Shown here: piece after piece, positions 1 through 26,295 of the stretch | How the letters are laid out: every line of letters begins with the position of its first letter | How positions within the stretch are numbered: the stretch's first letter is position 1 | Origin: an archaeon | GTDB lineage: Archaea > EX4484-52 > B79-G9 | Assembly: GCA_043813875.1 (NCBI GenBank) | Contig: JBDRKP010000027.1 | Coordinates: 1 to 26,295 of the forward strand | DNA: 26,295 nt | Direction: 5' to 3' | The notes under the pieces: model-generated | The model's database searches: none | What the model saw: only the letters and a program-made list of their open reading frames with translations | Told to the model about the DNA's origin: nothing | Translations under genes and position numbers: made by a program

Positions 1-44
1 TAGTGATTTTATTTCAGAAATAAACTCAATCCGGTGTATCTATA

Positions 45-1001
45 ATGGCATACAAAAAAATCGCAGCAGAGAATGTGCTCCTGATTCCAACCAAGAGCAG
101 GTATGAACTCGAACTTGAGAGGTGGGGTACTGTCGATAGTACAAGGAGGAGATTCAGGTCTGATGTAGCCTGGAATAATGTGATTGACGGTCATTATGCC
201 CAGAAAGAGAATCTTGCTAAGATTAAGGATGTGTCTGTTTTTGGTGAAAGTCAATTCGTAGATCGGTCTTTTTTGACAGATGAAGCTATCAAGAACAATG
301 ATCTTTTTGTCTTTCTCGGCGGAGACAATCATTTTACCTGGTGTGCGCAGAAGATACTCAAATATGTTCAAGAGACTGGAGATGATGAGAAGTATGTTGT
401 TGGTGTTGTGCTTGATCCCAGAAAGAGTTTCGGGGGGTTGCTGTATTACGGTATAGATCAGTTTCTTGGTAATGTGGAGAATATATTGGGTGGAGATTAC
501 AGGATAGAGAATTGGACCACGCTTGAAGCTAATGTGATGAATGAGAACGGAGATTGTATGCCCTATCCTGCTGTGGGTGATTACTTTGTCGGAGAACATG
601 ACAGGACGCTTATGTCGCGAAACGAGTTATATCTAGGGGGGGACAAGCTTGATGTACCTGATAAATCATCAGGCATATTATTTGTAGCTGGGGCTGGCTC
701 TGATGATGGGTCCTGGTATGATAATGTACACAATATCATGTTTGGTTCTCCTGACAGGTTTGGAAAGGAAGAAGATTTTGCGCGTGTAGTGCTGACTGAA
801 AATAAATCGAAAACAAAATTTACATTGGATAAAGGACAGATACTTGTTGTGGATTCTTACAATGATGATAATGGCAAGATCAAGCCAGATTCTCATAATG
901 ATCATTCGGTTGATCTTTCTCTTGGTCATCGTGCAGAAATAAAGATCAGTGATATGAAGTTGAAAGTGGTGAATAGTAGTGATTATCAAATTCAGCGATG
1001 A
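45..1001 (+). CDS. NAD kinase-fold protein, NADK2-like, with divergent motifs
   Basis: TKSRYELE, FLGGDNH, VVGVVLDPRKSFGGL, AVGDYFVGE and KSSGILFVAGAGS occur in the same order as the NADK2-type motifs KTTRYEFE, GGDG, VIGVNTDP, ALNEVFIGE and KSSGLxxxTGTGS. Confidence 0.7.
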   Translation: MAYKKIAAENVLLIPTKSRYELELERWGTVDSTRRRFRSDVAWNNVIDGHYAQKENLAKIKDVSVFGESQFVDRSFLTDEAIKNNDLFVFLGGDNHFTWCAQKILKYVQETGDDEKYVVGVVLDPRKSFGGLLYYGIDQFLGNVENILGGDYRIENWTTLEANVMNENGDCMPYPAVGDYFVGEHDRTLMSRNELYLGGDKLDVPDKSSGILFVAGAGSDDGSWYDNVHNIMFGSPDRFGKEEDFARVVLTENKSKTKFTLDKGQILVVDSYNDDNGKIKPDSHNDHSVDLSLGHRAEIKISDMKLKVVNSSDYQIQR

Positions 1002-1902
1002 TCTCTTGGAGCAGGAGATTTTTGCAAATGGCGATGAACTTGCTCAAATCATGGGTTATGACCGGGACGAGAAAGGAAACAGGATTTATTCTTGCCCGGA
1101 TGATAAAAAGGTTAGCGTGGTCACTTTTGATGAGCCTGTGCTCATGACTGATAACGACAGAATCGCTAAACTTGATCCTGTACTTAGAGATACTGTTTTT
1201 GCATTGTATTCTTCGCCTGTCAAGAGAATAGAGTATGGTAATGTCAGCTTGAGGTTTGAGCAGGATAAATATCCTGGTGTCTGGGGGCCGTCAATAGATA
1301 CTCTTTTATTCTGCAGAGGGCTAAAGAAAGCCGGGCTTGAAAATGTAGAGGATGTTGTAGAGATTGGATGTGGTTCTGGTTTTGTTTCTAAGTATGTCCT
1401 TTGTAATGCGCCTGATATCAAAAACATGACGCTTGTTGACATCAATAACTATGCAATCGGGTGTGCATATGACAATATTGATGATGAGAGGGCTACATTT
1501 GTTGCGGGCAATGGCATTGATCATATTTACGGGAAGATGTATGATCTGATTGTGTGTAATCCTCCTTATATTCCAAGGCCTGAAAGCATCGATGATAATG
1601 CGTATGAGGGTCTTGAGCTTCTGCATTATCTTATAGATAATGCAACAGAACATCTGAATGAGGATGGTCGACTTATCGTGAATATATCGAGCATGTCAAA
1701 GAAGCAGACTTATGAACTTATCAAAGATTCGGGAGTCAAGGCAAGAGAGATTGATGCTATGTGTGTGCCGCTGAAAGTCTATAATGTCTTGAATAATCAG
1801 GAATGGAAAGATTATCTTTTGGATACGGGGCGCTTAAGAAAGGAACGAAGAAGCGGTTATGATTATTGGCAGAGGATTGCGATTACTGAGATACGTATCT
1901 GA
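979..1902 (+). CDS. Class I SAM-dependent methyltransferase (HemK/MTS-like, NPPY) with N-terminal extension
   Basis: VVEIGCGSG motif I, LVDIN, DLIVCNPPY; GGTGA at 968-972 precedes GTG 979; overlaps upstream gene by 23 nt. Confidence 0.85.
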   Translation: MIIKFSDDLLEQEIFANGDELAQIMGYDRDEKGNRIYSCPDDKKVSVVTFDEPVLMTDNDRIAKLDPVLRDTVFALYSSPVKRIEYGNVSLRFEQDKYPGVWGPSIDTLLFCRGLKKAGLENVEDVVEIGCGSGFVSKYVLCNAPDIKNMTLVDINNYAIGCAYDNIDDERATFVAGNGIDHIYGKMYDLIVCNPPYIPRPESIDDNAYEGLELLHYLIDNATEHLNEDGRLIVNISSMSKKQTYELIKDSGVKAREIDAMCVPLKVYNVLNNQEWKDYLLDTGRLRKERRSGYDYWQRIAITEIRI

Positions 1903-1970
1903 GTATGGCTGCCTGGAATGCTGGCTTTGTCTGTATCACAAATATATATTTCGGGTTCTAAAATACAATT

Positions 1971-2372
1971 ATGGCGCTAAGGGAGATCCAGAAGAAAGCA
2001 GGGGTTTTTGAGGCATCTAATGATGCTTTGTGTTTCGGGCTTAGTTTTTCGGAGTTGAATTATCTTAGTGTAATCAAGGTTGAAGCTGTCGTCATGGAGG
2101 GGCTTAAAGATGCCTCAATGCTAAAGACGAAGTTCAATGTCATGGTGCTTGCTCTTGATCTTAGTATTTTTCGCGTTTTCGGGATTATCGAGAGGTATAT
2201 TGATACCCTTCTGACTCATGCGAAGGTTATTGTCAAGCTGAAGGTTGAGACTGATCTTGATGGCGCCAAGAATGTGGTTGCTCAGCTTGCAAGACCGCTG
2301 AATCTCCAGCCTGAGCAGTATGTTGAGGCGGAAGACGGGGTCTGGCTGATATTGACGAGGATATGCTTATGA
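1971..2372 (+). CDS. Hypothetical protein
   Basis: 133-aa ORF with host-like codon usage, AT-rich upstream region, end overlaps next gene. Confidence 0.6.
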   Translation: MALREIQKKAGVFEASNDALCFGLSFSELNYLSVIKVEAVVMEGLKDASMLKTKFNVMVLALDLSIFRVFGIIERYIDTLLTHAKVIVKLKVETDLDGAKNVVAQLARPLNLQPEQYVEAEDGVWLILTRICL

Positions 2373-2716
2373 ATGAGATATTGATTATTATTCTTCTGGT
2401 TGTGGTTGTTTTGCTGCTTTTCCGTCATGCCCTCATACTTGAGAAGAGGCTGAAGGAGACTGAGTCCAGGAAGCAGAGCCAGTCGACTCGTTATGGGCAG
2501 ATCTTTGAGCAGATGGTGCCTTTTTCCAAGGATTTCCCGTTCGATCCTAAGAATTTCAGGTTTATCGGCAATCCTATAGACGGTGTGGTGTTCGAGGAGG
2601 ATAAGATCGTTTTCTGCGAGATAAAGCTCAATAATTCCACTCTGTCGCCTAAACAGAAAAAGATAAAAAGCCTTGTCGAGGATAAGAAAGTCTATTGGAA
2701 AGAGGTCAGGGGTTAA
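2363..2716 (+). CDS. Membrane-anchored Holliday junction resolvase-like endonuclease (Endonuc_Holl family)
   Basis: N-terminal hydrophobic helix followed by GQIFEQMVPF, FRFIGNPIDGVVF, IVFCEIK and LSPKQKKIK; alternative ATG at 2369. Confidence 0.85.
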   Translation: MLMNEILIIILLVVVVLLLFRHALILEKRLKETESRKQSQSTRYGQIFEQMVPFSKDFPFDPKNFRFIGNPIDGVVFEEDKIVFCEIKLNNSTLSPKQKKIKSLVEDKKVYWKEVRG

Positions 2717-2720
2717 ATAT

Positions 2721-3305
2721 ATGATGAATTTTTCATTTTCAAGAGAGGAGATCAAGGATCTTGTTGTTTCAGCTCTGGCGCTAGGGTTTATTTTCTCGGT
2801 GGGTTACGGGCTGGATCCGGTCATGATATTGATGATCACTGCTATCGTTTCTGTGTCTTTTATCCCGCATGAACTTGCTCATAAGTATTTTGCGATGAAG
2901 TACGGGTGTTTTGCGAAGTATCAGATGTGGAAGAATGGGTTGATTTTTGCTCTTGTTCTTGCGATTGTCACGAAGGGTGGCTTTGTTTTTGCTGCGCCGG
3001 GAGCGGTCATGATATATACTGCTTACCATGACAGGTATGGCGTGAGGCAGGTGAATCTTACGCCTAAGCAGAATGCGTTTATATCGGCGGCGGGGCCTGT
3101 GACGAATATCCTTATTGCGTTGATGTTTTTGCCGCTTGCAGGGACTGGTGAGTTTTTCAGTATGATTGTCTATGTGAATAGTTTCCTTGCTTTTTTCAAC
3201 CTGCTGCCTATTCCGCCGCTTGACGGTTCGAAGATCATATGGTATAATATCCTTCTCTGGGGCGTGTTGATTGGGGCAAGCTGGGTATTGCTTTCTTTAG
3301 CCTGA
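2721..3305 (+). CDS. Site-2 protease (M50 family) membrane metallopeptidase
   Basis: HELAH zinc motif, ISAAGPVTN, FNLLPIPPLDG; ATG 2721 just after upstream stop. Confidence 0.93.
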   Translation: MMNFSFSREEIKDLVVSALALGFIFSVGYGLDPVMILMITAIVSVSFIPHELAHKYFAMKYGCFAKYQMWKNGLIFALVLAIVTKGGFVFAAPGAVMIYTAYHDRYGVRQVNLTPKQNAFISAAGPVTNILIALMFLPLAGTGEFFSMIVYVNSFLAFFNLLPIPPLDGSKIIWYNILLWGVLIGASWVLLSLA

Positions 3306-3341
3306 TAAGATATATAAGTCCGATATGCGTTATACTATTGT

Positions 3342-3623
3342 ATGCTTATTGAGATCATTGAAGTGCTCAGGGCTGGTGTCGTTGCGGTTATCCAGAGCGC
3401 GATAAATACGAGCAAAGTATTTGTCATGTCGCTGATCAAGGCCTTTATCATATTCAGGGATGGTGTCCAGACAGCGAGTTATCTTGAGATATTTATTGTG
3501 GTTTCTGTTTTTGCTTTTATCGGCTATATGGCTTTCAAGTTCCTTGTCGGGTCGGCGGCGCAGTTCGCGAAGTATCTGTTTGTACTGATATTGCTTTTTG
3601 TGCTGACGATTCTGATTCTTTGA
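3342..3623 (+). CDS. Small membrane protein, unknown function
   Basis: 93 aa with hydrophobic segments; TATA-like TATATAA upstream. Confidence 0.65.
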   Translation: MLIEIIEVLRAGVVAVIQSAINTSKVFVMSLIKAFIIFRDGVQTASYLEIFIVVSVFAFIGYMAFKFLVGSAAQFAKYLFVLILLFVLTILIL

Positions 3624-3934
3624 TGTGTGTATTGTCTGCATGTTAGGGGTTTTGTGGTTTTCCTGTTTGCTTTCTTTGGGTTTAGGGTCTGATTTTTGGG
3701 TGATTATGTGTTGGCTTTATAAAGGTATTGTCACATATAGGAACATTGAAAGGGAAACAGTTGATTTATATCTTGATTCTCATGAAGAGTTAAGTATGTC
3801 AAGTATACATTGAAAATTTATTGTATATAGAATTTTATTGTATCAAAAATAATATTTTGTCAGAGCTGTGTAATTTTATACGCGGTTCATAAAGTGTTAA
3901 ACTGTTTCTACTAAATTAGGAATCGTGATAGAGT

Positions 3935-5161
3935 ATGGAATGTTTTAGAGAATTAGGTATTATTGAGCCTATTTTGAAGTCAATAGAAGAAATGCATTTT
4001 GAGGAGCCGAGCGAGATCCAGAAAAAGGCTATCCCTCTTGTTATTGCAGGAAAGGATATCCTTGCAGGGTCTGCGACGGGTTCGGGCAAGACGCTTGCGT
4101 TCGGTTGCGGTATCATACAGAATATTGTCAGGGGGAATGGCGTCCAGGCTTTGGTTCTTGCGCCTACAAGGGAGCTTGCAGAGCAGGCTACTGAGTCTTT
4201 GAGAAATTTTTCAAAGTATAAGCCGCTGAGGATTATTTCTGTCTACGGCGGTGTGGCGATAGGGCCGCAGATTGCGCAGCTGAAGACTGCTGATGTTGTG
4301 GTCGGGACGCCGGGAAGGATACTTGATCATCTTGAGAGAAGGACTATCAAATTGAGTGATATAAAAATACTTGTTTTGGATGAAGCTGACAGGATGCTTG
4401 ATATGGGATTCAGGTATGATGTCGAGAAGATTATCAGGGTGTGTCCGACTAAAAGGCAGACGATGCTCTTTTCGGCTACTATCGAGGGTGATGTAGGTCA
4501 TCTTGCCCAGAAGTATATGAAGGATCCTGTGAAGGTTTCTTTAGTGTCTTATGTCGATCCGTCAAAGCTCACCCAGGTCTATTATGATGTCGAGGACAGG
4601 ATGAAGTTCTCGCTTCTGGTGCATCTTTTGAAAAATGAGCCAGCAGGGCTTGTGATGGTTTTCTGCAATACGCAGAGGAATACGGATTTTGTTGCCAATA
4701 ACCTGAAGTTTTCAGGGATAGAGTCGCTTGCGATCCACGGCGGATTTTCGCAGGATAAGAGGACAAGAGTGATGAAGCAATTCAACTCCATGAAAAGAGT
4801 GTATGTTCTTGTCTGTACGGATGTCGCTGCAAGAGGGCTTGATATCAAGGGTGTTTCGCATGTGTATAATTACGATATTCCGCGGGATACTAAGACGTAT
4901 ATCCACAGGATCGGGAGAACTGCAAGGGCAGGGGAAGAAGGCAAGGCCATAAGTATCCTCTCAAGCAGGGATTATGATAATTTTACCCGCGTCCAGAGGG
5001 ACAGGTCGCTGAGAGTCCAGAGGGAAGAAGTGCCGTTTGTTGAAAGGGTGAGTATAAGGGTTCTTGATAATCCTATGAGGGGCGGAAGAGATGATGCCCG
5101 GGGACCACGGCGTTTCGGGAATTCAGGCAGGAGACCTTTCGGCGGCCCTAGAAGGCGCTAA
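3935..5161 (+). CDS. DEAD-box RNA helicase (DeaD/CshA-like)
   Basis: Q motif, TGSGKT, PTRELA, TPGR, DEAD, SAT, ARGLD, HRIGRTAR; R/G-rich C-terminal tail. Confidence 0.97.
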   Translation: MECFRELGIIEPILKSIEEMHFEEPSEIQKKAIPLVIAGKDILAGSATGSGKTLAFGCGIIQNIVRGNGVQALVLAPTRELAEQATESLRNFSKYKPLRIISVYGGVAIGPQIAQLKTADVVVGTPGRILDHLERRTIKLSDIKILVLDEADRMLDMGFRYDVEKIIRVCPTKRQTMLFSATIEGDVGHLAQKYMKDPVKVSLVSYVDPSKLTQVYYDVEDRMKFSLLVHLLKNEPAGLVMVFCNTQRNTDFVANNLKFSGIESLAIHGGFSQDKRTRVMKQFNSMKRVYVLVCTDVAARGLDIKGVSHVYNYDIPRDTKTYIHRIGRTARAGEEGKAISILSSRDYDNFTRVQRDRSLRVQREEVPFVERVSIRVLDNPMRGGRDDARGPRRFGNSGRRPFGGPRRR

Positions 5162-5191
5162 GTTCCTTATTTTTTCTTTTTTCGTTGTTTT

Positions 5192-5312
5192 GAGCGGGAT
5201 GGGTCATTTGACCCACGACTGCGATGAGAAACAGGGTTGTTTTGCCTGATTGTTCTGGTCTATGTCCTAAGTAGACTTAAGTCTTTGTTCAACGAAATCG
5301 CCCCGTCCGCCA
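5192..5312. ncRNA. Candidate structured RNA/DNA element (~120 nt), copy 1
   Basis: GC-rich intergenic island with terminal stem GCGG(G)ATGGG/CCCGTCCGC and internal hairpins TGGGTCA-tt-TGACCCA, GAAACA-gggt-TGTTTT, GTCTAT-gtcctaa-GTAGAC and palindrome AGACTTAAGTCT; ends in GCCA; G-U pairs favour the + strand. Confidence 0.5.
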
Positions 5313-5381
5313 GACAACGAACCGTATGTGCTCAATAGCTTTAAAAATATTAATTTCCATTTAGTAGTATTCGGTGGTATA

Positions 5382-5975
5382 ATGAGTTTTATGTTAAAGC
5401 TACTTGCTGGTAAACCGGGCTTTTCTGCAACGTATAAAGATATAGAAGCCAGTTTCAAAGATAAATATGCCCGCATAGTGCCTATGTGGCAGGATGAGGG
5501 ACCAGACAAATTCATTAGAATGCACCTTGATGAAACAACTAAACAAAAGTATGTGGACTTTGATGCGGAAAGCGGACGCTACACGTTAAATCAAAAAGGA
5601 AAGAGAATACTTGTTAAAGAAACAGAAGATCTTCCATTGTATTTTACAGCTTTATCTCCTGAAGAGGCGATGGGCGTATTTAAATTTATTAACGCATGTA
5701 GAATTCAAGCACCAAGAGAGAAAGCATATTATTTTGACCGTTCGCTTATTTCCTATAAAACGCTAATTGATGCTATTGAGAAATGCCTCGTGGGTGAACC
5801 AATTAACATCGATGATATTACTAAAATGAATTGCGGCATTTTAAAAGGAGACACCCGTGCAGTGGACTTGGGAGGCGTATTAACATATCTGGAGGAATCA
5901 GGTATTCTTACTTCTGATTTGAATAATGCGGATGAAGATGTGCTTGATAAGTTCATTAAAGAACGATACGGTTGA
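5382..5975 (+). CDS. Hypothetical protein, possibly winged-helix-containing, atypical codon usage
   Basis: GGTGG at 5373-5377 before ATG 5382; GRYTLNQKGKRIL resembles a wHTH wing; A-ending codons unlike its + strand neighbours. Confidence 0.65.
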   Translation: MSFMLKLLAGKPGFSATYKDIEASFKDKYARIVPMWQDEGPDKFIRMHLDETTKQKYVDFDAESGRYTLNQKGKRILVKETEDLPLYFTALSPEEAMGVFKFINACRIQAPREKAYYFDRSLISYKTLIDAIEKCLVGEPINIDDITKMNCGILKGDTRAVDLGGVLTYLEESGILTSDLNNADEDVLDKFIKERYG

Positions 5976-5982
5976 TTTTTAC

Positions 5983-6120
5983 TGGCAGGCGAGGGCGACT
6001 CTTCGACTGTTACGGCAGCCTCGCCGCATTGGTTCTATTGGTTAGCGGTCGCTGAACAAAGGATTTTGTCACTCCGCTACGGCTCCGTCCGAATCGCTTT
6101 GCGACTCGACAAAATCTCAT
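5983..6120. repeat. Structured element related to 5192-5312, inverted orientation, with expanded hairpins
   Basis: Reverse complement reads CTTTGTTCAGCGA...GTCGCCCTCGCCTGCCA versus copy 1 CTTTGTTCAACGA..ATCGCCCCGTCCGCCA; hairpins GATTTTGTC(6062-6070)/GACAAAATC(6108-6116) and GGCGAGG/CCTCGCC. Confidence 0.5.
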
Positions 6121-6161
6121 AGTTAATCTTTTTTTGTTTTGTTCACTTTCTGGTGCGGTAA

Positions 6162-6395
6162 TCAGAGGTGTTCTATCGCTTTGTTTATCGCAGGCAGTAT
6201 CGCTACTATCTCTTCTTTCAATAATCTGCCCAGTTTGCTGAAGCTGTATTCGCCGGCTGCGCTTTTGTTTTCTCTTGAAATCTGCAGTTTTTTTGTGCCG
6301 CCGTTGTATGAGTAGACGCTTACGGATATTTTTGTCTTTTCGAATTCTATTGTTTCGCTGAACAATTCTTTGTCCAGGTTTTTGTCAAATGCCAT
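6162..6395 (-). CDS. Small conserved-looking protein (77 aa), possibly PC4/whirly-like nucleic acid-binding fold
   Basis: GGAGGAG RBS (6401-6407) before ATG 6395; MAFDKNLDKELF...VSVYSYNGGTKKLQISRE...SKLGRL has a beta-strands-then-helix pattern. Confidence 0.7.
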   Translation of the reverse strand: MAFDKNLDKELFSETIEFEKTKISVSVYSYNGGTKKLQISRENKSAAGEYSFSKLGRLLKEEIVAILPAINKAIEHL

Positions 6396-6489
6396 TTTAT
6401 CTCCTCCTTTCTCTTTGTTATTTGGTAAGTGTGTTTTTTTATATGTCTTTTGATGTGAGATTAATATATTATCGGAACTAATTTTAGTT

Positions 6490-7569
6490 ATGGCTAATGA
6501 TAAGGTGCGAAGGCTGCTTGATGTGAGCAAAATAGTCATAAGGGATTGCTGTCTTTCTGGCGGGGCGATTGTCGCTGCGAATTCTAGCAAGGATTATTTT
6601 CCGCGCGAGGCGAAGAATTACAGGTTCGTGTGGCCGCGTGATGCGTCTTATACATGCATCGCTGCCGGGCTTTTAGGCATGAGGGATATCCAGGAGCCTT
6701 TTTTTGAATGGTGCATGAAAGCGGAGGGCTGGGCGCGGACAGGGTTGTTTTATGAGAAGTATTACGTCAATGGCAGGAAGGCGTTGCGCCATTTCCAGCC
6801 AGACCAGACCGGGAGTGTTCTTTTGGCTGTGCATGATTATTATAAGGATGATGATGGGGTTCCTGCCAGATTTGAGCAGCTTGTGAGGAAGTCTGCTGAT
6901 GGCCTGTGCCGTGTTTGGTCAAAGGATCATTTCCGTGTGGTCACGCAGGATCTCTGGGAGGAGCGGCTGTGTTTTCCGGATTTAAAAGAGAATTTTATGT
7001 ATTCGCTTGCTGTCTGTTACAGGGGGCTAATGTGTGCCAATGAGTTGATACCTAATGAGCTGTGGGTGAGGGTTGCGGGTGAGATGAAGGATGCGCTGCT
7101 TATGGCTTCTAACGATAAGGGTCATTTTTATAGGTCTTTTGGGAAGATCCCTGATGAGCGGGTCGATGCTTCGCTTCCTGGGCTTGTGTGGCCGGCGGGG
7201 GTTGTCCAGGCGGATGATCTGCGTATGGTGAAAACTGTTTCTTTGATTGAGGGGAGGATTGTGAGGGATTTTGGCGTGTACCGGTATGAGCATGATGAGT
7301 ATGACGGGTGGATGTACAGGAAGAACGTGCATCGCAAGAAGGGGGCGGGCTATTGGCCGCTTTTGAGCTTGTGGATGGCTGTCTATTATCTTGAGTTGGG
7401 GGATAAGGCTACTGCTTTGAAGTATTATAACAAGGTTCTTCTTGATGTTGGTGATGATGGATTTATTCCTGAGCAGGTTTTTGATAATGATGTGCAGGTC
7501 TCTGTGTCGCCGCTTTGTTGGGCGCATTCTATGTTTGTGATCGCGTCGAAGAGGCTGGGTTATCTTTGA
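6490..7569 (+). CDS. Glycoside hydrolase family 15 (glucoamylase-like)
   Basis: GAIVAA, YRFVWPRDA, QPDQTG, DLWEE, YRYEHDEYDG, IPEQV, SPLCWAHSMF. Confidence 0.93.
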   Translation: MANDKVRRLLDVSKIVIRDCCLSGGAIVAANSSKDYFPREAKNYRFVWPRDASYTCIAAGLLGMRDIQEPFFEWCMKAEGWARTGLFYEKYYVNGRKALRHFQPDQTGSVLLAVHDYYKDDDGVPARFEQLVRKSADGLCRVWSKDHFRVVTQDLWEERLCFPDLKENFMYSLAVCYRGLMCANELIPNELWVRVAGEMKDALLMASNDKGHFYRSFGKIPDERVDASLPGLVWPAGVVQADDLRMVKTVSLIEGRIVRDFGVYRYEHDEYDGWMYRKNVHRKKGAGYWPLLSLWMAVYYLELGDKATALKYYNKVLLDVGDDGFIPEQVFDNDVQVSVSPLCWAHSMFVIASKRLGYL

Positions 7570-8081
7570 TTTTTCAGGTACTGGTCGATTGCGTTCTTCA
7601 GCTGTTCTGGTTTCTGTGAGCCGATGAGTAGTTTTTTTCCATCTGTTAATTCTATCTGTAGGCCGTGGTTGCCGGAGACGTTATATGCTTTGCCTTTGCC
7701 GAAGAGACCGCATCTTATGCCCCAGCCGCCGTATTCTGTTATGGGTTGATAGGTTCTTGTGTAGTATTTTGTGTCTTTTTCTATTGGTATTTTTTTGTAT
7801 TTCAGGTGGAATGGGGTGAATCTTAGGTATAGGCCGTCAGTACGTACTTCTGTTGTCAGCTTTAATTTGTAGAAGAAGAGTGGAAATAGTATTCCAAAAC
7901 CGACCCAGAATAAAGTTAACATTGTGTCTGACATCGGGTTGTTTCCGACAGGGGTGCCGAAGATTACCTGTGTTATGAATATGTACCAGATGATGATTGT
8001 AGGGGGGAGGATCAAAATCCAGATACATGTTTCCCTGAATTGCTGCTCTTCGCGGAATAGGGGGTGGTTTTTTTCTTGCAT
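7560..8081 (-). CDS. Membrane protein (DUF6141-like)
   Basis: FREEQQF, two TM segments, YQPITEYGGWGIR, AYNVSGNHGLQIEL, LLIGSQKPEQL. Confidence 0.8.
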   Translation of the reverse strand: MQEKNHPLFREEQQFRETCIWILILPPTIIIWYIFITQVIFGTPVGNNPMSDTMLTLFWVGFGILFPLFFYKLKLTTEVRTDGLYLRFTPFHLKYKKIPIEKDTKYYTRTYQPITEYGGWGIRCGLFGKGKAYNVSGNHGLQIELTDGKKLLIGSQKPEQLKNAIDQYLKNQR

Positions 8082-8092
8082 GGCGTGGCCTT

Positions 8093-8911
8093 TTATCCCT
8101 GTGTCCTTTTCAGGTAGGCTTCCCAGGCGATGTCCCTGTAAATTTTCGCTGTAGCTTTCGGGTTCTCTGACTGGTAGAGACCTCTTCCGACTACTATGCA
8201 GTCTGAGCCGGCTTTCACTGCCTCGTCCGGGGTCGTGTATTTCTGGCCGAGCGAGTCTTTTTTTGAGCCGAGCTTTACGCCGGGGGTGAATATGACCTGG
8301 CCATTGTCGGCTATGTCTACCAGTTTCTTAAGCTCTTTGGGGTCGCTGCCTGCGCCGATGTGGCCAGCGATTGAGTCTTTGTTTGCATTGCTCATATCCA
8401 CTGATTTTTTTGTGTAATCGGCGGTCGCAAGAGTGCCGTCTGATGACATCTGCGAAAGTATGAGGATGCCTCTTTCAATTCCGTCTTTTTCTTTCTCTTT
8501 CATGACTTCGCGAAGACCTTCTATCACGCCATGCCCCGGGACTGTGTGGACTGTGACAAGATTTGCCCAGTCTGCTATATTGTAAATCCCTTTTGAGTAC
8601 TGGAGCTTTACTGTGTTTCCTATGTCTGCGAATTTGCGGTCTTCGAAGATCATGAAGTTGTGCTTTTTTGATAGTTCGACCAGCTTTTTAGTGAAATCTG
8701 GTGTGAAATCTGTTACTATGTCTATGTGCATTTTCAGGACAGCGATTTCTGAGCCAAGATCGTTTATAAGTTTCAATAATGTTTCTGTGCTGGTTTCGTC
8801 GGCTGCGAGGCAGAGGTTTGTCTTTTTTGTGGCCATGAGTCCGAAGAGTTTTTTGGCTGCAGGATTTTTTGCGTGTTTCGCTCTCTGTTCATATGTCATT
8901 TTTTTGTCCAT
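8093..8911 (-). CDS. pyrF: Orotidine-5'-phosphate decarboxylase (URA3/UMPS-type)
   Basis: KKTNLCLAAD, KMHIDI, FEDRKFADIGNTVKLQY, TPGV, DSLGQKY, IVVGRG. Confidence 0.96.
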   Translation of the reverse strand: MDKKMTYEQRAKHAKNPAAKKLFGLMATKKTNLCLAADETSTETLLKLINDLGSEIAVLKMHIDIVTDFTPDFTKKLVELSKKHNFMIFEDRKFADIGNTVKLQYSKGIYNIADWANLVTVHTVPGHGVIEGLREVMKEKEKDGIERGILILSQMSSDGTLATADYTKKSVDMSNANKDSIAGHIGAGSDPKELKKLVDIADNGQVIFTPGVKLGSKKDSLGQKYTTPDEAVKAGSDCIVVGRGLYQSENPKATAKIYRDIAWEAYLKRTQG

Positions 8912-8924
8912 CTAATCACCCGGT

Positions 8925-9569
8925 TCATTCGTATCCCATCTTCTTTCCCCAGCCGGCAGGGTCTTTGTTCCATTTTAGGACTTTCTCTTTTGCGTCTTTG
9001 TTCAGGTAATCTTTTTTGCCTGCGACGTCTATCAGTATGCTGAAGCTGCTTAAGGTGTGGAGGGTACAGTCTGCTTCTTCGAATCTGTCTATCGCTTTTT
9101 TCATATCGTATGTGAAGATTGCCATGCAGTCGGTGACTATGCCGCTTGCTTCGCGTACTGCGTTTACTGCGTCTATGGTGCTTCCTCCAGTCGATATGAG
9201 GTCTTCTATCACGAGGACTTTTTTCCATTTTTCGAGACGGCCCTCAATGAGGTTGTGTTTCCCGTGGTCTTTTGCGCTTGATCTGATGTATATCATGGGT
9301 TTCTTCAGCTTTTCTGCGATCCATGCGGCGTGTGGGATTCCGGCTGTCGCGACGCCTGCTACAATGTCGAACTTTAGGTTGTTTTCTTTTATCTTCTGTA
9401 TGAAGAAACTGATTATCTTTTCCCTTTTGGTGACGTCTGAGATCAAGATCCTGTTGTCGCAGTAGATAGGGCTTAGGATGCCGGATGCGTAGCGGTAGGG
9501 CTTTTCAGAGTCCAAGGTCACTGCCTTGATTTCTAAGAGGATTTTTGCTGTGTCTTCTGCTATTGTCAT
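8925..9569 (-). CDS. pyrE: Orotate phosphoribosyltransferase
   Basis: ASGILSPIYCDNR, GVATAGIPHA, KDHG, VIEDLISTGGS PRPP motif; AGGTG RBS before ATG 9569. Confidence 0.97.
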   Translation of the reverse strand: MTIAEDTAKILLEIKAVTLDSEKPYRYASGILSPIYCDNRILISDVTKREKIISFFIQKIKENNLKFDIVAGVATAGIPHAAWIAEKLKKPMIYIRSSAKDHGKHNLIEGRLEKWKKVLVIEDLISTGGSTIDAVNAVREASGIVTDCMAIFTYDMKKAIDRFEEADCTLHTLSSFSILIDVAGKKDYLNKDAKEKVLKWNKDPAGWGKKMGYE

Positions 9570-9593
9570 CTTTTGCACCTTTATTTCTATTTT

Positions 9594-10484
9594 TTAGCAC
9601 ATGTCTTTCCATTCTACTATTGTGCCGCTCTTGTTTCTTGTCGTGCTGCCGAAGCCAACGATGTTTTTTAATACGTCTGTACTGAATACAGGGCCGTCTT
9701 TGCATACGCAAAGGCCGGACGGGTCGAGCGCGCACTGGCCGCAGACGCCGAAGCCGCATTTCATCCAGTGCTCTAATGATGCCTGTACTTCTACTCCGTA
9801 CTTCAGGCCGAGCTTCAGGACAAAGGACATCATTATCTCGGGGCCGCAGGTGTAGATTGCGTCGTATTTTATGGTTTTCAGTTTTTCTTCCAATGCTACG
9901 GTGACGAAGCCTTTTGTTCCTTCTGTGCCGTCGTCTGTCGTTATTGTTACGTGTGCGCCTGACTTCCTGAACCTGTCTGTGAAGAGGAGGTTCTTTTTTG
10001 TGTCTGCGCCTATGATGGCGTCTACTTTGGTCTTATTCTTTACTGCTTCTTCTAATAGAAGAGCTAGGGGCAGTGTTCCGCATCCTCCGCCTACAAGGAT
10101 TATTCTCTTTTTGTTTTTCAGGTCGAAGGTGCCGTTCCCGTACGGGCCGCGGATGCCTAATATGTCGCCTTTTTTCATTCTGTGCATGGCTTCTGTCGCT
10201 TTGCCAACTTTTCTTACACTTATCGCCATGCGCATTCCGTTCTGTGTCACAGTGAAGGGCTTCTCGTCGATGCGCGGGACCCAGACCATCACGAACTGGC
10301 CTGGTTTGGCTTTCATCTCTTTCTCAAGTATGAATGTCTTAGTGTTGTGGGACTCTTCGATTATGTCCAGTATCTTCACGCCTATGGGGTAATCTGTCAA
10401 CCGTCTAAAAGGTTGATCATTAAGTGTGTTTCGCTTTCGCTCAAGCGCACATTTGTGATCTCGTTTCTTGTTGTCTTTATTCAT
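9594..10484 (-). CDS. pyrK: Dihydroorotate dehydrogenase electron transfer subunit
   Basis: PGQFVMVW, EKPF, RGPYGNG, GGGCG, TDDG, CGPEIMM, MKCGFGVCGQC...VCKDGPVF [2Fe-2S] motif; start either ATG 10484 (RBS-like GGTG, overlaps pyrD stop) or TTG 10400. Confidence 0.93.
   Translation of the reverse strand: MNKDNKKRDHKCALERKRNTLNDQPFRRLTDYPIGVKILDIIEESHNTKTFILEKEMKAKPGQFVMVWVPRIDEKPFTVTQNGMRMAISVRKVGKATEAMHRMKKGDILGIRGPYGNGTFDLKNKKRIILVGGGCGTLPLALLLEEAVKNKTKVDAIIGADTKKNLLFTDRFRKSGAHVTITTDDGTEGTKGFVTVALEEKLKTIKYDAIYTCGPEIMMSFVLKLGLKYGVEVQASLEHWMKCGFGVCGQCALDPSGLCVCKDGPVFSTDVLKNIVGFGSTTRNKSGTIVEWKDMC
10415..10460. repeat. Imperfect palindrome (REP-like) at the pyrD/pyrK junction
   Basis: GATCA/TGATC outer arms, GTGTGTTT/AAGCGCAC inner stem, loop CGCTTTCGCTC. 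Confidence 0.5.
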
Positions 10485-11382
10485 GTGCGGCACCTGTTAA
10501 TTCTTTTACGCTGGTGTAGCCGTTCTTTTTCATCCGGCTTTCCATGTCTTTTGCTATCTTGTTGAAGACTTCTATGCCATCGTAGTAGACTGCTGAGCCG
10601 ATGCCTACTAAAGATGCGCCCGCCATCATCATCTCTATGGCGTCCCTGCCGGTTGTTATTCCACCGATGCCGATTATCGGTATCTTTACTGTATCGTATA
10701 TGTCATAGACGCAGCGGACCGCAAGCGGCCTTATGGCAGGGCCGCTCATGCCGCCAGTCCTGAATTGGAGAATCGGTTTTTTTGATGCGATGTCTATCAG
10801 CATGCCGGGGCCTGCTGTGTTGATTGCCGAGATGCCGTCTGCGCCTGCATCTTCTGCTGCTTTTGCGATCACTTTTATGTCCGGGACGTTCGGTGATAGC
10901 TTGACTATTACTGGTATTTTTACTGCTCTTTTTGCTGCCTTTATCAGTTCTTTCAGGAGTTCGGGGTCTGATGCGTATGGTTTTGCGTGGACTATGTTCG
11001 GGCATGAAGGGTTGAGCTCTATTATATCTACTCCTGCGCTCTCTCCTTTTTTTGCTACGGCTGCCATGTCTTGTGGGCTGTCGCCGATCGTGTTCAGGAT
11101 TACGGGGATGTTTTTTTGCTTGACTTTCCTTATCTCTTCTGTGAAGGCGTCGATTCCGGGATTCGATAGGCCGACTGCGTTTATGAGGCCTGCCTCGTAT
11201 GCGAGGATAGTCGGGTTGTTGTGGCCGGTCTTTGCTTGTGGGCTGATTGATTTTGTGGTTACTGCGCCTGCGCCGCAGTTGTATGCGCGGATCATGGTAG
11301 AATGAGATACACCCTGGATTCCTGCGGAGAGGACGAGCGGGTTCTTGAAATCTATTCCGAAGACGGATGTTTTTAGAGACAT
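10477..11382 (-). CDS. pyrD: Dihydroorotate dehydrogenase family 1B catalytic subunit
   Basis: NPLVLSAG, GAVTTKS, INAVGLSNPG, ELNPSCPN, VKLSPNV, GGMSGPAIRP, IIGIGGI. Confidence 0.97.
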   Translation of the reverse strand: MSLKTSVFGIDFKNPLVLSAGIQGVSHSTMIRAYNCGAGAVTTKSISPQAKTGHNNPTILAYEAGLINAVGLSNPGIDAFTEEIRKVKQKNIPVILNTIGDSPQDMAAVAKKGESAGVDIIELNPSCPNIVHAKPYASDPELLKELIKAAKRAVKIPVIVKLSPNVPDIKVIAKAAEDAGADGISAINTAGPGMLIDIASKKPILQFRTGGMSGPAIRPLAVRCVYDIYDTVKIPIIGIGGITTGRDAIEMMMAGASLVGIGSAVYYDGIEVFNKIAKDMESRMKKNGYTSVKELTGAAHE

Positions 11383-11498
11383 GTCAATGCACCTTGTAGT
11401 TTGTTATATTGGGGCTATTAATTTATATATGTCTTTTCATGGGTGAAAAATTATTTGCTGTCCAAACTAATATAAACAACGATTAGGTATATGTTCTT

Positions 11499-12152
11499 AT
11501 GACTATCTATCTTGTGGGGACTTCGCATATCGCTGGCGAGAGCCTCAGGAAAGTGAAGGAGACGATCGTCGAGAAGAATCCACAGTGCGTAGCTGTCGAG
11601 CTTGATATGAACCGGTATCTTGCGCTCAAGACGAGGGAGAAGGGGGATGTGAAACTTCCTATCTTACAGAAGGCGATATTTATGCTTCTCCGCTATATGC
11701 AGGAGCAGCTTTCGAGGGAGACCAATATACTGCCTGGGCAGGAGATGCTCCAAGCGTGCGAGAGCGCGGCCAATGTCGGGGCTAAGGTCGCTTTTATCGA
11801 CCAGGATATCAACGTGACCATGAGGCGGCTCATGAAGAGGCTCGGGGTTTTTGGGCAGTTGAAGCTGCTTTTTTATATGGTTGTCGGACTTGTCGGGATT
11901 CCGATCAAGGGGCTTTCAATGTCGAAGGAGCTTGATCTTAACAAGGTGCCTGAGGATGAGTTCATCGAGTATGCGATGGGGGAGCTTAAGAAGCATTTTC
12001 CTGCAATCTATGAGGTGCTTGTCGAGGAGAGGAATGTGGTTATGGCTCGTAATCTGAAGAAGCTTGGCGAGGAGTTCGATGATATCGTGGCTGTCATGGG
12101 CGCAGGGCATGTGAAGGGTGTCGGCGAACTGCTTGGAAGCGATAAAGATTAA
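11499..12152 (+). CDS. TraB/PrgY/GumN family protein
   Basis: LVGTSHI, VAVELDMNRY, PGQEM, IDQDI, LVEERNVVMA, VAVMGAGHVKG. Confidence 0.9.
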   Translation: MTIYLVGTSHIAGESLRKVKETIVEKNPQCVAVELDMNRYLALKTREKGDVKLPILQKAIFMLLRYMQEQLSRETNILPGQEMLQACESAANVGAKVAFIDQDINVTMRRLMKRLGVFGQLKLLFYMVVGLVGIPIKGLSMSKELDLNKVPEDEFIEYAMGELKKHFPAIYEVLVEERNVVMARNLKKLGEEFDDIVAVMGAGHVKGVGELLGSDKD

Positions 12153-12176
12153 AGTGTTTTTGTCTAATTGAGGCTT

Positions 12177-13103
12177 ATGTTATCTTTTGATGAGATTGTC
12201 GAGAAAATAGTGAAGAATTCAAAGCTTACCAAGAAGGAGATCAATAAGCTGGTCGATGCGAAGGTCGAGGAACTTGGTGGCATGGTGTCGAAGACCGGTG
12301 CGGCTCTTGTGGTTGCGCGGGAGCATAATGTCGATATGGAGATGAAGGCGCCGCCAAAGGAGCTGAAGATCAATGAGCTTGAGCCGCAGATGGGCGGGGT
12401 GTCTTTTTTTGCGAAGGTGCTTGCGAAATATCCTGTGAATGAGTTCAGGAACGCAAAGGGTGATGGCAAGGTGCAGAATGTTCTTCTCGGTGATGATACG
12501 GGACGGATACGGATGTCGTTCTGGAATGATGAGGTTTTGAAGGTCGAGGGGCTGAAGGATGGCGATGTCATACTTGTCGAGAATCCGTGGGTTGTGAGCG
12601 ATAACCGGGGGAATCCGGAAATCAGGCTTGGGAGGGGCGGAAGTTTCAAGAAGTCCGATAAGAAGATTGAGGCTGATGCCAAGAAGGCGACGCTTGAGGG
12701 CATCAAGGACGGCGATATGGTCTCCTTTGCCGGGACTGTTGTCGAGGTGTTTGAGCGGGCGCTTGTTTATAGTTTCTGCCCTGAATGCCGTGAGAGGCTA
12801 TATGGTTCTGAGTGCAGCACGCACGGGACGGTTGCGCCTGATGAGATGCTGATTGTCTCGTGCGTGATAGATGACGGGACGCGGTCTATCAATGCCGTGT
12901 TTTTCAGGGAGGTTGCCGAGAAGCTTCTTTCTAAGAGCGTGAAGGCGATCAAGGAGGAGCTTTCAGACGGTAAGGAGACGAGTTCTGTCACAGGGCATAT
13001 CGTGTCGAAGAGGTTCAAGGTCGACGGCAGGGTAAAGATGAGCAAGTTCTCAGGGGAGCTTGAGATTGTGGCTAATGATGTTGGTGTTCTCGAAGCGGAG
13101 TAG
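12177..13103 (+). CDS. Replication protein A-like OB-fold ssDNA-binding protein with zinc finger
   Basis: GDDTGRIRMSFWND OB fold, CPEC..C..H zinc finger, IDDGTRSINAVFF second OB fold. Confidence 0.88.
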   Translation: MLSFDEIVEKIVKNSKLTKKEINKLVDAKVEELGGMVSKTGAALVVAREHNVDMEMKAPPKELKINELEPQMGGVSFFAKVLAKYPVNEFRNAKGDGKVQNVLLGDDTGRIRMSFWNDEVLKVEGLKDGDVILVENPWVVSDNRGNPEIRLGRGGSFKKSDKKIEADAKKATLEGIKDGDMVSFAGTVVEVFERALVYSFCPECRERLYGSECSTHGTVAPDEMLIVSCVIDDGTRSINAVFFREVAEKLLSKSVKAIKEELSDGKETSSVTGHIVSKRFKVDGRVKMSKFSGELEIVANDVGVLEAE

Positions 13104-13190
13104 TTTGTTTTTGGTTTTAATACAAATATTTTATGTCAGATTTCTTTTAGGAGAATGACTTTTTATTAATTGGATGCCAATTTCTAGAGT

Positions 13191-13766
13191 ATGTCTGAGA
13201 TGATCACTTTTACGTTTTTGCGAGAGATACAGAAGAAGGAGAGGACGTCTTCGGAGCTTTCAAAGCTTGATCCGGGGTTCTATGAGGCGGTGAAGGAGTA
13301 TATCCTGCGCAAGAAGAGGATCAGGGAGCGGGGCAAGGAACTTAGTTTCAAGGAGAAGAAGGAGATTGAGAATATCGGGCCTGTCGTGAAGTCGATTTAT
13401 GATACGCGCGAAAGGAAGATTGTCAATGGGGCGCTTCTGGCTGCAAGAACCGGCATGAAGATGGCGAATATACTTGTGCATGAGGAGAAACTGCTCGCGG
13501 ATATCTGCAAGAGGATAGAGGAGTCGCGCGCCGGGTTTGAGTATGTCCTTGGCTCAAAACCGGAATATGTTCCTGTGGGTGATAAGGCTGGTGATAAAGA
13601 GCCAGTTGATGATATGGTCAGGATCAAGGTGATTGAGGATATCCCGGAGTTTGTCGGTGAGGATCTTAAGGCTTATGGGCCGTGGAAGGCAGGCGAGACT
13701 GTCATGTGCAACCGGGATTTCTCTGTCGTGTTTATAAAGGGCGGAAAAGCGGAGGAAGTCAGGTAA
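13191..13766 (+). CDS. GINS complex subunit (Gins15/Gins51-type)
   Basis: LSKLDPGFY, IYDTRERKIV, C-terminal EDIPEFVGEDLKAYGPW B-domain; position upstream of rpl44e. Confidence 0.85.
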   Translation: MSEMITFTFLREIQKKERTSSELSKLDPGFYEAVKEYILRKKRIRERGKELSFKEKKEIENIGPVVKSIYDTRERKIVNGALLAARTGMKMANILVHEEKLLADICKRIEESRAGFEYVLGSKPEYVPVGDKAGDKEPVDDMVRIKVIEDIPEFVGEDLKAYGPWKAGETVMCNRDFSVVFIKGGKAEEVR

Positions 13767-13879
13767 TTTTTTTTTGTGAACTGCCATTAAATTTATAAAA
13801 GTAAGCATTACATATAATGTATTCTGAATTGATATTGGAACATTGGGATTATCAATTTCTAAATTTGCTGGTGATTAAT

Positions 13880-14185
13880 ATTAAAGTACCAAAAGAAACA
13901 ATGAGACATTGTCCGTCTTGCAGGAAGCATACGCCCCAGACTGTCGAGCAGGTGAAGACCGCAGGCAGAAGGTCGGGGAGCGCGCTCAAGAAGGGCACGA
14001 GAAGAAAGATAGGTAATCTGCATTATGGGTATGGGGGTTCTCCTTATCCTATGATTGAGCATGGATCCAAGTTCGGGGCAAAAACGTCGCATAAGGTTAT
14101 GCTTCGATATAAGTGCAAAGAGTGCGGCAAGAAGAATCAGGCACGGACTGCTCTTCGTGCAAAGAAGTTCGAGATTTTAAAATAA
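13880..14185 (+). CDS. rpl44e: 50S ribosomal protein L44e (eL42)
   Basis: KVPK..HCPSCRKHT, GYGG, YKCKECGK; probable start ATT 13880, 5 nt after GGTGA (alternative GTG 13871). Confidence 0.93.
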   Translation: MKVPKETMRHCPSCRKHTPQTVEQVKTAGRRSGSALKKGTRRKIGNLHYGYGGSPYPMIEHGSKFGAKTSHKVMLRYKCKECGKKNQARTALRAKKFEILK

Positions 14186-14198
14186 GCGGGTGAGCGAT

Positions 14199-14366
14199 AT
14201 TACTGGAAAATTTTTGAAGGTCAAGTGTAATAAATGTAATAACGAGCAGAATATTTACAGTAAAGCGGCAACTGAAGTGAAGTGCCTTGTATGCAAGGAA
14301 ACTATTGGTAAGAATACAGGCGGCAGAACGGACGTTGTGACAAAGGTCTTGAATGTTCAGAATTAG
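14199..14366 (+). CDS. rps27e: 30S ribosomal protein S27e (not in ORF track)
   Basis: Manual translation: (M)TGKFLKVKCNKCNNEQNIYSKAATEVKCLVCKETIGKNTGGRTDVVTKVLNVQN; probable start ATT 14199 (alternative GTG 14190). Confidence 0.95.
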   Translation: MTGKFLKVKCNKCNNEQNIYSKAATEVKCLVCKETIGKNTGGRTDVVTKVLNVQN

Positions 14367-14470
14367 TTCTGTATTTTTATGAACTCGGGTAAATTTATAA
14401 TATTTACTTTCTTATTGCATAGTATGAGTTCATGCAGATGAGATATTTTGTTCATCTTGTGGTGTGATAG

Positions 14471-15244
14471 ATGTATAACTATAAGGATTTCCCGGAAGTT
14501 GACGAGTATGTCATTGTCACTATCACGAATATCAATCCTAATAGCGCTTTCGCGAAGCTTGATGAGTATCAGAATAAGGTCGGTATGATCCATATTTCTG
14601 AGGTTGCGAGCACCTGGATACGGGATATAAGGAAGTATCTTTCTGTCGGCAACAAGAAGGTCGCCAAGGTCCTTTCGGTCGACAGGGCGAAGGGATATAT
14701 CAATCTGTCTATAAAAAGGGTCAAGCCGACTGTTGAGCGCGATAAGAAGACTGAGTGGAAGAATGAGAAGAAGGCGGAGAACCTTTTTTCGATGGTCGCA
14801 AAGAATATGGAGCTTAAGCTTGATGATGCTTATGCGAAGACCGGTTTTGAGCTTCAGAAGAAGTACGGGTTGTTGTATGGTGTTTTTGAGTTGGCTGCTA
14901 CTGAAGGCGCGTCCGCTCTTATCAAGGATGGTGTCGATGAGGCATGGGCAAAGGCGCTGGAGGATGTCGCGAAGAAGAACCTGAAGCCAAAAGAGGTTAC
15001 TGTGACCGGTATTCTTGAAATAATATCCTATAAGTCTGATGGTATCGAGGTCATAAAGAACGGGATTGCACAGCTAGATGATGAGCATGTCAAGGTTGTG
15101 TATCTGAATGCACCGAAGTATCAGATAAAGGCTACAGCACGTGATTATATTGAATGCGAGAGGATATTGAAGGAAGGCACCGGAAAGATTATCGAATATA
15201 TCACTAGGAATGGCGGAGAGGCCGTGCTTAAGAGGGAGAAGTAG
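14471..15244 (+). CDS. eif2a: Translation initiation factor aIF2 subunit alpha
   Basis: S1 domain (LDEY...GMIHISEVASTWIRDI, KGYINLSIKRV), APKY; conserved gene context. Confidence 0.96.
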   Translation: MYNYKDFPEVDEYVIVTITNINPNSAFAKLDEYQNKVGMIHISEVASTWIRDIRKYLSVGNKKVAKVLSVDRAKGYINLSIKRVKPTVERDKKTEWKNEKKAENLFSMVAKNMELKLDDAYAKTGFELQKKYGLLYGVFELAATEGASALIKDGVDEAWAKALEDVAKKNLKPKEVTVTGILEIISYKSDGIEVIKNGIAQLDDEHVKVVYLNAPKYQIKATARDYIECERILKEGTGKIIEYITRNGGEAVLKREK

Positions 15245-15257
15245 CCGGGTGAGTGAA

Positions 15258-15443
15258 ATCGTAGCGCATATCATGTTTTGTCCGAAGTGCATCCGATATA
15301 CATTAAAAGAAAAATGCCCTCAATGTATGACGATGACTTATGATCGCAAACCGGTGAAATTTTCGCCTGAGGATCGGTATGGCAAGTATCGAAGGATGGC
15401 TAGGATAGAAATGTTTGCTAAGAGCGAGAGTGGAGGAGAATGA
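15258..15443 (+). CDS. nop10: H/ACA RNP protein Nop10
   Basis: CPKCIRYTLKEKCPQC...PVKFSPEDRYGKYRR; start uncertain (ATC 15258 after GGTGA, GTG 15249 or ATG 15273). Confidence 0.92.
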   Translation: MVAHIMFCPKCIRYTLKEKCPQCMTMTYDRKPVKFSPEDRYGKYRRMARIEMFAKSESGGE

Positions 15444-15444
15444 A

Positions 15445-16230
15445 ATGGTTAAAGAGACTGTGGTTACTTTTTTGAGCAAGCCAAAATTGAATAATCCTGT
15501 ATTTATTGAAGGGCTTCCAGGTATCGGTTATATTGGCCGTAATGCGGCCGGTTATCTTGTGGATGAAGTTGGTGCTGTTAAATTTGCTGAGCTTTTATCT
15601 CCGCATCTGCCTCCTGTCGTGCTTATGGATCCGAAAAAGAACGGGATGATTGTAGGGCTTAAGAATGATTTCTATTATTATAAGGCCAAGTCCAAAACTG
15701 AGAGGGATTTGATCATATTGATCGGTGACTCGCAGAGCATGGATCCGAAGGGTCATTATGTGATTGTATCTGCTATTCTTGATACTCTGGAGATGTTCAA
15801 TGTCAAGGAAATGGTTACAATCGGTGGGTTTGGTACCGGTGAATTGAGCGAAGGGACCTCTAAGGTGTTTGGGGCTGCTATTTTGCCTGAAAAGATTGAG
15901 GCTTTCGAGAAGCTGAATGTCCAGTTCAAGGATACGAATATCGGGCAGATCATCGGTGCATCGGGTCTTCTTATCAGTCTTGGGCATCGGCGTGGCATCG
16001 AGGGGGTATGCCTCATGGGTGAGACGTCTGGGCTTTTGCTTTCTGATCCAAAATCAACTGAGGCTGTTCTTGAGGTATTAGCAAAGTATTTAAATATTAA
16101 GCTTGATATGACTCAGATTGAGAAAAGAGTGAAGGAAATCGAGAAGATGATTGAGAAGATTGAGAATCTCCAGACCAAGCTTGCGACGCATACGAAGGAT
16201 CATGATGATTCATTAGGTTATATAGGGTGA
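15445..16230 (+). CDS. Proteasome assembly chaperone (PAC2 family)
   Basis: [37 protein letters not shown]-terminal YIG; GGAGG RBS. Confidence 0.92.
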
Positions 16231-16287
16231 TTTTTTGGAAGAATATACAAGATATGAAAGATCAAGGATTATCGGCGCCAGGGCACT

Positions 16288-16434
16288 TCAGATTTCGATG
16301 GGAGCGCCACCGTTGATCAAGACGAAGGATACTAATCCAATCAATGTTGCGAAGGCTGAATACCTGAAGGATATAATTCCTATTACTGTTGTCCGTGAAT
16401 AGCGGTATGTGGATTCCTCGGGGTATTTTTGCAT
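16288..16434 (-). CDS. Possible small membrane peptide (48 aa)
   Basis: ATG-started ORF with hydrophobic C-terminal half in an otherwise empty gap; no recognisable motif. Confidence 0.3.
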
Positions 16435-16596
16435 AGTCTTTGCTGGGTTGAGTGTATTCTTTTTCTTTTTTATTGTGTCCTGATTGTTTTTCCTGTATTT
16501 TTTCACTTGTTGGTAGTTTGAGTAGATTTATATATGGCTTTATACAAAAAGTAGTATTGGCAGTTTTATGCTATTTATGTTGGGAGGTAAGACCAT

Positions 16597-16782
16597 ATGA
16601 CGAAGTTGGAGAGTTTGAAGCGGGTTGTGAGTGGTTCCGGCATGGGAAACTATTCCGATGAGCATAACACATTCGTCGAAAACGGCATTGAATTTGGTTT
16701 TGGACTAGTTTTGGGTGTGAGTTCTGCTGTGACATTGATTTTGCTTATGTTTTTTGTTATCAAGACGATGTTTATAGGATAA
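16597..16782 (+). CDS. Small single-TM membrane protein
   Basis: GGAGGT RBS; GIEFGFGLVLG...hydrophobic helix; directly upstream of the pilin. Confidence 0.65.
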   Translation: MTKLESLKRVVSGSGMGNYSDEHNTFVENGIEFGFGLVLGVSSAVTLILLMFFVIKTMFIG

Positions 16783-16805
16783 AAGAAATAATTAAAGGTG
16801 AGATT

Positions 16806-17327
16806 ATGAGATTTGTTAAAAAAATGCTGAGTAAAATTGGATTGAAAAGAAAAGGTATTACGCCTGTTATTGCGATTGTGCTTTTGTTGATGATGACTGT
16901 CGCTGCAGCAGGTATGGCTTATGTATGGATCATGAGTGTCCAGGAAGGTGTTGAGGCACAGGCTAATGAAGGTCTTGCGAAGCAACAGACTGATGCTTCT
17001 GCTGCGATAAAGATTGAAAGTGTGTGGAATTCGACAACTTCTGCTTATTTTGTACTGAGAAATACGGGTACTTATAGTTATTCTGATGAGGATGTAAATC
17101 AGTTTGCATATTATGTTGATGGCGTTCCTCAGACGACTATATCTCAGACCTGTGCTGGATCGACTTCAAAATTGAAGGCACCGGGTTCTATATGTGAAGT
17201 GCATTTAACAACCAGTACGTTCCCTGCGAGTGCGGGTGATACGAAAGTGATTTCGGTTAAATCGCCTGTCGGAAGGAGTGCGGAGTATTCCTGTACTAGA
17301 AAGAGTACAACTTCTTCAAGTTGTTAG
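16806..17327 (+). CDS. Archaeal type IV pilin-like protein (class III signal peptide)
   Basis: KRKG/ITPVIAIVLLLMMTVAAAGMAYVW, LRNTG; GGTGA RBS; T-rich tract downstream. Confidence 0.92.
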   Translation: MRFVKKMLSKIGLKRKGITPVIAIVLLLMMTVAAAGMAYVWIMSVQEGVEAQANEGLAKQQTDASAAIKIESVWNSTTSAYFVLRNTGTYSYSDEDVNQFAYYVDGVPQTTISQTCAGSTSKLKAPGSICEVHLTTSTFPASAGDTKVISVKSPVGRSAEYSCTRKSTTSSSC

Positions 17328-17415
17328 TTTATATGTGGGATAATTTTTATCCCTATCTTCTTTTTTCTTTTTTATGTTGCTTTATCTGTTAGTTGTCGAC
17401 TGTGATGTATTATCT

Positions 17416-17554
17416 GAACTTTTGCGTTTTTTTGCACTAAAATGAGGTATATCAAGTCGAAACACGCCGTTTATATGGAGATTTGTCGTGTTACAATCTG
17501 TTTCAGCAATCTCGACAACATTAGACTGCGTTTATTCAAAAAATGCAAAACTTC
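17416..17554. repeat. 139-bp segment bounded by 17-bp imperfect inverted repeats
   Basis: GAACTTTTGCGTTTTTT (17416-17432) versus AAAAAATGCAAAACTTC (17538-17554), 15/17 complementary. Confidence 0.4.
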
Positions 17555-17708
17555 GGATTATAATCCATAATAGGAGATTTGATGGGTGAGATGTGGAAAA
17601 TCCTGCGAATCTGTGATTCGCTTGGAAGATGAAAGCAATTTTCTTCGATTATTCATTGCTTTCAATTAGAATATTCGGTGTCTTTTTTTGGACTGGATTT
17701 TTCTGATA

Positions 17709-18539
17709 TCATTGCCCGTATTTCTGGATTATTATCAGTTCTTCTGATGTGAGTTTCTTTCCTTTTGTGAAGTCGTTGAAGAGGTCGTGAGCTTTTTGCT
17801 TCATGTCTTTTTCCAGTCTGGTTGCCTCAAGTTCCCGCTGCTTTTTTTCTGTGTTGATCTTTGATTCTCGATCTGTCTTTATCCTGTCGTGTTCTGTGAT
17901 GAATGCTTTGTGGGCATCATCTGCCTGTTTTTTAAGCTCTTTTATTTCCCTGAATTTCGGCGCGAGTTTATCTCTTAATTCTTTGATCTGGTTATAGTGG
18001 ACTATGAGCTCTTCGTGTTCTTTGTTGCCTGCGTGCTGGTTGTCGACAAGGAGCTGTTCTGTCAGTTCCAGCTCTTCACGCAGCTTGTTTATTTTTACCT
18101 GGCTTGTGATTTTTTTCCTGTCGAGCTTTTCGCGGGTTTTTGCGAGCGATAATAATACCTGCATTTTTTCCATGCGAGTGCGCATCTGTTCGTCCTGCTT
18201 TATGGTGTGGTGTCTTGTCTGGATGTCCCAGTCGAGCTTTTTGATTTCGCTTTTCAGTTTTGCGTGGTCTTTTGGTATGGGCTCGTATTTTACGGATTCG
18301 GAGTCGTTCTCTTTTATTATCTTTATGGAGTCTCTTATCTTCTCGTTGATGACCTTCCTTTTTGTGGCGAGTTCCTTTACGAGCTTGTTTTTTGAGTCTC
18401 TTCTCTCTTTCAGTTCGCTTATCTTCTCGTTGAGACTATTGAGCCTGTCTCTTTCTGATTTCATTTCTGAAAGGAGATTTTTGACGTTAGAATTCAACTC
18501 ATCTCTTTTTGCCTTCAGGCTGGCTAAAGAATCGCTCAT
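17709..18539 (-). CDS. Archaeal coiled-coil protein (COG1340-like)
   Basis: KRDELNS..., IKKLDWDIQT, ADDAHKAF, C-terminal GKKLTSEELIIIQ; heptad-rich throughout. Confidence 0.8.
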   Translation of the reverse strand: MSDSLASLKAKRDELNSNVKNLLSEMKSERDRLNSLNEKISELKERRDSKNKLVKELATKRKVINEKIRDSIKIIKENDSESVKYEPIPKDHAKLKSEIKKLDWDIQTRHHTIKQDEQMRTRMEKMQVLLSLAKTREKLDRKKITSQVKINKLREELELTEQLLVDNQHAGNKEHEELIVHYNQIKELRDKLAPKFREIKELKKQADDAHKAFITEHDRIKTDRESKINTEKKQRELEATRLEKDMKQKAHDLFNDFTKGKKLTSEELIIIQKYGQ

Positions 18540-18593
18540 ATGTAGCAATATAAGAACAAATAGCCTTTTAAAATTTACTGTCGCGGGTGGTGT

Positions 18594-19583
18594 CTAGGGT
18601 ACTTTTACGGATTTCAGTATCTTTTCTATCACGGTGTCTACTTTTACGTCTTCTGCCATGGCTTCGTAGCTTAGTATCAGCCTGTGCCTTAGGACGTCTG
18701 GGGCGATGGCTTTTATGTCTTCGGGTGTTACGTAGCCGCGGCCTTCCAGCAGTGCATGGGCTTTGCCGCCGAGGGCAAGGCATAGTGATGCACGGGGGGA
18801 TGCGCCGTATTCGATGTACTGGCTTATGTCAAGCCCGAAGTCTTTCGGGGAGCGTGTCGCTTCTACTATGTCTGTTATGTAGTCCTGTATCTTCTCGTCG
18901 ACGTAGATTGAGCGGGTGAATTTCTGGATCTCTATTATCTTTTGGGGGGTTATGATCTTTTTTACGGTGGGAATGTCGGTTCCTGTCATGCGGGCGATTA
19001 TGGTCTTCTCTTCTTTTTTTGTGGGGTAGAGCACGTTTATCTTGAACATGAAGCGGTCTATCTGGGCTTCGGGGAGCGAGTATGTGCCTTCTGTCTCGAG
19101 GGGGTTCTGGGTGGCCATGACGAGGAATGGTTTCGGGAGGGGTTGTGTCTCGTCGGCGATGGTTACCTGGCGTTCCTGCATGGCTTCGAGGAGCGCGGAC
19201 TGGACTTTTGGGGGTGCGCGGTTTATCTCGTCTGCCAGTATGAAGTTTGAGAAGATGGGGCCTCTTTTTGTCGTGAATTTGCCTGTGCTCTGGTTGTATA
19301 TTTTTGTGCCGGTGATGTCGGCGGGGAGCAGGTCCGGTGTGAACTGGATGCGTTTGAAGTCGGTGTGCACGCAGTCGGAGAGTGTCTTTATCATGAGTGT
19401 TTTTGCGAGTCCCGGCAGGCCTTCAAGCAGGATGTGGCCGTCTGATATAAGAGCGGTCATGAGCCTTTCCAATGGGTATTGCTGGCCGACGACAACTTTC
19501 TGTATCTCGGTAAGGACTTCGTTGAGGTCTTTGGAGTAGGCTTCTGCTTTTTTGTTGAGTTCTTTTATCTCTTTGTCGATCAA
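18594..19583 (-). CDS. MoxR family AAA+ ATPase
   Basis: GHILLEGLPGLAKT, RIQFTPDLLPAD, LADEINRAPPKVQSALLEAMQE, ATQNPLE, GASPRA, VLRHR; TTG 19583 lies 5 nt after GGTGA. Confidence 0.96.
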   Translation of the reverse strand: MIDKEIKELNKKAEAYSKDLNEVLTEIQKVVVGQQYPLERLMTALISDGHILLEGLPGLAKTLMIKTLSDCVHTDFKRIQFTPDLLPADITGTKIYNQSTGKFTTKRGPIFSNFILADEINRAPPKVQSALLEAMQERQVTIADETQPLPKPFLVMATQNPLETEGTYSLPEAQIDRFMFKINVLYPTKKEEKTIIARMTGTDIPTVKKIITPQKIIEIQKFTRSIYVDEKIQDYITDIVEATRSPKDFGLDISQYIEYGASPRASLCLALGGKAHALLEGRGYVTPEDIKAIAPDVLRHRLILSYEAMAEDVKVDTVIEKILKSVKVP

Positions 19584-19677
19584 TAGTATCACCCTTAAGA
19601 TGTAAGAATTTATGGTCTTTCTGTGTCATAATATGGTGCAGCCGATTAGATAATATTTCGGATAAAATATTATATGT

Positions 19678-20244
19678 CTATCTTCTTGATTTCAGGAGGT
19701 AGCCTATCAGTATGCCGAGGATTATGGCGAGGGCTATTACCAGAATTATGTCGCTGTATGGTATTGCCATGTGCCCTGTGTAGCCGGCTGCGGGTATGGC
19801 TGATTGGGGTGCTTGTTCTGCCATGTTTTCGGCGGCGCCTCTTACCAAGTCTTGTGATGATTCGGCTACTGCTTTGAGCATGGGTTGTCCTCCAGCCATG
19901 GGTGTTGCGAGTTTGGCGAGGAGGTTTTTTGTGGCTAAAGTGAGCGCTAATAGTGCCAGTGCCAGTGATATGAATATCCTTGTCTCTGTTGGCGATATGA
20001 TGTTTTTCCCTTTTTTTGTGAGTTCGTAATATTTCCATTTATAGCCTTCGTCTATCTGTTTTACGAGGTCTACGGATTCGAGGTTGTCTAGGTGTTCTTT
20101 TATGGTCGATATCGACATACCGAGGGTGTTTGCCAGTTCTGTTTGCGTTTTTCTTCTGATGTTCAGTTCTTTCAGTATCGAGATTCTTGTATCGGCTGCG
20201 AGCGCCTTGAATGTCTTCCTGTCAAGCGTGATCTTGTCGTCCAT
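19678..20244 (-). CDS. ArsR-type winged-helix regulator with C-terminal transmembrane segments
   Basis: FKALAADTRISILKEL, TELA...STIKEHLDNL, KWKYYELTKKG, then two hydrophobic helices. Confidence 0.88.
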   Translation of the reverse strand: MDDKITLDRKTFKALAADTRISILKELNIRRKTQTELANTLGMSISTIKEHLDNLESVDLVKQIDEGYKWKYYELTKKGKNIISPTETRIFISLALALLALTLATKNLLAKLATPMAGGQPMLKAVAESSQDLVRGAAENMAEQAPQSAIPAAGYTGHMAIPYSDIILVIALAIILGILIGYLLKSRR

Positions 20245-20432
20245 GACTATAATTTTTGTCGCGTATATTTAAAAGATATAGTTATTTGTTTCGGTATTTA
20301 CCTTACTGTTGGTGTACTTCTATTGTGTTCGGTTTTTTTATAATATCGATTCTATCGGCATGGTATGTACTGAAAGGGTTTATATATGGCATTGGGAATA
20401 TCAGTATTAATCGTATGATAGGCGGTGTTATG

Positions 20433-20576
20433 ATGTCATATCCAAGAAATCTGATAAGACAAAAAATGAAGCAGAGAATCGCAGAATTATCCCGGAGATA
20501 TCCATATGTCAAACAGACTGGATATTGTGGCCAGATGCTTCTTTCAAGCTATATGGTAATTGGTAATGTTCGATAA
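20433..20576 (+). CDS. Possible small basic protein (47 aa)
   Basis: GGCGGTG RBS-like site before ATG; TTTATATA upstream. Confidence 0.35.
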   Translation: MSYPRNLIRQKMKQRIAELSRRYPYVKQTGYCGQMLLSSYMVIGNVR

Positions 20577-20600
20577 ATGAGATTTAAAATATAAACAGGG

Positions 20601-20852
20601 GTGGTATTAGTGGATATAGAATCTGAGATGTGCCTGATAAGAAATAATCTGAGGGCTGAAGGGCTTTCTACAAAAGGAGTTTTTATTGAAGAGTTCAGGA
20701 AGAAAAGCCTCGAAGAAGAGAAAAAATGGTATCGAGCGAGGGAGAAAGCAAGGAACAGGATGAAAGAGCTTCAGGATATGTTCCCGTCTGCGTTTGGACA
20801 ATACCGGAAGGAGAGATTCGAACGTGAATTTTTCTTGCGGCATGGATGCTAA
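20601..20852 (+). CDS. Hypothetical small charged protein
   Basis: 83-aa ORF overlapping the next gene; TTTAAAA upstream; start uncertain. Confidence 0.45.
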   Translation: MVLVDIESEMCLIRNNLRAEGLSTKGVFIEEFRKKSLEEEKKWYRAREKARNRMKELQDMFPSAFGQYRKERFEREFFLRHGC

Positions 20853-21243
20853 TAAGAATTTTGGCAATCGTTGGCAGGATTTTGAGGATTATATCCTTAA
20901 AGTTGTCCAATGTTTTGCCAATGATGTTGATTTCAGGAAGGTGTTTTTTAACGATGAAAGGAAATTTGAGATTGATGTTGTCGGTTACTGGGATGATTTC
21001 TGCCTGTGCGTTGATTGCAAACTCTACGGGACTACAAGATACAGGAAACATTCGCTGAAAAATGAAGCAAGTAAACACGTCTTTCGGTGCATTGAATTTG
21101 AAAAGTGCATCAATCTGAAATGTGTGCCTGTGCTTGTCACTTTGCTTGATGATGGTATTTATTCTGAGTTTGAGTGCCTTATTGTGCCCTACTATAAATT
21201 CAATTCTTTTTTGTGTGATATTGAACAGTTAATGAAGCTTTAA
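20842..21243 (+). CDS. PD-(D/E)XK nuclease-fold protein (Mrr/restriction endonuclease-like)
   Basis: WQDFEDYI, FEIDVVG, VDCK pattern. Confidence 0.8.
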   Translation: MDANKNFGNRWQDFEDYILKVVQCFANDVDFRKVFFNDERKFEIDVVGYWDDFCLCVDCKLYGTTRYRKHSLKNEASKHVFRCIEFEKCINLKCVPVLVTLLDDGIYSEFECLIVPYYKFNSFLCDIEQLMKL

Positions 21244-21300
21244 CTTCGTTGTTTGTGGCGCGGTCTTAATAATATAAACTTGCGGTGATATAAGATTCTT

Positions 21301-21618
21301 ATGAGTGATTATGTAATTGCTGTGACAACTGTAAGTGATGAAGAACATATAGAACGTATCAAAGGGGCGGTCATTGACAAAAAACTTGCAGTATGCATGA
21401 ATGTGATTCCTTCTGTTGTGAGTTATTACTGGTGGAAAAACAAGGTCAAAAAGGATGAAGAGTTCATCATACTCATGAAAACTAAAAAAAGCCTTGTTGA
21501 GAAACTGAAGATTGCAGTGTTATCGAATCATCCATATGAAGTTGCTGAATTTATAGTCATTCCTTTTGAGGATATTGGTTCGCATTATCGTGACTGGATT
21601 GACGGGGTATTGGGTTAG
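21301..21618 (+). CDS. cutA: Divalent-cation tolerance protein CutA
   Basis: KLAVCMNVIP, SYYWW, EFIILMKT, HPYEVAEFI, YRDWI. Confidence 0.95.
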   Translation: MSDYVIAVTTVSDEEHIERIKGAVIDKKLAVCMNVIPSVVSYYWWKNKVKKDEEFIILMKTKKSLVEKLKIAVLSNHPYEVAEFIVIPFEDIGSHYRDWIDGVLG

Positions 21619-21980
21619 AATAAAATTATTGTTTTCTCTCGTTGTACATAAAGTATACAGAGTCAATAAAAAAGCTTGAAATCCCCCAATCATACCGAAA
21701 TTTCATGATTTTTTACATGCGCAATATCCTAAGTCATTATTTTTTGTTACTTGACCGTAAAGTATTTAAACTTTGGTATACTAAGAAGTGATAACACGCA
21801 AGACAGATAAATTAATAAGGTTTATGGTATAATTGAAAGGGTGATTGTTGAAGTTTAATTATGGAATAATTTATATTTTTTATAGTTATGAATAATTGTT
21901 CTTGTGTTTGTTGATAATTTGTAAATCATAGGCATATGTTCAGATACGATGTTTGTGTCGTTAATGTTGAGGTGAATATA

Positions 21981-22109
21981 ATGAATAATAAGCAGGCAAT
22001 GATAAGCCATTGGAAGAATAACCGGGATGATGCCTTAAGGCGTGGAATGCTTAAGGAAGTAGACAGAATCAATAAGATCCTGTTGTTCTATGGAAACTTT
22101 GACAACTAA
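21981..22109 (+). CDS. Small protein, 42 aa (not in ORF track)
   Basis: GAGGTGA RBS 5 nt before ATG; MNNKQAMISHWKNNRDDALRRGMLKEVDRINKILLFYGNFDN; followed by T-tracts. Confidence 0.55.
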   Translation: MNNKQAMISHWKNNRDDALRRGMLKEVDRINKILLFYGNFDN

Positions 22110-22137
22110 TTTCTTATGTTTTTGTCTATGTTTTTTG

Positions 22138-23358
22138 CTAGGCACTATATTTGGTGTCACGGCTTATTGATCTTCTTTTGTCTGTATGTTTTTTGGATAG
22201 TTTCAGGGTTATCTTATCTATCTCTTCCATCAGTGTCGAGAAGGTATCTATAGGATCCCAGCCCCAGTTTTTCGCGAATATCAGTCCAGCATCTGTTGTG
22301 AATTTGCAACGGAATGTATATTTGGTCTTATTTCCTTCTGCATGATATCCTTTTGCGTGGATAGTGAAGTTGTTGATTTTTGAGACATTTGATACCTTTT
22401 GTACTGTCTTGTCCAGCATGCGATGGATTTCCAGCTTCTGGAATTCGTCGATGTTTTTGAGGTCTTCCAGTCCTGATATCTGTATGTATTGTCTCTCTTT
22501 TTCTTTCATTGCTGCAAGAAACTGGATTATGTCTTTCGGGGCTATTATGCCTACAGGATAATCGTTGTCATCGGTGATGATGATTGTTGACGTGTCAAGA
22601 TTGATGTTCTCTTTTATTTTGTCGGTCAGGATGTCGTCGGGTTTGGCGATAACGAGTCTTGTTGACATCAATGATTTTACGGCTATATCGTGGTCGCTTA
22701 TTATGTCTGATATGTATCCGTGGGGTGTGCTGAAGCTGCGTGTCTCGGATGTGCCTGAATCTCTGCCGTATTGCTCTTTTGTCGATAATTTTCTTATCAG
22801 GTCGAGTGATTCGATTATTCCGGAGAGCTTATTGTTTTTGTCGATGATTGGTATCCTGCTTATGTTGTGTTCGCGGATTGTAGCTATGGCTTTTCCAAGC
22901 GTGTCTGTTTCGGTAAGTATTGTGGGGTCGGGTGTCGTGAAGTCTTTAACTTTTTTTCCGCTCAGGATGCTGTAATTGAGTATGGCATTAAGAATGTCGC
23001 GTTCGCTTACGATGCCGGATATTTTTTTTTCGGTGCCGACCGGCATTATCTTGTAGTTGAGCCTGTACATCTGTTCGACTATGTCTATTATGTTTGCGTC
23101 TTCTGAGATTATGGGTGGCTTGAATGTGAAGCTGTCGATCTTTGTGTCATCGGGGGGTCTGCGGTGTAGGGTTACGAGCTGCTTGTATCCGAATATGCCT
23201 GCGTATGTCCCGTTTTCGTAGACGATGAGGTTGTGGATGCGCTCGTTGTTCAGGGTTGATATTGCCCTGTTAAGGGTTTCGGTTTTTTCTATGCTTTTTA
23301 CGTCTCTCGACATGATGTCTTTTGCCTTGATTTCTGTAATTGAAGATTTTTTGTCCAT
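22138..23358 (-). CDS. CBS-domain protein (two CBS pairs) with C-terminal HPF/RaiA-like domain; candidate ribosome hibernation factor
   Basis: AKDIMSRDV, GIVSERDIL, ISRIPII, GIIAPKDII CBS repeats; C-terminal YIQISGL...TIHAK...KYTFRCKFTTDAG.IFAKNWGWD... Confidence 0.8.
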   Translation of the reverse strand: MDKKSSITEIKAKDIMSRDVKSIEKTETLNRAISTLNNERIHNLIVYENGTYAGIFGYKQLVTLHRRPPDDTKIDSFTFKPPIISEDANIIDIVEQMYRLNYKIMPVGTEKKISGIVSERDILNAILNYSILSGKKVKDFTTPDPTILTETDTLGKAIATIREHNISRIPIIDKNNKLSGIIESLDLIRKLSTKEQYGRDSGTSETRSFSTPHGYISDIISDHDIAVKSLMSTRLVIAKPDDILTDKIKENINLDTSTIIITDDNDYPVGIIAPKDIIQFLAAMKEKERQYIQISGLEDLKNIDEFQKLEIHRMLDKTVQKVSNVSKINNFTIHAKGYHAEGNKTKYTFRCKFTTDAGLIFAKNWGWDPIDTFSTLMEEIDKITLKLSKKHTDKRRSISRDTKYSA

Positions 23359-23391
23359 AGTAATATAATTATAGGGATAAACAATAAAAAC

Positions 23392-23994
23392 CTATCTGAT
23401 GTTGATGTGCCCGAATGGCATGACTGCAATCGGGTACCAGTCGCCAAGGTTCAACACTTTTGATACTTCCGGGTCTTTGAATGCGCCGATCACTACAGTC
23501 CCTATCCTGGTGTTAGCTGCAACAAGGCTCATGTTCTGGCATGCGTGGCCTGCTTCCATGAATACGTATCTTTCGCCGCGCGGGCCGTATCTTTTTTTTG
23601 TCCGTTCGAAGTCTCCTGTGATGATTATCGTGAATGCTGCATCTTCTATGAATTGCTGGTGGAAGCAGGCTGATGTCAGGTTTTTGGTGTGATCGCCGGG
23701 TTCTTTGAGTTCCAGGGCGTGCTCTTGCGGGTGGTAGTAGTATATGCCGTTGTCGAGTTCAGGGATGTTTTTTGTGATGACGAAGAGTTCCAGGGGGTAT
23801 ATCGCCCCGGCTGAGGGGATGGTTCGTCTTCCTGCCTCGCCGGTTATGCCTTGGGCTGACCAGAGGATTTTGGATAGTGTGTCGAGTTTTACTGGTTTTT
23901 TGCTGAAACTTCTTGTGGAGCACCTGTTGTAGATTGATTTTTCTAGTGCGTTTGCTTTTGATATGTCTATTTTTTTAAAGTGGATCAGGTCCAT
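23392..23994 (-). CDS. SagB/ThcOx-like nitroreductase family protein
   Basis: RCSTRSF, ILWSAQGIT, RTIPSAGAIYPLE, RYGPRGERYVFMEAGHACQN, IGAF. Confidence 0.92.
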   Translation of the reverse strand: MDLIHFKKIDISKANALEKSIYNRCSTRSFSKKPVKLDTLSKILWSAQGITGEAGRRTIPSAGAIYPLELFVITKNIPELDNGIYYYHPQEHALELKEPGDHTKNLTSACFHQQFIEDAAFTIIITGDFERTKKRYGPRGERYVFMEAGHACQNMSLVAANTRIGTVVIGAFKDPEVSKVLNLGDWYPIAVMPFGHINIR

Positions 23995-24083
23995 AATGGT
24001 CCCCGTGAGCGGTGGTTGAGGAGTTATATGGATGCGAAGAGTCAAATATCTTGTGGATTTTGGCTTATGTTATAGAAGAAGTG

Positions 24084-25223
24084 TTATGTCACTATGTCTT
24101 TTAGCCTGTCAAGTTTTAGGGCGGTCTTTATCTCTAGCATCGACAGGTCTATGGGGGATTCTATCTTCTCGTTGTGGATGAGCGATAGGCGGCGCATCTC
24201 GGGTGAGGTGGGGCCTACGCATGGGCAGCCGGGTATCCTTGGGGATACGTCGAAGACTACGAATTCGAGGCCGTCTTTTCCTTCGGGGATTGCGCCCTGG
24301 AGCGAGAAGAGGCCGATAATGCCTGGAGGGTATTCTTTTTTGCAGGTTTCCCTAAATTTTTCTGCTGCGTTATAGACTAAGATCTTTTTTGATTCGCGCA
24401 TGGTCAGTCCGTGGTGGCCTATCTCTTCGTTTTTTATTGTGATGTCGAGTTTCAGCTGGTCTTTTGCTGGAAGATTGAGGAGGCCCATGAGATTTGTCTG
24501 GATGCGGTCTTCGAAGCCTGCGAAGTCCAGTGTGCCTAGTGTTTCTATTGCGTAGCTCTGGAAGTTCGCGTTGAATCTTGGGGCTACTATGAATTCTTCG
24601 ATTACTGAGGTTTTCAGTTCGTTTTCGTCTATTATGTCCTGTCTTATGAGCTTTTGGGACTGTGTCTTGTAGTCCTCGTAGTCTTTTGCGTAGAAGAATG
24701 CGCGTTCCAATGGGTTGTTTTTCTGCTGGACCTTGATTATCGCGAGTGAGTCTATGTCTTCTGGCTTTTTGAATTTTTTCGGGGTTCTTATGCCTGCTTT
24801 TTTCAGGAGGTAGTACTGGTTCTTTTGTGCTGAGCGCTCTTCTGAGCGGAGGATGAACCTGTTGCCGTAGAGCGGGACTTTGAACTTGTTTTCGATGTTG
24901 TCGTAGCCTGTGTAGACTGAGAATGAGCGGTTTGGGATGAATATGGTTTTCATCGAGTTGAGCTTGTCTTGTGTTTTTTTGTTTATTATGTCTTTGAATC
25001 TGTCAAGGAGAATCACGTTGTCGTAGAGCTTTTTGCTGTATCTTGTGTAGAGGGTTTCTCTACCAATTTCAGCGATGAGTACTGTTTTGAAGCCGGATGC
25101 TTTTGCGGAGACTCCTATCTCTTCTGCAGAATGCGAGCCGAAGATGCCGATTGTCATGTCTTTTGGGTCTTTTATGTTTTTGTAGCCGTCGACCATGTCC
25201 TGGATTTCGGTTCTTTTTATCAT
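24084..25223 (-). CDS. purP: PurP-family ATP-grasp ligase (formate-dependent AICAR formylation)
   Basis: GSHSA, FIPNRSF, GNRFILRSEER, ERAFFYA, DRIQTN, GHHGLTMRES, PPGIIGLFSLQ, FDVSPRIPG. Confidence 0.88.
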   Translation of the reverse strand: MIKRTEIQDMVDGYKNIKDPKDMTIGIFGSHSAEEIGVSAKASGFKTVLIAEIGRETLYTRYSKKLYDNVILLDRFKDIINKKTQDKLNSMKTIFIPNRSFSVYTGYDNIENKFKVPLYGNRFILRSEERSAQKNQYYLLKKAGIRTPKKFKKPEDIDSLAIIKVQQKNNPLERAFFYAKDYEDYKTQSQKLIRQDIIDENELKTSVIEEFIVAPRFNANFQSYAIETLGTLDFAGFEDRIQTNLMGLLNLPAKDQLKLDITIKNEEIGHHGLTMRESKKILVYNAAEKFRETCKKEYPPGIIGLFSLQGAIPEGKDGLEFVVFDVSPRIPGCPCVGPTSPEMRRLSLIHNEKIESPIDLSMLEIKTALKLDRLKDIVT

Positions 25224-25398
25224 TGAAGATTATGGGTATTTCAGATTTATATTTGTTGGGGATATGAGTTTTTAACTGATTTATATGTTCTTTAATTTTT
25301 TAAGACCGCTCGTTGTTATTAATTATATTCTGCCCCTGGGTTTGTCGAAACCTATTTAAGTTTTCTTACGGTTATAGGAGTATTTCCTGTAATTATAT

Positions 25399-25872
25399 GT
25401 GTGTGATGAAATGGATGATAAATTTGGGCAACTTTTGGAGATGAAAGGTTCGGATTTTTTAAAGAATTATGAGCTAAATAAGATTAAAACTCCCGGCGAA
25501 TTGGCATATGAAGAGCTTAATCCGACTGTTTTCGTTTTTTACAAGGGTGCGCTTCGCACGCTTTACAGCGATGAGTTTTTACGGAACATAGACAGAAAAT
25601 TGGGTGAAGTCCTGTCTTCTGTTGATAATTCTGTCGGTAACAGTGTCACTGATGTTGATGGTTTTATAGTTTATATTAAAAAGCAGAGTCCATATTTCAG
25701 ATGCCCTGTTGTTGAAAATGATAGTCTTGACCCTGTCCAGCGTGGATTTCTGGAGGGGTTGGTTGACGAAAATATCCTGAATATGGAGATTGTCGATGGA
25801 GATAAAAGGCTGATGAGAAGAGCGCTGTACCTAATGATGTATGCTTTTCTGTCGAAGAAGCGGTCAAAGTAG
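25399..25872 (+). CDS. Hypothetical protein
   Basis: 157-aa ORF after AT-rich promoter-like region; alternative ATG at 25411. Confidence 0.6.
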   Translation: MCDEMDDKFGQLLEMKGSDFLKNYELNKIKTPGELAYEELNPTVFVFYKGALRTLYSDEFLRNIDRKLGEVLSSVDNSVGNSVTDVDGFIVYIKKQSPYFRCPVVENDSLDPVQRGFLEGLVDENILNMEIVDGDKRLMRRALYLMMYAFLSKKRSK

Positions 25873-25925
25873 ATGCAAACTCTGGTGAGAAGAACGATAA
25901 AAAAGAGAAGGATATCTTTTTTGGA

Positions 25926-26186
25926 ATGCCTGCTACGATATGTCCTGTAAGTTACACAAAGGAAATACTGGCTATCGGATATAAAGAGGGTTACATAGCA
26001 CCACGAGGTAAAGATGTAGATTATCGCCAAATTCTACAAGATGTTCTTGGTGAGAACCATTATCTGATAAAACCAAAGGCTGATGGTGTTCCTTCAGATA
26101 TAATCCCGAAGACAGTAGCTGGATTGCATCTAGGCGATAATCTTGAGGCTATGAATTTGGAGTGCACCCCTCCATCAGGACACTAA
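25926..26186 (+). CDS. Hypothetical protein
   Basis: 86-aa ATG-started ORF with no recognised motif. Confidence 0.45.
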   Translation: MPATICPVSYTKEILAIGYKEGYIAPRGKDVDYRQILQDVLGENHYLIKPKADGVPSDIIPKTVAGLHLGDNLEAMNLECTPPSGH

Positions 26187-26295
26187 GATAACGAAATATT
26201 TAATACCTTTGCTTCAAATTCAACTGGCGGCAAGTAGCCAATTGACGAATGAAGCCTTTTGTTGTTATAAACGACATCAATAAACTGCTTTATGT

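Follow-up and report, generated by a model that had tools for sequence, protein, structure and literature searches.

A probable integron-type gene cassette with an attC-like folded site around an orphan gene of a DPANN archaeon

Integrons are the classic bacterial device for gene capture. Sedentary chromosomal integrons carry one homogeneous attC type per lineage, as exemplified by the repeats of Vibrio cholerae, and single attC sites lacking an integron integrase are referred to as SALIN in the terminology of IntegronFinder 2.0. The extrahelical bases in the L stem of classical attC sites are held to be necessary and set the choice of strand. Elements such as the CTX phage make use of Xer: their single strand folds into a mimic of dif. 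Integrons in Archaea were reported in 2022 (Ghaly et al., Sci Adv, PMC9668308). According to that article, most archaeal integrons are attC clusters without IntI (six IntIs in 75 genomes), and bacterial IntI1 recombined eight of nine archaeal attCs. One Aenigmatarchaeota genome with five attCs was included and the attCs of this phylum were described as of 'restricted diversity'; singleton attCs, such as the one in the DNA analyzed here, were left out.

The window (the whole stretch of 26,295 nt analyzed) very probably contains, between positions 5288 and 6122, a single mobile integron-type gene cassette around an orphan gene (Table 1). In an earlier note made from the sequence alone, this gene was placed between two related, inverted structured elements, and either a noncoding RNA or 3'-UTR motif family or the recombination-site-like ends of a gene-capture cassette were considered; all strings quoted there were found at their positions. 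The second of these proposals is borne out by a folded site that occurs in arrays, a crossover at G|TT, and complementary cassette ends. In its build the folded right element resembles an attC site, being neither an RNA family nor tRNA-like, and the two elements are the halves of one folded recombination site that were parted by cassette insertion. Thus, an orphan gene is found between two odd elements because the orphan gene is the cassette. The tRNA-like GCCA ends that had been proposed were not substantiated: ARAGORN predicted no tRNA gene in the window, and GCCA is not kept in the counterpart from genome G001, which reads TTCCAAC.

Table 1. Features of the cassette and of its surroundings in the window.
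Feature	Position	Strand	Description
DEAD-box helicase	3935..5161	+	Pfam DEAD 3.9e-49, Helicase_C 2.6e-32; host gene, outside the cassette
Left flank outside cassette	5265..5287	+	TCCTAAG 5265-5271, 6-bp palindrome AGACTT/AAGTCT 5273-5284, TT, G5287
Palindromes	5273-5284 and 5294-5301	+	AGACTTAAGTCT; CGAAATCG
Left element	5283-5312	+	CTTTGTTCAACGAAATCGCCCCGTCCGCCA
Gene cassette	5288..6122	+	835 nt, TT after G5287 through G6122; G|TT boundary rule
Cassette 5' end, distal half of R'	5288..5298	+	TTCAACGAAAT
3' arm of cassette-specific outer stem	5298..5327	+	TCGCCCCGTCCGCCAGACAACGAACCGTAT
TATA-box-like sequence	5340..5353	+	TTTAAAAATATTAA; approximately 30 nt before ATG; read from sequence
Cargo ORF	5382..5975	+	197 aa, ORFan
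5' arm of outer stem	5966..5998	+	overlaps last ORF codons and stop; pairs with 5298-5327
Right element, second block	to 5983	-	AGTCGCCCTCGCCTGCCA
Stem strings	5996-6000 / 6048-6052	+	GCGAC with GTCGC
Side module	5999..6048	+	approximately 50 nt, between outer stem and R''; corresponds to the '~48 nt' insertion of the earlier note
Right element	6061-6049	-	CTTTGTTCAGCGA, then approximately 48 nt
R'' box and extension	6049..6057	+	TCGCTGAAC; box GCTGAAC 6051-6057
L stem	6061..6117	+	6061-6070 with 6108-6117; encloses variable part
Stem strings	6062-6070 / 6108-6116	+	GATTTTGTC with GACAAAATC
Inner hairpin within variable part	6094-6097 / 6101-6104	+	TCGC / GCGA
R' box	6122..6128	+	GTTAATC; crossover between G6122 and T6123; host/target DNA from 6123 onward
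T-run	6130..6145	+	read from sequence
Small gene	6162..6398	-	78 aa, PC4-like lead; neighbor, outside the cassette

The locus shares with the archaeal integrons, as described in PMC9668308, the order of one ORF and a folded imperfect inverted repeat that starts with ...AAC and ends with GTT..., an unpaired spacer and a second stem, a crossover between G and TT, same-strand head-to-tail arrays, ORFan cargo, and the usual lack of an integrase nearby. It differs from them by a cassette-specific outer stem, a side module of approximately 50 nt, the lack of a conserved bulge in the L stem, 11 dif-arm-like nucleotides after the crossover, and the lack of IntI in 42 genomes. The Aenigmatarchaeota attC tested in PMC9668308 (Data S9) is, unlike the present family, of the classical bacterial-like type, and a search of that article's supplement for three core words from this family gave none. 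The locus resembles a SALIN in that a lone site of attC type accompanies its gene at a distance from any integrase. A lineage-wide site type and arrays of mostly unknown genes are features shared with sedentary chromosomal integrons; in contrast to these, the present arrays are short, the genomes are tiny, and neither IntI nor attI was recognized. As to archaeal XerA/dif (PMC2958812), the arm at the crossover resembles a dif arm in its consensus, the cut lies at the border of arm and spacer, and only Xer-like recombinases are found; unlike XerA/dif elements, the junctions in the window are not at an 11-6-11 dif-like site, and the second arm (L stem) has no resemblance to dif. A folded strand would serve as substrate as in the CTX phage, whereas the units are arrays of single genes and not phage genomes.

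A covariance model (R1) built from 11 sites was applied to a set of 42 genomes (57–96% complete) from an order of the Aenigmatarchaeota (DPANN) and gave matches in 27 of them (E ≤ 0.01). In the window it matched positions 6047–6138, comprising GCTGAAC, a 10-bp stem, and G|TTAATC. This was the sole match in the whole window with default filters and, with filters switched off, the only real one between 4900 and 7800 (89.8 bits, all others E > 1). The search for further homologues gave a divided result in the window's own genome: blastn with either element revealed no further copy, whereas R1 matched four places, hence three besides the one in the window, each isolated with its gene and far from any integrase. 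Among 36 sites, the AAC of R'' was kept in 34 and the GTT of R' in 35, and in all 36 each box (RYYYAAC/GTTRRRY) fitted at no fewer than three of its four degenerate positions; the boxes of the window, GCTGAAC and GTTAATC, are among the more divergent ones with three of four positions each. In a scan of genome contigs with a pattern that was too degenerate, 119 stretches were retrieved; among the 80 listed, all but two looked like chance matches and came from unrelated bacteria, and the two archaeal ones were loci already in the set. Scans of viral and metagenome contigs with the exact core yielded one and two matches, respectively, all attributable to chance (inside genes, approximately 10 bits).

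Covariation had been set beforehand as a check on the elements, and all 10 pairs of the L stem were found to covary in the 36 sites, with changes on both sides. In these sites, 91.6 to 92.4% of the cells were paired versus 68.4% after shuffling (none of 500 shuffles reached the observed value) and 27–49% in slid controls. In agreement, 157 cells with double changes were counted versus 56 in shuffled alignments, and none of 500 shuffles reached 157. On each side of the L stem a few unpaired bases separate it from R'' and R', with a spacer of 2–3 nt on the 5' side and 5–6 nt on the 3' side, and the length from R'' to R' is approximately 76–101 nt. No conserved bulged (extrahelical) bases or insert column were present in the modeled L stem; several family members pair perfectly across 10–11 bp, the asymmetry being confined to the spacer. 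The side module in the window starts with CTCTTCG and contains a hairpin (GGCGAGG/CCTCGCC) that extends back into the arm of the outer stem and two copies of ATTGGTT. Most family members have a related module on their upstream side (CTCTTCG in 9, CGCTTCG in 13, and TTGGT in 18 of the 36 sites).

The sites occur in same-strand arrays (G005:C162, G022:C39, G036:C158, G009:C188, and others) with up to seven sites per contig; the units abut head to tail and have one site in common per junction. The site type is 78–90% identical across genera, and the array genes are mostly without assigned function. The crossover point lies at G|TT. In 21 pairs of adjacent sites, the 6 nt after GTT were compared with the 6 nt preceding AAC: on average 5.29 of 6 positions paired with the next site, in comparison to 3.62 with their own site (Wilcoxon p = 0.0003) and 2.99 in 1239 nonadjacent combinations (Mann–Whitney p = 6e-11); the p-values of the analysis overstate independence because the arrays derive from few related genomes (G005, G022, G036, G009, G039, and G007). 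Strand exchange at this point assigns TTRRRY to the cassette that follows. The fit of the bases behind GTT to the following site provides a simple delimiter of cassettes and accessory genes in DPANN genomes. Assigning 5' boundaries by the best 12-nt match was too noisy, with controls scoring nearly as high, and the array test was used instead.

When this boundary rule was applied to the window, GTT was found at both cassette ends (5287–5289 and 6122–6124). The left boundary thus falls at G5287|T5288, and the left element is the 5' end of the cassette. In agreement, five of the six nucleotides behind this GTT are complementary to the 6-nt stretch that precedes AAC in the cassette's own site. 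The 5' end TTCAACGAAAT recurs in G001:C178 and also forms the tail of L197:813. The cassette in G001:C178 is a twin: it agrees in the 5' end (GTTCAACGAAATCGCCCCC) and in the type of 3' end but carries another ORF. In the window, the tail at R' (TTAATCTTTTT) lacks the (C/A)AAT with which cassettes start, and its agreement with the dif-like arm is limited to 4 of 11 positions; AAT was present at tail positions 10–12 in 30 of the 36 sites. R1 did not match the left flank (5265–5287) even with filters off, leaving one family site in the window and a left junction that is not recognizable as a family member. The counterpart of this flank in G001:C178 consists of ATATAAC, a 10-bp hairpin, and TCCTT directly before G|TT, and the flank in the window may, judged by its sequence, be a stunted partner site. 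The cassette may still be mobile; excision may have been lost, given its singleton state and the unrecognizable left junction.

The two ends of each cassette are complementary to each other in a cassette-specific manner. For 24 cassettes with ends 0.3–2.2 kb apart, the outer stem reached a mean score of 22.2 versus 12.9 for 552 mismatched cassette pairs (p = 4.5e-13), and 13 of the 24 scored above the 99th percentile of this null; three singletons among them had their 5' ends selected for matching R'', a choice made without recourse to the outer-stem stretch. In the window, 5298–5327 and 5966–5998 scored 23 (null: 12.9, sd 2.3, 99th percentile 20.5). The relatedness of the two elements, as originally proposed, therefore stands as a gapped similarity, whereas the notion of two separate elements gives way to two halves of one site. 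Shuffled controls had a split outcome as well. Within the window alone, an ungapped-type local alignment gave only a 13-mer (score 21), which was equaled by 28 of 1000 shuffles and by a control in the wrong orientation; the similarity passes the chance test because the gapped second block is included. A repeat search between the elements returned 22 nt at 77% identity. Single-strand folds of each element alone were no better than those of shuffled sequences (z −1.24 to +0.06), and judged by these window-only tests the similarity would fail. The joined halves, folded as DNA, gave −38.1 kcal/mol versus −28.4 kcal/mol with the present neighbor, and none of 300 shuffles reached −38.1 kcal/mol. This junction fold contains 34 inter-arm pairs; in the fold, 5288–5295 pair with 6049–6056 (5293 with 6051), and 5292 and 6052 are unpaired.

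Taken as a mechanism, a tyrosine recombinase would act at G|TT by strand exchange. Insertion would relocate the terminal portion of the site, TTCAACGAAAT followed by approximately 30 nt of the outer stem, to the other end of the cassette, where it would represent the left element. Together with 5966–6057, the relocated part could then re-form a long branched hairpin in the circular or single-stranded cassette; the folded strand is presumably DNA.

The 197-aa cargo protein had been called an orphan, and its only match among 5.8 billion (5.8e9) proteins was indeed itself; no Pfam family matched it. The GC content of its gene is 0.377 (0.474 for the helicase gene and 0.494 for the GH15 gene); ORFan status and low GC are usual for cassettes. 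In a protein atlas, it was placed near clusters in which 11–25% of the members carry AlwI or BpuJI_N families, with a FokI recognition-domain cluster at lower rank; the top matches score 0.93 and are taken as a lead only. The TATA-box-like sequence upstream of the ORF probably acts as the cassette's own promoter, and the G001 cassette has ATATTTATAAATG at the corresponding place. The T-run beyond R' likely terminates the transcript of the cassette.

The cassette is solitary between the helicase gene and the small PC4-like gene, in a region that differs in every genus relative. Helicase orthologues were present in all seven genus relatives (74–76% amino acid identity), each followed by different DNA; DUF6141 was found 0.9–1.3 kb from the helicase in four of the seven, with other ORFs between, and none of the small gene, GH15, or the site was found downstream of the helicase in these genomes. 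The suggested link of the left element to the helicase is therefore unsupported. The position of the elements 3' of two nucleic-acid-binding genes can be read more simply, in that the right element belongs to the plus-strand orphan gene and not to the minus-strand small gene. The 78-aa product of the latter had no Pfam match. Its nearest atlas clusters are unnamed, one cluster contained PC4 in 15% of its members, and structure comparison pointed to DUF3276 (TM 0.78). Homologues of the small gene (71–74%) were present in three of the seven genus relatives, and in two of these three they directly adjoin the gene of a 274-aa tyrosine recombinase.

Several properties of the right element would also fit a structured RNA, i.e. 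a 3'-UTR or terminator motif of many accessory genes, with the likeness of the left element due to chance. In 27 of the 33 sites with enough flank, the end of a co-oriented ORF (60 aa or longer) lies at most 220 nt upstream (593 of 2000 random positions, 29.6%; binomial p = 8e-10), covariation supports the stems, a T-run follows the element in the window, and a G-to-A change in G027 retains the pair as G-U on the plus strand. However, no Rfam family matched at any threshold (none at gathering score in the window, none at E ≤ 10 for 5150–6200), G-U pairs make up only approximately 9 of approximately 600 paired cells, the nucleotides behind GTT match the next site rather than their own, the complementarity of ends 0.3–2.2 kb apart is specific to each cassette, and the sites stand in arrays of changing gene content with recombinases nearby. 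The structured RNA, and with it the noncoding RNA or 3'-UTR family of the earlier note, is thus an improbable explanation; a terminator role in addition to recombination may exist. Still less probable is a small transposon or MITE that bears the orphan gene and has the two elements as its terminal inverted repeats. Inverted repeats on both sides of a single gene and the patchy distribution would suit such an element, but the arms vary between cassettes whereas MITE copies share theirs, the repeat does not include the best-conserved part (L stem, 6061–6117), neighboring head-to-tail units have one common site, and blastn gave no second copy of either element in the same genome. No transposase was noted beside the examined sites (ORF lists, with Pfam on six window proteins only); the initial remark that none is visible in the window holds, and Xer-type tyrosine recombinases are present near such sites in relatives. 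The probability of a chance similarity in functionless AT-rich intergenic DNA is practically negligible: the 13-mer equaled in shuffles and the weak fold z-scores would agree with it, but it is opposed by all family-level tests (spread of R1, arrays, crossover, outer stem, L stem, and junction fold).

The integron-type cassette being the favored reading, its mover may be an Xer-type recombinase or a classical integron integrase, and the balance is about even for the former. No protein of the 42 genomes reached the TIGR02249 cut-off (265 bits), although 27 of the genomes carry sites; the recombinases found were Xer-like only, with model positions of approximately 180–235 unmatched, and an attI was not recognizable. 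Recombinase genes were located at most 5 kb from a site match in 6 of 49 cases versus 0.99 expected (Poisson p = 6e-4), the expectation being rough as it is derived from rounded genome sizes; their orientation was mixed and the gaps were 0.1–4 kb. For the 11 nt behind the crossover, the consensus is TTATATTCAAT. It agreed at 10 of 11 positions with the left arm of dif from Pyrococcus abyssi, taken as reverse complement from the Methods of PMC2958812 (Cortez et al. 2010). At least 8 of 11 positions matched this arm in 25 of the 36 sites, compared with 1.06% of the 11-mers after GTT in the own genome. The 5' end of the window's cassette matched at only 6 of 11 positions, its flanks are not dif-like, and the cassette does not lie at a chromosomal dif-type site; a search of the window's own genome for a dif site of the matching 11-6-11 form gave none, either within three mismatches or by a looser scan.

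The same cassette could instead be moved by a classical IntI with its extra domain, encoded in an unassembled part of these genomes or supplied by other cells, a source that has been put forward for integrase-free attC clusters. The missing TIGR02249 hits, the excess of Xer-like recombinases near sites, and the resemblance of the bases after the crossover to a dif arm argue against it, as do the outer stem and the side module, which to our knowledge do not occur in classical attC sites. In its favor, boxes and layout equal those of classical attC, a classical integrase may have been missed because the genomes are only 57–96% complete, and archaeal attC clusters are mostly IntI-free while eight of nine archaeal attCs were recombined by IntI1 (PMC9668308). 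Overall, a classical IntI appears rather unlikely. As a tentative alternative with slightly better prospects, we propose an integron-like capture in DPANN that works without an integron integrase: the R stem would mimic a dif arm, an Xer-type recombinase (the 274-aa protein, beside arrays, as in G005:C78 and G002:C156) would exchange strands at the border of arm and spacer, the PC4-like protein would be a possible single-strand-DNA-binding helper, and the cassette of the window would be stranded through loss of that recombinase from its genome, a broken remnant on contig C40 being all that is left. An intact enzyme is present on C65 of this genome.

The site family is of interest for its lineage-wide presence in tiny-genome archaea, its extra parts, and its occurrence in genomes with Xer-type recombinases only. 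If integrase-free capture by Xer holds true, the system would be either a living relative of the integron ancestor or an independent reinvention. Should an Xer-type enzyme move the cassettes, it would become testable how chromosome-dimer resolution led to gene capture and thereby to integron integrases. A literature search outside subscription journals gave Ghaly et al. 2022 and general integron papers; by title and abstract, none dealt with integron-like cassettes and Xer-type recombinases in DPANN.

The proposed check for other cargo or an empty site between the helicase and the small gene in related genomes had a mixed outcome: other DNA follows the helicase in the relatives, but neither an empty site nor a circular junction was seen in the seven genus relatives or in public sequencing runs. 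No RNA run was among those listed as carrying the sequence; the DNA runs contained at most 0.13 of the words and only short identical pieces without joints. One public run (X4) contained a 270-nt piece with a further copy of the site core in a different context.

Strong matches to the right element (E ≤ 3.5e-10) were obtained in a DNA search of 41 genomes, the window's own included; they occurred in nine genomes, at no more than three places per genome, and covered only window positions ~5972-6129. The copies were 78-90% identical, even between families of the order (alignment A1), and the genes adjoining them were unrelated to those of the window. On the + strand they shared one build: ...(Y)TAAC or TGAAC, 2-3 unpaired bases, an 8-11-bp stem with a variable part inside, 5-6 unpaired bases and GTT..., which equals the order R'', L'', L', R' of an integron attC. 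A covariance model, R1, built from 11 sites (alignment A2), identified sites at E ≤ 0.01 in 27 of the 42 genomes searched from this order (Aenigmatarchaeota, DPANN), and 36 sites at E ≤ 1 over 15 loci (alignment A3; four weak, E 0.037-0.08). Pairing was found in 91.6% of the A3 cells versus 68.4% after shuffling and 27-49% with partners slid; A3 was fitted to R1 and thus favours the pairing score, and the hand-made A2 points the same way. Every one of the ten L-stem pairs varied on both sides among the 36 sites, with 157 double-change cells versus 56 in shuffles (0 of 500 as high), and the AAC and GTT boxes were conserved in 34 and 35 of the 36 sites, respectively. By mechanical counting, 27 of the 33 sites whose flank was long enough had a co-oriented ORF (≥60 aa) ending within 220 nt upstream, versus 593 of 2000 random positions. 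Same-strand arrays were common, with six sites on G005:C162 (one weak), seven on G022:C39 (two weak), three each on G036:C158 and G009:C188, and others elsewhere. The analysis supports the assignment of the object as a single integron-like gene cassette belonging to a lineage-wide site family.

Features of the locus and of related loci
Feature	Position	Strand	Remark
DEAD-box helicase gene	3935-5161	+	T-run 3' of gene, then left element
TATA-like box	5340-5353	+	between left element and 197-aa ORF
Cargo ORF, 197 aa	5382-5975	+	without Pfam match
Right element	~5966-6128	+	then T-run on + strand
Small 78-aa gene	6162-6398	-	3' of cassette in window order, before GH15
GH15 gene	6490-7569	+	beyond 78-aa gene
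Small-gene homologue and 274-aa Xer-like recombinase	L225 (G002:C156) 1504-1740, 1789-2613
Small-gene homologue and 274-aa Xer-like recombinase	L227 (G005:C78) 1498-1734, 486-1310
Two family sites and GH15 homologue	L231 (G009:C115) 94-196, 671-767, 843-1913

In the window's own genome, R1 matched four sites, each a singleton on a different contig. Contig C1 of this genome carries TTATGTTCAATAAAATTTCCATTTC at ~21398 (+), near-identical to a cassette start in G036:C158; further cassette ends, beyond the four R1 matches, are probably present. Upstream of R'' in the 36 sites and at window 5999-6048, a recurrent (G/C)ACT(C/T)TTC... or CGCTTCGCTCC was seen 3' of the outer-stem arm; this motif, similar to the ACTTC preceding L' inside the site, may be a repeated protein-binding word.

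In integrons, GTT is cut after its G; the sequence downstream of GTT is therefore part of the following cassette and is expected to fit the R'' of that cassette. In 21 adjacent site pairs, an average of 5.29 of the six bases following GTT paired with the six that precede AAC in the next site, versus 3.62 with their own site (Wilcoxon p = 0.0003) and 2.99 with 1239 non-adjacent sites (Mann-Whitney p = 6e-11); the arrays came from six related genomes, so that the p-values overstate independence, and the effect is still large. By the G/TT rule, the boundaries in the window are G5287/T5288 on the left and G6122/T6123 on the right. The cassette starts with TTCAACGAAAT..., which fits its own R'' TCGCTGAAC at five of six bases, and AAT was found at the same place after the crossover in this start and in 30 of 36 sites.

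The 30 nt at 5298-5327 are complementary to 5966-5998, directly 3' of the ORF. Likewise, in 24 cassettes the stretch from 9 nt past GTT paired with the region upstream of R'' in the same cassette. This outer stem had a mean local score of 22.2, whereas 552 mismatched pairs averaged 12.9 (sd 2.3; p = 4.5e-13); three singletons were among the 24, and their 5' ends had been selected for agreement with R'' and without regard to the outer-stem stretch. The score exceeded the 99th percentile of the null in 13 of the 24 cassettes and was 23 for the window; since the arms vary between cassettes, they covary. When 5960-6122 was joined in silico to 5288-5335, 34 pairs linked the halves in a DNA fold with an energy of -38.1 kcal/mol, which 0 of 300 shuffles matched; with the present neighbour the value was -28.4. 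The earlier note's two related inverted elements, one with a ~48-nt insertion, are thus real, as judged by the cassette-specific pairing and the junction fold. Given the G/TT boundary rule, the arm complementarity and the junction fold, the two elements are the sides of a single branched hairpin, opened at G/TT by insertion.

A twin cassette in G001:C178 has the same 5' end, a different ORF (129 aa) and a 3' end of the same kind. This twin (L147, 1727-2200) adjoins a tRNA gene (by eye, minus strand) and a truncated ORF6N-like reading frame. The left flank of the window cassette (5192-5287) gave no R1 match even with filters off and no relative in the DNA search of 41 genomes. It has a 6-bp palindrome immediately 5' of TTG/TT, and the twin flank has ATATAAC followed by a 10-bp perfect hairpin at the same place; the left flank is possibly a stunted partner site.

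All strings quoted in the earlier note were found at their positions, and of its two readings that of recombination-site ends of a gene-capture cassette stood. The other, an RNA family, is not supported: Rfam gave no match at the gathering score over the whole window and none at E ≤ 10 in 5150-6200, each cassette's ends are complementary to one another, and G-U is rare (~9 among roughly 600 paired cells in A3), itself a weak hint that pairing may occur as DNA rather than RNA. The tRNA-like character of the elements was not borne out, as ARAGORN reported 0 tRNA and the GCCA "end" is absent from the twin. Blastn of the 1.64-Mb window genome gave no further copy of either element. Local alignment of the left with the reverse-complemented right element yielded only the 13-mer seen, with a score of 21 that was equalled by 28 of 1000 shuffles and also by the wrong-orientation control, and single-strand folds of the elements were no better than those of shuffles.

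Integrons and attC clusters were described in 75 archaeal genomes from nine phyla (Ghaly 2022, PMC9668308); singletons were excluded, the list has an Aenigmatarchaeota genome with five attCs, and the Aenigmatarchaeota attC tested there is of the classical type. The present family departs from classical attC in its outer stem, its side module and the dif-like sequence of one arm. Three core words of this family are absent from the accessible supplement of PMC9668308, which is a weak check only, and no paper on such a variant was found in the literature searched.

Unlike classical integrons, the genomes searched here yielded no integron integrase: no tyrosine recombinase of the own genome or any of the 42 genomes reached the integron-integrase cut-off, and the matches left model positions ~180-235, the place of the integron-specific domain, unmatched. 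Six of 49 recombinase genes lay within 5 kb of a site match versus 0.99 expected (rough calculation; Poisson p = 6e-4), in mixed layouts. Past the crossover, the 11-nt consensus TTATATTCAAT agrees at 10 of 11 positions with the reverse-complemented left arm of Pyrococcus abyssi dif (printed in the Methods of PMC2958812), with the cut at the arm/spacer border. A match of at least 8/11 was found in 25 of 36 sites versus 1.06% of the 11-mers after GTT in the own genome, in which no 11-6-11 dif site of matching form was found; the window's own arm matches at 6/11. Considering the recombinases near sites, the dif-like arm and the lack of an integrase above the cut-off, the odds of an Xer-type enzyme and of a classical integrase from an outside source appear roughly even.

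A 274-aa recombinase in G005:C78 is divergent from a minus-strand array and has a near-identical counterpart in G002:C156; both directly adjoin homologues (71-74%) of the small gene. The small gene (PC4-like, an Atlas lead) is convergent with the 274-aa recombinase in two of three genus homologues, and a PHP-domain gene lies on the other side of the homologue. Judged from this arrangement, its product may be a candidate single-strand-binding helper of the recombinase. The own genome retains only a remnant of the array-linked recombinase (70% identity over 44 aa, with one TAG and three TAA inside), ~80-180 nt from another family site (L200, G000:C40:16422-16886), and seems to have lost this enzyme; its contig C65 carries an Xer-like gene that is intact but only distantly related (35%). 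At L220 (G022:C28, 2118-5171), restriction-modification-like ORFs (by eye, first residues) lie between recombinase and sites.

The cargo protein is an ORFan, itself the sole match in a search of 5.8 billion proteins, and the GC content of its ORF is 0.377 versus 0.474 for the helicase and 0.494 for the GH15 gene. No match of an Atlas structure search exceeded TM 0.40. The Atlas feature search led to clusters with AlwI or BpuJI_N families in 11-25% of members (top matches: score 0.93, 186-194 features in common) and, ranked lower, to a FokI recognition-domain cluster.

The helicase orthologue (74-76%) was present in seven of seven genus relatives, with different DNA 3' of the gene each time and no site, small gene or GH15 downstream; the position after the helicase, to which the earlier note had drawn attention, therefore means little. 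Between helicase and DUF6141, the window has the cassette, the small gene and GH15 (5162-7559) where genus relatives have other genes, the two being 0.9-1.3 kb apart in four of the seven; this segment is, from such comparison, a variable spot exceeding the cassette in size. In another genus, a GH15 homologue (61%) follows right after two family sites on the opposite strand (L231); GH15 may be a recurrent array border, or the association a coincidence.

Follow-up and report, generated by a model that had tools for sequence, protein, structure and literature searches.

Shine-Dalgarno-led ATT and ATC as probable start codons of rpl44e, rps27e and nop10 in a DPANN archaeon and its relatives

NCBI translation table 11 includes ATT, ATC and ATA among its rare start codons, and the bacterial genes infC, which encodes IF3, and pcnB both start with AUU, infC being autoregulated thereby. 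Animal mitochondria also initiate at AUA, AUU and AUC. For archaea, just AUG, GUG and UUG are named as starts in the available portion of a 2020 review, in which the term 'AUU' has no occurrence (PMC7531240). In Pyrococcus abyssi, according to two studies, triplets undergo a 'local scanning' by Met-tRNAi that is checked by aIF1, a factor reported to destabilise wrong complexes (PMC6237735; PMC5103072). The model mRNA employed in the 30S binding and toeprinting assays, that of aEF1A, carries GGAGGUGAU, with the arrangement GGUGA-N5-AUG (PMC6237735). The single reported archaeal case found in the literature searched is the Asgard tubulin AtubA, whose start is likely ATT (PMC13394414). That search, which lay largely outside subscription journals, returned no description of ATT, ATC or ATA starts in DPANN and no systematic archaeal account.

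The window analysed here is a stretch of 26,295 nucleotides from G000, a DPANN archaeon with a small genome, in which the genes rpl44e, rps27e, aIF2alpha and nop10 follow one another. The features considered below are these:

13793..13800, plus strand: TTTATAAA, resembling a TATA box and lying about 70 nt 5′ of the rpl44e Shine-Dalgarno (SD) site; a putative archaeal promoter
13847..13862, plus strand: GATTATCAATTTCTAA, conserved in five genomes of the genus (L002, L003, L005, L007, L008), where its distance from the rpl44e SD site, which lies 3′ of it, varies
13870..13875, plus strand: rpl44e SD site GGTGAT, complementary to the 16S 3′ end, its spacing kept in 10 family genomes and in other archaea
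13880..14185, plus strand: rpl44e (eL42/L44e) from ATT 13880, Pfam PF00935, stop TAA 14183-14185; alternative start GTG 13871
14189..14193, plus strand: rps27e SD site GGTGA, 3 nt past the rpl44e stop, kept in relatives
14199..14366, plus strand: rps27e (eS27) from ATT 14199, Pfam PF01667; alternative start GTG 14190
14461..15244, plus strand: aIF2alpha including its SD site GGTG (14461-14464), Pfam PF07541 and PF00575, ATG 14471, stop TAG 15242-15244
15248..15252, plus strand: nop10 SD site GGTGA, 3 nt past the aIF2alpha stop
15258..15443, plus strand: nop10 from ATC 15258, Pfam PF04135; alternative starts GTG 15249 and ATG 15273

Rereading of the sequence confirmed the coordinates of the layout described in the first-pass annotation, in which GGTGA and five nucleotides precede ATT, ATT and ATC. 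In rpl44e, GGTGA (13870-13874) is followed by TTAAT, ATT (13880-13882) and AAA GTA CCA AAA; in rps27e, GGTGA (14189-14193) by GCGAT, ATT (14199-14201) and ACT GGA AAA TTT; and in nop10, GGTGA (15248-15252) by GTGAA, ATC (15258-15260) and GTA GCG CAT. The GTG within each GGTGA (13871, 14190 and 15249, respectively) is in frame with its gene, and nop10 has an in-frame ATG at 15273. The lack of an in-frame ATG noted for rps27e was verified for its N-terminal part, and aIF2alpha does retain ATG, at 14471 in the arrangement GGTGT-GATAG-ATG. TTTATAAA presumably corresponds to an archaeal promoter, judging by the archaeal TATA consensus, and would imply a leadered rather than a leaderless rpl44e mRNA. 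GATTATCAATTTCTAA may be a 5′UTR operator or a promoter-proximal element; no Rfam match was obtained in 13700-15500 at E values up to 1.

The Pfam matches in the window comprised L44e, S27e, eIF2alpha with S1, Nop10, PAC2 and Gins51, and the four proteins of the cluster scored above the curated cut-offs (bits/cut-off: eL42 53.8/25, eS27 56.8/24.5, Nop10 63.6/27.2, aIF2alpha 88/22.8). With residues numbered from the GTG, PF01667 aligns its positions 3-52 to residues 6-55 of rps27e and PF04135 its positions 4-50 to residues 7-53 of nop10, and in both cases profile position 1 extrapolates to the isoleucine codon, ATT in the former and ATC in the latter.

The reading that we prefer, with a probability of roughly 0.7, is that the ATT of rpl44e and rps27e and the ATC of nop10 are real initiation codons, and that near-cognate initiation led by an SD site is a habit of the whole order. 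What the sequences show is where these codons sit, that they are conserved, that the SD site is complementary to the 16S rRNA and that other genes require starts of this type. Mechanistically, the 3′ end of 16S rRNA would pair with GGTGA(T) and set the codon 5 nt downstream into the P site, and Met-tRNAi, with its anticodon CAU, would pair there with AUU or AUC despite the third-position mismatch, the strong SD site probably making up for the weak codon. The resulting N-termini would be Met-Lys-Val-Pro-Lys for eL42, Met-Thr-Gly-Lys-Phe for eS27 and Met-Val-Ala-His-Ile for Nop10. ATG, TTG and ATT/ATC/ATA would interchange at SD-led starts across this DPANN order, the present cluster being one instance. 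This kind of initiation is known as such, and its apparent occurrence in this group, as judged from sequence comparison, is undescribed in the literature searched.

The proposed starts share with infC and pcnB a near-cognate AUH codon behind an SD site, presumed decoding by the initiator tRNA, conservation in relatives and a tendency to be missed by gene callers, but here the machinery is the archaeal aIF1/aIF1A/aIF2 set, with no IF3, and many genes are affected. As in animal mitochondria, the AUN family would be accepted as starts by a Met initiator; however, mitochondria depend for this on one tRNA-Met whose C34 is modified, and use no SD site, whereas the archaeon has a separate, ordinary-looking initiator tRNA. 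The P. abyssi aEF1A mRNA has the same layout, with the start codon 5 nt past GGUGA, but that codon is AUG, and no AUU or AUC mRNA is mentioned in the accessible part of the work. In AtubA, likewise, a conserved N-terminus is recovered by taking as start an ATT that is plausibly spaced from a ribosome-binding site, although the available text treats it in passing, as one gene of another phylum, with no genome- or lineage-wide claim.

The 16S rRNA of G000 ends in ...GGATCACCTCCT, and since GGTGA(T) is complementary to this end, it represents a true SD site. ATG starts lie 5, 6 and 7 nt past GGTG in 60, 43 and 46 genes of G000, so that GGTGA plus 5 nt falls in the main range, and GTG starts are rare behind GGTG (8 vs 149 ATG). 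Within the window, GGTGA-N5-ATY has five matches against 2.24 expected, a count that 12 of 100 shuffles reach and that is therefore within chance; three of these five matches coincide with the beginnings of conserved genes, all three inside 1.4 kb, and the significance of the motif derives from this position, from the relatives and from the genome-wide tally, not from the count. That tally of codons behind GGTG, which had been suggested as a check, was restricted to non-canonical codons in frame with, and no further downstream than, the first canonical start and revealed enrichment of ATT and ATC 5-7 nt past GGTG (14/76 vs 14/294 at 10-20 nt; odds ratio 4.5, p=2.8e-4), the gene set being that of a crude ORF picker and the control a comparison of distances within the one genome. 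No enrichment at 5-7 nt was found in the same tally for CTG, ACG/AAG/AGG or ATA. At 6 nt past GGTG, where the GTG of the SD site is in frame, ATH accounted for 9 of 23 codons (background 29/294; p=5e-4).

In 79 other archaeal loci, the codon aligned to the rpl44e ATT is ATG (61), TTG (14), GTG (3) or ATT (1). Among the 17 TTG or GTG loci, 16 keep GGTG plus 6 nt; in 14, the start is immediately preceded by a stop codon, so the GTG of the SD site cannot be the start there. In 13 relatives the codon opposite the rps27e ATT is ATG (MTGKF/MSGKF/MVGRF), and in three congeners that opposite the nop10 ATC is ATG as well (MVPHIMFC). The alignment of orthologue 5′ ends advised by the first-pass annotation thus set ATT and ATC exactly against the ATG or TTG of relatives and, together with the Pfam extrapolation for S27e and Nop10, bore out its view that these isoleucine codons occupy the initiation position.

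ATT or ATC recurs in independently assembled related genomes, 10 for rpl44e, 10 for rps27e and five for nop10, which are kin and stand for few independent events; the family comprises 16 genomes in the collection surveyed. Starts built on ATH occur in this cluster in families f1 and f3 for rpl44e, in f1 and f5 for rps27e and in genus g1 for nop10, whose start within the genus is ATG in three and ATC or ATT in five congeners. The rps27e start is ATG in genus g2, that of rpl44e is TTG in g3, and eS26 begins with ATG in G000 and ATT in G017. Even aIF2alpha starts with ATC, ATC and ATT in family f3 and with ATA in three of four cases in f2, behind GGTGA-N5. Conservation sets in sharply at ATY, neither of the two codons that separate it from GTG being conserved, and in ATG-bearing rps27e relatives the spacing after GGTGA varies from about 4 to 7 nt.

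In the nop10 gene of G005, the SD-ATC spacing is 4, which puts the GTG of the SD site out of frame, and the TGA of aIF2alpha lies five codons upstream with no canonical codon in between. Codons 2-5 of nop10 vary only synonymously across the five ATY-bearing congeners, an Ala/Pro and one Val/Ile change being added by the three ATG-bearing ones. This layout and these constrained codons together imply that nop10 translation begins at or before codon 2.

At least five other genes of G000 have no usable canonical start and only ATT or ATC behind an SD site, and in all five the next canonical codon would remove part of a Pfam domain. An FAD oxidoreductase reads TGA-TTT-ATC-ATC, with a Rossmann fold from residue 7 and the next canonical start at +72; a gene of the DMRL-synthase family reads GGAGGTGA-N6-ATT, the TGA therein being in frame and profile position 2 falling on residue 1; a LigT-phosphoesterase fusion has an in-frame TGA and its next canonical start at +48; and in Memo-AMMECR1 and rpS3Ae that start lies at +146 and +29, respectively. 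Relatives back three of the five. The DMRL-family gene has ATT in six of six full-length orthologues. The oxidoreductase has ATG in G002, ATA in G001 and G009, ATT in G006, G013 and G015 and ATC in G011, with a stop directly upstream in G006, G013, G015 and G011; rpS3Ae has ATC within the genus, ATA in genus g2 and ATG elsewhere. In the G000 gene set, some 10 of the roughly 185 starts led by GGTG are affected, and TldD, UbiX and a transporter are also on the candidate list. Stretches of three other genomes of the order had been intended as controls (395 kb from G017 in f3; about 350 kb from G025 and G018 in f4), but these too yielded plausible ATH starts; the three from G017 belong to aIF2alpha, eL42 and eS26. 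Two further ATH genes in the control genomes presumably encode a 2-oxoacid:ferredoxin oxidoreductase gamma subunit-like protein and an HD hydrolase-like protein, going by their N-terminal motifs. The lineage-wide relaxation of initiation that had been offered as one explanation fits these data, since other genes of G000 and of sister families need ATT, ATC or ATA starts.

The strongest competitor, which we nevertheless judge unlikely, makes the GTG within GGTGA the true start of all three genes, the ancestral ATG having decayed to ATT or ATC and initiation having moved three codons upstream; the products would begin M-I-N-I-K-V-P-K, M-S-D-I-T-G-K and M-S-E-I-V-A-H, and ATT and ATC would be ordinary isoleucine codons. 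GTG is an accepted archaeal start according to the review cited above (PMC7531240), and it is in frame with no stop before ATY in 10 of 10 rpl44e, 10 of 10 rps27e and four of five nop10 ATY-bearing loci, but not in nop10 of G005. Upstream of all three GTGs there is no SD-like motif, although termination-reinitiation without an SD site is conceivable at rps27e and nop10, whose GTGs lie 4 nt past the upstream stop, and an in-frame ATG immediately precedes the GTG in five of 10 rpl44e loci (CTG in G000). By established geometry, a 30S subunit paired to GGTGA should be unable to keep that same GTG in its P site. The varying spacing in ATG-bearing rps27e relatives would leave room for a shift to GTG; however, the absence of conservation before ATY speaks against it, as do the rarity of GTG behind GGTG and the rpl44e genes of other archaea, which have the same SD-N5-start layout with an intervening stop codon. 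Furthermore, the ATH excess at 6 nt would be unexpected of ordinary fourth codons. A metagenome scan meant to find close relatives whose GTG and ATT are separated by a stop or frameshift gave 80 loci, of which only two were close, L132 (87% identity; contig coordinates as in the rpl44e of G003) and L133, and none was discriminating. Of the caveat first raised about these GTGs, the in-frame position holds in all three G000 genes, whereas their use as starts is made less likely by G005 nop10, the five other genes and the genome-wide enrichment.

A broader version of initiation at ATT and ATC, which we hold to be rather improbable, is that AUU, AUC and AUA are routine for a few percent of SD-led genes in the order, perhaps in archaea with GGTG SD sites generally, and would be kept preferentially on stand-alone translation genes (eL42, eS27, eS26, eS1, Nop10, aIF2alpha) as a throttle tying output to initiation stringency.

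Still less probable is the start-codon-fidelity feedback circuit of the first-pass annotation, which presupposes ATT and ATC as starts and in which start-codon stringency would set the output of eL42, eS27 and Nop10, and also of aIF2alpha in sister families, in an infC-like manner. The recurrence of ATH starts in this one cluster across families (rpl44e, rps27e, nop10, aIF2alpha) and the restriction of the G017 candidates to translation genes are in its favour, but the unbiased G000 list has one translation gene among about 13 non-trivial candidates, and metabolic genes share such starts. In the main ribosomal operon, none of 25 genes with a readable start uses ATH. The gene for aIF1, the factor that rejects complexes formed on codons other than AUG, starts with ATG in G000 as well as in all 29 relatives read (one more locus was unreadable), so the autoregulatory logic of infC, with a weak start on the fidelity factor's own gene, is not reproduced; nor is the weak start conserved across the lineage, as nop10, which flips between ATG and ATC inside one genus, rps27e, rpl44e and eS26 all vary. 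On these grounds the circuit is unsupported. The initiator tRNA and aIF1, singled out at the outset for inspection, both look ordinary and offer no molecular cause of relaxed selection. The tRNA (contig C76, 2539-2656, minus strand) has A1:U72, three G:C anticodon-stem pairs, anticodon CAT and a normal loop, and aIF1 is present with no family-specific change at conserved sites among 29 aligned relatives. The one unusual feature of the initiator tRNA gene is a 41-nt intron. ARAGORN and Rfam recovered only 16-26 tRNAs, an incomplete set, and a second initiator-like tRNA may exist.

Assembly or sequencing errors or decaying pseudogenes are extremely improbable, for although the G000 assembly is fragmented (90 contigs) and no run contig covers the rpl44e site (gap 13822-14004), so that the validation of bases by reads succeeded only at rps27e and nop10 (public-run contigs, 0 differences, the best-matching DNA run being possibly the source sample and hence not independent), the same codons are found in as many as 10 relatives that were assembled independently, no reading frame is disrupted and the Pfam scores stand well above the cut-offs. 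Sequencing runs from groundwater contain this population. The only RNA-library contig, X5, spans 14153-14317 and attests presence, not the start.

Gene finders in general use do not, to our knowledge, look beyond ATG, GTG and TTG as starts, which implies that these proteins are truncated or mis-extended in DPANN assemblies. The oxidoreductase would be cut short by 72 residues at its N-terminus, with loss of the Rossmann fold, and about 100 residues would be missing from the Memo domain. Such truncated calls distort the alignment of families, the detection of markers and the metabolic assignments made for a group about which little is known. The leaders described here also provide natural material for tests of start-codon fidelity in reconstituted archaeal systems. 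If initiation at ATT and ATC is real, the archaeal machinery based on aIF1 and aIF2 would tolerate third-position start mismatches with a frequency that lets ATG, TTG and ATH replace one another in the course of evolution, and this tolerance would extend to ribosomal protein genes and to aIF2alpha itself.

The conserved archaeal cluster rpl44e (eL42), rps27e (eS27), aIF2alpha and nop10 was recognized by Pfam at 13870-15443, with Gins51 upstream and a PAC2-family gene downstream. The aIF2alpha of the window presented three close relatives (74-75% identity) in public assemblies labelled 'Candidatus Nanohalarchaeota archaeon', a DPANN-type lineage. The first-pass annotation had placed Ile codons at the initiation position of the other three genes, and re-reading of the sequence recovered these sites exactly as written:

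rpl44e start region, 13870-13882: GGTGA-TTAAT-ATT
rps27e start region, 14189-14201: GGTGA-GCGAT-ATT
nop10 start region, 15248-15260: GGTGA-GTGAA-ATC
aIF2alpha start region: GGTGT-GATAG-ATG

These ATT/ATC codons are probably (about 0.7) the true starts of rpl44e, rps27e and nop10. The 3' end of the 16S rRNA of the source assembly G000 (1.64 Mb, 43.8% GC, 90 contigs) is GGATCACCTCCT, which makes GGTGA(T) a bona fide Shine-Dalgarno (SD) motif. In this genome, ATG starts were found 5, 6 and 7 nt after GGTG in 60, 43 and 46 genes, respectively, and a spacing of 5 nt after GGTGA, equivalent to 6 nt after the GGTG core, lies inside this main range. The motif count in the window alone was unremarkable (5 vs. 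2.24 expected), and the case rests on motif position and comparison with relatives, not on that count. Validation of the bases in reads, as had been proposed, covered the rps27e and nop10 sites, both reproduced by contigs from public sequencing runs whose DNA sources may be the source sample itself.

A groundwater metatranscriptome contig matched 14153-14317 with 0 differences, bridging the rpl44e stop and the rps27e start; it is compatible with co-transcription of both genes, DNA carry-over being possible, and is no proof of transcription. Upstream of the rpl44e SD site, GATTATCAATTTCTAA (13847-13862) was conserved in the five genomes of genus g1, that of G000, in which it was seen, its distance to the SD site varying by about 12-19 nt; it had no Rfam match and may represent a 5' UTR operator or promoter-proximal element. 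In the CutA1 gene (21295-21618), GGTGAT is followed by 6 nt and ATT-CTT-ATG, the ATG lying 12 nt past GGTGAT, and Pfam profile position 2 falls on residue 8 counted from ATT; this ATT may be the start actually used, the arrangement being ambiguous.

The cluster was taken from 40 relatives in 8 families of the order and the 5' ends were aligned, which revealed that the Ile codons of rps27e and nop10 align with ATG in relatives. The rps27e codon was ATT in 10 loci (genera g1 and g3, G019 of family f5, and metagenome locus L133) and ATG in 13 others, encoding MTGKF, MSGKF or MVGRF vs. ITGKF in G000, while nop10 presented ATC/ATT in five congeners and ATG in three (IVAHIMFC vs. MVPHIMFC). The rpl44e codon was ATT/ATC in all 10 loci of g1 and genus g2, each behind GGTG(A/G)-N5, TTG in g3 and G019, and ATG in more distant families. 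Among 79 further archaeal metagenome loci, it was ATG in 61, TTG in 14, GTG in three and ATT in one (L132), which shares contig coordinates with the rpl44e of genome G003 and therefore belongs to the same lineage. GGTG plus 6 nt was kept in 16 of the 17 TTG/GTG loci, and a stop codon immediately preceded the start in 14, which indicates that the SD-N5-start layout is ancestral for rpl44e and that the GTG of the SD site is plainly not the start in those archaea. S27e residues 6-55 and Nop10 residues 7-53, numbered from that GTG, correspond to Pfam profile positions 3-52 and 4-50, so that profile position 1 extrapolates to ATT/ATC in both proteins.

The suggested genome-wide tally of codons behind GGTG was also favorable. 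A crude gene set comprised 1,617 ORFs with a minimum length of 75 codons, 1,574 of them with a closed 5' end. In-frame codons up to and including the first canonical start (ATG/GTG/TTG) were counted by distance from the GGTG core, and those at 5-7 nt (n = 278) included ATG 149, TTG 17, GTG 8, ATT 9, ATC 9 and ATA 5. Once codons immediately followed by ATG were dropped, ATT and ATC comprised 14/76 non-canonical codons at 5-7 nt vs. 14/294 at 10-20 nt (p = 2.8e-4, one-sided Fisher test; odds ratio 4.5); no enrichment was seen in this tally for ATA, CTG or ACG/AAG/AGG. The excess occurred at 6 nt (ATT/ATC/ATA 9/23, p = 5e-4) and 7 nt (ATT/ATC 6/27, p = 0.003), not at 4, 5, 8 or 9 nt, and amounted to about 10 real cases vs. 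174 canonical GGTG-led starts. Twenty-three candidates were listed, six of which merely have ATG next.

As the first-pass annotation had cautioned, the GTG within each GGTGA is in frame in all three genes, three codons upstream of the ATT/ATC, and might itself be the start. It was in frame in 10/10 rpl44e, 10/10 rps27e and 4/5 nop10 loci bearing ATT/ATC, so that at the rpl44e and rps27e loci the sequence alone would accommodate such a shift, and an in-frame ATG lies just ahead of it in 5/10 rpl44e loci (CTG in G000). Initiation at this GTG is nevertheless unlikely. In nop10 of genome G005, whose SD-ATC spacing is 4, the GTG falls out of frame, and reading in frame back to the aIF2alpha TGA gives only the codons ACG GGT GAG ATT. 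Codons 2-5 of nop10 differed only synonymously among the five ATT/ATC congeners (GTA/GTT, GCG/GCA, ATC/ATT), the three ATG-bearing ones adding Ala/Pro and one Val/Ile change, and these codons are therefore translated. The two codons between GTG and ATT/ATC were unconserved (rps27e: S-D, S-N, K-I, V-T, I-I), conservation setting in sharply at the ATT/ATC. Sequence reading found no SD-like motif upstream of the three GTGs and, by established geometry, a ribosome paired to GGTGA should be unable to hold the same GTG in its P site; the available text on a Pyrococcus abyssi model mRNA, used in 30S binding and toeprinting, gives the same layout, GGUGA-N5-AUG (PMC6237735), which also counts against a GTG start. 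Moreover, the 6-nt class of the tally is that with the SD-site GTG in frame, and ATT/ATC/ATA as a fourth codon at four times background would be unexpected if translation began there. The internal ATG 15273 is ruled out as the nop10 start by the conserved, translated codons 2-5.

Five of the 23 candidates were hard to explain away on Pfam evidence:

C53:3145-4494, minus strand, FAD oxidoreductase: TGA-TTT-ATC-ATC; domain profiles from residue 7; next canonical codon +72
C23:8339-8797, minus strand, DMRL-synthase-family gene: GGAGGTGA-N6-ATT, TGA of the SD site in frame; profile position 2 at residue 1
C88:1134-2306, LigT-metallophosphoesterase fusion: TGA in frame; next canonical codon +48
C5:36296-37837, Memo-AMMECR1 fusion: next canonical codon +146, within the Memo domain
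C51:4337-4936, minus strand, rpS3Ae: ATC 5 nt after GGTG; next canonical codon +29

Relatives confirmed the DMRL-family gene, the oxidoreductase and rpS3Ae. The first, presumably an archaeal riboflavin synthase, presented ATT in 6/6 full-length orthologues, a count omitting a G007 match that began at residue 20 and one fragment, with the in-frame TGA in four. The oxidoreductase started with ATG in G002, ATA in G001 and G009, TAA-ATT in G006, TGA-ATT in G013 and G015, and TGA-ATC in G011, its GxGxxG motif lying 8-10 codons downstream in each case; most other families had ATG at or adjoining the aligned codon, and the g2 start was not clearly readable. For rpS3Ae, ATC was found in all 7 g1 loci, with the SD-site GTG out of frame in four and, in G005, an in-frame ATG about 7 codons upstream; g2 carried ATA and others ATG (MAR[KR]TTG).

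The DMRL-family ATT (near C23:8797, L081) overlaps the upstream TAG stop as tATTAG, also in orthologues L082, L083 and L087, and is an ATGA-like coupling junction on a non-canonical start. On contig C53, an ORF at 9948 (plus strand), which we take to be MetRS-like from the motif ...ILVTSALPYANG, presented GGTGAT-TGAA-ATC at the expected start position, with in-frame ATG, TTG and GTG 6, 4 and 3 codons upstream. The proteasome beta subunit (C53:25742-26371), with ATA 6 nt past GGTG and the GTG in frame, and an AI-2E transporter (C53:28919-29953), whose ATA immediately follows an in-frame TGA and whose next canonical codon is at +21, may use ATA, although ATA was not statistically enriched in G000.

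Partial genomes of other families, intended as controls, were not free of candidate ATT/ATC/ATA starts. The 395 kb covered of G017 (family f3) contained just three: aIF2alpha (GGTGA-N5-ATC), rpl44e (ATT-AAA-ATG-CCA, aligned with MKMPK) and eS26 (C5, L256:9951-10211), whose ATT aligns with ATG in G000 (C67:29245-29502) and has the in-frame TGA of a GGGGGTGA SD site three codons upstream. The claim that aIF2alpha keeps ATG held for G000, its family and G023, but not for sister families, in which aIF2alpha itself appears, from sequence comparison, to start at ATC/ATC/ATT in all three f3 genomes (G017, G029, G024; L023, L025, L026) or at ATA in 3/4 f2 genomes (G016, G028, G032; L021, L022, L024), all behind GGTG(A)-N5 and with the SD-site GTG in frame. 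The f2 ATA aligns with the ATG of G023; additional ATGs lie two codons upstream in G024 and nine downstream in G028. Parts of two f4 genomes bore plausible ATT/ATA starts on genes that, by their N-terminal motifs, we take to encode a 2-oxoacid:ferredoxin oxidoreductase gamma subunit and an HD hydrolase. The presence of such starts in f3, f2 and f4 makes the habit order-wide, in line with the lineage-wide relaxed initiation offered as an alternative by the first-pass annotation.

Initiation at AUU/AUC would involve near-cognate pairing with Met-tRNAi, which a strong, well-spaced SD duplex could stabilize. The initiator tRNA (C76:2539-2656, minus strand) was ordinary, and aIF1 was present and unremarkable. 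Available portions of two articles cite Sulfolobus aIF1 as destabilizing non-AUG complexes (PMC8211752, PMC6237735), so that either aIF1 screening is imperfect here or inefficient initiation is tolerated. The initiator tRNA harbored a 41-nt intron at the canonical position, and a tRNA-Ile with anticodon TAT (C42:22641-22776) a 61-nt intron; only 16-26 tRNAs were detected in the assembly, an incomplete set.

The recurrence of ATT/ATC/ATA in stand-alone translation genes is striking. It is quite improbable that relaxed start selection across the order preferentially keeps them there as a throttle tied to initiation stringency. The evidence also goes against the dedicated start-codon-fidelity feedback circuit around aIF2alpha first suggested: metabolic genes carry the same starts, codon identity switches among close relatives, and aIF1 starts with ATG in 29/29 relatives. 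Of the 28 ORFs covered in G000's main ribosomal operon, the 25 ribosomal-protein and allied genes with a readable start, many of which lack a GGTG site, all use ATG or, in one case, TTG.

AUU starts are known from infC and pcnB, and ATT/ATC/ATA are entries in NCBI table 11. According to the available text of a preprint, initiation from all 64 codons was measured in E. coli (bioRxiv 10.1101/063800). For archaea, the portion available of a 2020 review named AUG, GUG and UUG as sole starts, with 0 matches for 'AUU' (PMC7531240), and that of a 2026 paper indicated a likely ATT start in an Asgard tubulin (PMC13394414). In the literature searched, no description of ATT/ATC/ATA starts in DPANN was found, and none that was systematic for archaea. 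The probable ATT/ATC starts are a general order-wide habit, not a circuit, and have real consequences for annotation.
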